Origin: an uncultured Planctomycetota bacterium
Lineage (GTDB): Bacteria; Planctomycetota; Planctomycetia; Isosphaerales; Isosphaeraceae
Length of the DNA: 64,000 nucleotides
Direction: 5' to 3'
Assembly (NCBI GenBank): GCA_963823665.1
Contig: CAWGMQ010000006.1
Coordinates: 1,696,001 to 1,760,000, forward strand
Shown: in pieces, positions 1 to 64,000 of the stretch
Layout of the letters: every line of letters begins with the position of its first letter
Position numbering within the stretch: the stretch's first letter is position 1
Translations under genes and position numbers: made by a program
The notes under the pieces: model-generated
The model's input: the letters and a program-made list of their open reading frames with translations, nothing else
The model's database searches: none
Told to the model about the DNA's origin: nothing

Positions 1-102
1 GCGCGCGCCTGGCTCTTGGTGGCACGGACCCCATATCGACGTGACTTTATGATGGGTCGCCACTAGTTTTCGACGCAGTTTCACCCTTGTTTGGAGCATG
101 CA

Positions 103-747
103 ATGAGTGGCCTCGGAAGATTGATGTTCAGGATGACCTCCCTCGCGCTCGCCCTGGGACTTGTGACCTCCCGGCCTGCGAAGGCCTATTCGGAGGTCTC
201 TTATTCAACGAGCGGCACGTTTGATGTAAATTCGACGACCGGCTCGCTGATCGAGCTCACTAAGGGCAAGTTCACCATCGAATTGTTTTATACTGGGACC
301 ACCCAGACGAATCTGGCGGTCCCCGACTCGACGGCCCCGTTCGGCACTTTCACCATCGACGTTGTGGAAAACGGAAAGGCCAACCTCAGCACGAGCGGTA
401 CTTTTGACTTGACGCTCAGCCAAACTGACCCAACGATCAGCAACGAAACATTCACTACCGATATCTCCGGGTCCGTCAAGCTTGGAACGTCGAACGATGT
501 GACAATTACGTTTAATTCGCCGCCCAACCCAATTACCTTCGGAGCGATTACTTATACGCTACCAGGCTCAATCACGCTGGCCTCCCCTCCCGCCAACACG
601 GCTTTTGCGTTCTCCACCACGGATCTGACAGCGAACATCAGCAGCGTGCCCGAACCGTCGTCTCTGCTTCTTCTCGCAAGCGCTGGGGCCGCAATGGGAC
701 TGGTCTATGCTGGCTGGCGTTGCCGAAGGAAGAGGGCACTTATTTGA
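103..747 (+). CDS. PEP-CTERM sorting-domain surface protein
   Basis: Signal-peptide-like N-terminus, Thr/Ser-rich body, C-terminal VPEPSS + hydrophobic helix + RCRRKR. GGAG precedes ATG at 103. Confidence 0.85.
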   Translation: MSGLGRLMFRMTSLALALGLVTSRPAKAYSEVSYSTSGTFDVNSTTGSLIELTKGKFTIELFYTGTTQTNLAVPDSTAPFGTFTIDVVENGKANLSTSGTFDLTLSQTDPTISNETFTTDISGSVKLGTSNDVTITFNSPPNPITFGAITYTLPGSITLASPPANTAFAFSTTDLTANISSVPEPSSLLLLASAGAAMGLVYAGWRCRRKRALI

Positions 748-1264
748 CTCTCCGCAGGAATATCAGCCCGAGGAACGGGTGGTAGGCGGGACTGAGGTGG
801 ATACGCCCGTGACCAGTCGTGGGCAAACCCCCGAAACCTGTCTCGGCTATGAGCGCGGCGATCACTACACCAGCCCGGAGCCGGAAGCGCATGATGTAGC
901 ACGATCCTACAGCCTGCCTGAATTCCTGCCTTCCGATCATTGGGCGCTCAAGGGAAAATGGAAAGTCGAAGGCCAACGCATCGTCGCGCAAGAAGCCGAT
1001 GCGAGCTTGCAACTTAATTTTAGTTCCGGTAAGGACTTTCTCGTGCTGGGCACAGAGGGTAATCAGCCGGTGAAGGCCATCATCACGCTCAATGGCGATC
1101 CGTTAAGGGAGGCAGCTAGCAAAGATGCACTTGGCGGTTCGCTCACCGTCAAACAGCATACGCTCTATGAATTAATCACTCAGAAATCACCCACCAACGG
1201 CATGCTCGAAATCACCGCCACCGCGCCGGGGCTGGAAGCCTACGCCTGTACATTTGGCAGTTAA
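707..1264 (+). pseudogene. C-terminal fragment of DipZ-like cytochrome c biogenesis/redoxin protein
   Basis: TPETxLG...WALKGKW...LVLG...LYELI...GLEAYACTFG resembles the DipZ C-terminal domain. The DsbD membrane and CxxC thioredoxin parts are absent and there is no convincing start. Confidence 0.6.
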
Positions 1265-1288
1265 CAACCATCATTTAAGGAGAAGATT

Positions 1289-1600
1289 ATGACCAAAGAT
1301 GTGAAACTCGGAATCCTGGCAACGTTGAAAGCCAAACCCGGAAAGGAAGACGATGTTGCACGGTTTTTGACGAGCGCCCTCTCGCTGGCCAATCAGGAAG
1401 CAGGCACTACGGTCTGGTTCGCCATGCGATTAGATGTGAGCACTTTTACTATATTCGATGCGTTTGCCGACGAAGCCGGACGTGAAGCCCATCTTTCTGG
1501 GCCGATTGCAGCGGCATTGATGGCAAAATGGCAGGATTTGCTGGCAGAAGCGCCAAGCATAAGAAAGGCTGATGTCCTCGCTGCAAAACTTGTCGGTTAG
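1289..1600 (+). CDS. Antibiotic biosynthesis monooxygenase (ABM) family protein
   Basis: LKAKPGKEDDV...IFDAFADEAGREAHLSG, 103 aa, purine-rich RBS (AAGGAG). Confidence 0.85.
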   Translation: MTKDVKLGILATLKAKPGKEDDVARFLTSALSLANQEAGTTVWFAMRLDVSTFTIFDAFADEAGREAHLSGPIAAALMAKWQDLLAEAPSIRKADVLAAKLVG

Positions 1601-1879
1601 CGGTTTTGTGACGGAGGATTGTTGGGTTGTCTGTTGCCATTAGCGCGAAAATAATTCCCGCGCCCTGGTGCGCCAATTGGAAAGCCGCTGGTCACGGGCT
1701 CTTGGTGCGATAACGCGGTACAATCGCCTCGATGCTTGCATTTGTAGCGGATTGCGACAATTCGCTCAAAAAAGGCGCCGGGCTGGCATGGCCTGTGCAT
1801 CTCCTGACCACGGGCTTGTTGTCGGACTTTCACGGGCGCGCTTTCGGATTTCCACCCTTTTGTGCAGTAGGAGGACATC

Positions 1880-2332
1880 ATGATTCGTCGAGAACTGTTC
1901 GGAGCCTTGAGCGTTACAGCCGCCGGGTTGATGGGAGCGATCGGCCGGGTCGCCCAGGCCGGTGACCAGGACCACCACCAGGACGAAGTTCACGAAGGAT
2001 GCCTCAAGAACTGCCAGGCCTGCAAGCGGGAGTGCGACGAGGCGTTCCACTTCTGCGCTTTCGAATTGGCGGAAGGCAAGAAGGAGTATGCCAGGGCCCT
2101 CCACCTGGTCGCCGATTGCGCCGCGTTCTGCGACCTTTCCGCGACGCTCATCGCCCGCCAGAGCCCGCTCATGGTTCACGCTTGCGCGGCCTGCGCAAAG
2201 GCTTGTCAGGACTGTGGGGCCGAATGCGACAAATTCACGGACGCGGCGCTGAAGGAATGCGCCAAAGCCTGCCACGACTGCGAGGCGTCTTGCCGATCAA
2301 TGATCAAGTCGTCGGGCGACCATCATTCTTGA
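1880..2332 (+). CDS. Four-helix-bundle copper-binding/storage protein (Csp/DUF326-like) with Tat signal
   Basis: MIRRELFG twin-arginine leader, His-rich linker, 16 Cys in CxxC/CxxxC spacing, AGGAGG RBS. Confidence 0.85.
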   Translation: MIRRELFGALSVTAAGLMGAIGRVAQAGDQDHHQDEVHEGCLKNCQACKRECDEAFHFCAFELAEGKKEYARALHLVADCAAFCDLSATLIARQSPLMVHACAACAKACQDCGAECDKFTDAALKECAKACHDCEASCRSMIKSSGDHHS

Positions 2333-2355
2333 GACTCAGCGCGGAGGTGGAGACC

Positions 2356-3668
2356 TCAAACCGACGCTTCAATCGCCGGCCGCACTTTGCACCACGCGGC
2401 CTCGATATCGTCCCGATCCAGTTGGCCCAAGATCCTCGTCGCGGCCGCCTCCCTAACCGCGTCCGCCTGAGCCGTGAGCGCCTGCGCGCGGCATCCGTGG
2501 GCATCCGCGGTGTGATTCGCCGGATGGCATCAAGGATCCGGATCAGCACAGCCGGGTTATCCGCGGCGGCTTGGCGTATCTGATCGAACGCCGTCTTGAC
2601 CACTCGCTCGAGCCGAAGCGGAGGCACTCGCACCCGCAGCTTGCCGCGGCCGTCGTACCAGCATCCGTCGCTCAGGGACACATCCGCAACGCAGAGCAGC
2701 GCGTCCGCCACCCAATCGACGCACCCCACACCCGTGAACGTATCGTTGACCGCCGGCGAAAGCGCGCGGATCGCGATCTCGACGATCTGCGCAATGCCGA
2801 ATTCGCAGTCCTGCGCGAGAACGCGGTGTCTTCCGATGCGCACATGTCGCCCGACCAAGCCGTCGAGGTCGGCAAGTCGGTGGGGCGGCCAGACACACGC
2901 GAGTGGCTCGCCACTCAGCACAAACTGCCCCGGTCTATACAGGACGTGAATGACGGTCTCCGTCCGAAGGGCCGCGGCCACCAGGGCCGCGCGGTCGATC
3001 TCCTGAACGTAACCGCTGTGCTTGCACGTGACGGTCTGCCCTTGGCCGATCTGCTGCGCGACGACCTCCGAACGAACGCGCTCGCCGCTTCCCTGGTGAG
3101 GCCCGCGCGCGTGCGCCTGGATCACGGTGGGCCGCATGTCGTCGACGATGCGCGCGATCATGTCCGGATTCTGGAGGGAAGCGGCGATGCGATGGCTGTA
3201 ATAGATCAGGAACCCAAAACTTGCGATCACCAGGAACCAGCTCGTGATGAGAGAAACCTCGGGAATAAAGGTCGAGTGCGAGTCCTGATGGGTCACCAGA
3301 AACACCAGACACAGATAGATGAAAGTGGCCATGAACAGGCCGATGGTGGCCTGCGTGACCCAATCCTGGAGGAATCGATAGAGGAGGCGCGGACCGAATA
3401 GCGTGGCGACCATCGAAAGCACGAGGAGCGCGACGGAGAAGATCAGCGCCAGGACCGTGCTCACGCAACTGAGCATTGCGCTCAGGATGGCGCGCGCGTC
3501 GTCAATGCCACCCATGGTGAACCATTCGGGAAGATGAATGGCACCACGAGCATCCAGGACATCCGGAATCATGGTGAGCCCGAACAAGACGAGGCTCGCC
3601 AGCGAGAATTTCAAAGGGATCCGCCAGAGATTCACGTCTGAGGAGCGACCGACGGGAGCAGAGCGCAC
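2356..3668 (-). CDS. DUF2254 family membrane protein (frameshift near 2485)
   Basis: ARAILS...FGPRLL..F...SGYVQEID...IAIRALSPAVNDTFT motifs. GTG at 3668 has AAGGAG 8 nt upstream. A 1-base shift near 2485 restores a ...LDRDDIEAAW... C-terminus ending at 2356. Confidence 0.8.
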
Positions 3669-3682
3669 CAGGGCGTCTCCTT

Positions 3683-3868
3683 CTATTTGTGGCCGCCGCT
3701 GCGGTGCCGGCACGTGATGAAGCCGTGGTTGTTCCGCCCGCCAGTCTTTTTCAGCGGGGCAGTCAGTCTCTTCTCGGGCTTCTTGTTCTTGTCGGTCAAC
3801 TCGGAAAAATCGCTCACGGACGCGAACCGTCGCCCGGCGCTCGTCGGTTTGTAAAATCGGATGCCCAT
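3683..3868 (-). CDS. rplB: Stand-alone 61-aa N-terminal fragment of 50S ribosomal protein uL2 (mini-ORF or pseudogene)
   Basis: [25 protein letters not shown]...PEK...[20 protein letters not shown] matches the uL2 N-terminus and ends in TAG right after GGHK. No other S10-operon genes nearby. Confidence 0.8.
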
Positions 3869-3982
3869 CGCGCCGTCTCACTTTCTCGTCTGCCCGGGAC
3901 TCAGCATGACGGACCGGTCCCGGTCGTGATCCAATTCGAACTTGCACGGAGAATCGCGGAGTCCGTATGAACGAATTGCTCG

Positions 3983-4066
3983 CTACCAGCCGCCACCGCT
4001 GGTGAGGAACAGTCGGAGAAAGAGGTCGTGCTCAGAATGAGAGTTGTTGATTTTGAATCTGAGCAT
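3983..4066 (-). CDS. 27-aa micro-peptide A, MLRFKINNSHSEHDLFLRLFLTSGGGW (putative leader peptide)
   Basis: GAGG RBS 5 nt before ATG, own promoter, paralog of equal length at 4295-4378. Confidence 0.7.
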   Translation of the reverse strand: MLRFKINNSHSEHDLFLRLFLTSGGGW

Positions 4067-4110
4067 GGATACCTCGACGGATGAGGTTCTGACCCTCGAC
4101 CATCCCACGA

Positions 4111-4140
4111 ATTCTATGAATCGCCCTGGCAAGCCGTCAA
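4111..4140 (-). promoter_or_regulatory. sigma70-type promoter TTGACG-N18-TAGAAT for micro-peptide A unit
   Basis: Near-consensus -35/-10, preceded by GGCGATTTTCG identical to the plus-strand copy. Confidence 0.7.
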
Positions 4141-4222
4141 CGAAAATCGCCCTTCGAAGAAATGGCCAGCAGCCTCGAGCCGCGGCTGCCGCCAAATGCG
4201 CGCCGGCCGCCGGCGATTTTCG

Positions 4223-4252
4223 TTGACATCGCGCGAAGCCGATCGATAAGAT
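4223..4252 (+). promoter_or_regulatory. sigma70-type promoter TTGACA-N18-TAAGAT for micro-peptide B unit
   Basis: Perfect -35 and near-consensus -10, mirror image of the minus-strand promoter. Confidence 0.7.
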
Positions 4253-4294
4253 TCTGCGGAGTCAGTGTTAATCAGACTCGCATCTGAGGATTCG

Positions 4295-4378
4295 ATGCTC
4301 CGACAAACATTCAGCCACATCCGCTCTGAGCACGACCTCTTCATCCGCCTCTTCCTCACCGGCGGCGGCGGCTGGTAA
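4295..4378 (+). CDS. 27-aa micro-peptide B, MLRQTFSHIRSEHDLFIRLFLTGGGGW (putative leader peptide)
   Basis: GAGG RBS 5 nt before ATG, ends TGG TAA, paralog of 3983-4066. Not in the supplied ORF track. Confidence 0.7.
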   Translation: MLRQTFSHIRSEHDLFIRLFLTGGGGW

Positions 4379-4653
4379 GTATCGGGCTCCGCGCCCTTTC
4401 GCGTCTTCGCCCCACTCCCTTGCCGGCGCGCGCGACTCGATGCGCCGCAAACACCCGGTCTGCGCGCGCACCGTCGTGACCAATCGCCTCATCAGGCACT
4501 TCGCAAGCATGCAAAACGCGTCGGGGCGATCGTGCGAGTTGCAGCGATTTTCGGGCAAATCGCACGGGTTTGTCCCCGGTGAGCCCGCCTTGACTTTCGA
4601 GTAAATCCGTAAAGTATCCCCGCGCAATCACATCCGAGTTATCACAATACGTT

Positions 4654-4669
4654 TGGCACAACGAATGCA
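4654..4669 (+). promoter_or_regulatory. sigma54 (-24/-12) promoter TGGCACAACGAATGCA
   Basis: GG-N10-GC spacing with TGGCAC, about 45 nt upstream of the ATG at 4715. Confidence 0.6.
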
Positions 4670-4714
4670 TGATTCGACCTCGGGTGCGAAGGATTCCCAG
4701 AAAGGATATCAACC

Positions 4715-5179
4715 ATGCTCAGACGATTTTCTCTTGTTGTTGTGACCGCCGCATGCTTGCCCGCCGCAAGCGGGTGCGGCAATTCCGCCGGCCTTGTTCC
4801 GGTCTCGGGAAAGGTGTCGTACAAGGGCGATCCGGCCGCGGGTGCGGTCGTTTACTTCCAGCGCGCCGATAGCCATCCCTCCTCGCACGAGCTTGTGCCG
4901 TTCGGGGTCGTGCAGAAAGACGGGGGCTTTTCGCTCTCTTCTGAGGGGCTCGGATCGGGCGCGCCGCCCGGAAGCTACAACGTCTTGATCGAGTGGAGAG
5001 ATGGAACAGAAAACGGTGTGGTCCCCGTCAAGGGCAAACCAAACCTCGTAAAACGCACTCGCATCCACGCCGGCCCGGACAGGCTGGGTGGGCGATATTT
5101 CAACGTCAGCAAGCCGCTGCTCACGGCCGAGGTCAAACCCGGGTCGAACCCACTTCTGGCGTTCGAGCTCAAGGACTGA
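4715..5179 (+). CDS. Lipoprotein with carboxypeptidase-regulatory-like domain (DUF1559-associated)
   Basis: Lipobox ASGC, VSGKVSYKGDPAAGAVVYF, GAPPGSYNV. Confidence 0.75.
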   Translation: MLRRFSLVVVTAACLPAASGCGNSAGLVPVSGKVSYKGDPAAGAVVYFQRADSHPSSHELVPFGVVQKDGGFSLSSEGLGSGAPPGSYNVLIEWRDGTENGVVPVKGKPNLVKRTRIHAGPDRLGGRYFNVSKPLLTAEVKPGSNPLLAFELKD

Positions 5180-5268
5180 CCGGAGCAACAACTGAATACT
5201 GTGGCGCCGTGTGGGCGCCAAAGCTCAAGCGAAGCGAAGAATTGCATCTTTGAATTGGAGAAACGCCA

Positions 5269-6417
5269 ATGAATGGACTGCGTCGTTCGATTAAACCCCG
5301 TGGGTTCACTTTGATCGAGCTCCTGGTCGTGATCTCGATCATCGCCGTGCTGATCGCTCTCTTGCTGCCGGCTGTACAAGCGGCGCGTGAGTCTGCGCGG
5401 CGATCGCAGTGCATCAACAACTTGAAGCAGATCGGGTTGGCCACGCTCAACTTCGAAACCACTTACGGCGCGTTGCCTTCGGACAGCCCCAGACTTGCGG
5501 TCCCTGACCCGAACGCCGATGCCCAGGCCGCGATTCCCACAATCACATGCTCGTACCTGACCCAGATTCTGCCTTTCATGGATCAGTCGGTGATCTACAA
5601 TCAGATCAACCTGCTTCAGGCCGCCTCCGATACCGCCAACATCCCGCCGTGCACGGGCCCCGGGGCTCTGCACTCGGGCAATAACTCGGCGTACTCGCAG
5701 GCGATCAGCGTGTTCCTGTGTCCGTCGTCGCCAGGGCCGGCGACGATCAATTACTACAACGCGTTCTGGGGCCCGTATGGCGACGGCGGCGGCGACACCT
5801 GCACGCCTGGATCGCCGGCTCCAATCGGCGGAGTGACAAACCTCAATCCGCCCCCCACGCAGATCTGGGGGAGAACTGACTACTTCCCGATCCCGGGGCT
5901 CCACAACACGGCCCTTCTGGCCGCGGGAATGAGTGCCACTTACATCGCCGCGGTGGGCGAAGGCAAAGACTCGGGCACGCTGACCAATCCCCTGATCACC
6001 GGCAAGATCCGCATGGCTTCGATCACCGACGGCAGCTCGAACACCATGATGGTTTCCGAATGCGGCTCGAAGCCGATCGGTTACAACGGATTCCGCCAGA
6101 TTTATCTGTCGGAAGTCAACGGCCTGCCCGTCGACGGCGTGATCGAGCCCGTCTCGAGCGCTGGCGGCGCCTGGGCCGACAATTTCACCTACTCGAGCCT
6201 GGCCGGTGCGCAGGGGCGCTTGACCGGAGTTCGAGGCGGCACGTGCATGGTGAACTGCACCAGCAACAACGAGATCTACGCGTTCCATCCCGGCGGTGCG
6301 AACGGCTTGTTTGTCGATGGGTCTGTCCATTTTCTCAAGGACACCTCGTCGGTTCCCTTCATCGCCGCGCTCGTGACCCGCGCCGGCGGCGAGATGATCA
6401 GCAGCGACCAGTATTGA
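5269..6417 (+). CDS. DUF1559 prepilin-type N-terminal cleavage/methylation protein
   Basis: [56 protein letters not shown] (H-X9-DG). Confidence 0.95.
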
Positions 6418-6522
6418 TCTGATCCGGTCGCAGCGAATCCGTGACGCTTGAGCGCCTTTGCGGCGAGCGCCGACGCGAGTCGGCCCGCCGCAAGGGCGTG
6501 CTTCCCCTATCGCTAACGACAG

Positions 6523-8592
6523 ATGAGACAAAACTCCAGCACCTCCGCGCTCTTCATCGTGTTCTGCACGATCGTCGTCGGCCCCGGTTGCAGCCGGCAA
6601 GACATCGAGCCCTCGCCGCCGGTTCAGCCGGTGAGCGCCGAACGAGTTGAGCTCGATTTTCTGCTCGCAAACGAATCCGTTCGCGCCAAGACCCACAAGA
6701 CGCAATCACGCCCCGCGCCCGATTTCGCCCGGGACGTTGCGCCGCTTTTGGAGAAATACTGCGTGAGCTGCCACGATGCGGCCGGAGCTGAGGGTGGCGT
6801 CATCCTCGAAAACATCTCAACCCGACCGCACGAAAAGCTCACGCCGCTCTTGAAACGCGTGGTAGAGAATCTGCGATCCGAAAGCATGCCGCCCGAGGGA
6901 GAGCCGCGTCCCGACGCGATGGAGCTCGAGATCATCTGCTCCTGGATCGACGGCGCGACCACGAAGCTCGATCACGGTCCCGGCCATCACGCGCCGCGGC
7001 GTCTCAATCGGGCTCAATACAACAACACGATCCGCGACCTGATCGGCCTCGACCTGCGACCGGCCGACGAGTTTCCCTCGGACGACGTCGGATACGGATT
7101 TGACAACATCGGCGACGTGCTATCGACCTCCCCGATCCTGATCGAGATGTATCTCGCCGCCGCCGAAAAGGTGATCGATGTGGCGTTTCAGTCGCCCGAG
7201 CCGCGAGCGAGGATCCTGAATCCCTCCGCCGATTTCATGCCGCTCGCCTTCCGGCGATACACCCCGCCCGTGCGAGCGCCGCGCGATTACAAGGTGCTCC
7301 GGACCGCTCCGGTAACTGCCGATCCCGAGATCCAGCGCCAGCAGCACATCTACAACATCCTGCGGGCGTTCGCCGATCGAGCTTATCGGCGGCCGGCCAC
7401 GCACGACGAGCTCACCCGTCTGCTCGGCATCGTGATCTCGGCCGAAAAGGACGGCGAGACGCAGGATCGCGCCCTCCGGCTCGCACTCGAGGCGGTGCTG
7501 TCCTCACCTCATTTTCTCTTCATCGGCGCGGGTGTGGCGCAGGATGCCGCCCCCGCTGAGCGCGCTTCGCCGCAACACGACTTTGATCTCGCCGTTCGTC
7601 TTTCCTATTTCCTGTGGAGCAGCATGCCCGACGACGAGCTTCTTCGCCTGGCGAGCCAGGGAGCCCTGCGCCGCCCAGGTGCGCTGGAAGCTCAGGTGAA
7701 GCGGATGCTCGGCGATCGCCGGTCTCGAGCCTTGGCCGAGCAGTTTGCCGGCCAGTGGCTGCAAATTCGAAAGCTCGCGACGTTCGAGCCGGACCGAAAG
7801 CTCTTCCCCGAGTTCGACTCGTCACTGAAGGACGCAATGCTCGAGGAAGCGACGCTCTTCTTCGAGTCGATCGTACAAGAAGATAGGACCGTGCTCGATT
7901 TTCTGGAGGCGGATTACACCTTCGTGAGCGGCCGTCTGGCTCGGCACTACGGGATCGCCGGCGTCGAGGGCGAGGCATTTCGCCGCGTCTCGCTCAAAGG
8001 TACGGCTCGCGGCGGCGTGATCACGATGGCGAGCGTACTTGCGGCGACCTCGAGCGCCACGCGGACCTCACCGGTCAAACGCGGCCGTTGGATTCTCGAC
8101 AACATTCTGGGAGCACCTCCCTCGCCGCCGCCGGCCGGCGTGGAAGCGCTCAAGGAAACCCGTGGCCCCGCGGGGACGCTCCGACAGCAACTGGAGCAGC
8201 ACCGGAGCAATCCCGACTGCGCCTCCTGTCATCGGCGGATGGATCCCCTGGGGTTCGCGCTCGAGAACTTTGATTCGCTCGGAAGTTGGCGGGAAAAAGA
8301 GTCGGGCCAGAGCATCGATGCGGAGGGCCGTTTGCCCGGGGGCCGGGCGTTCCGCGGGCCGTCGGGTCTCCGAACGGCCCTGTCGCTTCGCCGTGATGCA
8401 TTCGCCCGCTGCCTGGCCGAGAAGATGCTCACATTCGCGCTGGGCCGCGGAGTCGAGGCGGCGGAAAGCCCCGCGGTGGAGCAGATCGTGCATCGCCTGA
8501 AGCGCAATAACTATCGGTTTTCCGCGCTGGTCCTGGGCATCGTCGAAAGCGAGCCATTCTCGAACGGGTCAAGCCAGGCCGAGGGGCCATGA
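6523..8592 (+). CDS. DUF1592-family protein (planctomycete cytochrome c plus DUF1587/1595/1592/1588/1585 domains)
   Basis: CVSCH and CASCH heme motifs, RRLNRAQYNNTIRDL, LSYFLWSSMPD, TSPVKRGRWIL, DPLGFALENFD. Confidence 0.92.
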   Translation: MRQNSSTSALFIVFCTIVVGPGCSRQDIEPSPPVQPVSAERVELDFLLANESVRAKTHKTQSRPAPDFARDVAPLLEKYCVSCHDAAGAEGGVILENISTRPHEKLTPLLKRVVENLRSESMPPEGEPRPDAMELEIICSWIDGATTKLDHGPGHHAPRRLNRAQYNNTIRDLIGLDLRPADEFPSDDVGYGFDNIGDVLSTSPILIEMYLAAAEKVIDVAFQSPEPRARILNPSADFMPLAFRRYTPPVRAPRDYKVLRTAPVTADPEIQRQQHIYNILRAFADRAYRRPATHDELTRLLGIVISAEKDGETQDRALRLALEAVLSSPHFLFIGAGVAQDAAPAERASPQHDFDLAVRLSYFLWSSMPDDELLRLASQGALRRPGALEAQVKRMLGDRRSRALAEQFAGQWLQIRKLATFEPDRKLFPEFDSSLKDAMLEEATLFFESIVQEDRTVLDFLEADYTFVSGRLARHYGIAGVEGEAFRRVSLKGTARGGVITMASVLAATSSATRTSPVKRGRWILDNILGAPPSPPPAGVEALKETRGPAGTLRQQLEQHRSNPDCASCHRRMDPLGFALENFDSLGSWREKESGQSIDAEGRLPGGRAFRGPSGLRTALSLRRDAFARCLAEKMLTFALGRGVEAAESPAVEQIVHRLKRNNYRFSALVLGIVESEPFSNGSSQAEGP

Positions 8593-8593
8593 T

Positions 8594-9940
8594 ATGAATA
8601 AACACCGTAGAATCTCACGACGAACCATCCTGCGGGGCATCGGCGCGTCGCTGGCCTTGCCGCTCCTCGAAGTGATGGAAGACCGTAGCGCCCGCGCGAG
8701 CTCCGCTCACGGCGGCAAGCCGCCCGTGCGGATGGCATTCCTGTACGTTCCCAATGGAGTGCACATGCCGGCGTGGACGCCGCGCGCGGAAGGCAAGGAC
8801 TTCGATCTGCCGCCGATCCTGGAACCGCTCTCCGCCGTCAAGAATGAAATCCTTGTCCTGAGTGGGCTCACCTTGAATCCGGCTCGCGCGCTCGGTGACG
8901 GCGGCGGCGACCACGCTCGGGCCATGGCCAGCTTCTTGACGGGCTGTCACCCACGGAAGACCGGCGGCGCCGATCTGTGCGCGGGGGTCTCGGTCGATCA
9001 GGTCGCTGCGCAGCGACTGGGCCACCTGACCCGGTTTCCGTCGCTCGAGATCGGCTGTGAGGGAGGGCAGAACGGCGGCGAGTGCGACCACGGCTATAGC
9101 TGTGCGTACCAGTCGAACCTGGCGTGGCGCAGCGAACGGGCGCCGCTTGCAAAGCAGGTCAATCCCCGGTTGTTGTTCGACCGGCTCTTTGGTGCTCCGG
9201 CCGAAAACGAGAGCGCGCAAGCCCGTGCCCGGACCGCTCGGCGGCAGAAGAGCGTTCTCGACTTCGTCCTGGAAGAGACCCGGCGCCTCACGCAGGATCT
9301 CGGCGTTGCAGACCGCCGCAAGCTGGATGAGTACCTGACCAGCGTTCGCGAGGTCGAGCGGCGGATCTCGATTGCCTCGCCCGTGTTCGACCATGGTGGA
9401 TCGGCTCATCAGCGGCCGCTCGGAATTCCTGCCGACATCGAAGAACACTTACGCGTGATGAGTGATCTCCTGGTACTGGCGTTTCAGGCCGATCTCACGC
9501 GAATCGCGACGTTCGTCTTCGCCAACGACGGCAGCAACCGGAGCTACCCCGCGATCGACGTTCGCGACGGCCATCACGACCTGTCGCACCACGGCGGCGA
9601 CGCCGCCAAGGAAACGAAAATCCTTGCGATCAACCGGTTCCATGTCGCCCAGCTCGCGTATCTCTTCGGCAAGCTGAAGTCGACTCGGGAGGGAGATGGT
9701 TCACTGCTCGATCACTCGATGATCGTCTACGGCAGCGGCATCAGTGACGGCAACTCGCACCGCCACGACAACTTGCCGATTCTGCTCTCGGGCCGTGCCG
9801 CAGGCACGATCAAGACGGGCCGGCACATTCGCTGCGCGGCGGAGACGCCACTCTGCAATCTCTATGTATCGATGCTCAATCGCATCGGAGTCGATGCAAC
9901 GGCGTTCGGCGACAGCACCGGCGATCTGGGTGCTCTGTAG
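8594..9940 (+). CDS. DUF1552 family protein (Tat signal)
   Basis: ISRRTILRGIGASLALPLLE, YVPNG, GYSCAY, HHDLSHH, GSGISDGNSH. Usual partner of DUF1592. Confidence 0.92.
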   Translation: MNKHRRISRRTILRGIGASLALPLLEVMEDRSARASSAHGGKPPVRMAFLYVPNGVHMPAWTPRAEGKDFDLPPILEPLSAVKNEILVLSGLTLNPARALGDGGGDHARAMASFLTGCHPRKTGGADLCAGVSVDQVAAQRLGHLTRFPSLEIGCEGGQNGGECDHGYSCAYQSNLAWRSERAPLAKQVNPRLLFDRLFGAPAENESAQARARTARRQKSVLDFVLEETRRLTQDLGVADRRKLDEYLTSVREVERRISIASPVFDHGGSAHQRPLGIPADIEEHLRVMSDLLVLAFQADLTRIATFVFANDGSNRSYPAIDVRDGHHDLSHHGGDAAKETKILAINRFHVAQLAYLFGKLKSTREGDGSLLDHSMIVYGSGISDGNSHRHDNLPILLSGRAAGTIKTGRHIRCAAETPLCNLYVSMLNRIGVDATAFGDSTGDLGAL

Positions 9941-9995
9941 GGATAAATTCCGGCGCCGTGAATGGACTGGCACGATCGGGCAACCGAATCGGGTC

Positions 9996-10160
9996 GCACA
10001 GGCCTCGCCAGTGCTCTGGTGTAGCAGGCACACTCCGTGTGCCGCCCGCTGAAAGTTTTCGATGGATGGCACAGGCCTCGCCAGTGCTCTGGTGTAGCAG
10101 GCACACTCCGTGTGCCGCCCGCTGAAAGTTCTCGATGGATGGGACTGGCCTCGCCAGTGC
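9996..10160. repeat. 73-bp tandem repeat (2 full + 1 partial) of REP-like palindromes
   Basis: Units start at 9996, 10069 and 10142. They contain GCAC(A/T)GGC-ctc-GCCAGTGC and GTAGCA-GGCACAC-tcc-GTGTGCC hairpins and lie between convergent genes. Confidence 0.85.
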
Positions 10161-10170
10161 TGCATGCCGC

Positions 10171-11302
10171 TCACACATCCGCGATCAGAATATCCAGCCC
10201 TTCAGCCTGGCGCTCGAGCCGGTTCAAGATCGAGCCATTCAACTGCTTGTACCACGGCTGACGGCTCTTGCCGACCACGATGATCTTGATCGCGTATTCG
10301 TGGGCAAACGCCAGCATGGTGCTCGCGACGTCCGGCCCGCGGAACGTCATGGGGATTCCGCCGAGCTGCTGCGCCAGCTCGAGATTCTTGCGAGAGCAGC
10401 CGCTGCGTGGCCGCGTCGATGCGCGTCAGGTCTTCAAGCGGCGTCTGAATGTACACGGCATACCACGGCACATTCAGCCGGTCGGCGATCCGCGCAGTCT
10501 TTCGCAAGAGCGCGGGCGCATTCGGGCTGCGGCTCGAAATGCCAACCATGACGCGGTCCGTCGCCGAGAGCGGAAACTGGTCGGCCTCGGCCCGCCGCGT
10601 CCGGCGGTCGATCAAGTGGGCAATCTCCGTCAGCGTGATCTCGCGTAGCCGCGTCAGATTCGAAGGCGTGAAGAAATTCTCGAGCGCCGCATTGATCCGG
10701 TCGGGTGGATAAACCTTGCCGGTGTTGAGCCGTTCGATCAAGTCTTCGACGGAGATGTCCACGTTGACGATCTGGTCGGCCTCGGCAAGCACGCGGTCCG
10801 GAATGCGCTCCTTCACCCGCACGTTGGTCACGCGCTCGATCTCGTCGTACAGACTTTCGAGATGCTGAACGTTCACAGTTGTGATCACATGAATGCCCGC
10901 ATGAAGCAGGTCTTCGACGTCCTGAAATCGCTTGGGATGGCGCGAGCCGGGTGCGTTGGTGTGGGCCAGCTCGTCGACCAGGCACACCGTCGGCCGCCGG
11001 ACGATGATCGCGTCGACATCCATTTCGCGGAGGGTCACGCCGCGATACTCGACCACGCGTGGAGGAATGATCTCGAGGTCACCGATCTGTTCCGCCGTCT
11101 CGCGGCGCCCGTGCGTCTCGACCAGGCCGATCACCGCGTCGACGCCCTGCGACTTGAGACGATGGCCTTCCCGGAGCATCGCATAGGTCTTGCCCGTGCC
11201 GGCCGCCGAGCCCAGGTAAACCTTGAGCCGTCCCCGCGTCTGCCGGCGGATCAAGCTCAGGAACTGCTCGGGAGTCGGTCGATGAGTCTCCGTGGAGGGC
11301 AT
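10171..11302 (-). CDS. kdpD: Truncated KdpD: N-terminal sensor + Usp domain, no kinase (frameshift near 10390)
   Basis: GRLKVYLGSAAGTGKTYAML, VDELAHTNAPGSRHPKR, TTVNVQHLESL. The shifted frame ends ...GLDILIADV at 10171. Confidence 0.88.
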
Positions 11303-11359
11303 GGAATTGGACCTCGGCTCCTTCGTCAATCATGAAAGAATATGGATCGGAAAACGCCC

Positions 11360-11911
11360 CTACTTGTCCAGCTCCAGGTTGAGCAGCAGCACGTTCACTC
11401 GAGCGGGGGCGCCGATGATCGTGCCCGATCGGTTCGTCATCTTCTCGATCAGCGTTCGCACAACCTCGATCGAGAGCCCGCGCGCCTTCGCAACGCGAGG
11501 CGCCTGGAAAAAAGCCGTCTCCAGACTGATGTCCGGATCGAGACCCGAGCCCGACGCCGTGACCAGGTCCAAGGGCGCCGGCTGACTGACGGTTGCCTCG
11601 AGAGCCTGAACCCTGGCCACGACCGCCGTGCGCAGATCCGCGTTGTTGGTGCCAAGGTTCGACCCTCCGGCCGCGTCTGCCTTGTAGTCGACCGCAGACG
11701 GCCGCGGCCGGAAGTACCGCGCCGAGACGAACCGCTGCGCGATCAGCTCTGACCCGATCACCGTTCGCCCGTCCGGCGCGTAAATCAGGCTTCCATCCGC
11801 CTGCGAGGGAAACAATAGCTGCGCCACCCCCCAGACCGCCGCCGGGTAGACGATCGCACAGAGAAGAAAGGTAAGGATGCAGGCTTTGAGTGCTTTCATG
11901 TAAATTGTCAT
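11360..11911 (-). CDS. kdpC: K+-transporting ATPase subunit C
   Basis: GSELIAQ, PRPSA, GGSNL, VTASGSGLDPDIS, VNVLLLNLELD. Confidence 0.95.
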   Translation of the reverse strand: MTIYMKALKACILTFLLCAIVYPAAVWGVAQLLFPSQADGSLIYAPDGRTVIGSELIAQRFVSARYFRPRPSAVDYKADAAGGSNLGTNNADLRTAVVARVQALEATVSQPAPLDLVTASGSGLDPDISLETAFFQAPRVAKARGLSIEVVRTLIEKMTNRSGTIIGAPARVNVLLLNLELDK

Positions 11912-11935
11912 CTGTTAGTTGTCAGGTGTTAGTTG

Positions 11936-14070
11936 TCATTTGATGACCATTGTCAGGATCGGGTCGATCATCAGGTCGATCAGCTTGATTCCGATGAAGG
12001 GCGCGATGACTCCGCCCAGGCCGTAGAAGAGCATGTTCCGGCGCAAGAGGCGCTGGCGCCGACCGGGCGGTACGTCACTCCCTTGAGCGCGATCGGGATG
12101 AGTAGCGGGATGATGATCGCGTTGAATATCACGGCAGAGAGGATCGCCGACTGCGGGCCGCCCTCGGTCGCGAGGCCCATCAAGTCGATTGCCCGCAGGA
12201 ACGCGAGCGATTCGAAGCCGACGAACATCGCCGGAATCACGGCGAAGTACTTGGCGAGGTCGTTGGCGATGGAAAAGGTCGTGAGCGCTCCGCGGGTCAT
12301 GAGCAGTTGCTTGCCGATCTCGACGACTTCGATGAGCTTGGTCGGGTCGCTGTCCAGGTCGACCATGTTGCCGGCTTCCTTGGCAGCCTGAGTGCCCGAG
12401 TTCATGGCCACGCCGATATCGGCCTGAGCCAGCGCAGGGGCGTCGTTGGTGCCGTCGCCCATCATGGCGACGAGCTTGCCGCCGGTCTGCTCCTTGCGGA
12501 TATAGGCAAGCTTCGCCTCGGGCGTGGCCTGGGCGATGAAGTCGTCGACGCCCGCCTCGTCGGCGATCGCCTTGGCGGTCAGCGGGTTATCGCCCGTCAC
12601 CATCACCACGCGCAGCCCCATCTGCCTGAGCCGGGCGAACCGTTCGCGAATGCCCTGCTTCAAGATGTCTTCCAGCTTGATCAGCCCGACGATCTTCTCG
12701 TCGCTCACCACGGCGAGCGGCGTTGCGCCCTTCGAGGCGATGGCGTCGACCGTCTCCTGGTAGCCGTCGGGAATGGTTCCGCGCATCTCCTCCACGGCCC
12801 GCGCGATCGTGTTCGGCGCCCCCTTGCGGATCCGGCATCCGCCGGGAATATCGATGCCGCTCATCCGGGTCTGGGCCGTGAACTCGACGAACCGGCTGCC
12901 GTCGGGAGCTTCCAGCTCCAGGGTGAACTCACGTCGCGCCAGCTCGACAATGCTCTTGCCTTCCGGCGTGGTGTCGGCCAGCGAGGCCATCGCGGCCAGC
13001 CGCGCCAGCTCCCGCTCGTTCGTGCCCTGTAGCGGCACGAACGCAGTCGCGCGGCGATTGCCAAGCGTGATCGTGCCGGTCTTGTCGAGCAGCAGCGTGT
13101 CCACATCGCCGGCAACCTCGACGGCCTTGCCGCTCTTGGCGATCAGGTTTGCCGCCAGCGCTCGATCCATCCCCGCGATCCCGATCGCCGCGAGCAAAGC
13201 ACCAATGGTCGTGGGGATCAAACACACCAGAAGTGCGATGAGCGTGGGGATGTCCAGGCTGATCGCAAAGTACCGGGCCATGGGATACAGCGTGGCGGTG
13301 ACGATCAGGAAGATGATCGAGAATGCAGCAAGGATGATCGTCAGCGCGATTTCATTCGGCGTCTTCTGCCGCGACGCCCCTTCAACCAGGGCGATCATCC
13401 GGTCCAGGAAGCTTTCGCCGGCCCCGGCGGTCACCTCCACAACAATGCGATCGGAGAGCACCCGCGTTCCGCCCGTCACGCCCGACCGGTCGCCGCCGGC
13501 CTCGCGAATCACCGGCGCGCTCTCGCCGGTAATCGCCGACTCATCGACCGAGGCCACGCCGATGACGATGTCGCCGTCAGCCGGAATGATCTGACCGGCC
13601 TCGACCACGACGCGGTCGCCCGGCTTCAGCTCCGTCGACGAAACCTCGATCGTCTCGCCCGAGCTATCCAGCCGAAACGCCAGCGTGTCCTGACGAGTCG
13701 CCCGCAGGCTCTGTGCCTGCGCTTTACCCCGAGCCTCGGCGAGTGCCTCCGCGAAATTGGCGAAGAGCACCGTGAGCAGCAGCAAGAACGCCAGCGCCGC
13801 CTGATAAAGGATCAGCCCCGTGCCGGCCCCCGACACGATCGACTCGATTGTCACAAGCGTGGTCAAGATCCACCCGGCCTCGACCAGGAACATCACCGGG
13901 TTTCTTGCCATGTTCCGAGGGTCGAGCATCACGAACGATCGGATCGTCGCCATCTTCACCAGTGCCGGCTCGAACAGCCGCAGCCGGCGGGTATGACGGC
14001 GATTCAGCTTGAGTGCCTGAGAATCGATCGGAGGCGGCGCGGGAAGCTGAGTCGGAGTGAGAAGCGACAT
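11936..14070 (-). CDS. kdpB: K+-transporting P-type ATPase subunit B (frameshift near 12050)
   Basis: [25 protein letters not shown]. The shifted frame gives [17 protein letters not shown] ending at 11936. Confidence 0.95.
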
Positions 14071-14130
14071 TGGCAGTGAGTTTCCTGGCGGACAAGATCG
14101 AGATCGAATTCCGATGATAACGTCGATCGC

Positions 14131-14179
14131 GCCGCAGTGCGGCACACGGAGCATTCCGACGCAGAGCGTCGGAACGAGG
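14131..14179 (-). repeat. 49-nt two-hairpin REP-like element (copy 1)
   Basis: Reverse complement CCTCGTTCCGACGCTCTGCGTCGGAATG...GCCGCACTGCGGC, same family as 25475-25523. Confidence 0.7.
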
Positions 14180-14187
14180 AAAAAACA

Positions 14188-15930
14188 TCACGGCGGTGCG
14201 GACGTTGCCGAAAGATGGTCGGCGATCGGGCCCAGGACCACCGCGGGCATGAACGAGAGCGCACCAACCAGGAGCACGGTTCCCAGCAGCATTGCGGCAA
14301 AGGTGAGGTCGTTCGTCATCAGTGTTCCCGTCGTCGTCGGAGTGCGTTTCTTCTCGGCCAGGAAACCCGCGATGGCCAGGGGCAGCACCAGCGCGGGAAA
14401 TCTGCCCAGCAGCAGGACGACGCCCGTGGCGATGTTCCAGGCGGGGTTGTTGTCGGATAGACCTTCAAATCCCGACCCGTTGTTCGCCGCGGCCGAGGTG
14501 AACTCGTAGAGCACCTCGCTGAATCCATGCGGGCCGGGGTTGGCCACCGTCTTCTGGCCCCAGTCGGTCGCCGCGAAGAGCGCCGTGCCGCAGGTGATCA
14601 GGATCGGGTGGATCAACACGACGATCATCGCCAGCTTCACCTCCCGGGCCTCGATCTTCTTGCCCAGGTACTCCGGAGTTCGCCCGACCATGAGCCCGGC
14701 CAGAAACACGGCAACGATCACATACATGAGCATGTTCAGGAAACCCGCTCCGATGCCGCTGAAGTCGACGTTGAGCATCATGAGCGACATCGGCACCAGC
14801 CCCCCCAGGGGCTGGAAGCTGTCGTGCATCGCGTTCACCGAGCCGTTCGACGTGGCGGTCGTGATGGCTGACCACGTGGCCGATGGCACTGGCCCGATCC
14901 GCACCTCCTTTCCCTCGAGATTACCAACTCCGCGCACGGGCAGGCCGGCCGTGGCTGCGCTCGGCTGCAGCTCGGCCCCGATTGCGATCGCCGCCCCGGC
15001 CAGCAAGAGCGCCAGCATCACACCAAAAATGACGATCGCTTGCGCCTTGTCCTTGATCAAGATACCGAACATCACGATTGCGGCCATCGGGATGATGATG
15101 ATCGAGACCACCTCGAACAGGTTGCTCCAGGGGCTCGGGTTCTCGAACGGATGAGTCGAGTTCGGCCCGAAGAAGCCGCCGCCGTTGGTGCCAAGCTGCT
15201 TGATCGCCACTGCGGACGCGACCGGCCCCACGGCGATCGATTGCGTGCCCCGCTCGACCGTGCTCGCTTTGACCGCACCTCCGAAGGTCATCGGCACACC
15301 GGTCGCAACCAGGGCGATCGCCAGGATCGCTGAAAGGGGCAAGAGCACGAGCGTGATCCCCCGGATCGTGTCCAGGTAGAAATCCCCGAGAACCCGCTCG
15401 CCGCGCAGGCCACGAATCACCGCCAGCATCACGGCCAACCCACAGGCCGGCGTGACGATTTGCAGCCACACGATCGCGCCAAGCTGGCTGAAATACGAGA
15501 GATGCTGCTCGCCCGAGTAATGCTGGAGGTTGGTGTTGGTGACAAACGAGCAGACTGTGTTGAAGATGACGGCGGTGTCGGCCCCGGCGTGTTCGACCCC
15601 CGCCGCGTCCTTGTACCCAAGCGCGGTGAGCGCGCCCTTGTGGTCCGGGTTGAGCAGCGGAAGATAGCTCTGCAAGAGCAGGATGCCGAACGAGATCGCG
15701 AAGAGCGCCATGTTGAAAGCCAGCAGCGCGAGCGCGTACTGCTTCCAGCCCATCTTGATCGGCTCGCGATGACCGATCAGTCGCAAGAGCGCGAGCGGAA
15801 TCGCGTCGACCCCCTTGCCGACACGCGCCGGCTCGGGATCGAGAGCCCTCGCCATCCACCAGCCCAAGGGCAGCGAGCCTGCAATCGGTAGCCCGATCGC
15901 CCAGAAGGGATGCACAAGCCCGAAATCCAA
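14188..15930 (-). CDS. kdpA: K+-transporting ATPase subunit A
   Basis: SFVTNTNLQHYSGE, KQLGTNGGGFF, SNGSVN, GRTPEYLGKKI, SAAANNGSGF. Confidence 0.95.
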   Translation of the reverse strand: MDFGLVHPFWAIGLPIAGSLPLGWWMARALDPEPARVGKGVDAIPLALLRLIGHREPIKMGWKQYALALLAFNMALFAISFGILLLQSYLPLLNPDHKGALTALGYKDAAGVEHAGADTAVIFNTVCSFVTNTNLQHYSGEQHLSYFSQLGAIVWLQIVTPACGLAVMLAVIRGLRGERVLGDFYLDTIRGITLVLLPLSAILAIALVATGVPMTFGGAVKASTVERGTQSIAVGPVASAVAIKQLGTNGGGFFGPNSTHPFENPSPWSNLFEVVSIIIIPMAAIVMFGILIKDKAQAIVIFGVMLALLLAGAAIAIGAELQPSAATAGLPVRGVGNLEGKEVRIGPVPSATWSAITTATSNGSVNAMHDSFQPLGGLVPMSLMMLNVDFSGIGAGFLNMLMYVIVAVFLAGLMVGRTPEYLGKKIEAREVKLAMIVVLIHPILITCGTALFAATDWGQKTVANPGPHGFSEVLYEFTSAAANNGSGFEGLSDNNPAWNIATGVVLLLGRFPALVLPLAIAGFLAEKKRTPTTTGTLMTNDLTFAAMLLGTVLLVGALSFMPAVVLGPIADHLSATSAPP

Positions 15931-15951
15931 TGGAGAGTCTCCAACAGGGCG

Positions 15952-16032
15952 TTAGAACTTCTCGGGGAAGATCATGACGTACGCCAGGTAAACGAGTGCC
16001 GCCACGGCGAGCATGCCCGTCAGATACAACAT
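15952..16032 (-). CDS. kdpF: K+-transporting ATPase subunit F, MLYLTGMLAVAALVYLAYVMIFPEKF
   Basis: 26-aa hydrophobic peptide ending YL.Y....PEKF directly upstream of kdpA. Not in the ORF track. Confidence 0.88.
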   Translation of the reverse strand: MLYLTGMLAVAALVYLAYVMIFPEKF

Positions 16033-16047
16033 GTCAGGTCCTTCGGT

Positions 16048-16146
16048 TCAAAGCCGGTCACATCCGGCGGTCATCGCGAAAAAGAGGCCGAAGATCGCCA
16101 GGCCAAGTGCCAGGGTTGCCGTCGCCATCATGAGAAAACGCCTCAT
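16048..16146 (-). CDS. Small single-TM peptide upstream of kdpF (MRRFLMMATATLALGLAIFGLFFAMTAGCDRL)
   Basis: ATGA overlap with the response regulator stop, hydrophobic helix ending CDRL. Alternative start at 16131. Confidence 0.6.
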   Translation of the reverse strand: MRRFLMMATATLALGLAIFGLFFAMTAGCDRL

Positions 16147-16799
16147 CTTCTTCCCGTGTTGCCACCAGGAAACCAATCGCGCAGGATCCGGTACGCGCCC
16201 CGTGACTCTTCGTCCTTGAGTTTCCGAAGGCGCTTGAGCAGCTCTTCGGCCTCGGTTGACTCGGGGTCGCCGGCGAGGATCTCGAGCAGGATGGTCTCCG
16301 CCTCGTCGAACTGGCACCGATTGATCGCTCGCTTGGCCCGCGCCAGGTCGAAAGCCACTTGCTTCGAGCGGTCGGGAGCTTTGGGGCTCAATTCGAGCGG
16401 GCGTGGCCCATGCGCGGAGGCTGCGTGGCGTGCAATCACCTCGGCCACGACGCGCCGCAGCGCCTCGGGCGTGATGGGCTTGGTGAGAAAATCGATCGCG
16501 CCCAGCTTCATCGCGGTGACCGCCTCGGGGATGCTGCCGTGAGCGGTCAAGATGACAACCGGGACGGTGTTTCCCACCTCTCGCAATCGCGAAAGCACCT
16601 CCATGCCGTCGACCTTGGGCATCTGCAAGTCGAGCAAGACCAGGTCGAAGCTCGGGCCGGAGGAGCTCAAGGTCTCGATCGCTTTCGCGCCGTCCTCGGC
16701 ATCGACGACTTCGTATCCGACCGACGAGAGGGCCGTTCCCAGCACGAGGCGCACGTTGGGTTCGTCGTCCACGATCAGGACGCGGTTTTTTGGGTCCAT
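16143..16799 (-). CDS. Response regulator (REC + C-terminal TPR-like helices, no DNA-binding domain)
   Basis: VLIVDDE, LLDLQMPKVDG, ILTAHG, FLTKP. Confidence 0.85.
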   Translation of the reverse strand: MDPKNRVLIVDDEPNVRLVLGTALSSVGYEVVDAEDGAKAIETLSSSGPSFDLVLLDLQMPKVDGMEVLSRLREVGNTVPVVILTAHGSIPEAVTAMKLGAIDFLTKPITPEALRRVVAEVIARHAASAHGPRPLELSPKAPDRSKQVAFDLARAKRAINRCQFDEAETILLEILAGDPESTEAEELLKRLRKLKDEESRGAYRILRDWFPGGNTGRR

Positions 16800-18665
16800 G
16801 GTTTTTTCATTTCAAGAGAAGTTGTCTCGTTCGAGAAGCGGATCGCCGGCAAGGTGAACGTGAACGTGGTTCCCTTGCCGGGCTGACTGCTGACTTCGAT
16901 CTCGCCGCCATGGGCCGCGATGATTTCGCGAACGATCGCCAGTCCCAGGCCCGCCCCGCCGGTGTGCCTGGTCGATGGCACGCGATAGAATTTCTCGAAG
17001 ATGCGAGCGACGTGTTCGGCGGGGATGCCTTCGCCGCTGTCGCGCACCACGAACCGCGCTCTCTCGCCTTGGGCGAACGCGCCCACGCTCACCGAGCCGC
17101 CCCGCGGCGTGTGCTGGATGGCATTCATGATCAAGTTGTCGAACACGTGCTCGATTCGCTCGCGATCGACCATCACCGGGAGCGCCTCGCGGTGCAGCTC
17201 GGCAGAGACGGTGAGCCCCCCGGCCTGCGCCAGCGGCTGAAACCTCTTGACCGCTTCGTCGACAAGCAGTGCCGCGTCGACGGCCGCCAGCTCGAGCTGC
17301 ACTCGGCCCTGCTCGATCCGGGTCAAGTCCAGCAGATCGTTGATCATCGTGAGGATGCGATCGGAGTCCTGTCGCGCCGCCAGCAGCAATTCGATCTGCT
17401 TGGCATTGAGCGGGCCGACCAGCTCCTCGAGCAGGAGGTGAATCGCCATCTGCACGCTGGTGAGCGGGGTCTTGAGCTCGTGGCTGACGGTGGCGACCAT
17501 GTCACTCTTGAGCCGGTCCAGCAAATGGAACTTGGTCACGTCGACCATGGCGACGGCTGCGCCGAGGAGCTCATCGGTCTCGGTGCGGATTGCCAGCACC
17601 CGGGGCAGGAAGTACCGCTCCTGGCCCTTGTCGGAAAACGAGATCGCCTGCTCGAGCGACAACGGCAAGTAGTCTCCGCGGCCGGCCAGCACGTCGCCGA
17701 TCGGTGTCTTGAGCGGTTGCGGTGGATGCCACGGAACCGGCGATTCAGTCACCGGGCTCACGCCCAGAATGCGCCGAGCCGCTCGATTGGCTTGTTCGAT
17801 CGAGCCGGTCGGGTCGACGCACGACGACCGGATCCGGAAACGAATCAATCGTCGCCTGAGCGGTCTTCTGGGCCCGCAGCAGCCGCGCCGTACCGGCCTG
17901 GCGATACTCTCGCAACGTGCGAGCCATCTCGTTGAACGCATTCGCCAGCTCGCCAAGCTCGTCCCGCGATGCCGCCGGCACGATCTGGTCGAGCTCGCCC
18001 CGCGCCAGCGCCTTGGCGCCGTCGGTCACCATGTGGATCGGCCGCAGGATCGACCGCGAGAGTCGCACCGCGACGCCCAGGGTCAAGACCACCGCGGCGA
18101 TCAGCGCGCCGATCATGAGGCGGATCGAAGTCGCCGCATTGTTGCGGGCTCGGCGATCCATGGCCGACATGTTTTCCTGGTTGAGCACCAGGATTCGATC
18201 GGCGTCTTGCTTGATCTTCTCGAACGTCGGCAGCAGCACGCCGAAGTACAACTCCGCTCGTTGCTGGGGCGGCTGCTGCAGGCATCGCGAAGAACCGCTC
18301 GCCGTGCTCGAGGTACTGCTTGAAGAGTCCATCCACCGATTGCGCAAGCTCGCCTTCACCCGGCACCGTGATGTTCGCCTGCTCGACTTTCGAGATGCTC
18401 GAGAAACCGCGGACGATTGGCGTCGAACTGTTCGCGGCCGTGCCGCTCGCGGCCGCCGACCGCGAACAGCAACCCGGAGTCCATGCGCTCAATCGTTTCC
18501 TTCATGCCTTCCGCCGCCAGGATGCTGGTGTAGTTCTCGCGCAAGATCACGTCGATGTTTCCACCAAGGCTGGTAGAACATGATGATCGCCCAGAGGCCC
18601 AGCACCACCAGGATCGCCAGGGTCGGCAGCAGTCCGAGCAAGAGCTTCGTCTGGAGCGTCTTCAC
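16775..18665 (-). CDS. Membrane sensor histidine kinase (TM-periplasmic-TM-HAMP-PAS-HisKA-HATPase), KinB-like, several frameshifts
   Basis: Assembled from pieces 18489-18800, 18356-18550, 17745-18359 and 16775-17956. Motifs DELGELANAFNEM, VSHELKTPL, NLIMNA, DSGEGI, GAGLGL. Confidence 0.85.
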
Positions 18666-18688
18666 CGTGGAATTCCAGCCAGCCCAGC

Positions 18689-18704
18689 AGCGAGTTCCAT
18701 GCCG
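18689..18704 (-). promoter_or_regulatory. sigma54 promoter CGGCATGGAACTCGCT upstream of the kinase-kdp operon
   Basis: GG-N10-GC spacing, about 24 nt before GTG 18665, adjacent to a sigma54-activator gene. Confidence 0.55.
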
Positions 18705-18795
18705 CACGCCGCGCCCGGGTCCTCGCATTCGCTCAGAGTATACGAAATCAAGGCCATGGTGCGCTCCCGTGTCTTTCCCGTCCGTCTCGGAGTAT

Positions 18796-18837
18796 TGCAA
18801 ATTGCACGAACCAGGGGAGATGTTCGTGCAAAATGCA
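18796..18837. promoter_or_regulatory. Paired TGCA-N3-TGCA palindromes (putative enhancer/UAS)
   Basis: TGCAAATTGCA at 18796-18806 and TGCAAAATGCA at 18827-18837 form a 16-bp imperfect inverted repeat about 90-130 bp upstream of the -24 element. Confidence 0.55.
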
Positions 18838-18839
18838 TG

Positions 18840-20190
18840 TCAAAGCCCCAGTTGCTTGCGTTTGCGATAGAGGGTGCTCGGGTCGATCCCGAGGATGCGT
18901 GCCGCATCGTCCAGTGTGGGTGCCTGTCTGAGGATGAGCCGGATGTGCTCGGTCTCGAGCTGATCGAGGCGCACTCGCGCGCCGACCTCGACGGCGCAGG
19001 CTTCCTCGGTCGAGGTGCCCTGCCCGCCCGCGGCGACACGGCTCGGTAGATCACCCAGTCCGAGGGTCGGCCCCGCGGCGAAGATGACCGCGCGCTCGAT
19101 CGCATTCCTCAGCTCGCGAAGGTTGCCGGGCCATGAGTATTCGACCAGCGCGCGCCGTGCCTCCTCCGAGAACCCCTCAATCTTCTTGCCGAGTTGATTG
19201 GCGAAGAACGCCAGCATGTGTTCCGCGAGCTGCATGCGGTCGGATCGTGCGCGCAGCGGTGGCAGCGCGAGCTCGACGACGTTCAGCCGGAAGAGCAGGT
19301 CTTCGCGGAATTGACCGGCGGATACAGCGTCTTCGAGGTTGCGGTTCGACGCCGCGATCAACCGAACGTCCGCAGTCCGGGTGCGAGTTTCGCCCACGCG
19401 CTCGTAGCGGCGCTCCTGCAGGAATCGCAGCAGTTTGGGCTGGAGCAAAAGGGGAAGGTCGCCGATCTCGTCGAGGAAAAGAGAGCCTCCCTCGGCGGCT
19501 TCGACCTTGCCCTCGGTGTCGGTGACGGCCCCGGTGAATGATCCGCGGGCATGGCCAAATAGCTCGCTTTCGAGCAACTCGGCGTTCAAACTTGGGCAGC
19601 TCACAGTGACAAAAGGTCCCGAGGCACGAGCGGCTCCACGCGTGAATCGCTCGAGCGAGCACGCCCTTGCCCGTGCCGCTCTCCCCGCGGATCAGCACGA
19701 CCGCGTCGGTGGCGGCAACCTTGTGGCCCTGTTCGAATACCAGATCGAGCGCGCGGTCGTTGCGCGCGAACGACGCCTCCGGCACCTCGCTCACAAGCTG
19801 CTGCTTGAGCCCCGCAAGCTGGTTCTCCAGCGAGCGCACTCGCTCGAGACGCTCCAGTACGGCGCGAACCTGCGCGGGCGTAAACGGCTTGGGCAAGTAA
19901 TCAAACGCGCCCCGGCGCATGGCGTCCACGGCGTTTTCGATGCTGGCGAATGCCGTCACGATGACGACCGCCAGCCGCGAATACCGCGAAGCCAGAGTCT
20001 CGAGCAGGTTGAATCCGGATTCTTCTCCGAGCTTCAGGTCGACAAGCGCCAGGTCGAAATGCGCACGCTCGAATTGTCGCAGGGCCTCCGGAATGCCGGT
20101 CGCTTCCTCCACCTTATGTTTGGCCGCTTCGAGGGCGATCCGCAGAGTCTTTCGGATGTTGGCTTCGTCGTCGACGATCAAGATTCGCAT
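18840..20190 (-). CDS. sigma54-dependent NtrC-family response regulator, AlgB-like (frameshift near 19620)
   Basis: REC domain, [34 protein letters not shown], Fis-type [20 protein letters not shown]. Confidence 0.9.
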
Positions 20191-20399
20191 GTGTGGTTCG
20201 CAACGAGGCTGATGGATCGCGCCCTTCCGTTCATTCTTGTCAATCGAGCGTCTGAATCAAAAGAGGTAACCGGGCCGGTGTGTCTCGAGGCCGGGCCTCG
20301 CCCCGGCGCGGACGAAGCACGCCGGCAAACGGCGCGTTCAGCCGTGCGTTGCGCGCATCCCGGCCATCCTAGCAAACGCCGGGCCATTCCGGATTCCGT

Positions 20400-23300
20400 T
20401 CACCAATCGAGCCCCATCTCCCCCAGGCTGCGGCGGAGCTGGTCCAGGTCCCAGACAATCGTGGGAAGCTGATAAGCCGTGGCGGCCAGCAGCCCACCGT
20501 CGCCACTGAAACGCAGGCAGCGAATCTGGCCCGTGCCGCTGCGCAGCCGCACGATCCGGTCGAACGTCGAGCCGTCCCACAAGATGATCGTCCCCTGGTC
20601 GGACCCCGATGCGAGCCAGCGTCCATCGGGGTGAAACGCCACGGCATAGATCGGCGAGTTTTGCCCTATCAGTGATCGGTGTGGCGCAGCGGGGAGCGTG
20701 CCCAGACGGTCAAGGTCCCAGAGCGCGATCGAGCCGTCCTGGGCCGCGGCCGCCAGCCAGCGGCCGTCGGCGCGCACGGCCAGGTCGCGCACCTGTACGC
20801 CGAGCGCATGCAGCAAACCCAGCGGTTGGCCAGTTTCATAGTCCCAGAGGCGAACCTTTCCATCGAGCGAGCCGGATGCCAGCCAGCGCTTGCCCGGCAA
20901 AAATGCAAGGCCCGTCACCTGCGCCTCATGACCTTCAATGTGACGAAGCTGCCGCCTTGTTTCAGGATCCCATATCCTGATGTCGCCGCCATGCGAGTGT
21001 TCCGCGCCGGTGGCCAGAAGCTTCGAGTCGGCGGTCCACGCGGCGCTCCAAGCCTGGCCGCCGTGGCCGGAGAGGACACGCGGGCTGGTGATCGTCCGCG
21101 CGTCAGTCAGCAGGACGGTGCCGTCGTTCGCGCACGCCGCGACCCAGCGCCCGTTCGGACTGGCGGCGATGCCCCGACGAATCCTGTTCTTGACCCTGGC
21201 ACGGCTTCCACAGACGAATTCAGTGACACCGGCTCGGCGCGTGAACCATTGCCACTCGACCCGCCCGCGGTGCTTCGTGCCAGGTCGATCGCGGCGATTG
21301 GGTATCGATTCACCCACCCTGCCCACATGTGAGCCACCAGAAAACTCGACCCATCGGGGCTGAACCGGCCGGCGCGGGTGCCGTGCGGTACGACGGCCAC
21401 GATCGTGCCGGAGCGAAGGTCACACACGGCCGTGCCCTTCGCGCAATCGGTGACGGCGTATCGCCCTTTCGGGTCGATCGTCACGTAATAACATCCGAGG
21501 CCCTCGAGTGTGAAGATCACGGAATCCTTTCCCGACTCGACGTCCCAGACCCTGAGGGTCCCGTCCCCCGCGACAGAGGCGAGGCGCCGCCCGTCAGGAA
21601 GAAACGAAAGTGCCATCACGTGGGCGGAATGCCCGCGGAGAAGCTGCCGGCGCCGCCCCGATCGTGGATCCAAGACGGCAATCGCACCGTCCTCGGCTGA
21701 GAGGGCCAGGCAGTTTTTTCCCCAGGCAACGGCAACGGGCGAGGGCCCGCTCTCGAAGAGCCGCCTGGGTGAACTGGCGCCCGACGCCAGGTCCCAGATC
21801 GCCGCCCCGCGCTCGCCTCCCAGCAGGAGCTCCTTGCCGTCCGCACTCCAAGCAACGGACTTCACCTCGCCCAGTTCCGGCGCGAGCGTTCGAACCGCGG
21901 TTCGCTGCTTCCAGTCCCAGATCTTGACCGTGCCGTCGCGAGACCCGGAGGCCAGCAACTTGCCGTCTGGGCCCAGCGCCAAATCATCGACCCGGTCGCC
22001 GTGCTGCATCGAGCGCTGCCTCGCGCCGCGCCGCGATGTCCCTGATCCGGATCACCCCGTCGTGGCGGCTGAACGCGAGCCCAGCTCCGTTATCAATCAC
22101 TTCTATCGCATTCACGGCGGCTTCAACGCGCAAGCGAGGAGCCGCCCGCATTCCGTTCGAAAAATCGGTCATCGTTGTACCAGACACCAGCCGCCGCGAA
22201 TCACCGACGAATGCAATGCTGTGGCTTCTTTCGGCAATGAAAGCTCGCTCTGTCGGTTCTGCCAACTGCCACACCCGAACCCGTCCATCCCGATGACCGA
22301 CGGCGATGCGTTCTTCGTCCCGGGAGAGGTCCAGCGCCATTGCCGGTCCAAACTCGCCCGAGGCGGTGGCAAGGCTCTTGTAGCCGTTGCCGTTCCCGAG
22401 GTTCGCTCGCTCCCAGAGCCGGACACTCCCGTCGCCTGACGCGGTGAACAGTCGCGACTTCGCATCCACACGCAGCCTGGTAACGGCCTCGGATGCCAGG
22501 TGGCTGTGCCCCCAAACCTTGTGCGCCCGCTCCTGGGTCCACTCAATTCCATAACCTTCCACTGCCCCAAACACGATGCTCGCGCTGAAATCGTCAACGG
22601 GCTCCGGACAGAACGCCAACCCTCGCGGCGTGAACGTACCGGTCAGGGCAACGCGGCGAAGAAGACCACCCGTCGCCACATCCCAGAGACGGACCTGGGT
22701 GTCCGCCGACGCCGAGGCAAAGTGCTTCCCGGAAAACGAAAACGCGAGGTCGCTCACCCGGCCGCCATGTCCGGTCAGAATTCGGCCCTTCTCCGCGGCG
22801 CGCGCCACGGGATCTGCTGCCGCCGCATCGAACGGGACCATGCGAAGGAAGCCCTTATCGCCCCCCGCGGCGAGCCAGGCACCGTCTGGCGAGAAGAGCA
22901 CCGAATGGATCGGCTCTTGATCCTTCACGGCAAAGAGCGGAGGGCCCCCCACCGCGCTGCCACCGATTTTCCAGACCCGGACCGAGCCGTCGGCCGTGGA
23001 GGCAGCCAGCCAGGCCCCGCCGGGATGAAAGGCAACCCCAGTGACATCCTTTTCGGAGCCCTTGAGGACCAGGCGGGGAGTGTCTTCACCAATCGACCAG
23101 ACGCGAATCGTTCCGTCGCGCGACCCGGAAGCCACCGATTGCCCGTCGGGGCTGAACGCTGTACCCAGGACCGCGCCCGTATGGCCGGTCCAGGTCTTTT
23201 CCAGGCGAAAGCACGGAACGTCTGCGCCGAAACTTTCAATGGCCAGCTCCCGCTGCTCCGTGCGGTCCTGAGCAGGACCGGCGAGTTGCGTCGCCTGGCG

Positions 23301-24686
23301 CAGCTTCTCAATCGCCGTGAATCGCCACGAGGTCTCGCGCGTCTGGATCAACCCGCGCGCCTCGCCCAAGAGCGCCCGCACCAGCGTCGCTTCCGCGCGA
23401 TCGCGCTCAGTGCGGAACCGGTCCCGCTCATGCACGACTCGCCAGAAGCCGAGCGACGACACGGCGACGATCACCAGGACCGCGGCGGCGATCGTCGAGG
23501 CCAGGACCGGTTGGCGGCGGCACCAAAGCGCCAGGCGCGTTGCCGAGCCGACCCGGCGGGCGACGACCGGCTTCCCCGCGAGGTAATTGTGGAGGTCTTC
23601 CTCCAGCGCCAGTGCCGACCCGTAGCGCTTCTGCGGCCGCTTGTCCAGACACTTGAGGCACACCGTCTCCAGATCGCGCGGCAGCCGCGGGCGGAGCCGC
23701 GACGGTGCAATCGGCTCCTGGGTGCGCAGCAGGAGCATCGTGTCGAGCGGGCTGGCCGACTGAAACGGCGGTCTGCCGACGAGGAGCGCGTAGAGGATCG
23801 CCCCCAGGCCATAGACGTCGGTGGCCGGACCGATGGCCCCGGTCCGACCATCCGCCTGCTCCGGCGACATGTACGACGGCGTGCCGAGGATCTCGCCTGA
23901 CTGCGTCGCAGCGGTCGCTTCCGCCCCGAGAACATTCATACGCGCAAGGCCGAAGTCGGTCACCTTCGGGATGAAATTCATCCCGTCGCTTCCGGGCGCG
24001 GCTTTGATGTCACCAGGCAGCGGCTCGAGGATGATGTTGCCGGGCTTCAAGTCGCGATGCAGCACCCCGCGCACATGCGCATGCGCGATCGCGCCGGCCA
24101 GTGCGGCCACGATGCGCGCGGCCAGCCGCGGCGGTACAGGCTCTTCGCGCGCCTTGAGCCATTCGGAAAGCGTCATCCCCGGGCAATAGGCCGACGCGAT
24201 GAAGCTGATCGACCCTTCCTCACCCGCGTCGAAAACCGGCACAAGGTTGGGATGATCGAGCACGGCGGCGGCGCGAGCTTCACGCTCGAACCTCGCGCGC
24301 ATCTCGGCCGTGACCATCACCTCCGGTCGTGGCAGCTTGAGCGCGACCTGGCGGCGCAGCCGCGGGTCGTATGCCAGAAAGACCACTCCATAGGCGCCGC
24401 GCCCCAGCTCACTGCGGACCTCGAAGCGGCCAAATCGGGTGATGCCCTCGCCCTGCGGGATGGATGGAGCCGCTGCCGGTGGCGGACCTTCGCCGGGCAA
24501 CGTCCACACCGCTCGGACGAATTCGCACCAGGCCCCATCCTCCTCCAGCTTCCCACGCAAAGCCGGCGGCAGGCTCTCCGAGTCCTGCTCGAGCTTGGTC
24601 GGCAACCGCGCGGCGACGGCGTCATCGTGGTCGGCAAGCCAGGCGATGTACTCGTCTTCCGGAATCAGACCCGCTTCGCCGGTCAT
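20400..24686 (-). CDS. Membrane Ser/Thr protein kinase with C-terminal WD40 propellers, copy 1 (frameshifts near 22010 and 21200)
   Basis: LGRGAYGVV, HRDLKPGN, DFG, GTPSYMSPEQ, TM helix, many GH...WD repeats. ATGA-coupled to the ECF stop. Confidence 0.9.
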
Positions 24687-25339
24687 TGAGAGCTTGCCCA
24701 CTCATCGCGCAAGCTGTCCATCGCCCGCGCCCAGACCTTCCGTGCCGCCTCCGGCGATCGCCCCATCGCCCGCCCGATCTGTTCGAAGGAGAGGTTTGCC
24801 TCGTACCGCAGCCTGACAACCTGGCGATAGTCCTCCGGCAGCTTTTCGAGCGCCGCTTTGAGCGTCTGCGAGTGCTCGCGCGCGACGATCTTGGCGCTGG
24901 GACTGGCCGTCGACGCGGCTACGTCATAATACGGCCCGCCGTTGGCGCTGGTGATCCCGAGCCCGACCTCCCGCGCGACGCACCGCTTGTCCGTTTCGCG
25001 ATAGAACCTGCTGAAGGCCTGGACGTTGTGCATCAGTATCCGGAGCAGCCAGAAGCGAAACTCGCCGCGCGATCCGCCGTGAAACCGCCCGAAGTCACGC
25101 TGGGCCTCGAGAAACGTCTCCTGCACCAGGTCCGATGCCCCGGCCTTGGCGCACAGGTCCGCCCCCAGCTCCTTCTCCGCCACAAGCAGCAGATAACGGC
25201 GGCAAGTCTCCAGCGCGTGCCCAAGCGCCTCGGGCGAGCCGCCGCGAGCTTCACTCAATAACCGGTCGTGCTCGCCAACCTCGCCGGACACGGACATCGA
25301 CCCGCCCCCAGACCCAGAGGCTTTCGTCAGGAAAGACAC
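24683..25339 (-). CDS. ECF sigma-70 factor, planctomycete-type, copy 1
   Basis: GASDLVQETFLEAQRDF (region 2) and LPEDYRQVVRLRY...SFEQIG (region 4). Confidence 0.9.
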   Translation of the reverse strand: MSFLTKASGSGGGSMSVSGEVGEHDRLLSEARGGSPEALGHALETCRRYLLLVAEKELGADLCAKAGASDLVQETFLEAQRDFGRFHGGSRGEFRFWLLRILMHNVQAFSRFYRETDKRCVAREVGLGITSANGGPYYDVAASTASPSAKIVAREHSQTLKAALEKLPEDYRQVVRLRYEANLSFEQIGRAMGRSPEAARKVWARAMDSLRDEWASSQ

Positions 25340-25352
25340 TCCACCGAGTCGG

Positions 25353-25382
25353 AGTATAGCCGGGACGCGCCAGCGGATTCAA
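25353..25382 (-). promoter_or_regulatory. sigma70-type promoter TTGAAT-N18-TATACT for ECF copy 1
   Basis: Both hexamers and the spacer length are conserved in copy 2 (38507-38536) while the spacer sequence differs. Confidence 0.6.
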
Positions 25383-25474
25383 GCGATTGCTTGGATGGTC
25401 ACACGGGCATGATGCTCAAAGGCCACGCTTGATCGATACGACCTCCTCCCCGAGCGGGCCAAAGAAACCAACGC

Positions 25475-25523
25475 CCTCGTTCCCACGCTCCGCGTGGGAA
25501 CGGCCCGCCTGCCGCTCTGCGGC
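25475..25523 (+). repeat. 49-nt two-hairpin REP-like element (copy 2)
   Basis: CCTCGTTCCCACGCTCCGCGTGGGAACG...GCCGCTCTGCGGC. Confidence 0.7.
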
Positions 25524-25616
25524 GAGCTCAACGTCAACCGGCGAGATTCCTCCTGGATCAGCCTCCACTCGCGCACGGTCCCGCCGGGTGCGCATACAGA
25601 ATCCTGTCCTACATCC

Positions 25617-25699
25617 ATAGGCTCCAAAAGACGCTCAAACCGGACGCGACCGGAAAATTTTCTGCGAGCGCGTCCGGTTTCCAGATTCTCGGAGCCTAT
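25617..25699. promoter_or_regulatory. Back-to-back GTCCGG-N16/17-GCCTAT motifs (putative ECF promoters), cassette 1
   Basis: Minus-strand copy at 25617-25645 and plus-strand copy at 25672-25699. Same arrangement in cassette 2. Confidence 0.65.
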
Positions 25700-25872
25700 T
25701 AAGAGCCAGGCGATGCGCAGCTCGCGCGCGGCGCCCACAGTCGTAGGGGATTCCTCGTCTTTCACTTGCAAAGGGCGAGCTTGTTCGAGCACGCACTTAG
25801 AGCAGAACCCGACCGAGTAGTCTCAAACTCCGCCCGTCGAATTTCGATGTCGATTCTCAAGGAGCCGCACCG

Positions 25873-28800
25873 ATGTCGCACAGCCTCTCCTGTAAGCTCA
25901 CCGGTCTGTTTGCCGCCACGAAACGAGCACATCACCCCCATCGATCACGTGGCATCGCGCGCACACTGGAATTGCTCGAGCCCCGCACGCTGCTTTCCAG
26001 CCTGTGGTACGTCAACTCGGCGGCCAGCGGCACGCCCGACGGAATGACACCCGACACCGGCTTCCTCACAATCCAGGCAGCGATCGACGTTGCATCTGCG
26101 GGCGACACAATCCTCGTGGAAACAGGCAACGGTTACAACGAATCCGATACGGTCGGTATGGCGGGCCTCATGATCGAAGCCGACTCCGGCCAAAACCCGG
26201 TGCTGGACGGCACCACTCACAGCGCCCAGTCCGCACCCGGCTTCACGGTGACCGCCGGCGCGACCGGCGTGTCGATCGAAGGACTGACGATCCAGAACTT
26301 CTCTAACAGCTCCGCGATCGTCGTCGCAAGCGGCGCTTCACTCACCCTGGACGGCAACACGATACAAGACAACACCAACAGCAGCGGCGCCGGCGGCGGC
26401 ATCGAAAACGATGGCACGCTGACAATCACCGGCGGCACGATTGCGAATAACTTTGCCGGGGGCTGGGGCGGCGGCATCGAAAATGAGGGCGGCGCCACGC
26501 TCACGATGACCGGCGGCACAATCTCCGGCAACGAGTGCGGGCCTGGCGGCGGCGGTATCGAGAACTGGGGCACGCTCTCGATCTCCGGTGGCACGCTCGA
26601 AAACAACTCCGCGTACCACGGTGGCGGGATCAGGAACGACGGCACGGCGACGATCTCGGGCGACGTGACGATCTCGGGCAACAACGGCTACTACTTCGGC
26701 GGCATCGACAATGAGGGCACGTTGACGATGACCGGTGGCACAGTGGATGATAACACGGCCCAGTTTAGGGGCGGTGGCATCGGCAATTTCGGCACTCTCA
26801 ACATCACTGGCGGCTCAATCGAAGATAACACCACGATCCACGCTTCGGGCGGGGGCATCAGCAATGGTGGTGTGCTCACGATCTCCGGAGGCACAATCTC
26901 GGACAACACCGGTGGCGGTGTCCTGAACCTGGCCACGCTGACGATCACCGGCGGCACGATCGACGATAACTCGGGCGGCGGCATCGAGAACCTGGGGGGC
27001 ACCGCGACGATCTCGGCGCGACGATCTCGGGCAACAATGCCGGCAATGGTGGCGGCATCTGGAACTTCGGCACGCTGACGATTTCCGGTGGGACGATCGA
27101 AAATAACTCCGCGTACCACGGTGGCGCGATCGGGAACGTCGGCACGGCGACGATCTCGGGCGACGTGGTGATCTCGGGCAACAACGGCTACTACTTCGGC
27201 GGCATCGACAATGAGGGCACGCTGACGATGACCGGCGGCACAGTGGATGATAACACGGCCCAGCGTAGGGGCGGTGGCATAGGCAATGCCGGCACTCTCA
27301 ATATCTACGGCGGCACAATCGAAGACAACACCACGATCCACGCTTCGGGCGCGGGCATCAGCAATGGTGGTGTGCTCACGATCTCCGGAGGCACAATCTC
27401 GGGCAACACCGGTGGCGGTGTCCTGAACCTGGCCACGCTGACGATCACCGGCGGCACGATCGACGATAACTCGGGCGGCGGCATCGAGAACCTGGGGGGC
27501 ACCGCGACGATCTCGGGCGACACGATCTCGGGCAACAATGCCGGCAATGGTGGCGGCATCTGGAACTCCGGCACGCTGACGATTTCCGGCGGAACGATCG
27601 AGAATAACTCCGCGTACCATGGCGGCGGGATCGGAAACGTCGGCACGGTGACGATCTCGGGCGACGTGACGATCTCGGGCAACAACGGCTACTACTTCGG
27701 CGGCATCGACAATGAGGGCACGCTGACGATGACCGGCGGCACAGTGGAGGATAACACGGCCCAGCGTAGGGGCGGTGGCATAGGCAATGCCGGCACGCTC
27801 AACATCTCTGGCGGCTCAATCGAAAACAACACTGCGACAAACGCCTCCGGCGGCGGCATCGTCAGCTTTGGCGTGCTCATGATCTCCGGCGGCACGATCT
27901 CGGGAAACAACGGCCGCGGCGGAGGCGGCATCGACAACTTCAACACGCTGACAATCACCGGCGGCACGATTGCCAATAACTTTGCCGAGGGCTATGGCGG
28001 CGGCATCGCAAATGAAGGCGGCGCCACGCTCACGATGACCGGCGGCACAATCTCGGGCAACGGGTGCTGGTTTGGCGGCGGTGGTATCGAGAACTGGGGC
28101 ACGCTCTCGGTCTCGGGCGGCGCACTCGAAAATAACTCCGGTTACCTCGGTGGCGAGATCGGGAACGACGGCACGGCAACGATCTCGGGCGAGGTGACGA
28201 TCTCGGGCAACAGCGCTGGCTACGGCGGCGGTGTCGCAAACTCGGGCGGCACGTTGACGATCTCAGGCGGCACATTCGACGACAACACAGCCCAGCATAG
28301 GGGCGGTGGCGTCTTCATCAATTCCGGCACGGTCACGATCTCGGGCGGCGTGATCGAGAACAACACGACCGGGAACGGGGGAGGCGCTGGCGTTGCGAAT
28401 GGTGGCGCTCTGACGATTTCGGGCGGTGAGATCTCGGGCAACACCGCCGGCGGTGGCGGCGCAGTCTTGAATCTTTCCACGCTCACGGTCACCGGCGGCA
28501 CGATCGACGATAATTCCGGCGGCGGCATGATAAACTACGGCACCGCGACCATCTCAGGCGAGACGATCTCGGGCAACAATGCCGCCTATGGTGGCGGCAT
28601 CTGGAACTTCGGCACGCTGACGATTTCCGGCGGTACGATCGAAAACAACACCGCCAACCAGGGCGCCGGCATCCGCAACGATAACACGCTGACGATCACC
28701 GACGGCACGATCGAGAATAACATCGCCGGGGTTACTTCAGGAGGCATCTTCAATAACAGCGGCTCGGTGACCATCGAAGGCGGCACGATCTCCGGCAACA

Positions 28801-31800
28801 CCGCCCCCTACCAAAGCGGCGGCATCGGAAACTCTGGCACGCTCACGATCTCCGGCGGCACAATCGAAGACAACTCGTCATCGGACTTCGCCGGCGGCCT
28901 CGGGAACTTCGGCACGGCGGCAATCTCCGCCGGCACGTTTTCGGGCAACACCGCTGCCTATCAAGGCGGCGCCATTTACAACGGCGGCTCTCTGAGTGTC
29001 ACCGGCGGCACGATCTCCGGCAACACGGCCAGCTACGATGGCGGCGGCATCGCAAACTCTTTCACGCTTGTGATCACCGGCGGCTCGATCCAGAATAACT
29101 CCGCCCGACGCTCCGGCGGCGGCGTCATGAACTTCCGCACCGCGACGATCAGCGGAGATACGATTTCGGGCAACAACGCCACCAATGGCGGCGGAATCAA
29201 CAACGTCGGCACGCTCACGATCTCGAGCGCCACGATCGAAGACAACTCGGCCGATGTCGGCGGCGCTGTATGCAACTCGCGCGGGTCTCTGTCCGTTGGC
29301 CACTCCACCTTCGACGCGAACAAAGCCACCGGATTTGGCGGTGGGATCTTCAACCAGTACGGGCACCTCTCCTTGACCGATTGCGATTTCACTGACAACA
29401 CGGCCGGAACCACCGGCGGCGCCGTATCCAGCGTTCTGGCGCGGGTTCGATCTCCGGCTGCTCATTCACCGGCAATTCTGCCGGGGCGATTGGCGGAGGA
29501 GGTATCTCGGTCTACGGCGGAGCCTTGACGATCTCCAACAGCATGTTCACCGGCAACACCGCGCAAAACTCAGGCGGAGCGCTCCTCAACTGGGATAACG
29601 GGTCGGTGAACATGACGAACTGCACCATCACCGACAATTCGGCCGGCGCAGGCGGCGGCATCGCCAACTGGCAGGGCACCGTCACGATCAGCGGCACGAC
29701 GATTTCGGACAATTCTGCCAGCGGCGGGGGCGGTATCTACAACCAAGCCACCCTCACCGACAATGGCGGCACGCTCAGCAGCAACTCGGCCCCAGCGGGT
29801 GCAGCGATCTTCACGCAGGGCGGATCGCTCACGCTGAACGCTGGGACAATCCAGGCTCCGCCGACCTTTACCGGTAGCAACATCGAGATTCAGGGCGGGG
29901 CCAGCGTCATCATGTCCGGTGTGACCGTCGACAGCGCAGCCACCTCGACCGCCATCGAGGTGAACGCCAGCTCCCTCACGGCAACCGGCATTGGCATCAC
30001 CGGCTACCTGATCGGCATCTCGGTCGTGAACAACGGCAGCGCCACGATCACCGACAGCACACTCTCAAGCGACGCCACCGGTATCCTGGTTGGCTCCGGC
30101 GCGAGCGACACCTGCACCGTGACGGCAACGAACGACAGCTTTGCCAGTGACACCACGGGCGTGCAGAACAACCAAACGGGCGGGCCGTTGAATGCCACCC
30201 TCGACTGGTGGGGAAGCGTCACCGGCCCGGCCAATGCGACCAACCCCGGCGGAACCGGCGCAGCGGCCGCCGGCAACGTCAGCTTCAGCCCCTGGCTCGG
30301 CGACGCTAGCATCGTCGCCCCCGATTACCTTGTCTTCCTTTCCACGACCGGCAATCAGTACGCGGTGACTCCGAACAGCGGCAACAGCAGCTTGCAAGTG
30401 ACCTTGGGCGGCAGTCCGGTTGGGTCCATATCCGGCGGCGACACACTTGGATTCACCGGCAGCGGCGGGACCGTGACGATCAACGGCGAGACCGGCGCCA
30501 GTAGCTTGGATGTCTTCAACATCAACGACACCTCGGTAAAGTTTGCTGCCGCCGACGGCCTCTCGGGCTCAACGATCAGCTTCGTCGGCACCGCCATCAC
30601 CCGCAACGTCGATGCCCAGGGGACCACAAACACGTTCAATATCCTGGGCGCCGGCGCCAGCGGACCCTCCGGAAGCCTGGTGGGCGACGTGGGCACGAAC
30701 GCCTTCGTCTTCAGCGGATCGTCGAAGCTGATCGGCAGCATCCAGGGCGCCGGGTCGAGCACGCTCGACTTCTCGGCGTACGGAAGCGGCGTGACCGTGA
30801 AGCTCGCGAATGGCACGGCCACAGGCGTGAGCGGCACCGTCGCGGGAATCACCGCCGTGATTGGCAGTGCCTTCAACGACACCCTGAAGGCGGGCACGGT
30901 CCCCGGAGTCGCGCTCACGGGTGGGCTTGGCATCAACACATTAAGCGGTACCGGCGCCGGCGACAGCGTGGTGGAATCGATTTCGTCGAATTACACGTTG
31001 GTCAATGGCAGCTTGACCGGCACGGGCTCGGCCAGCTTCACCGACAACCTGACCGGGATCAAGGTCGCCACGCTTTCAGGGGCCAGCGCGACGGGCAACA
31101 CCTTCACGGTCAGCGGCTGGACCGGCAGCGGGTCGCTCACCGCGCCAGCAGGAACCGGCACGGTCGCGGCCAGCAAGAGCAACAACTTCACGCTGAGCAA
31201 CACATCCTTGTCTTCCGGTGACGGCATGTCGCTGACTTTGAGCGGAATCGTGACCGCCAATCTGACAATCGCAGCCACCGGGCACACCTTCACCGAGACC
31301 GGCTGGATTGGAAACGGCTCACTCACCGGCACGTCGTCGACCGTAGCGGCGTCGAACCCGTCCGGCTTCACGATCACCCCGACGTCGCTCACCTCCGGCC
31401 CCATGTCGCTCTCCTTGGCTGGCATCACCACGGCCAACCTCACCGATTCGAGCGGCGGCGGCAACACGTTCGTCATCAACGGATGGACGGGCTCCGGCAA
31501 GCTCAGCGGCACCGGCGAGACGGTCGCCGAGAGCGTTTCGACCGCCGTTACACTCGCCGACAACTCATTGGCGGTCACGGGCATCCCCGCGCTCACGATG
31601 AGCGGTTTCACCGCAGCGAATCTCACCGATACCGCCGGTGGTAACGTCTTCACAGTGAGCGGATGGAAGGGGAGCGGCTCGCTCGACGATACCGGTTCCA
31701 CGCCGGACACCGTGGCTGCAAGCAAGGCCGCCAGCTATACGCTCGCCAGCAACGCGCTCACGTCGACGGACGGTATGACGCTCGGCTTGACCGGATTCGC

Positions 31801-33484
31801 CACCGCCAACCTCACCACGACCGGCGGGGGTCAGACTTTCACCGAGACCGGCTGGACCGGAAGCGGGTCGCTTACAGCGACGTCCGGCACCGTCGCAGCC
31901 TCGAACCCGTCCGGCTTTACGCTTACGCCGACCTCGCTCACAGCCGGTCCAATGGCGCTCTCCCTGAGCGGAATCAACACGGCGAATCTCACGGACTCAA
32001 GCAGCGGCGGCAAAACGTTCAACATCACCGGTTGGACCGGCAAGGGCACGTTGAGCGGTGCGTCCGAGACCCTGGTCGACAATGTCTCGGCCAAGACGAC
32101 GCTCACGAACACGTCCCTCGCCGTGACCGGCAATCCCACACTGACCCTGGCCGGCTTCACCGCGGCCAACCTCACCGACCCGACCGGCGGCAACACGTTC
32201 GTCGTCAGCGGCTGGACGGGAGGCGGCTCGCTCGTGGACATCCGGTCCAACGCCGACACGGTCACCGCGAGCAAGAGCGCCGGTTTCACGCTGACAAACG
32301 GTTCGCTGTCATCGACCGACGGAATGAACCTCACGCTCGGCGGCATCACGACCGCGAACCTCACCGACTCAGGCAGCGGCGGCAACACGTTCACGGTCAG
32401 TGGCTGGTCCGGGACAGGAACGCTCAAAGGCACGGGCGAGACGCTTGTGGATTCGGCGACAGCCAGCGTGTCGCTGGCGAACTCGTCCTTGGCGGTAACC
32501 GGCGGGGCGACGCTGACGTTGAACGGATTTACAACCGCCAACTTGACCGACTCAGCCGGCGGCAACACCTTCACGGTGAGCGGCTGGACCGGGGGCGGCT
32601 CGCTCTCTGATACCGGCGCGGGCGGGGACACGGTGGCTGCGAGCAAGTCCGCCGGCTATACGCTCGCGAACAGCTCGCTGGCGTCCACGGACGGAATGTC
32701 GCTGGGCTTGAGCCGAATCACGACGGCCAATCTCACGGCCACGAGCGCGGGGAAGACATTCGACGTGAGCGGCTGGACCGGAAGCGGGTCGCTCACCGAC
32801 ACCGCGGCGACCGGCGACACGGTGACCGCTACGAAGAGTGCCTCGATGACGCTGACGGGGACATCGTTCAGTTCGACTGACGGCATGACGCTCATCCTCA
32901 GCAACTTCAAGACAGCCACTCTCACGGTGACGGCGTCGAGCGGCAATCCGTCGTACGTTGTCGATGCCAGTGCGTTCACCGGAGTCACGAACTTGACGGC
33001 GACTGGCACGGTCGACGCCATCCTGCTGGGCGGGTCGACCAATGGCAGCACGCTGAGCGCAACCGGCTCGGGCGACGACGTGTTGATCGGCGGGCCGGGC
33101 AAGAACACGCTGAGCGACACGGGGACCGGCTACAACATCCTGATCGGAGGGGCCGGAGTCGACACGCTCACCGGCAATGGCAACGACATCCTGATCAGCG
33201 GCACGACCAGCTACGACAGCAACATACCCGCAAACATCGCGGCGCTGGATGCCATTCTGGCCGAATGGTCCTCGAGCGATTCGTATTCAACGAGGATCAA
33301 CAAGATCATGACCGGAATCACCGTGGGCTCGAGCACGGTCGCCCTGAACGCCACGACGTGCCAGTCCGACGCCGTGGCAAACACATTAAGCGACGGAACC
33401 GCCCCGACCCAGAATAACTGGTTCATCGTCAACACGAAGGACAAGGTGACCAAGCAGGCGGGCGAGACGGCGACGGTCGTGTGA
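25873..33484 (+). CDS. Giant secreted Gly/Thr/Ser-rich beta-helix repeat surface protein (~2,500 aa), copy 1 (frameshifts near 27018 and 29450)
   Basis: LELLEPRTLLS N-terminal motif, GGGI-x-N Pmp-like repeats, DWWG, FTVSGWTGxGxL repeats, RTX-like GGAGVDTL, AALDAILAEWSS. Colinear with the intact paralog at 38874-46835. Confidence 0.85.
26590..27830 (+). repeat. Intragenic ~501-bp tandem repeat (~2.5 copies)
   Basis: AACTCCGCGTACCA recurs at 26605, 27105 and 27606 with near-identical intervening sequence. Confidence 0.85.
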
Positions 33485-33561
33485 TCGTCGCTCATGATGG
33501 CGAATGCGTGAACAGCGCGTATCGGCTCGTGAGTCCTGGAGGCCAACATGCGACACCGCGG

Positions 33562-36500
33562 CTACCAATCGAGGCCCATCTCGTCCAGGCTGCGACGGAG
33601 CTGTGCGAGATCCCAGACGATCGTCGGAAGCCTGAAGGCCGTGGCTGCCAGCAGCCCACCGTCGGCGCTGAAGCGCAGGCAGCGAATCTGGCCCGTGCCG
33701 CTGCGCAGCCGCACGATCCGCTCGAACGTCGAGCCGTCCCACAAGATGATCGTTCCTCGTTCAGAGCCCGACGCCAGCCAGCGGCCGTCGGGGTGGAACG
33801 TCACGGCATACACGGGCGCGTTGTGGCCCGAAAGCGATAGATGAGGCGCCGCGGGAAGTGTGCCCAGACGGTTGACCTCCCAGAGCGCGACCGAGCCGTC
33901 CTGGCAGGCCGCCGCCAGCCATTTCCCATCGCCGCGCACGGCCAGTTGGCGCACAGCCACGCCGAAGGCATGCACCAATCCCAGCGGCGCACTCTGCTCG
34001 TAGTCCCAGAGACGCACCTTTCCATCGAACGAGCAAGACGCCAGCCAGTTCCGGCCCGGCACGAACGCCAATCCCGATACGAGTCCATCCGGCGCTTCGA
34101 GATGATGGAGCTCTCGCCCGGAATCGGCATCCCATAACTTGATCTCACTGCCGCGCTTGTTTTCAGATCCCGTGGCCAGGAGCTTCGAGTCGGCGCTCCA
34201 GGCGGCGCTCCACACCTGGCCGCCGTGGCCCGCGAGAAATCGCGCGCCGGTGATCGTCTGGGCGTCTGTCAACATGACGGTGCCGAAGTCCGAGCCCGCC
34301 GCGATCCAGCGCCCGTCCGGACTGGAGGCGACGCTCCAGTCGAGGCCGGTATTCGAAAGTGGTACGGCTTCCACAGGCGAATTCAATGACACCGGCTCGG
34401 CGCGCGAACCATTGCCACTCGATCCGCCCGCGGTGCTTCGTGCCAGGTCGATCGCGGCGATCGGGTATCGATTCACCCAGCCTGCCCACATGTGAGCCAC
34501 CAGAAAACTCGACCCATCGGGGCTGAACCGGCCGGCGCGGGTGCCGTGCGGTACGACCGCCACGATCGTGCCGGAGCGAAGGTCACACACGGCAGTCCCT
34601 TTCGCGCAATCGGTGATGGCGTATCGCCCTTTCGGGTCGATCGTCACGTAATAACATCCGAGCCCCTCGAGTGTGAAGATCACGGAATCCTTTCCCGACT
34701 CGACGTCCCAGACCCTGAGGGTCCCGTCCCCCGCGACAGAGGCGAGGCGCCGCCCGTCAGGAAGAAACGAAAGTGCCATCACGTGGGCGGAATGCCCGCG
34801 GAGAAGCTGCCGGCGCCGCCCCGATCGTGGATCCAAGACGGCAATCGCACCGTCCTCGGCTGAGAGGGCCAGGCAGTTTTTTCCCCAGGCCACGGCAACG
34901 GGCGAGGGCCCGCTCTCGAAGAGCCGCCTGGGTGAACTGGCGCCCGACGCCAGGTCCCAGATCGCCGCCCCGCGCTCGGCTCCCAGCAGGAGCTCCTTGC
35001 CATCCGGACTCCACGCAACGGACTTCACCTCGCCCAGTTCCGGCGCGAGTGTTCGAACCGCGGTTCGCTGCTTCCAGTCCCAGATCTTGACCGTGCCGTC
35101 GCGAGAACCCGGAGGCCAGCAACTTGCCGTCCGGGCAGAGGGCCAGAGCGTGGACCCAGTCGCCGTGCTGCATGTGCGCTGCCTCGCGCCGCGCCGCGAT
35201 ATCCCAGATCCGAATCACCCCGTCCGCGCGGCTGAACGCGAGCCCAGCTCCGTTATCAATCACTTCTATCGCATGTACGGCGGCTTCAACGCGCATGCGA
35301 GAAGCCGCCCGCATTCCGTTCGAAAAATCGGTCATCGTTGTACTAGACACCAGCCGCCGCGAATCACCGACGAATGCAATGCTGTGGCTTCCTTCCGCGA
35401 GTACAGCTCGCTCCGCCGGCTCCGCCAACTGCCACACTCGAACCCGTCCATCCCGGTAACCCACGGCGATGTGCTCCTCGTCCGGGCTCAGGTCCAGCGC
35501 CAGCGCGGCTCCGAACTCCCCGGAGGCGATGGCAAGGCTCGTGTAGCCCCACCCGAGCCCAAGAACGGAGCGCACCCATAGTCGGACACTCCCGTCCGCG
35601 AAAGCGGTGAATACGCGCGACTTGGTGTCGATACGCAGTTTCGTAATCGGCTCGGGAGCCAAAGCAGCATGCTCGAGCACTTTGTGTATCCGCAGGTTTG
35701 TCCATCTGATTCCATAGATTTCCGTTGTCCCAAACACGATGCTCGCGCTGAAATCGTCATTACCGGGATCCGGGCAGAACGCCAACCCTCGCGGCGTGAA
35801 CGTACCGGTCAGGGCAACGCGGCGAAGAAGACCACCCGTCGCCACATCCCAGAGACGGACCTGGGTGTCCGCCGACGCCGAGGCAAAATGCTTCCCGGAA
35901 AACGAAAACGCGAGGTCGCTCACCCGGCCGGCATGTCCGGTCAGAATTCGGCCCTTCTCTGCGGCGCGCGCCACGGGATCTGCTGCCGCCGCATCGAACG
36001 GGAGCATGCGAAGGAAGCCCTTATCGCCCCCCGCGGCGAGCCAGGCACCGTCCGGCGAGAAGAGCACCGAATGCATCGGCTCTTGATCCTTCACGGCGAA
36101 GAGCGGAGTGCTCTCAGGAGGGCCGCCACCAATTTTCCAGACCCGGACCGAGCCATCGGCCGTGGAGGCCGCCAGCCAGGCCCCGCCGGGATGAAAGGCA
36201 ACCCCGGTGACATCCTTTTCGGAGCCCTTGAGGACCAGGCGGGGAGTGTCTTCACCAATCGACCAGACGCGAATCGTTCCGTCGCGCGACCCGGAAGCCA
36301 CCGATTGCCCGTCGGGACTGAACGCCGTACCCAGGACCGCGCCCGTATGGCCGGTCCAGGTCTTTTCCAGGCGAAAGCACGGAACGTCTGCGCCGTAACT
36401 TTCAATGGCCAGCTCCCGCTGCTCCGTACGGTCCTGAGCAGGACCGGCGAATTGCGTCGCCTGGCGCAGCTTCTCAAGCGCCGTGAATCGCCACGAGGTC

Positions 36501-37838
36501 TCGCGCGTCTGGATCAACCCGCGCGCCTCGCCCGTCAGCGCCCGCACGAGCGTCGCTTCCGCGCGATCGCGCTCAGTGCGGAACCGGTCCCGCTCATGGA
36601 CGACTCGCCAGAAGCCCAGCGACGCCACGGCGGCGATCGCCAGCACCGCCACGGCGATCGTCGAGGCCAGTGCCGGTTGGCGTCGGCACCAGAGTGCCAG
36701 CCGTGCCGCCGACCCCACCCGGCGCGGCGATCGGCTTCCCCGCAAGGTAACGCTCAAGGTCTTCTTCCAGCGCCAGCGCCGAGCCGTAACGCTTCTGCGG
36801 CCGCTTGTCCAGGCACTTGAGACACACCGTCTCCAGATCGCGCGGCAGCCGCGGCCGAAGCCGCGACGGTGCAATCGGCTCCTGGGTGCGCAGCAAGAGC
36901 ATCGTGTCCAGTGGACTGTGTGACTGAAACGGCGGCCGGCCGGTGAGCAGGGCGTACAGGATTCCCCCAAGGCCGTAAACGTCAGTCGCCGGACCGATCG
37001 CGCCGGTCCGTCCGTCCGCCTGTTCGGGTGACATGTACGACGGCGTTCCCAGAATCTCCCCCGATTGCGTTGCAGCCGTCGCTTCCGTCCCAACAGTGTT
37101 CATCCGGGCTAGCCCGAAGTCGGCCACCTTCGGGATGAAGTTCATGCCGTCACGTCCAGGCCAGTGCGGGCCACCGTCAGGAAGCGGCTCGAGCATCACG
37201 TTGCCCGGCTTCAAGTCACGGTGCAGCACCCCGCGCACATGCGCGTGCGCGATCGCGCCGGCGATTGTGGCCGCGATCCGCGCGGCCAATCGCGGTGGCA
37301 CGGGTTCTTCGCGCTTCTTCAGCCATTCGGAAAGCGTCATCCCCGGGCAATAGGCCGACGCGATGAAGCTGATCGACCCTTCCTCACCCGCGTCGAAAAC
37401 CGGGACGACGTTGGGATGATCGAGCACGGCAGCGGCGCGCGCTTCGCGCTCGAACCGCTTGCGCATCTCGGCCGTGACCATCACCTCCGGCCGCGGCAGC
37501 TTGAGCGCCACCTGCCGCCGCAGCCGCGGGTCAAACGCCAGGAAGACGACCCCATAGGCGCCGCGGCCCAGCTCACGACGAATTTCAAAGCGGCCGAATT
37601 GTTTCGGAGTGTCGCCGTCGGAATGTGCCGGCGCAGCATCGTCACCCAGAAGCGTCCAGGCCGCCCGCACAAACTCGCACCAGCCGGCCTGCTGCTCCAG
37701 CTTGAAGCGCAAAGCCGGCGTCAGCGTGGCGGTGTCTTCTGCAAGATTCGTGGGCCTCCGCGCCTGAAGTGCGTCGTCGTGGGCGGTAAGCCGCGCGATG
37801 TATTCGTCCTCGACCGAGCCATCGGGAAGATCGCTCAT
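33562..37838 (-). CDS. Membrane Ser/Thr protein kinase with WD40 propellers, copy 2 (frameshifts near 36725 and 35110)
   Basis: Pieces 36594-37853, 34757-37093 and 33562-35028 carry the same motifs as copy 1. ATGA-coupled to the ECF stop. Confidence 0.9.
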
Positions 37839-38493
37839 GGAGCGCTCGCCCACGCCTGGCGAAGGCTCTCCATCGCCCGCACCCAGATTTTCCGGGCCGC
37901 CTCTTCCGTGCGCCCTAGCTCCTGCCCGAGCTCTAAGAAAGTCAGGCTGTTGTCCAATCGCAAGGTAATCGCTCGGCGGTAATCATCCGGCAGCTTGGCG
38001 AGCGCGGCCATGAGCGCCTCGGCCTCTTCACGCGCCACTACCTTGGCGCTCGGCGACGAAGCCGAGGGCGCCGCCACGTCGAAGACCGGCTCTCCCTGCG
38101 AGCCGGCGTCCACCAGCTCGACTTCCCGCGTCACGTCCCGTTTGCCCGTATCGCGATACTGGCTCGTGAAGACGCCCAGATTGTGTAACAGGATCCGCCG
38201 CAGCCAGACGCGAAACTCGCCACGCGATTTTCCCCGAAACTGCACAAAGTCGCGCTGGGCTTCCAGAAAAGTCTCCTGGACCAGGTCAGACGCGCCCCCT
38301 TGGCGCGCACATCGGCTCCCAGCTTCTTTTCGGCGACCAGAAGCAGATAACCGCGGTACGCTTCCAGCGCGCACCCGAGCGCCTCCGGCGAACCGGCGCG
38401 GGCATCACGGAGCAACTCATCCCGGTCGGGATCCCGCCCGGATCCAAACAACGTCTCGCCTCCCGACTCCGAGGCTCTTGCGAACAGAGCCAC
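37835..38493 (-). CDS. ECF sigma-70 factor, planctomycete-type, copy 2 (frameshift near 38297)
   Basis: GSPEALG..LE.YRGYLLLVAEK, ASDLVQETFLEAQRDF, LPDDYRRAITLR. Confidence 0.88.
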
Positions 38494-38506
38494 TAGACTG
38501 AGTCGG

Positions 38507-38536
38507 AGTATAACGAGGACGTGCTGCCGGATTCAA
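38507..38536 (-). promoter_or_regulatory. sigma70-type promoter TTGAAT-N18-TATACT for ECF copy 2
   Basis: Conserved with 25353-25382. Confidence 0.6.
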
Positions 38537-38651
38537 CATATTGCTTGGATGGTCACACGCGCGTGTTGCTCGAATACCACGCGCCGCCCGGACGGCGACT
38601 CGCGACGATGCGGGCAGCCTGGCGCCGCGCCAATGGGATCCGCTATCTCAG

Positions 38652-38734
38652 AAAGGCTGGAAACGGCAGGAAAACCGGACGGACCCGGCGAGAGTTTTTT
38701 TCTGTGTCCGGATTGCTCGAGTTTTCCAGCCTCC
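38652..38734. promoter_or_regulatory. Back-to-back GTCCGG-N17-GCCT motifs (putative ECF promoters), cassette 2
   Basis: Minus-strand copy at 38652-38680 and plus-strand copy at 38706-38734. Confidence 0.65.
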
Positions 38735-38873
38735 ATGGATATGGCGTGCGCCGCTGCGGGTCTGTCCAGCAATGACGGCGGCCGCGACCGCGTCGCAGCA
38801 CAACCAGGCCGTGAAGCCCTGACTCTGTCTTGTCCTGTTCGTTCTCGATGTCGATCCTCAAGGAGCCGCACCG

Positions 38874-41800
38874 ATGTCGCGCAGCCTCTCCCGTCACCTC
38901 TCCCGTCTCGTCTCCGCCGAGCGAGCTCACCGTCGCAATCCGCGGCGTGGTGCTCTGCGATCACTGGAGGCGCTCGAGCCTCGAACGCTGCTTTCCAACC
39001 TGTGGTACGTCAATTCAGCCGACGCAGGCACGCCCGATGGAATGACACCCGCCACCGGCTTCGTCACAATCCAGGCCGCGATCGACGTGGCGAGCGCCGG
39101 TGACACAATCCTGGTTGAGACGGGCAGCGGCTACAACGAGTCCGACACGGTCGGTGTCTCGAACCTCTTGATCGAAGCCGATTCAGGGCAAACCCCGGTG
39201 CTGGACGGGACGGCTTCGAGCCCCCCGTCCTCACCCGGCTTCACGGTGACGGCCGGCGCCACAGGCGTGACGATCGAAGGACTGACGATTCAGAACTTCG
39301 CGGGCACTGCCGCGATCGTTGTTCAGAACGGCGCTTCCCTCGCAATCAGCGGCGTGACCATCCAAGGAAACACGAGCGGCGGCGGCAACGGCGGCGGCAT
39401 CGACAACGACGGTACGCTCACGGTCACCGGCGCCTTGTTTCAAGACAACTCATCGGCGAACTGGGGTGGTGGCATCTACAGCGATGGCACGCTGATCATC
39501 TCCGACAGCACGTTCATGAACAATACCGCTCGCGTCGGCGGCGCCATCGCGGCCGACTACGGCGGCATGACAACGATCACTGGCGGCACGATCTCGGGCA
39601 ACACCGCCGTGTTTGGCGGCGGGATCGTGAACGTGGCCGCGATGACCATCTCGGGCGGCATGATCGAAAACAACTCGTCCACCTACGTGGGCGGCGGCAT
39701 CGACAACTACCAGGGCACGCTGGCGATCTCGGGCGCCACTTTCGAAAGCAATTCGGCCACCTCCGGCGGCGGCGGGATCATCAATTATGGCAATGGCACG
39801 CTCTCGATCTCGGGCGGCACGTTCGAGAACAACTCCAGCCCCAATTACGTCGGCGGCGCCGTCTACAGCATCGGGGCCCTGACGGCTGACGGTGTCGCCT
39901 TCGACGCGAATCACGCCCCTTACGGCGGAGGCATCTACGCCGCTGGGCACATCGACCTGACCGATTGCGATTTCACGGACAACACCGCGGGCTCCACCGG
40001 CGGGGCAATATCCAACAACGCCACGGGCTCGATCTCCGGCTGCACATTCAACCATAACTCGGCCGGTGCGGTCGGCGGGGGAGGCATCACGGTCTGGAGC
40101 GGCGTGCTGACAATCGCGACATCGACGTTTGAGGACAACAGCACGCCGGGCTCCGGCGGCGCCATCCTCGTTCATCGAGCATCCGTCACACTCGAGGACG
40201 ACACGGTCTCGAGCAACTCTGCGGCGAGCGGCGGTGGTATTGCAAACCAGAGCGCCGGCACGGTCACGATCGCGGGCGACACGACGGTCTCGGACGATAC
40301 GGCCAGCGGCAACGGCGGGGGCATCGAGAACTACGGCACGCTCACCATCTCGAGCGGCAGTATCTCGGGCAACAACAGTCACGGCGGCGGCGGCATCGAC
40401 AACTTCAATTCGCTGACAATCACCGGCGGCACGATTGCCAATAACTTTGCCGAGGGCTACGGCGGCGGCATCGCAAATGAAGGCGGCGCCACGCTCACGA
40501 TGACCGGCGGCACAATCTCGGGCAACGGGTGCTGGTGGGGCGGCGGTGGCATCGAGAACTGGGGCACGCTCTCGGTCTCGGGCGGCACAATCGAAGATAA
40601 CGCTGTATCGGCCGGGGGAGGCGGGGGCATCAGCAATGGTGGTGTGCTCACGATCTCCGGAGGCACGATCTCGGGCAACTACGGCCACGGGGGCGGCGGC
40701 ATCGACAACGTCAACACCCTGACAATCACCGGCGGCACGGTCGCCAATAACTACGCCGTGGGCCGAGGCGGCGGGATCGACAACGAATACGGCGCCACCC
40801 TCACGATGTCCGACGGCAGCATCTCCGGCAACGGGTCCTGGTGGGGCGGCGACGGCATCCTGAACTCGGGCACGCTCGCGCTATCGGGCGGTTCGATCGA
40901 GGACAATTCCGGCGGCAACGGCGCCGGCATCGAGAATTACGGCGCCGCCACGATCTCTGGCGACGTGATGATCTCGGACAATGGCGCCACCTATGGCGGC
41001 GGTGTTGCAAACTCGGGCGGCACGATGACAATCTCAGGCGGCACAATTGATGGCAATACCGCCCAGTGGCGGGGCGGCGGCGTCTTCATCAATTCCGGCG
41101 TGGTCACGATCTCCGGTGGCGTGATCGAGAACAACACCACCGTACACTCGGGGGGCGCTGGGGTTGGGAACAACGGTGGCACGCTGACGATCTCAGACGC
41201 CACAATCTCCGACAACACCGGTGGCGGTGTCCTGAACCAGGCCACGCTGACGGTCACCGGCGGCACGATCGACGATAATTCCGGCGGCGGCATGGTGAAC
41301 TACGGCACCGCGACGATCTCGGGCGAGACGATCTCGGGCAACAATGCCACTTATGGGGGCGGCATCTGGAACTTCGGCACGCTGACAATTTCCGGCGGTA
41401 CGATCGAAAATAACACCGCGAACCAGGGGGCCGGCATCCGCAACGATAACACGCTGACAATCACCGGCGGCACGATCGCGAGCAACAGCGCCGGGAGTGC
41501 TTTCGGAGGTATCTTAAGTGACGGCGGCTCGGTGACAATCGAAGGCGGCACGATCGAAGATAACTCGACCACGGGCGACGGTGGAGGCATCGGAAACGGC
41601 GCCACGCTCACGATCTCCGGAGGCACCATATCGGGTAACACCGCCTCCCATCGGGGCGGCGGCATCGTAAACTATGCAACGCTTGTGATCACTGGCGGCG
41701 CAATCGAAAACGACTTCGCCGGGTGGGTTGGTGGCGGCATCATGAACTATTCCACCGCAACGATCACGGGCGACACGATCTCAGGCAACAGCAGCCCGTA

Positions 41801-44800
41801 CGGCGCCGGCATTTTCAACCAGAGCCAGCTCTCGATTGCCAATGCCACGATCGAAGACAATTCGGCCCATGTCGGTGGCGCTGTATTCAACACGCGCGGG
41901 TCTCTGTCGGTTGGCGACTCTACCTTCGACGCGAACAAAGCCACCGGATTTGGCGGCGCGATCTTCAACCAGTACGGGCACCTCTCCTTGACCGATTGCG
42001 GCTTTACGGACAACTCGGCCGGCACCACCGGCGGCGCCGTATCCAGCGTTCTGGGCGCGGGTTCGATCTCTGCGTGCACATTCACCGGGAATTCTGCCGG
42101 GGCGGTTGGCGGAGGAGGTATCGCGGTCTACAGCGGAGCCTTGACGATCGCCAACTCTTCTTTCGAGAACGACACGGCAACGTTCGCGGGCGGAGCCATC
42201 CTGGCTATCTCGAGCTCTGTCACGCTCCAGAACGACACGATCTCCGGCGGCACCGCGGGCGGCGGCGGCGGTGGCGGCGTCGAGAACGACTTCGGAACAG
42301 TGACGCTCACCGGCGATACGATCGAGGACAACTCCGATAGCGGCATCCACAACTACCACGGTACGGCGACGCTCTCGGACGACACGATAGAGAACAATTC
42401 CGGCGGAGGCATTCAGAACCAGGGCGGAACGATGACCGTCGCCGGCAGCACGATCGAAAACAACACGTGCTCCAATGGCATCGGCGCTGGCATCTACAAC
42501 ATCACGGGCACGGTCGTGGCCGTAGACGACACGATCTCAGGCAATACATCCACCTACGGCGGCGGCATCGTGAACCAGGGCACGATGACGATCTCCGCCA
42601 GCACGATCGATGACAACTCCGCCCCCGTTGGCGCGGGCATCGCCGGGAACGGATCTCTCACGATCACCGGCGGCACGATCTCGGGCAATACGGCCAGCTT
42701 TGGCGGCGGCATCGCCGTCTACGATGGCGCACTTTCGGTCGACGGCACGACCTTCGACGGGAATGACGGAGGAGCGGTCGTCACCACTGGGGTGGACCTG
42801 CATTTGGACAATTGCAGTTTCACGAACAACTCAAGGAGCTACGGCGGTGCGGTAGGCGCGAATTCGGGCTCAGGCTCGATCTCCCATTGTACCTTCACGG
42901 ACAACAAGGCCAGTGCAAACGGCGGGGGTATCGAGGTCGTGAGCGGTACGCTCACAATCGCCAACTCCATGTTCGAGGGCAACACCGCCGGAGGCTTTGG
43001 TGGTGGAATCCTCAATTACGTTGGTTCGGTCACGATCGTGGGCGATACGTTCTCAGCCAATTCCGCTGCCTACGGCGGCGGCTTCAACAACGACGGCGGA
43101 CCAGCCGCCGTCACCGGCTGCACGTTCAGCGGCAACTTCGCTCCCGCGGGCGCCGCGATCTTCGCGGAAGCCGGATCCCTCACCATGAGCGGCGGGTCAA
43201 TCCAGGCTCCGCCGACCCTGACCGCCAGCGAGATCGGGATCGGGGGAGGAGCCAACGTCACCATCTCCGGCGTGACTATCGACAGCGCAGCCACCGCCAC
43301 CGCCATCGATGTGAACGCCAGCTCCCTCACGGCGACCAATATCGGCATTACCGGCTACTTGGTCGGCGTCTCGGTGGAGAACAACGGCGGCGCCACGATC
43401 ACCGACAGCACGCTCACGAGCGATACGACAGGCATCCTGGTGGGCTCGGGCGCCAGCGACACCTGCACGGTGACGGCAACGAACGACAGCTTTGCCAGTG
43501 ACACCACAGGCGTGCAGAACAACCAGACTGGCGGGTCATTAAACGCCACGCTCAACTGGTGGGGCAGCGCCACCGGCCCGACGAATGCGAGCAACCCCGT
43601 CGGCACCGGCGCCGCGACCGTCGGCAACGTCAGCTTCAGCCCCTGGCTGGGCGATTCCAACATCGTCGCACCCGATTACCTCGTGTTCCTCTCAACAACC
43701 GGCGAGCAGTACGCAGTGACACCGAACAGCGACAACACCAGCTTGCAGGTCACGCTGAGCGGCAGTCCGGTGGGCTCGATCCCTGGGGGCGACACGCTTG
43801 GATTCACAGGCAGCGGTGGCACGGTCACGATCAACGGTGAAACGGGGGCGAGCAGCTCCGATGGCTTCAACATCAACGACACGTCGGTGCAGTTCGCTGG
43901 GGCTGACAGCCTCGCCGGATCCATGATCGATTTCACCGGCACCGCGATCACCCGCAATGTGGATGCGCAGGGCACAGTCAACACGTTCAATATTCAGGGG
44001 GCAGGTGTGAGCGGGCCGACCGGAAGCCTGGTCGGTGATACCGGCACGAATGCCTTTGTCTTCAGCGGCGCATCGAAGCTGATCGGCAGCATCCAGGGCC
44101 CCGGATCGAGCACGCTCGACTTCTCGGCCTACGGAAGCGGCGTGACCGTGAAGCTCGCGAGTGGCACAGCCACCGGCGTGGGCGGCACCGTAGCGGGAAT
44201 CACGGCCGTGATTGGCAGTGCCTTCAACGACACCCTGAAGGCGGGCACGGTCCCCGGAGTTGCGCTCACGGGCGGGCTTGGCATCAACACATTGAGCGGG
44301 ACCGGCGCCGGCGACAGCGTGGTGGAATCGATTTCGTCGAATTACACGTTGGCGAGCGGGAGCTTGACCGGCACGGGCTCGGCCAGCTTCACCGACAACC
44401 TGACCGGGATCAAGGTCGCCACGCTCTCCGGCGCCAGCGCGACGAGCAATACATTCACCGTCAGCGGCTGGACGGGCAGCGGCTCGCTGACCGCCCCGGC
44501 GGGAACCGGCAGCGTGACGGCGAGCAAGAGCAACAACGTTACATTGAGCGACACGTCCTTGTCGTCGGGCGACGGAATGTCTCTGACTTTGAGCGGAATC
44601 GTGACCGCCAACCTTACAATCGCAGCCACCGGGCACACCTTCAACGAGACCGGCTGGACCGGCAACGGATTGCTCAGCGGCACATCGTCTACCGTGGCGG
44701 CGTCGAATCCGTCTGGCTTCACGATCACCCCGACCTCGCTCACGGCCGGGCCCATGTCGCTCTCCTTGGCTGGCATCACAACCGCCAACCTCACGGATTC

Positions 44801-46835
44801 GAGCAGCGGCGGCAACACGTTTACCATCAACGGCTGGACGGGCTCCGGCAAGCTCAGCGGCACGGGCGAGACCGTGGTCGAGAGCGTTTCGACGGGCGTC
44901 ACGCTGGCCGACAATTCGCTAGCGGTCGCGGGCATCCCCTCGCTCACGTTGAGCGGTTTCACCGCAGCGAATCTCACCGATACCGCCGGTGGTAACACCT
45001 TCACGGTGAGCGGATGGAAGGGGAGCGGCTCGCTCGACGATACCGGTTCCACGCCGGACATCGTGACGGCGAGCAAGGCCGCCAGCTATACGCTTGCGAA
45101 TACCGCGCTCACGTCGACGGACGGTATGACGCTCGGCTTGACCGGGTTCGCCACCGCCAATCTCACCACCACCGGAGGGGGGCAGACCTTCACCGAGACC
45201 GGCTGGATCGGAAGCGGGTCGCTCACGGCGACGTCCGGCACCGTCGCAGCCTCGAACCCGTCCGGCTTCACGCTCACGCCGACCTCGCTCACAGCCGGTC
45301 CGATGTCCTTCACGCTGACTGGCATCAACACGGCGAACCTCACGGATTCAAGCAGCGGCAGCAACGTGTTCAACATCAACGGTTGGACGGGAAAAGGTAC
45401 GTTCAGCGGTTCGTCGGAAACGCTCGTGGACAGTGTCTCGGCCAAGACGACGCTCACGAACACGTCGCTCGCCGTGACGGGGAATCCCACGCTGACCCTG
45501 GCCGGATTCACTGCGGCCAACCTCACCGACGCAACCGGCGGGAACAACTTCATTGTCAGCGGCTGGTCGGGAGGCGGCTCGCTCGTGGACACCGGGTCCA
45601 CCGCCGACACGATGACGGCGAGCAAGAGCGCGGGCTTCACCCTGACGATCGGCTCGTTGTCATCCACCGACGGAATGAACCTCGGGCTGACGGGTTTCAC
45701 GACCGCGAACCTTACCGACAGCGGCAGCGGCGGCAACACCTTCATCGTCAGCGGCTGGACGGGTACAGGAACGCTTAAAGGCACGGGCGAGACGCTGGTA
45801 GATTCAGTGGCCGCAAGCGTGGCACTGGCGAATTCATCCCTTGCGGTGACGAGCGGGACGACGCTGACGTTGAACGGTTTCACAACCTCCAATCTGACCG
45901 ACACAGCCGGCGGCAACACCTTCACGGTTAGCGGCTGGACCGGCAGCGGCTCTCTGGCCGATACCGGCTCGGCAGCAGACACAGTCGTCGCGAGCAAGTC
46001 TGCCGGCTACACACTCGCCAACACTTCCGTGGCGTCTACAGACGGAATGTCGTTGACCTTGAGCCGAATCAGGACGGCCAATCTCACGGCTACGAGCGCG
46101 GGTAAGACATTCGACGTCAGCGGCTGGACAGGAAGTGGGTCGCTCGCCGACACCGCGGCGACAGGCGACACGGTGACCGCGACCAAGAGCGCTTCGATGA
46201 CCTTGACCGGCACATCGTTCTCGTCGACCGACGGCATGCTGCTCAGCCTGAGCAACTTCAAGACGGCGAATCTGACGGTGACCGCCGCCAGCGGCAACCC
46301 TCCGTACATCGCCGACGCGAGTGCGTTCACGGGCGTGACGAACTTGACGGCGACGGGTACGGTCGATGCGATCCTGCTGGGCGGCTCGAGCAACGGCAGC
46401 ACCTTGACCGCATCGGGCTCGGGCAACGACGTGCTGATCGGTGGAGCAGTCAAGGACACGCTCACCGACACGGGGACTGGTGACAACATCCTGATCGGCG
46501 GGGCAGGAGTCGACACGCTGACCGGCAACGGCAACGACATCCTGATCAGCGGGACGACCAGCTACGACAGCAACTCACCCGCCAACATCGCGGCGCTCGA
46601 TGCGATTCTGGCCGAATGGTCCTCGAGCGATTCATACTCGACGCGGATCAACAAGATCATGACTGGGATCACGGTGGGCTCGAGCACAGTCGCCTTGAAC
46701 GCGACAACGTGCCAGTCCGACGGCGTGGCAAACACATTAAGCGATGGAACCGCCCCGACTCAGAATAACTGGTTCATCGTCAACACGAAGGACAAGGTGA
46801 CCAAGCAGGCAGGGGAAACCGCGACGATCGTCTGA
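38874..46835 (+). CDS. Giant secreted beta-helix/RTX repeat surface protein (2653 aa), copy 2
   Basis: Intact ORF with LEALEPRTLLS, GGAI/GGGI and FxxN repeats, NWWG, FTVSGWTG repeats and RTX-like nonapeptides. AAGGAG RBS. Confidence 0.9.
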   Translation: MSRSLSRHLSRLVSAERAHRRNPRRGALRSLEALEPRTLLSNLWYVNSADAGTPDGMTPATGFVTIQAAIDVASAGDTILVETGSGYNESDTVGVSNLLIEADSGQTPVLDGTASSPPSSPGFTVTAGATGVTIEGLTIQNFAGTAAIVVQNGASLAISGVTIQGNTSGGGNGGGIDNDGTLTVTGALFQDNSSANWGGGIYSDGTLIISDSTFMNNTARVGGAIAADYGGMTTITGGTISGNTAVFGGGIVNVAAMTISGGMIENNSSTYVGGGIDNYQGTLAISGATFESNSATSGGGGIINYGNGTLSISGGTFENNSSPNYVGGAVYSIGALTADGVAFDANHAPYGGGIYAAGHIDLTDCDFTDNTAGSTGGAISNNATGSISGCTFNHNSAGAVGGGGITVWSGVLTIATSTFEDNSTPGSGGAILVHRASVTLEDDTVSSNSAASGGGIANQSAGTVTIAGDTTVSDDTASGNGGGIENYGTLTISSGSISGNNSHGGGGIDNFNSLTITGGTIANNFAEGYGGGIANEGGATLTMTGGTISGNGCWWGGGGIENWGTLSVSGGTIEDNAVSAGGGGGISNGGVLTISGGTISGNYGHGGGGIDNVNTLTITGGTVANNYAVGRGGGIDNEYGATLTMSDGSISGNGSWWGGDGILNSGTLALSGGSIEDNSGGNGAGIENYGAATISGDVMISDNGATYGGGVANSGGTMTISGGTIDGNTAQWRGGGVFINSGVVTISGGVIENNTTVHSGGAGVGNNGGTLTISDATISDNTGGGVLNQATLTVTGGTIDDNSGGGMVNYGTATISGETISGNNATYGGGIWNFGTLTISGGTIENNTANQGAGIRNDNTLTITGGTIASNSAGSAFGGILSDGGSVTIEGGTIEDNSTTGDGGGIGNGATLTISGGTISGNTASHRGGGIVNYATLVITGGAIENDFAGWVGGGIMNYSTATITGDTISGNSSPYGAGIFNQSQLSIANATIEDNSAHVGGAVFNTRGSLSVGDSTFDANKATGFGGAIFNQYGHLSLTDCGFTDNSAGTTGGAVSSVLGAGSISACTFTGNSAGAVGGGGIAVYSGALTIANSSFENDTATFAGGAILAISSSVTLQNDTISGGTAGGGGGGGVENDFGTVTLTGDTIEDNSDSGIHNYHGTATLSDDTIENNSGGGIQNQGGTMTVAGSTIENNTCSNGIGAGIYNITGTVVAVDDTISGNTSTYGGGIVNQGTMTISASTIDDNSAPVGAGIAGNGSLTITGGTISGNTASFGGGIAVYDGALSVDGTTFDGNDGGAVVTTGVDLHLDNCSFTNNSRSYGGAVGANSGSGSISHCTFTDNKASANGGGIEVVSGTLTIANSMFEGNTAGGFGGGILNYVGSVTIVGDTFSANSAAYGGGFNNDGGPAAVTGCTFSGNFAPAGAAIFAEAGSLTMSGGSIQAPPTLTASEIGIGGGANVTISGVTIDSAATATAIDVNASSLTATNIGITGYLVGVSVENNGGATITDSTLTSDTTGILVGSGASDTCTVTATNDSFASDTTGVQNNQTGGSLNATLNWWGSATGPTNASNPVGTGAATVGNVSFSPWLGDSNIVAPDYLVFLSTTGEQYAVTPNSDNTSLQVTLSGSPVGSIPGGDTLGFTGSGGTVTINGETGASSSDGFNINDTSVQFAGADSLAGSMIDFTGTAITRNVDAQGTVNTFNIQGAGVSGPTGSLVGDTGTNAFVFSGASKLIGSIQGPGSSTLDFSAYGSGVTVKLASGTATGVGGTVAGITAVIGSAFNDTLKAGTVPGVALTGGLGINTLSGTGAGDSVVESISSNYTLASGSLTGTGSASFTDNLTGIKVATLSGASATSNTFTVSGWTGSGSLTAPAGTGSVTASKSNNVTLSDTSLSSGDGMSLTLSGIVTANLTIAATGHTFNETGWTGNGLLSGTSSTVAASNPSGFTITPTSLTAGPMSLSLAGITTANLTDSSSGGNTFTINGWTGSGKLSGTGETVVESVSTGVTLADNSLAVAGIPSLTLSGFTAANLTDTAGGNTFTVSGWKGSGSLDDTGSTPDIVTASKAASYTLANTALTSTDGMTLGLTGFATANLTTTGGGQTFTETGWIGSGSLTATSGTVAASNPSGFTLTPTSLTAGPMSFTLTGINTANLTDSSSGSNVFNINGWTGKGTFSGSSETLVDSVSAKTTLTNTSLAVTGNPTLTLAGFTAANLTDATGGNNFIVSGWSGGGSLVDTGSTADTMTASKSAGFTLTIGSLSSTDGMNLGLTGFTTANLTDSGSGGNTFIVSGWTGTGTLKGTGETLVDSVAASVALANSSLAVTSGTTLTLNGFTTSNLTDTAGGNTFTVSGWTGSGSLADTGSAADTVVASKSAGYTLANTSVASTDGMSLTLSRIRTANLTATSAGKTFDVSGWTGSGSLADTAATGDTVTATKSASMTLTGTSFSSTDGMLLSLSNFKTANLTVTAASGNPPYIADASAFTGVTNLTATGTVDAILLGGSSNGSTLTASGSGNDVLIGGAVKDTLTDTGTGDNILIGGAGVDTLTGNGNDILISGTTSYDSNSPANIAALDAILAEWSSSDSYSTRINKIMTGITVGSSTVALNATTCQSDGVANTLSDGTAPTQNNWFIVNTKDKVTKQAGETATIV

Positions 46836-46853
46836 CCAATTCGCCGTCTACTC

Positions 46854-46875
46854 GTAGGGTCCGCCGCTGCGGACC
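46854..46875 (+). repeat. GTAG-type REP-like hairpin GTAG-GGTCCGC-cgct-GCGGACC
   Basis: 7-bp perfect stem preceded by GTAG just after the stop codon of the giant gene. Confidence 0.5.
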
Positions 46876-47061
46876 ATCAGCAGGCGTGAGGAGGGCGAAC
46901 GGCGCAGAATGTGCGGCCTTCCGGCAAATTGTCCCGCTCCTCTTGACGAATTCCGTCAAGAATCATTCCGTTTCGGAGAATTCAAGTTATCACGCGAAAC
47001 TCGCGAACAGACAATGACGTGACGACCACGCCGGAGTCGATCGCCCAAGGAAGGGATTTCG

Positions 47062-49545
47062 ATGCTACCCAGCAAAACCAGGAACGGGTTTGCGGCGGAT
47101 CAATTGTCCTCAGTTACCGCGCGGATCAGGCCGATCCGGCCAAAGCGCAAAGCATTGCCCGGCGGGTGTTCGGCGTTTGGACTCGAATCTCGGCTCATGC
47201 TCACCACGATCAACTCGGGCGATGTCGTCGTGGCATTGAGCGCATACCAGAATAAGTACACCTACGCTATCACAACCCCGAGTCAGCTCTATCTGACCAT
47301 TGCAGGCAGTACCACCCCGACCGAATTGTCGGTCCAGCAACCTTACGGCAGCGTGACGGTCTACGGCTCAATCACCATCGAGTCGAGCGACCAGATTCTC
47401 GTCCAGGCGGCTGAGCTGTTTACAACGGACGACGCGTCTCAGGGGGGCGGTGGTGTGGCGGCCGGGACGGAAGGCGAGTTTCTGCTGAATCTCGATGATG
47501 GATCGTGTACGACGGTGTACCTCGACCAGACTCTGAGCGCCACCTTCCCGACGGATCCTGTCAATGGTGGGATGGGCGCGTATGTCACGGCCGTCGCGCC
47601 GCCCTCGATCTCGACCGCAGGAACACCGGGCCCCGCGGGGCCGCAGGGACCGGTTGGGCCACAAGGGCCGGCGGGCGCGCCAGGTCCGGCTGGAGCGCCG
47701 GGTCTGGCCGGTTCACCAGGACCAGCGGGGCCGCCAGGTGCCCCGGGAGCTGATGGAAACACAGCGTCGGCTGCCACCATTTCGGCCTTGCAGGTGCAGA
47801 TTGCCGACTTGAGCAGCCAGCTCGCGAGCGACGAGAACAGCACCGCGGCCGAGGAAGCGCAACTCAACCAGCAGTACACCGCTCAGCTCCAGGTCAACCA
47901 GCAAATTCAGGCCAGCGTTGACGCGGCCTCTCCGGGTAGTGGCACTTCGAGTGAGGACGCCCAGATCATGTCCTTGCAAAGTCGCGTGGGTAACCTCGAG
48001 AGTACTGTTGCCGCTGAGGAGCAGCAAATTACTCAGCAGCGTTACAACGCTGAGCAGCAGACTCGATTCAATCAGGGTGGCGCGATCCTTGGCGGCTTGG
48101 CTGCTCTTGCGGGCGGCGCAATTACGATACTCACCGCCCCGGTTATCACGCCCGTCATCATAGCTGCCGGGCTCGCCTCTGCTGGGATCGGGGCGGCGGG
48201 AGCGGTGGCCACTTGGGCGGGCAGCGATCCTGCGGACCCGAATTTCACGCAGCTCGCCCAGCCGCAGGTGCAGAGCCCCGGCGCGATCACCGATCAGTCG
48301 GGGGCCTCGCCAGCGTTCGTCACGTCGTCCAATGCTCTCATCTCGGATTGTGCCGAAATCGTCGCTCTCGGCAACGCACTCTCCGCCAGCATCGATCGTG
48401 CCCAGGGCGCAGCCAACGCCAGTAATGACTACTGGGAAAATGCCCAGGTCCAGGCCGGTAACACCTACACCGAGGAGCTCGGCGTCGCGTACGGCAAGCT
48501 CCCTGCGCTCGAAACAGCCTACGTTGATGCACTCAACGCATCGGGCGTCGATACCGACCTCACCGCGGCGCAGGTTGCCGCGATTGCCCAATCGCTGAAA
48601 ACGGGGGGTGTACCCGCGTCGATGAATGCCGCGATGGCGCAATTTGGCGCGAATCCGACCATCATGGCGCTGGCGGACAGCCTCATGGTCAGCCAGGCTC
48701 AGCAGCTCGCCGCGGGTGGCGCATCGATATCGCTGTTCGACGCAGCCGACGCTCAAGCGGAGACGGATTTGTCGAGCGCCCTGGCCGAAGGTATGCTCAC
48801 CCCCTTCCAGGGCGAGCTCGCGCCGGCCTCTGATACCGGGCCCTCCCAGACGGATGGGATCACGAACGTGAATCAGCCGACCTTCCAGGGCCAGGGCCCG
48901 GTCGGCTATCTCGTGACGGTCTATGCTCAGGCCAGCGGTCAGTCCGGAATCATCACGCTGGGTCAGGCGACCGTGCAATCTGATGGTACGTGGTCGGTCA
49001 CCTCCTCCGCACTGCCCCAAGGCAAGTACGCGGTGATCGCCCAGGCGGCTGACCCGTCGGGTGCGACCACGCTCGATCGTGCCCTCGGCAGCCTGGTGAT
49101 CGACGAGAGCGGTCCGACGATCACCTCGGAGGTCTTCAACCCCGCGACCCACCAATTCTCGGTCACGCTCGAGGACAGCGGCAGCGGCCTCGATCCGGCG
49201 AGCCTGGCCGACATCTCGAGCTTCGCCTCGCATTCCCTGGCTCGCGGCGCGCGACGACCGGCCTTCGTGACCAAGAGCATCACATCCACTTCGACCACCC
49301 AGACGGGCGACTCCGAGACGGTCGTCCTCGATCTCCACCGCGGCGGCCTTGGCTCGCGCACGGTCAACGCGCTCGATGCCGCTCTCAGCCATGTGACTGA
49401 TCTGGCCGGCAACTCGCTCGAAGATCCGAACCTCAGAATCCTCCCAAGAGTGGCGCACTCAATTCCGACGGCCCACACTCTGGCTGCGCACCGAAAGCTC
49501 ACTTCTGCGGCAACGTCGCACTTGCACCGGCACCGGCACAGCTAA
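47062..49545 (+). CDS. Secreted protein with collagen-like GXY repeat, coiled coil, long hydrophobic segment and Ig-like domain
   Basis: LESRLML motif, about 16 GXY triplets at 47620-47763, Gln-rich heptads, Gly/Ala hydrophobic stretch at 48076-48222, SDTG...DGITN...PTFQG Big-domain signature, DLAGN. Confidence 0.75.
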
Positions 49546-49564
49546 GATCTGGCCTTCTCGAGCG

Positions 49565-50248
49565 TTACTGCTGCCGATCTTCAAACTCGGCAGCCAGGGG
49601 TGCAAGTACGGTGCGGACCCAGGAGCGGAACGAACGGATCCAGGCCGTCTCGCCCATGGTCGCGCTTGCGACGAGGAATCGGCTCAGCTCGTCCAGGGGC
49701 AGCCAAGGGAAACTTGGACTCCGCGCCACTTGAGCGTAAGTCCCGTCATCCTGGAGTTGTGCGACAATGATCGACTGGCCATCACTGCGCCAAACCTCTG
49801 ACACCCTGAGTGAGGCGTAGATTCCCATCCGGTTGAGCGCGCTCCGGGAGATCTCGACTTCGACCGCGATATCCGGCGGCGGGTCAATGTCGGGATCCAA
49901 ATCGGCGCGTCCGCGAACGGCGAACTCGTTGGCTACCCAGTAGCATTCGTCGGGCTCGAGTCCCTTCTCCTGCAATTCCTTCTTGAATGTCGTCGAGCCG
50001 CCGCTTCGGAGCGGGATATTCAGTTCTTCGGTCATCGCCTCGATCATGCGCCCGAGCAGAGTCTTGGACCATTCATGTCGCGGCGAAACCGTCATGATTT
50101 CCAGGTCCCCGTTGTCATACGTCAGCCGGATGTGACGATTGCCCATGTCTTCGAGCAGCGCAACGTAGGTGGTCCAGCGCACGCCATGCAGCAAGACATA
50201 CTCATGTTCCCGTGCCAGTACCTGCGGTGAGAGTGTTGCAATCGCCAT
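49565..50248 (-). CDS. Uma2 family (PD-(D/E)XK) endonuclease-like protein
   Basis: LHGVRWTTY, RLTYDNGDLEIM, GLEPDECY, PPDIAVEVEIS, YASLRVSEVW. Confidence 0.92.
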   Translation of the reverse strand: MAIATLSPQVLAREHEYVLLHGVRWTTYVALLEDMGNRHIRLTYDNGDLEIMTVSPRHEWSKTLLGRMIEAMTEELNIPLRSGGSTTFKKELQEKGLEPDECYWVANEFAVRGRADLDPDIDPPPDIAVEVEISRSALNRMGIYASLRVSEVWRSDGQSIIVAQLQDDGTYAQVARSPSFPWLPLDELSRFLVASATMGETAWIRSFRSWVRTVLAPLAAEFEDRQQ

Positions 50249-50389
50249 GTTGAATGTCCTTCGAGACGAAACCCCCGACCTGCTCGATTATACCTCCCGC
50301 CCAAGGGAATCGGCAGCACGAATTGCGCCACTCGTCTCAGGGAGATTGAGCCAATCGGTTTCCGCCACGCGATTCGGCAGATTGCTGTA

Positions 50390-51282
50390 TCAGCAAGTCA
50401 CCGACTCATGCCGCTCCTGCCTCGCAGCACCGCCGTGATACATCCTGCCCGCTTCCATCGCATGCGCGTGTGCCGGTGCTGCCTCAATCTTGTAGCTGCG
50501 CGTGAGGAAGACCTCGAAAAAGAACTGAAGAAGCGTGACGCGGTGCAGCGTGATGCCCGGCTCGCCTGCCAGTTTCTCGCGCAGGGCCGGCAGCTCGTAC
50601 CAGTTCAACCGCGGGCGGACGTGATGCTCGAGGTGGTGGTCGTAGTGCAGCAGCCACACGCTGAGCCAGCGGGGGAGCACGAGTTGCCAGGTATCGTGGT
50701 ACTTGCCCGCGGGCAGGTCCATGTGGCCGGTCACGATGCGCAGGTTTTGCAGCACGGCCACCACCATCAGCGGTCCGAGAAGCGACCATTCGCGGAAGGA
50801 CCGGGGCGGCAGCATGAAGACCGCGAGCAGCAGGGTCACGATGCCCGTGAGCTCGACCAGGTATCGAACGAGCACGCGGCCGCGCATGTGCTGCCAGGCG
50901 TAGAGGTGCGTGAGCATGATGTAGGTCGGCACGCCGAAGAGGATCATCCAGCGCGATTTGAGGACCTTGTTCGGGTCGTCGTCGCGGTTGGTCGTCTGGT
51001 GATGCTTCAGGTGCAGCACCGATAGGCCGAAACCGGTGTCGCCAGGAACGTGCCGGCCAGGTTCCCCAGCAAGTCATTGAGCCAGACCCGTCGCGCCAGC
51101 AGATGATGGCTCGCTTCGTGCACCAGCCCGGTCAGAACAAACAAGCTGGTTCCGGCGATGAGCGACAGGACGATGCGCATCGAGTCGGAGTGGTTCAAGG
51201 CCAGGAGATATCCCGTGACCACGACCAGCAGAACGTGCGCACCGATGACACAACGTGACCAAAACGGCCGGCGATTCGCCAT
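50390..51282 (-). CDS. Membrane fatty acid desaturase family protein (frameshift near 51020)
   Basis: Three His boxes: HEASHH, HLKHH, HHLEHH. Confidence 0.85.
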
Positions 51283-51616
51283 GGCTAAGATTCCCTTCTC
51301 AACCCCCGCTCGAGTCCCACAACCTCCGTCGGCGGAGACCGACCGCGATACCTGGATGAATCGCTTCTTGGATCGTCAGCGACCGAACGCGCAGTCGAGC
51401 ATGAATTGCACGTTCCGAAGAACCGGGAACCGATCGGTACTGACTTGCCGGCTCTGCGGGGTGAATTGCCAAGACAATCGCAGTCGCAATTCCTAGAATC
51501 GGTACGAAGCTCAATCTCCACTGCATGAACAGAGTGCCGGCGACGCGCAAGGTCGGCGATCTCGCCGTGTCAGCCCAGTAGAGCTTGAACGCAGTGTCTT
51601 ATGAAAGGAAAGCGTG

Positions 51617-52028
51617 ATGCGATTGAATCCCCATCTGGCGTTCAATGGCCAGTGCGAAGCGGCCTTCAAGTTCTACCAGCAGTGTCTGGGCGGTGAAATC
51701 GTGGTGATGATGACGTACGGAGATTCGCCCGCGGCCGCGCAGACACCGGCTGAGTGGCGTGAGAAGATCCTCCACGCCACGCTCGACCTCGGCGACGACC
51801 GATTGACCGGCGGCGATGCCCCCCCGGGGCAATATCAGAAACCGGAGGGCATCTCCGTGTTACTTAGCCTCGATGATGCAGCGGAAGCCGATCGTGTCTT
51901 CGCGGCGCTGGCAGAAAACGGCACTGTACAAATGCCGATCCAGGAGACCTTCTGGGCGGCAGCGTTTCGGCATGCTGGTGGACCAGTTCGGCACGCCGTG
52001 GCTGATCAATTGCGGGAAGACGGGATGA
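51617..52028 (+). CDS. VOC/PhnB (glyoxalase-like) protein (frameshift near 51960)
   Basis: LNPHLAFNGQCEAAFKFY, ILHATL, MPIQETFWA, then FGMLVDQFGTPWLIN in the next frame. Confidence 0.88.
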
Positions 52029-52053
52029 CGCTTTTATTCGACGGCACTGGAGT

Positions 52054-53373
52054 TCACTCGGACTCGGCCAGCACGACGGCGTCGCCGTGCATCACGACGT
52101 GGCACTGACCGTTTGGAAAGACTCGAAGTTCGCAGTGTCCGACCTTCTCGCTTTCGCCAATTCGCGGTTCGTTGAGTCGCCTCGCAGCCTCACGTGCACG
52201 ATCCTCGAGGGAAACGGACGGGCTGACCCGCGATTGCTGCAATTTCGCTTGAGCTCTTCTTCGGAAAACTTCGAGGCAATCAGGCGGGGTCACGCCACGT
52301 CGCCAATCGCGCACGGCCTGCTGATGCCCACCAGCACAAACGGAGTAGACGGTTCCCGCGCACCGAGAGATCTCATCCAGGGCGGCCGTTTCAGGCAAGT
52401 GATGGCGGTGGTAGGGAGTGAGCACGGCGATCGTTTGCTTACGTGAGACGAAGGTCGACCAAAGGTCCGTGCAGTATCCGTTGGTTGAACCGTGATGGCT
52501 CACCTTGACGATCTCGGCGGCGAGGAACTCGGGCATGAACTCGACCAGCGCCTGCTGCCACCCGGTTGTCTCTACGTCTCCGCCGAGAATAATCCGTGCA
52601 TCTCCATAGCGAATAAGCAAGGCGAGGGACGCCAGGTTGTGGTGGCGATGCGGGTACGCCGGTATTGAGGCGGCGTTCGTCTCGAGCCGACGTTGCAGGT
52701 ACTTGAGGAGAGACCTGATTTACTCCCGCGCCACTGCATGCGTAGGTGCGATGGCAATCACTTCCACGACGTCGTTCAGCCCGGTAGGAATGGGATAAAG
52801 TCGTTGATTCGAACGGGCTGCAAGGATCGGCATTCCGTTCGCCTCGAGTTCTTTGAGGCGATTGAAGATCGAACGGAGCTCGTCCGCCTTGAAGCTGACT
52901 TGGGGCGTTCCGCCCAAGTCGGTCGCCTCGAGCTGGAAATAGTCGACGATAAGCCGGAGGTCATCAGGGAATGTATCACAAAACGTCCAAAATGCCGCGA
53001 TCGCGAAATCGTGGAGCAGGTGAGACATTCCGCGATAGTGGTCGTCGTGAGGATGTGTCAGGCCCAAAAAGCGCAATGATCGAACCCCCTCCTCATCCAG
53101 GATCCTGTAAGCTGGATTGCTCCTGGGGTCGGCGAGCGACGACGCGTAGCAGTCCACGACCCCGTAGGTGCCATCGGGGAGCCGTACGACGATGGTTTCA
53201 CCCTTTCGGCCGCCGAACACTCGCAGCACCAGGGGACTACCTACGGGAACACCGGAGCCCAAAGCGCCGCCTTCGTCAGCCGGAACTGTCATTGCATCCT
53301 GACCTTCACCTACGGTGTCACCACTGTGTGACGGGATCGTTGGTCCTCTTGCAACTCCGGACGGGAGGTGCAC
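52054..53373 (-). pseudogene. ComEC/Rec2-like MBL-fold metallo-hydrolase interrupted by an in-frame TAA (52720-52722)
   Basis: LTHPHDDH, then read-through in the same frame gives NLASLALLIRYG...LGGD and KVSHHGS. Start uncertain. Confidence 0.7.
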
Positions 53374-53399
53374 GAAGCCCGACAGACGCAGCGGTCAAA

Positions 53400-54617
53400 T
53401 CAACGATGATGAATATCGGGGTCACCGTCGTCAACTGCGATCTTCGATTTCGGTTTCGGCGCCCACTCGCGTGCCTTCTCTGGTTTGCCCCAAGCCAAAT
53501 AGAGCGTGAATAGCCGGTTCGCGGCCTCGTCCAGAGCCGACTTTTTCAACACGGGGATGTCCTTCTGAAGTGCCTTCAATCCCTTGTAGTCGTCGACCAA
53601 CGACGGCTCGGCCGCGGCATATTTCTTTTGCCCGGCCAGCGCGGCGCCGAGTTCACTCATCGTGAGGTAATAAGCCCAATCATCGGGCTGCTTCACAGCC
53701 GCCATCTCTGTGACGACGATGGTGTTTCCCGATGCATCCGTGACCTCGCGCGTCACCACTTTGTGCCGTTTCTGTATGCGGTGGCTCAGACATTCACGCG
53801 CGGTCTGTTCGGCCATGCCCCATTCGTGCGCGCTCAGATAGAGCTCAATCAAATCGTTCATCAATCGCAGAGTGAACGCGTGATCTTATCCGAGCTCGGC
53901 CTGGGCCTCAATGAACGAAAGTTCGAACGGCCGCAGTACCTGGTGCTCAGAGCCTTCGACTACGCCAATGAATCGCCCTTCTTTGGCGGCGTGCAGCGGC
54001 GCAGCCAAGGTCTTCACGTCCTCGGTGTTCAAATGCTGCGCGTACAACAGTTTATAGGCGTTCTCACTAGAAACTGGCACGTTTCGCCAAGCCTCAATCC
54101 CGATCCCCAGAGCCACCAGTAGTGAAGCGCATGCGGCCAGGCCCAGAGTTCGCATCACGCGGCCCCGAGCCACGCGCCAACGCGCGGATCGTTTAGCCGC
54201 GGTCTTGAATTCAGATCCGGACGAGACCGAGCCCTTGGCTGGCTGATCCTCGAGAAACCCTCGTTCTCGATAGCGCCTCAGAACGTCCTCAATTTCGTGC
54301 CGCATGTCGGCGTCGAGCGGTAGCGCGACAACCGGGCGGAAGTGGAACTCGGTGTGGCCGTCAACTGCTTCGGTGGTCAACTGGAAGTGATGGCCTTCTT
54401 GAATCGACTTTGATGCCAGATCCGTCGCGTCCCACTCGATTTCGACCTCGTGCCCGATGTCGTCGGTTAGCGTAAGATAAGCAACCCCGTCCCGGACGGT
54501 GTCCACCACTCCGGAGAAGTGCTCAATGCGGGGAGGCGAATCGCAAACAACGGACATGGAAGTCGCCCCCAACTCTCGAGCACGCCCGAGTCGCGCGAAA
54601 ACACGATTCGCCCTCAA
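53400..54617 (-). pseudogene. Membrane-anchored protein with C-terminal TPR-like repeats interrupted by an in-frame TAA (53886-53888)
   Basis: ORFs 53886-54617 and 53400-53864 share a frame. The junction reads LG*DHAFTLRLMNDL (compare TPR LGxDHPxTL..MNNL). Also LGAALAGQKKYAAAEP and LYLAWGKPEKA. Confidence 0.6.
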
Positions 54618-54723
54618 TAGTAGATTATAGCCGGAAAGGGATGTGGCTTAAGTTCTTCAGTCTCCAGAACCACGCGGACGGAACGCGGATCCGTCGCCTG
54701 CCCCGCTCTGATTCCTGTTGCTG

Positions 54724-55088
54724 TCAATCGAAAAACGACCCCCGATCGCCGAATTGCGCGGAACTCGTATGCCTGCTTCTCGGCGCCGCTCCAGTCCCTC
54801 GCGCGCGCTTTCGGAAATGAGCGCGGCCAGTTCCTTGTACTTTCCTTCCGAAATCTCGCCGGCGGTGTGCCTCTCCTCGATCAGCTTGGCGTCGCCCTCG
54901 ACTTCTTTTGGGTTCTTCAGGGAAATGGCCGTCAGAAGCGCTTCGAACGCCTGAGCGTTCTTGACCTCTCGCCCCGTCGGTTCCCCGCCGCACCCCACCA
55001 GGACGCCCGCCAGCGCGAGAAGAGCGGAAAAGCGGACCCTGCGCCCTATCGCGGACTCGGTCTTTCGACGTTCAGTACGAGTCGGCAC
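54724..55088 (-). CDS. Small lipoprotein coupled to DUF1559 gene (frameshift near 54815)
   Basis: Lipobox LVGC and ALLTAIS. The C-terminus ...AQFGDRGSFFD is in a shifted frame. Start uncertain. Confidence 0.6.
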
Positions 55089-56134
55089 TGACCACCTCCC
55101 CGACCGCACGGCTGCTCAGGGCTTGCCACGCGAGCAGGTTGATCGACTGCTTGATGAATCGAACCGATCCGTCACCCATCAAGACATTCGCCCCACTCGG
55201 GTGCAGCGAATAAAACTCATCCGTGTGACCGAGCGGGCTATTGGGCGGATGGATCACCTGTGGCGACTCGTAGAGCGACGGACCGCTATGCGAGGCCAGA
55301 ATCGCGCCCGGATAGTCATAGTTAATTCCGGCCCCGCCCGTCCCGGCGCTGGCAAACGCGTTGTAGGCGAAATGCCGGTAACCCGGAATAATCCCCACCC
55401 AGCTCGCGTCCGCCAGGTAGGGCGTCTTCTCGCTTGCGAAAACCGTATTGCTCAGGCCGTCGGTCACGCCCGCGTAGCTTACGTGGCTGTTCCGGTAGAT
55501 CGGCCCATTGCAACCCAGAATCGGGTCATCATAATTGGTGGCCGCGGGCTGAATGCTCGTGTCGTTCCAGCCCATGTTGTACTGATAGTTGGCGCGGGCG
55601 AAGTACTGGTTCGCCACCGGAAGCAGGTTCACGTTGGCGTCGACCATCATGCATGTCGCGGTCGGATTATTGGCCGACGGGCATAGGAACACATTGATCT
55701 GAACCGCGACGACGGTGCTGTTGGCAGCGACCCACGTGGGAAGATTGAAATTGGTCGCGCCATACAGCGGCGCCTGCTCGGCGTATGGCAGCAGCATCGC
55801 CAGCCACCCCCACCCTGGCCCCTGATCCATCGTGAATGGGTCCGGATTGTAGCCCGGCACCGCCAGCGACGAGGGCAGCGTCGCGCCGGAAAGCGCAGTT
55901 GCCGCTGCCACAAAGGCTGACGTATCCCGGCACGATACAGCCAACCGCGGTCTCATAATTGGCGATCGCCAGCCCGATCTGCTTCAGATTGTTCGTGCAC
56001 TGGGCCCGCCTCGCAGCCTCTCGTGCATTTTGCACGGCCGGCAAAAGCAGCGCAATCAACACCGCGATGATGGCAATCACCACGAGCAGCTCGATCAGCG
56101 TGAAAGCCCTGGAACGCATCGCGCGGTCTGCCAT
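55072..56134 (-). CDS. DUF1559 prepilin-type protein (frameshift near 55910)
   Basis: [48 protein letters not shown]. Confidence 0.92.
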
Positions 56135-56622
56135 ATTCAGTCCTCAACAATCGACGTTGCTTCGCCCTTCCCACGAGATGTTCACACGAGAGATCCTAAT
56201 CTCGTTTTTTGCATAAAGCAATAGCAAGTTTTGTAGATCCAAAATTCGTCATGCGCCTCGACAAAAATTGCGTCCGACCGAGAGTCGGATGGCGCCAATC
56301 TGGGGCGATAGTAGCGTGGCGGATTGCGTGAGAAGTCATTTGTTTGGTACGCTAGCCGTAACGTGTCCGTTACCCGAGCTTTCCGATCGAAGTCACTTGA
56401 GTCTCGCGATGAGCTTCCGGGAGGCCACTGATGAATCAATTCACGTTGGTCGTCACCGTTGCGGCCGTGCTGGCCTCTGGCGACAAATCGGGTTCATCAA
56501 CTGATCGCAACCAGTCGCGACCGCGGTTGCGCGATACTTCAGAGCACAGCCAGGTTTGAGCCCTCTGTGGACTCGCAAAGATTGTACGTCCCAATCGCCG
56601 ACACACACCACGGAGCCGGGTC

Positions 56623-58579
56623 ATGCTGCACGCAACAGTGCTCGCAATTGTCGTGGCAACTTTCCCTGCCGATGGTGCGTCCGGTCCAACAGCGGCCGAT
56701 CGGAAGACGTATGAGGCGGTGCGGGTCAAAGCCGGCCAGAATCCAGCGGCTCTGGTCAAGCTGGCACTCTGGTGCGAAGCTCACGGTTTGACAGTCGAGC
56801 GCGGCAAGCACCTCATGGAGGCCGTCGGGATCGATCCGGCCAATACCGCGGCGCGAGGGCTGCTCGGGCTGATCTCCTATCGCGGGGATTGGCTCTCGCC
56901 TGAGAACGTTCACGCAAAGCGAGAATCCGACACAGAGCTGGTGACGAAGCTCGAAGCATATCACGCGCGGCGCGCGGACCTTGACGCCCTGCTCCGATCC
57001 AAAAAGAACGACTCGAGCCGCCCTCCGCAAAGCCGCGCTGGCTCACGAGAAGCTGGGAGCCTGGTGCGAGCAGCAGGCGCTGAAGGACGAGGCGCTCGCG
57101 CATTTCACGACGGCCGTTCAGTACGACCCGTATCTCGATGCGCCCTGGAAGCGTCTGGGGTACATCAAGCGTCACGGCCGCTGGATGACGCGCGCGAAGA
57201 TTGCCGCAGAGGAACAGGAAGCGGCCGCCCAGCGCAAGGCCGACCGGTACTGGGAGCCGCTCTTGCGAAAATGGAAGAGCGATCTGCGCGAACCGAGGCG
57301 ACGGCAAGAGGCGGAGAAGTCGCTGGCGATGGTCACCGATCCACGCGCGGTCCCGTCGATCGCGCGCAGCTTCGCCGGCGGCCCGCCCGACGATCAGTTG
57401 AGAGCAAGCGCGATGCTGGGGAGGATCGATGCTCCCGAGTCGACCAAGGAGCTGGCCCGCCTCGCGGTCTCGAGCGCAGCGGAACCGGTGCGCAAAAGCG
57501 CGATCGAGGCCCTGAGAGACCGCGAGCCCCGTGACTACGCCGGACTTCTGATTGCCATGATTCCCCTACCCGTCGAGTACAAGCTGCAGCCTGTCCGAGG
57601 GCCCGGGTCGCAAGGTGCCCTGCTCGTCGACACCCCCCGGTTCACCATGCTGCGCACCTACGACGCACCGGTCGCTTTCACACTGGCGAGCTCATTTCGG
57701 GGCGCCGTGACGGTTGATGAATCGGACGGCATGCCCATCGTGTATCGGGGCGTCGACCTGGACGCGATGAAATTGTTGAATCCGCAGAATCAGATGCTGA
57801 AAATGCGTGAAGTCAAGGCACGGACGGCGCAGCTCCTGTTTGACGCAAACCTGCAGGCCGTCGCCGCGCAAGAGCAGTTGATGGCCGACGTGGGTGCGAT
57901 CGAGGAGTTTAAACTGCAGGCGGCGGCCGCGAGCGAGCGAGTGTTGCCGATTCTTCAGCAGGCGGCACTTGCACCCGCTTCGAGTACCGATCAAGACAGC
58001 CTGTATCAGTGGTGGTACGACCGCCTCGGGTACAGCTACCAGCCCCCGGAAAAAGTGCAGGCCGCGGTGAATGTATTCCCGGAGACCACACCTCCCAGCC
58101 TGACGACGTGTTTCGCGGCCGGGACCCAGGTGCGAACGATCGAAGGGGCACGGCCAATCGAAGAGATTCGCCCCGGTGATCTCGTTCTGAGCCAGGACGT
58201 CACGACCGGCGGGCTCGAATTCCGACCCATCGTGGTCGTTCATCACAACCCGGCGAACCAGACGCTCCGGATCACTCTGAATAACGACGAGATCCTGGCC
58301 GCGAGCATCTATCACCGGTTCTGGCGTCCGGGCGAAGGCTGGGCACAGGCGCGCGAGCTGAAGCCTGGAGACGTGCTGCGAGCGCTCGGCCGTACACTTC
58401 GGGTCGTCGCCGTCGAGCCGGGAGCCGTTGAGCCGCTTTATAACCTCGACGTCGCCCAGAATCGGTGCTTTTTCGTCGGCGAGGGCAACGTGCTGGTCCA
58501 CGACAACACGCTGCCGCCGGCGCGGCAGGCACTCTTTGACGCTCAGCCCGATCTGAGCCTCGCCGGGGGAGGGCGCTGA
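56623..58579 (+). CDS. Secreted HEAT/helical protein with C-terminal Hint domain, copy 1 (frameshift near 57020)
   Basis: Signal-like N-terminus, LALWCEAHGL, HEAT-like repeats. Hint domain CFAAGT...H.FW...LYNLDV...LVHDN at 58109-58507. Confidence 0.85.
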
Positions 58580-58701
58580 GTGATCGGAGTGAAGTCGAGA
58601 CGGAATCTCGCGATACTTCAGGCCGACGCCGGTGTTCACCCCATTGTGGACTCTGCAGCGAAGCACGTCGTCGTCAGCGACGCTCGTCCCGGAGGTGGGT
58701 C

Positions 58702-60615
58702 ATGTTGCACACCGCGTTTATCGCAATCGTCGCAACCATTTTCGCTCCTGACGACACCTCCGGTCAGGCAGCGGTCGACCGAAAGACGTACGAGGCCGTT
58801 CGCGTCAAGGCCGGCCAGAATCCGGGGGCGCTCGTCAAACTTTCGCTCTGGTGCGAGGCTCACGGCCTCACGGCGGAGCGCAGCAAGCACCTCATGGAGG
58901 CGATCGGGATCGATCCGGCCAATACGGCGGCGCGTGGGCTGCTCGGGCTCATTTCTTATCGCGGAGAATGGCTCTCGCCCGAAGAAGTTCGAGTCAAACG
59001 AAAATCGGATGAGGAGCTTGCGCGGAAGCTCGAAGAATACAACGCACGGCGGGCCGAGCTCGATGGCGCGATCAGGAGTAGAAAGAACGACGCAGGCGGC
59101 CGGCACAAAGCTGCGCTGGCACACGAGAAGCTGGGCGCCTGGTGCGAAGAACAGGGACTCAAGGACGAGGCGATCGCCCACTACACCACGGCGGTTCAGC
59201 TCGACCCCTACCTGGATGCGCCGTGGAAGCGTCTCGGGTATGTCAAACATCACGGGCAGTGGCTTTCACGCGAGAATCTCGCCGCCTTCGAGCAGGAGAC
59301 GGCGGCGCAGCACAAGGCCGATCGGCACTGGGAGACGCTGCTGCGCAAATGGAAGGTCGAGCTCGGCGAGAAGAAGAGGCGGAAGCAGGCCGAAGAATCA
59401 CTGGCGGGGGTAACCGACCCTCGAGCCGTTCCGTCGATTGCGCGGATCTTCGGCAAAGGATCCTCGAGCGACCAGTTGACAGCGGTGACGATGCTCGAAC
59501 GAATCGAGGGCCAGGCGTCGTCAAGGGAATTGGCTCGCCTCGCCGTCTTCGGCGATTCGCAGGACGTGCGTGACGCGGCGATCGCCGCGCTCAAGAAGCG
59601 CGAGCCGCGCGACTACGTCGGCGCCCTGATCGATCTGGTGCAGTTCCCCGTGCAATACAAGGTCCAAGCCGTGACCGGGCCTGGATCTCGCGGCGGTCTG
59701 CTGATCGACACTCCGCGATTCAGGCTGCTGCGCACGTATAGCGCGCCGGCGGCGTTTCACCTGACATCGAGCTTCCGCGGCACCGTCGTTTACGACGCGG
59801 ATGGCATGCCCGTCCCGTACCGCGGCGTCGAGCTCCAGCAGATGAGTTCCATGAAACCGGCGCAACAGGTCGCGAAGGAGTTCCAGATCGATATGCGCGC
59901 AGAGAGATGATGGCAGAAGCAAACCTGAAAGCTGCCGCCGCGCAGCAGCAATTGATTGCCGATGTCGGCGCGATCGAGCAATTCAATTTCCAGGCTGCCG
60001 CGATCAATGAGCGCGTCTTGCCGATCCTTCAAGAAACCGTCGGCGCGCCCGCTACCAGCACCGACCCGGATTCACTCAACAAGTGGTGGTACGACAAGCT
60101 CGGTTACAACTACGAGCCGCCGCAGCAAGTGCAGGTTACTCAGAATGCATTCCCGCAGCTTCCGCCTCCCACCCTCACCACGTGCTTCGTGGCCGGGACG
60201 CCGGTGCGGACGATGGAAGGTTTCCAGCCCATCGAGAAGATCCGCACGGGCGACCTGGTGCTCAGCCAGGATATCACCACCGGCGCGCTCGAGTTCCGAC
60301 CGATCCTGGTTGTTCATCACAACCCTCCCAATCGCACGCTGCGGATCACGTTGAGCGACAAGCAGGTCCTGGTGGCGAGCATTTACCATCGGTTCTGGCG
60401 ATCGGGAAAGGGTTGGGCCCAGGCGCGCGAGCTCGAGCCCGGCGACATGCTGCGATCGCTCGGCAGCACACGTGCGGGTCGTTTCGGTTGAGCCGGGATC
60501 GGTCGAGCCGCTCTTTAACCTGGACGTCGCTCAGAATCGTAGCTTCTTCGTCGGCAACGGCAACGTCCTGGTCCACGACAACACGCTGCCGCCAGCGCAG
60601 CCACGATCGCTTTGA
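58702..60615 (+). CDS. Secreted HEAT/helical protein with C-terminal Hint domain, copy 2 (frameshifts near 59905, 60475, possibly 60600)
   Basis: Paralog of copy 1 with Hint CFVAGT at 60183 and LVHDN at 60582. 3' end uncertain. Confidence 0.82.
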
Positions 60616-60764
60616 TCAGCTGCCCGATTTCGAGGCGAGCACGGATGTGCCGCCACTCGAATTAATCGGCATGATCGCAGCGTCGCTCTTGACCCTGTCG
60701 CAAGCACCAGGTAGGCTGTTCTACGACGATTGTCTTAGGTTGACGGTCGCCGGGGAGCCTCGTC

Positions 60765-63700
60765 GTGCACTGGGCTAGCCTGGTCCTCTTCGCGTGCGTT
60801 CAGGTCGACGGGCCGCCACCGCACGCGGAGCCGCTGCGCGGCGTCGTCGTCGACTCTGCCGGCAAGCCGCTTGCCGGAGTGGATGTCTGGCTTGTCGACC
60901 GGATTGTCGCCGACGGGCGAGCGGCCGTCGATTGGCGGAGTGTTGTGGATGGCGGGTCGTCGGGCTTCTCTCGCCGAATTGCAGGCCACGCTTGCGCACA
61001 CGCGAACGAACGACGGCGGAGAGTTCGGCCTCGAGCTTCCCGCGGAGGTCGTGCGAGCCAGGAGCCGATGCCGGTGGCAATCTGGGCTCACGCTGCGCGG
61101 CGGTCGCGTTGCGATGAAACGATTGGCGTCGGCGATTCCCGCGCCCGACCGGAACCGATTCGCCTCGTGATCGAGGAGCCCGGGCACGCGGGCTTCCGGC
61201 TGCTCGGTCCGGACGGCGCTCCGCTCGCCGGTGCCCGCGTCGTGCCAATCGCCTTCGCCCAGACCGCGGTGCCGCGTGAGCTGGCGGAGAAGGTCGGCTC
61301 GGTGGCCGGAGACGACGGGGTCTGTCGTTCTTCCGGCATTTGCACCAGGAGAACTGCGCTGGGTTCGCGTCGATTCGGCGACGCTGGCACGCAGATCATT
61401 CGCACGCTGGGATCGGATACGACGCAGGACAACGCGAGTTTCGGCTCGAGCCTGTCGGTCGCGTATCGGGCCGCGTGGTCACCGACGCCGAGGGCAGCCG
61501 GTCAGCGGGCCTGCGGTGCGGGCGGAAACGCTTCCCGATGGATATGACCTGGGCGGCACGCTGGGAGCTGGCCACGTCACGACCGATGGGAACGGACAAT
61601 TCGAGATTCCGGCGATCGCCGCGGGAGGGTTGTCGCTGGTGCTCGAGCTGCGATCGCGTCCCGACCTTCCGTTTCGCGGTTTACCTCCGGCCAATCAGGT
61701 CGTCGAGGCCGGCCGGACCACGACGATTGGAAATCCGGTTGAAGCGGGCAGTGCACATCGAAGGCACGATCCGTGAGCGGGCGACCGGCTTGCCGATCGC
61801 CGGCGTGAGCCCCCAGATCCCCGACTGGCCTGGCGAGCTGGGGGGTAATTCCAGGGTCGTGACCGATGCTAGCGGAAGGTTCGAAGGATACATGGAAGGC
61901 GCAACAGCCTTACGCTTTTCTTTATTCGACGCCCAAGCCGTATTTTATCCCCGAAACTCCGGACACCTTTCATTTGCTGCCCGCGGGTGCCACCGAATTC
62001 AAGCTGCCGCCCACCGAATTGGTGCGAGGTGAAGCGCTAGGGGGCTCGGTGGTCGACGAGTCGGGTAAGTACGTCTCGGGCGCGCTGGTGCGGGCCTCCT
62101 GGGGCGGCGACGAGAATGTGCTCCAGTCGGTTGCCGTCCGGACCGACTCGAGCGGGCGCTACTTGCTCGAGGGGCTCGACCCGCTCGTTGATTTGCGGCT
62201 CACGGCGGAAACAGACGGGCGGAGCTCGGGCGCTGCTGTCACGGCACGGGTAACCGGCGGATAATGAGGTCAAGCTCACCGTCAGCCGGACAAATACGGT
62301 CGTCCTTTCCGGGCGCGTGGTCGACTCAGCCGGAAGGCCGGTCGAGGGCGCCCTGGTGCGGCTCCAGTCGCAGACCCGCCGCCCCGAGGGACAGACGTGG
62401 CGCACCGACCCGGTGTTCTTCGCTGAGCAGACTGTGCTGCACACGGCCGCGGATGGGCGATTTCAGACTCCCAGCGGAGTGCCTGCTGGCCTCGAGTACG
62501 AGGCATCCGTTACTGCTCCGAATGCGCCCCCGGGCCGGACCGGTCGTGCTCAAGACCGCCGGCGGTCTGGCGGCGGCGTTTGCCGACGTTGTGCTGCACC
62601 GCATCCGAGCCGTCGACGGCTTCGTGCACGACCGCCAGGGCAAGCCGGTTGAAGGCGTCACCGTGTTCCAGTCGGGAGACGGCCCGATGCGCACGCGGAC
62701 GCTCACCGATGCCCGCGGACGATTTCGACTTCCAGGGGTGATCGCAGGCAAGGCGATTCTCTTCGCGCGAAAGGACGGATTTCGCTTCCATGGTCAACCC
62801 GTCGACACCGAGGCGGGCGCGGCGGATCTGACGCTTGCGCGAGTCGAGGAGACCACGCCACTCATGAAAACGCTTGATGGGGCTGCTCGCACGTCAGGAA
62901 GAGCTGACGGTTGCTCGACGGCTGCTTGCGCCCTACGTCGAGAAGATCATGTCCAGGGGCACCGATGTGCAGAAGGTCCAGTGTTCACCGTCCTGGTGCA
63001 GGTGGACCCGGCCCGTGCACTCGAGCTGCTCGACGCAAGCTCCGCCGGCAAGCCGCAGTTTGCGGTGGACAGCTTACGCAGCAATGGTCGCTACCGCGAT
63101 GGCGAGCCAGAGCCCCGACGAAGCCGTCAGCATCGCGGAGGCGATCCACGACTCCGGCTCGCGATCGTGGTGTCTTGACCGACCTTGTTGAAAAGCTTGC
63201 CCGCCTCGGCCGGCGGTCGCAAGGCCGAGCTGCTGGCTCAATCGCAATTGCAAGCGAATGGTGTCAAGCAGCCCGGTATGCGAATCGGGCTAATCGCCCG
63301 CATCGCCGAGCGCTGGCTCGACCTGGGAGAAGAAGAACGGGCGACGGCCTTGCTCGACCAGGGGCGGTCGCTCGCCAAGGAAGTGCCCGCACCGGCCTAT
63401 GAGCTCACAACGTTTGCCGAGGCGCTTGCCCGCATCGACTTGAAAAGCGCGCTTGCGCTCGTCGAGAGCACCAAGAGCCTGGCCAAACGCGGCGACAGGG
63501 TTAACCGCGTCTTCGTCTTCGACCGCGCTTACGGCGAGATTGCCTACCGCGTCGCCGCACGCGATCCGGCCGGCGCCGAAGCCGCGCTGGGCTTGATCGT
63601 CGACTCCCACCGCCGCGGCGGATACGTTGTCGCGGCGTGCTCGCGGATTGTTCTCAAGGACAATGCTCGCGCCCGCCGGCTTGTGGAAACGATCGAAGAC

Positions 63701-64000
63701 CCGATGATCCGAGCTTATGGCCTGGGCAAGCTGGCGCACGCTGCTGGCGAGTACGGACAGGCCGTCGGCGATCGGCTTGCTCACCGAAGCGTTCAAGCGG
63801 CTGGATGAATATCGGGATGACCGGCAAGGTTACTCATCGGCCGATTCCGTGGCTGCGGTGTTACTCGAAGCTGTCGAGGCGGTCGACCCCGCGCGGTTGC
63901 AGGAGACGGTCTGGCGCGCGATCTCGCTACGGGCACCCTTGTTCGACACCCGGGGCGACGGTGTCCTCGGCCGATCTGCTGCCGAGCTCGCCATGAACAT
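60765..64000 (+). CDS. Large secreted protein with carboxypeptidase-regulatory-like (prealbumin-fold) repeats and helical C-terminus; multiple frameshifts, runs off window
   Basis: Repeated G.VVD..G.P..G..V motifs (LRGVVVDSAGKPLAG, GSVVDESGKYVSGA, VDSAGRPVEGA, GFVHDRQGKPVEG) and TD..G.F across frames. Confidence 0.7.

Follow-up and report, generated by a model that had tools for sequence, protein, structure and literature searches.

The window, a stretch of 64,000 nucleotides from a planctomycete of the family Isosphaeraceae, raises the question of why a stand-alone open reading frame (ORF) encodes only the first 61 residues of ribosomal protein uL2 (mini-uL2). The original prediction preferred a retained mini-protein under leader-peptide control and offered a relic of a duplicated rplB as the simpler alternative. 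Its description of a clean ORF for the N-terminal arm of uL2, terminating in GGHK-TAG and followed by AAGGAG (3682-3677) and the GTG of DUF2254 at 3668, is borne out by the sequence and by the match to TIGR01171. This match covers positions 1-58 of 275 and, at 54.9 bits, does not reach the cut-off of 174.5, while a full-length copy of the parent type (L010) scores 389.9 bits; in solved uL2 structures, mini-uL2 matches residues 1-59/61. Calling it the N-terminal arm only is right for the N-terminal extension but slightly too narrow, as the ORF also includes just the first 18 of the 77 positions of PF00181. Residues 1-61 are plainly common to uL2 (rplB; TIGR01171, PF00181 and PF03947), but mini-uL2 has only 22% of its length and lacks the C-terminal part as well as the OB and SH3-like parts. 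AlphaFold2 (49 sequences) predicted no fold for the 61 residues (pLDDT 63, pTM 0.21, one 4-residue helix), which is weak evidence and is expected of an arm that threads into rRNA.

The source genome (G000; 16.5 Mb, 12 contigs) carries its own rplB inside the S10 operon on a different contig, and the uL2 piece does lie far from any ribosomal operon, as had been claimed. A search of G000 for the C-terminal domain of uL2 (PF03947) returned a single match, at the S10 gene, with none at the mini-uL2 locus and thus no second C-terminal half of the protein. The proposed order of promoter, leader peptide A, uL2 piece and DUF2254 is as described, and the promoter and leader are real and conserved; what had been missed is a divergent, paralogous unit of promoter and peptide B on the opposite strand (Table 1).

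Table 1. Features in and around the mini-uL2 locus (positions in the window).
Feature	Positions	Strand	Basis or remark
Csp1-like four-helix copper storage protein	1880..2332	+	TIGR04401, E 1.7e-9, below its cut-off
DUF2254 membrane protein	2356..3668	-	PF10011, E 5.6e-93
AAGGAG, ribosome-binding site (RBS) of DUF2254	3677..3682	-	GGAG-type site kept at L104, L108 and L110
Mini-uL2, 5' 61 codons of a stand-alone rplB; very probably a deletion scar	3683..3868	-	uL2 homology, clade placement
Putative deletion junction 2: rplB codon 61 // DUF2254 upstream DNA, apparent source of TAG	3683..3690	-	
Original 5' region and RBS of stand-alone rplB	3869..3927	-	Aligned with L086
Putative deletion junction 1: leader // rplB 5' region; membrane-protein and receiver-TPR genes removed	3927..3948	-	
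Tract after the stop of peptide A	3943..3982	-	C-rich across the family; candidate Rho loading site
Leader peptide A, 27 aa, C-terminus LFLTSGGGW	3983..4066	-	
Promoter A: conserved GATTTTCRTTGAC box entering the -35 hexamer, then -10 TAGAAT	4111..4149	-	
Promoter B, paralogue of promoter A	4214..4252	+	
Leader peptide B, 27 aa, C-terminus LFLTGGGGW; heads the lipoprotein-DUF1559 cluster	4295..4378	+	
C-rich tract after peptide B	4379..4438	+	28 C, 16 G
Genes behind peptide B: 154-aa exported protein (lipoprotein-like by our own label) and DUF1559	4715..6417	+	

The origin of the piece was sought among 121 genomes of the family, five of which had no rplB match; in one (G017) the gene starts at a contig edge, and in another (G061) the two matches overlap and belong to a single gene. 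Full-length rplB genes outside ribosomal operons were found as a second copy in G001, G014 and G064 and as the sole copy in G072, while a short stand-alone piece occurs in G000 only. Mini-uL2 shares 84% protein and 78% nucleotide identity with the S10 rplB of its own genome and 87% nucleotide identity with the stand-alone copies of these four genomes. Together they form one clade apart from the host S10 gene (SH-aLRT 92.5, bootstrap 94) in a nucleotide tree that includes frameshifted rows and has a long outgroup branch; unlike the rplB of the S10 operon, the parent gene of mini-uL2 lay outside that operon. An exact look-up placed mini-uL2 in a 63-member protein cluster with two of the stand-alone copies. 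Forty of the 63 members were read, and 12 of the 15 members listed are 285 aa long; the cluster proteins lack genomic context and may include products of S10 genes, since the S10 rplB of genera g17 and g53 have the same signature residues.

The stand-alone rplB is under purifying selection, with a dN/dS of 0.116 over 285 codons between the G014 and G064 copies. In G072, the S10 operon (L147, G072:C13) lacks rplB, with rplW directly joining rpsS, and the single rplB (L152:8639-9496) stands alone behind its own promoter-like site, between what we read as a sugar-isomerase-like gene and an FHA-like gene. Provided that this assembly is correct, a cell can draw all its uL2 from the stand-alone clade. 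A specialised uL2 paralogue with residues of its own was considered and rejected; its signature columns recur in the S10 rplB of g17 and g53, and the extra gene therefore appears to encode ordinary uL2. Alternative ribosomal-protein paralogues are known from the Zn C+/C- type, which the extra rplB resembles in being a second copy that is encoded away from the main operon and separately controlled, but from which it differs in having no residues of its own. No viral carriage of the extra rplB was confirmed. A core and usually single-copy ribosomal gene has thus been duplicated, kept, repeatedly eroded and, in one genome, has replaced the S10 copy, which calls for caution when rplB is used as a single-copy marker in Isosphaeraceae.

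The history of the locus can be read from its relatives. In G001, which belongs to the same genus and has the same flanks (the convergent Csp1-like gene is common to both and anchors the synteny), a full-length rplB with two compensating frameshifts, perhaps read errors, stands directly behind the same promoter, and both peptides and DUF2254 are missing; by this comparison, G001 and the window appear to carry complementary deletions. Other related loci retain other parts. At L039 and L118, a promoter and peptide precede a 111-aa membrane protein, a receiver-TPR gene and an intact 285-aa rplB, and the genes downstream of rplB are not TPR and DUF2254. DUF2254 lies within 3.5 kb at 4 of 41 peptide loci: behind membrane, receiver-TPR, uL2 residues 85-107 and TPR at L103; behind uL2 residues 242-285 and TPR at L104; behind the 3' half of the membrane gene, with no uL2, at L108; and alone, also with no uL2, at L110. 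The uL2 scraps of L103 and L104 are nearest to the stand-alone rplB copies, and that of L104 has a dN/dS of 0.21-0.25, compared to 0.07 for the same stretch of intact copies. Overlaying these partial loci gives an inferred parent operon of seven parts, complete at no single locus, in which the ancestor would have carried the promoter, the leader peptide, the 111-aa membrane protein, receiver-TPR, an extra full-length rplB, TPR and DUF2254. Because a full-length rplB occupies the same spot in G001 and related operons hold non-overlapping scraps, mini-uL2 is very probably the scar of a deletion, most likely recent, in a spare full-length rplB. The simpler alternative named at the outset accordingly fits the data.

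Sequence comparison of these loci shows two deletions behind the present arrangement. One removed the membrane and receiver genes, and a second took out rplB from codon 62 onwards, ending shortly ahead of the DUF2254 RBS. The unit is a mosaic in which the leader and about 35 nt join a point about 60 nt before rplB, and codon 61 joins the DUF2254 RBS region. On the rplB side of the first junction, positions 1353-1594 of L086 align with the 5' region of the gene together with the mini ORF at 81%, and the 5' regions of the stand-alone rplB in G014, G064 and G072 are similar to it by eye. At the second junction, contigs with the DUF2254 of relatives (X1 record 6, X3 record 21) align as far as 3687, where the alignment ends, and the TAG bases align with DUF2254 upstream DNA; the stop of mini-uL2 is whatever that DNA supplied. 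The junction is tidy because DUF2254 and its RBS were kept, as in the other deletions, and leader control over DUF2254 would be what has been retained.

Such a join could also have arisen as a chimera during assembly of a long-read bin, and the assembly does contain indels, even in the S10 rplB, while junction 2 is bridged by no record among the matches listed (contigs of four sequencing runs with partial cover). This explanation is exceedingly improbable, however, as the order of an rplB piece followed by DUF2254 recurs at L103 and L104, the flanks are collinear with G001, and indel errors cannot account for a loss of about 1.2 kb. Furthermore, run X1, possibly the source sample itself, has a contig of 152 nt that is identical to positions 3851-4002 and matches junction 1 exactly. 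Frameshifts in G000 affect the S10 genes (L002) and the tail of DUF2254, where a single frameshift near 2484, an assembly slip or real, alters the end of a protein whose homologues have 440 aa; the assembly seems indel-prone, and pseudogene calls in it need reads.

Whether the remaining 61 codons still serve a purpose was addressed by their conservation and rate of change. Aligned with full-length copies, as the original prediction had suggested, mini-uL2 gives a dN/dS of 0.04-0.09. Its private changes (8 synonymous and 2 non-synonymous, undated relative to the deletion) resemble those of the intact copies (7/2, 4/2, 5/1 and 11/2), and neutral evolution can, roughly estimated, account for no more than about one fifth of its branch. 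Neutral decay, which had been named beforehand as evidence against a retained protein, is thus not apparent, the fragment having no excess of amino-acid changes. The low non-synonymous count indicates either a recent truncation or continuing constraint on the piece. In a rival reading, mini-uL2 is kept as a working protein, a basic arm that would bind 23S rRNA or 50S particles under assembly and modulate them when the leader activates the operon; the low dN/dS and the intact start, RBS and frame speak for it. An 82-aa protein that is 97% identical to mini-uL2 (P0017) likewise ceases to be clearly homologous to uL2 at residue 62 (65 by BLAST), within about one codon of the same place; its tail had no convincing match in related loci. 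Against a working protein, the 61-aa form occurs in 1 of 121 genomes and on one contig among about 15 billion proteins, other lineages retain other uL2 pieces or none, the stop is borrowed from DUF2254 upstream DNA, and the piece carries G57S in a near-invariant motif, at a position where Gly occupies 53 of the 54 genome rows. The lack of a predicted fold of its own also points, weakly, in this direction.

Related fragments show no preference for this length. The proposed search for uL2 fragments of about 60 aa in relatives produced no second 61-aa form, although extra rplB paralogs behind peptides of the same family were found (L039, L118). Among proteins of 33-107 aa, 86 hits were obtained; the residue at which their uL2 homology stops varies between 27 and 109 and does not cluster at 61. 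Judged by signature residues, several are scraps from the same clade, and one (P0085) is, by eye, fused to a membrane-gene-like piece. Shortened uL2 with the N-terminus kept has been described in E. coli as truncated L2 (tL2), once proposed as an inhibitor of DnaA (PMC3105425, PMC12039935, both in part) and attributed to cell lysis under ampicillin (PMC12039935, in part). As characterised in these excerpts, tL2 is a product of proteolysis from which just the final 59 residues are missing, whereas mini-uL2 is a gene-encoded 61-mer. With the full-length rplB in G001 and the non-overlapping scraps elsewhere, this distribution runs counter to the retained mini-protein initially preferred, and an action of the 61-aa piece itself on ribosomes is highly unlikely. 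A recent deletion is the simplest account of the low decay, the rarity, G57S and P0017 taken together.

A scrap may still be useful as a stretch of translation. It is probably translated, would have no uL2 function, and may pass ribosomes on to DUF2254, which starts 15 nt past the stop. If so, the scrap would be kept as a translation coupler in which the amino acids are irrelevant, an explanation compatible with a deletion scar rather than exclusive of it. Its stop stands directly ahead of the RBS, the membrane-gene remnant at L108 likewise stops just before the RBS, and reinitiation at short distances, with a peak at 10-11 bp, has been proposed (PMC4833913, in part). However, L110 has no ORF remnant detectable by the queries used, the gap at L104 is about 50 nt, and DUF2254 has its own RBS; retention for coupling therefore seems unlikely.

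The mini-uL2 ORF, as a deletion scar, is by itself ordinary, and the leader family and the stand-alone rplB matter more. The pattern L-F-x-x-x-G-G-G-W-stop occurs 45 times in 33 of the 121 genomes (two evidently by chance), compared to 6 times for the reversed pattern, and in G000 it hits exactly peptides A and B. After removal of duplicates and of matches without the upstream motif, 53 distinct peptides remained, nearly all from Isosphaeraceae and 49 of them 26-27 aa long. Their consensus is [ST]-E-[HN]-[DE]-L-[FY]-[IL]-[RK]-L-F-[LI]-T-[GSN]-G-G-G-W-stop, in which residues fixed by the search patterns are no evidence of conservation; Glu(-16), left free in the pattern, is present in 30 of 31 rows. 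Stop codons vary (TGA 24, TAG 17, TAA 12), synonymous variation is present, and the short upstream ORF is conserved as a peptide near its C-terminus, as in TnaC-type leaders. Promoter A is sigma-70-like (TTGACG-18-TAGAAT at 4140-4111), with two such sites observed and 0.2 expected within 3500-4800. The GATTTTCRTTGAC box at -35 occurs in strict form with 23 of 29 peptides of the window subtype and with none of the 24 others, has only two copies in G000, and is possibly a regulator site.

Outside the family, a related pattern was absent from 300 other genomes of the phylum, though the loci of a genome-wide scan include a few Pirellulales and Planctomicrobium records; one lone locus (L106), in a record titled Alphaproteobacteria, has the same membrane and receiver genes and reflects mis-binning or transfer. 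A pattern scan of metagenomes found three short loci, none reaching uL2. Peptides A and B and a third peptide had no Pfam or NCBIfam match. Titles and the beginnings of abstracts contained no account of the GGGW leader or of a stand-alone rplB, none of the papers searched contains the peptide endings, and the portion of the main text of PMC4833913 covered does not mention the peptide; supplements of upstream-ORF censuses (PMC4833913, PMC10987492, PMC12992588) could list it.

The genes behind the leader suggest what it controls. With 14 queries drawn from loci of this analysis, 41 loci were classified by downstream genes as CPA2 antiporter (11), CBS-NhaA (2), Na/Ca exchanger and/or DUF6653 without CPA2 (3), exported protein-DUF1559 (10), the membrane-protein/DUF2254 operon type (12) or unrecognised (3). 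A cation transporter thus follows at about 15 of 41 loci, the window subtype being mostly without one, and a CBS-MgtE gene lies behind one further peptide (L058). Cultured Singulisphaera carry the leader ahead of a CPA2 antiporter (L075, L091, L114). Overall, the GGGW leader probably switches on ion-transport genes in soil planctomycetes. The 111-aa membrane protein that is often the first gene behind the leader (L056:1648-1980) has no Pfam or NCBIfam match, and in the ESM Atlas it falls solely into unnamed planctomycete clusters.

As to how it might act, the GGGW leader is a probable candidate for a TnaC-like, Rho-coupled attenuator. A ribosome stalling at or near the Trp-stop would cover the C-rich tract, block Rho termination and turn on the downstream genes; by analogy, this mechanism is modestly favoured. 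In the tnaCAB operon of E. coli, the arrested ribosome masks a Rho site (PMC8450073, in part). The GGGW leader has in common with TnaC, as excerpted there, a short upstream ORF with a candidate Rho site immediately behind it, structural genes that in most loci begin over 100 nt further downstream, and conserved residues packed against the stop. It differs from that account in its sequence, in having no terminal Pro, in using all three stops compared to UGA in TnaC, and in its targets, which are ion transporters and exported proteins. A gene for Rho is present in G000. C and pyrimidines are enriched in the 40 nt that follow the stop (C/G 1.87 and 1.63, compared to 324/346 after 19 other genes of the window), and C exceeds G family-wide, yet the tract after peptide A itself is only weakly C-biased (17 C and 14 G in 60 nt). 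Pairing between the C-rich tract and the GGG codons is just as possible.

Arrest peptides of the RAPP type also have a C-terminal motif in an upstream ORF (PMC10987492, in part); compared with those in this excerpt, the GGGW peptide has no RAPP/RGPP motif, and by eye its N-terminus is too short and polar for a membrane or signal segment. A switch of initiation of the SecM/RAPP type, in which stalling unmasks the RBS, was tried and rejected. With a ribosome modelled at the stop at 41 of 53 loci, some with mis-picked start codons, access to the downstream RBS rose at 3 and fell at 5, with a mean of 0.35 either way. This unchanged access, the gap of about 80-460 nt to the next gene and the little variation in some codons would also suit a trans-acting small peptide, or a conserved element that is RNA. 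Either is rather improbable, as the ORF shares its strand with the next genes and, wherever this was checked, always has a promoter-like site immediately ahead of it, 49 of 53 peptides are 26-27 aa with a free N-terminus, a fixed C-terminus and three stops, and Rfam searches at 11 loci (E up to 1) matched nothing besides a tRNA region. The same result speaks against a known cation riboswitch at these loci.

Returning to the stalling leader, its signal is tentatively ionic or pH stress, judging from the content of the regulon. MgtL is a leader ORF that controls a cation-transport operon by attenuation, and to our knowledge leaders that read ion status via the ribosome are rare. Salmonella mgtCBR leader ORFs act by attenuation ahead of cation-transport genes (PMC3641672, in part), as the GGGW leader stands ahead of CBS-MgtE at L058; compared with the leader in that excerpt, the GGGW leader has no run of Pro codons, another sequence and another phylum. 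A more specific and doubtful proposal is that the GGGW peptide is a ribosome-based cation/pH sensor, in which an ion shift at the peptidyl transferase centre would block termination and thereby induce transporters for Na+/H+, K+/H+, Ca2+ and Mg2+ together with, in one operon, a working spare uL2. The uL2-rRNA interface has eight ions, the most of any protein (PMC11724316, in part), and uL2 binds K+ (PMC6555806, in part). The spare rplB may be tied to ion stress or may merely be a hitch-hiker in the operon. The leader is short and fixed in length, and could be tested in a cell-free system within days.

Several observations concern the surroundings of the locus. Behind peptide B (window 4295-9940), the exported protein and DUF1559 are followed by two more planctomycete-type genes, an arrangement found at 10 of 41 loci. 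Imperfect repeats with near-identical ORF translations lie between a DUF1552-like gene and kdpD (window 9862-10180). Just upstream of the window (L160:8730-10315), an IS66 transposase stands beside msrA, msrB, dsbD and an ECF sigma factor. Further on, kdp potassium-uptake genes, labelled from sequence, occupy positions 10202-15930; kdp genes also lie near GGGW loci in several genomes, including L039 and L125, and L039 additionally carries CBS-MgtE, ammonium- and APC-type transporter genes.

Follow-up and report, generated by a model that had tools for sequence, protein, structure and literature searches.

A conserved family of 26-27-codon micro-ORFs in the class Planctomycetia, candidate leader peptides of ion-transport and compatible-solute genes

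Two very short open reading frames that point away from each other are found in the DNA of an uncultured Planctomycetota bacterium, within the stretch of 64,000 nucleotides that was analyzed here (the window, whose first letter is position 1). Each has 27 codons, follows a sigma70-like promoter and a short 5' leader of its own, and points at downstream genes. The features of the locus are the following.

2304..3668, minus strand: gene of a DUF2254 membrane protein (PF10011, E 5.6e-93), likely start GTG 3668
3683..3868, minus strand: relic of the ribosomal protein L2 N-terminus, 61 codons (a weak Ribosomal_L2_N match, below cut-off), 115 nt beyond the minus micro-ORF
3983..4066, minus strand: minus micro-ORF, 27 codons plus TAG, MLRFKINNSHSEHDLFLRLFLTSGGGW; HMM E 3.2e-17
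4067..4110, minus strand: 5' leader of the minus micro-ORF, with a short hairpin (4097-4094 / 4086-4083) and the Shine-Dalgarno sequence GAGG (4075-4072)
4111..4151, minus strand: promoter of the minus micro-ORF, with a GGCGATTTTCG extension, -35 TTGACG (4140-4135), an 18-nt spacer and -10 TAGAAT (4116-4111)
4212..4252, plus strand: promoter of the plus micro-ORF, with a GGCGATTTTCG extension, -35 TTGACA (4223-4228), an 18-nt spacer and -10 TAAGAT (4247-4252)
4253..4294, plus strand: 5' leader of the plus micro-ORF, with a short hairpin (4259-4263 / 4275-4279) and the Shine-Dalgarno sequence GAGG (4286-4289)
4295..4378, plus strand: plus micro-ORF, 27 codons plus TAA, MLRQTFSHIRSEHDLFIRLFLTGGGGW; HMM E 9.7e-16
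4379..4460, plus strand: C-rich, G-poor tract, 45% C and 28% G in the 80 nt past the plus stop, in the top 4.2% of background windows
4531..4566, no strand: palindrome CGTGCGAGTTGC-N12-GCAAATCGCACG, an inverted repeat between the micro-ORF and the DUF1559 operon
4654..4669, plus strand: sigma54-type promoter-like TGGCAC-N5-ATGCA, upstream of the DUF1559 operon and 276 nt past the micro-ORF stop
4715..9940, plus strand: downstream unit of four genes, the DUF1559 operon
4715-5179, plus strand: 154-aa lipoprotein-like ORF, first gene of the operon
5269-6417, plus strand: DUF1559/N_methyl protein, second gene of the operon
6523-8592, plus strand: PSD/PSCyt protein
8594-9940, plus strand: DUF1552 protein, last gene of the operon

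When the sequence was re-read and re-translated, both ORFs of the preliminary description were recovered exactly, in position and in translation, and the GAGG that it placed 5 nt 5' of each ATG was found in both leaders. The same description had noted a common peptide end encoded with synonymous changes. Indeed, 15 of the last 17 residues are common to both peptides, the differing pairs being L/I and S/G, and four of the six nucleotide differences in these 17 codons are synonymous. The two sigma70-like promoters that it proposed, TTGACG-18-TAGAAT and TTGACA-18-TAAGAT, are the sole matches in 3500-4900 (two, with 0.3 expected from shuffles). Across the 16.46-Mb genome the extended motif CGATTTTCRTTGAC-N16-19-TANNAT is confined to these two places, and its reversed-pattern control occurs nowhere; the motif CGATTTTC[GA]TTGAC...TAnnAT is kept in most of the 22 aligned members of the clade to which the window belongs. 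The leader hairpins are tentative: RNAalifold gave no consensus structure for the leader, and the single-sequence z-scores are weak (mean -0.88, with 3 of 22 below -1.64). No intrinsic terminator was found 3' of either window ORF.

The two halves of the locus form an inverted repeat, with arms at 3984-4075 and 4286-4377 (the ORFs, 92 nt, 76% complementary) and at 4109-4151 and 4212-4254 (the promoters, 43 nt, 74% complementary). An identical 16-mer upstream of both promoters had been reported, and this sequence, GGCGATTTTCGTTGAC, lies within the promoter arms. The inverted repeat of the proposed inverted-duplicated module is thus real, but a recent local duplication is ruled out: over a module of 169 columns the window copies are 65% identical to each other, whereas counterparts in other genera are 83% identical to the plus copy and 79% to the minus copy. 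Since each copy is closer to its counterpart than to its sibling, the two are best regarded as old paralogues. They are the only family copies found in the source genome by six-frame search, a third match (E 3.9) being noise inside a 313-aa frame. A second divergent micro-ORF pair has been observed in a genome of another family handle; only the coding core is common to it and the window pair.

On the minus side the order is promoter, micro-ORF, 115-nt spacer, L2 relic, and then the Shine-Dalgarno sequence AAGGAGA (3682-3676), directly after the relic stop, with GTG 3668 of the DUF2254 gene. The orthologous DUF2254 arrangement is also present in loci L069 and L028, and full-length L2 paralogues stand downstream of the micro-ORF in other genomes. 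No description of the function of DUF2254 was found in the titles and abstract openings of the papers that name it. On the plus side, 337 nt separate the micro-ORF from the next gene. The sigma54-like element in this interval is the sole match within the 64-kb window (0.21 expected) and is kept in orthologous loci; the palindrome is kept in 10 aligned orthologous loci and is possibly a binding site for an enhancer-binding protein. An rpoN homologue is encoded in the source genome. Because the DUF1559 operon appears to have this conserved promoter of its own, the hold of the plus micro-ORF over it is the less certain, and control by the micro-ORF is best called putative.

Both ORFs belong to a conserved, previously undescribed family of 26-27-codon micro-ORFs of the class Planctomycetia. 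Six-frame searches detected relatives in 17 of 61 related genomes (E<=1), and a profile search of a sample of 401 class genomes gave matches in 48 at E<=0.01, across 13 family handles (f1 and 12 others). In a phylum-wide sample of 401 genomes, mostly from outside the class, only the source genome and one genome of the same class matched. A degenerate DNA pattern for LF-I-T-N-G-G-G-W-stop, run against one genome per species in 185,579 species, detected 34 loci, of which 33 are in records titled Planctomycetota; the single locus outside the phylum comes from a MAG labelled Deltaproteobacteria, where the contig is 2.8 kb long. Carriers of this pattern include Singulisphaera (e.g., S. acidiphila DSM 18658), Paludisphaera, Tundrisphaera and Planctomicrobium as well as MAGs of Pirellulales, Planctomycetaceae, Gemmataceae, Isosphaeraceae and Lacipirellulaceae. 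Eleven of the 48 matching genomes have two or three copies.

The preliminary description had taken the peptides for an unrecognized family of leader peptides and had set a search of planctomycete genomes for homologues as a check on it. Relatives exist across the class, and the databases searched hold no counterpart. Pfam and NCBIfam scans of both window peptides (E<=10), and of one relative against NCBIfam, gave zero family matches, the known leader-peptide models included. Rfam had no match at E<=1 in 3000-6000 and, at gathering score, only one tRNA in 15 other loci. No description of the peptide was found in the full-text literature searched, that outside subscription journals and supplements, and the string 'TNGGGW' is likewise absent from it.

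The core of the peptide reads [ST]-E-[HN]-x-L-[YF]-L-x-L-F-[ILV]-[TS]-x-x-G-G-W-stop. All members have L19, F20, G25 and G26, and 52 of 58 have W27. Selection on the micro-ORF family acts at the protein level. Among 58 unique 16-codon cores the most variable site is the third codon position; pS is 0.353 and pN 0.025 for 20 members of the window's clade (a ratio of 0.07), and pN/pS is 0.43 over all pairs of the 58 cores. The invariant Leu at column 8 is encoded by five codons, TTG among them, and codon-family switches are seen for Arg (CGN to AGG and back) and Ser (TCN to AGY and back). Conservation of the nucleotide sequence alone, which had been named beforehand as a sign of an RNA element, is therefore not the case. 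The frame is open in 77 of 77 loci, and the distance from ATG to stop is exactly 27 codons in 51 of these and 26 in 14 (65 of 77 together). All three stop codons are in use (TGA 25, TAG 21, TAA 13). Chance ORFs are ruled out by the relatives and the fixed length. When the loci of the window's clade are aligned, the promoter, Shine-Dalgarno sequence and ORF are conserved, and conservation ends at the stop codon.

The genes next to the micro-ORF were surveyed in a main set of 60 loci in fetched regions (59 unique tails), 22 from the window's clade and 38 others. ORFs were called with a crude script of our own (longest ORF plus a GC3 filter, starts approximate), and the first one or two same-strand ORFs were scanned with Pfam; the counts over loci take in related genomes and are non-independent samples. 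Outside the clade, the nearest downstream ORF called with a length of at least 100 aa shares the strand of the micro-ORF in 31 of 38 loci, and the median distance to it is 133 nt. Ion-transport or compatible-solute genes are downstream in 26 of the 38. The transporters are Na_H_Exchanger (8 loci), NhaA (4), Na_H_antiport_3 (2), Na_Ca_ex (3), P-type cation ATPases (2) and short MgtE+CBS proteins (3), and the synthesis genes are sucrose-phosphate-synthase-like GT4 (2, with S6PP next in one), Glyco_transf_20 of the trehalose-phosphate synthase family (1) and GT2+HAD (1). The remaining 12 loci have an ammonium transporter (Amt, 2), an RND pump (1), other enzymes or proteins (4), or no same-strand ORF scanned or no Pfam match (5). 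A hold-out set of 18 further loci, from an independent DNA-pattern scan, shows the same gene classes downstream in 12: GT4 sucrose-synthase-like in 6, Na_H_antiport_3 in 2, Na_H_Exchanger in 2, Na_Ca_ex in 1 and GT2+HAD in 1. Of the other 6, two are at a contig end, two have no same-strand ORF called, one has no Pfam match, and in one a beta-lactamase-fold gene is 847 nt away.

For the planctomycete Rhodopirellula baltica, sucrose and trehalose have been named as solutes of osmoadaptation (PMC3694870), and synthesis genes of the sucrose/trehalose type are those found downstream of the family. In most lineages the genes downstream thus serve the export of Na+ or another cation or the synthesis of compatible solutes, which makes Na+/salt or ionic stress the probable signal. 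The clade of the window is different. It comprises 22 loci, all in family handle f1, whose peptides end in T[GS]GGGW. None of them (0/22) has a recognized Na+ transporter downstream, and the clade has left the Na+ context for other genes. The DUF1559 operon follows in 10 of the 22 (including the plus copy of the window) and DUF2254 in three plus one fragment (including the minus copy). An unnamed membrane protein of about 110 aa follows in five, then a response regulator and an L2 paralogue in two of these; a Crp-like regulator follows in two, and nothing was called in one.

The stretch just past the stop codon has a composition of its own. The skew of C over G in these 80 nt is positive in 58 of 59 loci, with a mean of 0.17. 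For 246 other genes of the same loci, the 80 nt on their upstream side average 0.014, a comparison whose p-value is overstated by kinship; 29 of the 59 tracts are in the top 10% of background windows. In the window, the tract past the minus stop is barely C-rich (skew 0.07). The G-rich ORF tail pairs with these 80 nt only as well as composition-matched shuffles do (mean z -0.06), and the feature is therefore one of composition, not a specific hairpin. Such C-richness resembles a Rho-loading site, composition alone being no proof of a rut site, and a Rho homologue is encoded in the source genome.

From the ORFs and their promoters, the family, the selection on its sequence, its fixed length, its neighbourhood and the tract past its stop, we infer a peptide that is translated and that regulates. 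With moderate confidence, the family is considered a cis-acting nascent leader peptide of a salt/ion-stress regulon, perhaps TnaC-like with Rho, that has been recruited elsewhere in the window's clade. Each micro-ORF would be transcribed from its own sigma70-type promoter and would head a transcription unit. At termination a peptide of 26-27 residues is entirely inside the exit tunnel, and the whole conserved peptide (...SEHxL[YF]LxLFxTxGGGW) would still be there with the ribosome at the stop codon. Under the inducing condition the nascent peptide would slow termination, and the stalled ribosome would shield the start of the C-rich, G-poor tract from Rho. Because the ribosome would cover a tract that otherwise loads Rho, transcription would run on into the downstream genes, in the logic of TnaC and SpeFL. 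In the window's clade the module may have been recruited to DUF2254 (minus side) and to read-through towards the sigma54-driven DUF1559 operon (plus side). For this clade the proposed cis role is least secure, as are the stalling, the involvement of Rho and the signal. The preliminary description had a leader-peptide family steering two divergent units; the family stands, on its relatives, amino acid-level selection and context, while control of the two neighbouring units in the window is putative.

A bolder version, which we hold only tentatively and think rather doubtful, is that the ribosome with its 27-residue nascent chain could itself directly sense Na+ or ionic strength inside the cell and, through stalled termination, turn on Na+ export and compatible-solute synthesis throughout Planctomycetia. 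The paralogous variants (TNGGGW, T[GS]GGGW, and ...GGV or GGL before ammonium transporters) would then be tuned to different signals. We know of no precedent for a nascent-peptide sensor of an inorganic ion or of ionic strength. If such a sensor did exist here, it would be the peptide counterpart of the Na+ riboswitch and the first nascent-peptide sensor for an inorganic ion.

The main rival to a cis-acting leader peptide is a stand-alone small protein of 27 aa, a short amphipathic helix with a Gly-Gly-Gly-Trp tail, that is co-induced by stress and acts in trans on, e.g., transporters, membranes or the ribosome. We consider this unlikely, though several observations speak for it. The unit has a conserved promoter of its own, selection on its amino acid sequence is strong, and conservation stops exactly at the stop codon. 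In the sucrose-synthase and CPA-antiporter groups, neither sequence nor structure is conserved in the spacers between the micro-ORF and the next gene, with no sign of an attenuator, and a stand-alone small gene would look alike; the plus-side operon of the window, furthermore, has its own promoter. Less easily reconciled with action in trans are the orientation bias (31 of 38 loci on the same strand), the lack of a terminator downstream of the window ORFs, and the copies of the gene. Several genomes carry two or three, and those that were fetched face different genes, as do the three loci in G030, the genes being non-homologous and ranging from membrane transporters to cytosolic sugar-phosphate synthases. 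The hydrophobic stretch is also too short for a membrane helix. Membrane micro-proteins of the KdpF, AcrZ or MgtS type, with a helix of about 18 or more residues, were rejected for the same reason: the longest apolar run, LFIRLFLT, is interrupted by Arg, and cytosolic enzymes are among the downstream products. A RiPP precursor was rejected as well, as no maturation enzymes (radical SAM, cyclodehydratase, protease/transporter) are encoded by the 111 downstream ORFs scanned (92 + 19) or in the window.

It is improbable that what is conserved is chiefly an RNA element, either riboswitch-like or bound by a protein, with an incidental or secondary frame and a G-rich GGNGGNGGNUGG end that perhaps mimics a Shine-Dalgarno sequence. 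The core uses very uniform codons (CTC TTC ... GGC GGC GGC TGG) and the regulon is like those of the Na+ and Li+ riboswitches, as such an RNA might have it. However, substitutions are mostly synonymous and include the Leu, Arg and Ser codon-family switches, the ATG is fixed at 26-27 codons from a stop in a frame that is open in every one of the 77 loci, Rfam has no matching family (the window at E<=1, the 15 other loci at gathering score), and neither a consensus fold of the leader nor specific pairing downstream of the ORF tail is seen. Least probable is classical attenuation, in which the three or four Gly codons and the Trp codon that close the ORF would report on charged tRNA(Gly) or tRNA(Trp), given that the other residues (at least 13) are equally conserved at the amino acid level, that some members have Ser or Ala in place of a Gly of the run, that terminator/antiterminator hairpins with a U-tract are lacking, and that the genes downstream are for ion transport and osmolyte synthesis rather than for the metabolism of Gly or Trp. 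The marks of the trpL/hisL/pheL type of leader are missing: neither ORF has a terminator after it, spacer sequence is not conserved, and transporters and osmolyte synthases stand where the biosynthetic genes of such leaders would be.

Several known systems share parts of this arrangement with the cis-acting leader peptide proposed here. TnaC is a 24-codon uORF of the tryptophanase operon in Enterobacteria, with a Rho-loading region directly past its stop. Like it, the planctomycete micro-ORF is short (26-27 codons) with a conserved amino acid sequence. Two further marks of the TnaC type are found in the family, a same-strand uORF directly upstream of a gene (the 31 of 38 loci above, median 133 nt) and amino acid conservation that is strongest beside the stop (L19, F20, G25, G26, and W27 in 52 of 58); in the proposed model, action at the stop codon with a Rho-loading region directly after it would also be common to both. 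The differences are that there is no sequence similarity (the Pfam and NCBIfam scans were empty), that three stop codons are used in the planctomycetes, that cation exporters and osmolyte genes rather than genes of tryptophan catabolism are downstream, and that stalling is here only proposed. MgtL and MgtP, of Salmonella mgtA and mgtCBR, are likewise short leader ORFs before cation-transport genes. Their translation responds to ionic or osmotic conditions, and they act via translation speed at proline codons and alternative RNA hairpins. In contrast, the planctomycete family conserves the whole peptide, and a search for alternative hairpins found none. With SpeFL, stalling and transcription antitermination control a downstream stress-related gene; the leader-peptide logic would be alike in the proposed model, while sequence, taxon and regulon differ. 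SpeFL is described as an ornithine-sensing arrest peptide upstream of speF that captures its small ligand with the ribosome (bioRxiv 10.1101/604074). PepNL, a very short E. coli peptide, is described as hindering the release factor and so arresting the ribosome on its own stop codon, an arrest that is specific for UGA and relieved by Trp-tRNA read-through (PMC11890864). The planctomycete family, unlike PepNL, uses all three stops and ends in Trp, and there is no sequence relation between the two.

The closest resemblance in controlled genes is to riboswitches. The regulon of the Na+ riboswitch (DUF1646 motif) is given as Na+/H+ antiporters, P-type ATPases, other cation transporters and osmoprotectant synthesis (PMC9337991), and Li+ riboswitches (nhaA-I) are described as controlling a similar set of cation-transporter genes (PMC9646797). 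The set of genes is nearly equal to that of the micro-ORF family, which also shares the placement in the 5' leader. Both riboswitches are structured RNAs, however, whereas the unit described here codes for a peptide and has no Rfam match, which makes the resemblance one of function and not of family.

Few sensors of sodium that act on bacterial gene expression are known. Before the Na+ riboswitch, a single protein Na+ sensor controlling bacterial gene expression had been demonstrated, according to PMC9337991. A leader peptide before at least nine non-homologous exporter and osmolyte families would add a third sodium-sensing device, the translating ribosome, and would do so in a phylum in which gene regulation has hardly been explored. 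A fixed length and a near-invariant C-terminus define the family sharply, and it can be tested directly since it is present in cultured, non-pathogenic strains such as Singulisphaera acidiphila DSM 18658, in which a Na_H_Exchanger gene comes after the micro-ORF. In annotation it could flag the salt-stress operons of planctomycetes, and it is an example of a widespread gene that escapes automatic gene callers.

How the micro-ORF begins varies across the family. In the window's clade, CGAGG or TGAGG is conserved 5-6 nt 5' of the ATG. Over all loci a Shine-Dalgarno sequence is present in 26 of 65 (background 0.096), nearly all of them from this clade, and is mostly missing elsewhere. In a few loci (L142, L084 and L130), inspected by eye, a -10-like box is located about 7 nt 5' of the ATG, which suggests that their mRNAs may be leaderless.

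The planctomycete-specific operon on the plus side of the divergent micro-ORF pair, with its lipoprotein, DUF1559, PSD and DUF1552 genes, is preceded by two potential control elements:

4531-4566, palindrome
4654-4669, plus strand, sigma54-type promoter-like element, TGGCAC-N5-ATGCA

Both are kept in 10 orthologous loci from other genomes, which suggests that this operon is under enhancer-dependent control. On the minus side, an ORF for the N-terminus of ribosomal protein L2 is placed between the micro-ORF and the DUF2254 gene:

3683-3868, minus strand, L2 N-terminal ORF, 61 codons, ending GGHK-stop

One full L2_N match is found elsewhere in the same genome, on contig C3. In two micro-ORF loci of other genomes, L072 and L030, the micro-ORF is followed by a response-regulator gene and then by a full-length L2 paralogue, recognized as L2 by Pfam in L072 and by its N-terminal sequence only in L030.

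The first gene 3' of the micro-ORF is recurrently one for a membrane protein of about 110 aa with the motif GRLxWMxxGP, for which there is no Pfam family. It is found at these loci:

L030, 8202-8534
L070, 5552-5884
L082, 5607-5936
L072, L075 and L076, aligned starts

A conserved GC-rich hairpin lies immediately 5' of its Shine-Dalgarno sequence, and in one case the gene precedes that for a Na+/Ca2+ exchanger.

A second divergent pair of the micro-ORF family occurs at L088, in a genome from another taxonomic family, with the two members about 250 bp apart:

L088, 6001-6060, minus strand, family member
L088, 6300-6359, plus strand, family member

The coding core is the only part that these copies share, and both lack an ATG at the 26-27 codon position. 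A Na_H_antiport_3 gene is found downstream of one of them.

Some family members depart from the terminal GGW. In the divergent loci L107 and L108, as well as L102, L104 and L105, it is replaced by GGV or GGL; two members with such endings have ammonium-transporter genes downstream, and this group may be a subtype with a different signal. The copy at L035, which adjoins a Crp-like regulator, ends in LCIRLFLTGGGGR-stop; it is degenerate, with C in place of F and R in place of W, and may be decaying; its counterpart in another genome (L033) is intact. The sole motif-bearing contig without a Planctomycetota label, L136, is 2.8 kb long, comes from a MAG assigned to Deltaproteobacteria and carries a Na_Ca_ex gene 3' of the motif; either binning has misplaced it or the locus was transferred.

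In the window itself, translations at 10202-14154 (minus strand), some 6 kb away from the two micro-ORFs, resemble a kdp potassium-pump cluster when read by eye:

within 10202-14154, minus strand, KdpD N-terminal-like ORF
11360-11911, minus strand, KdpC-like ORF
11980-14154, minus strand, KdpB-like P-type ATPase ORF
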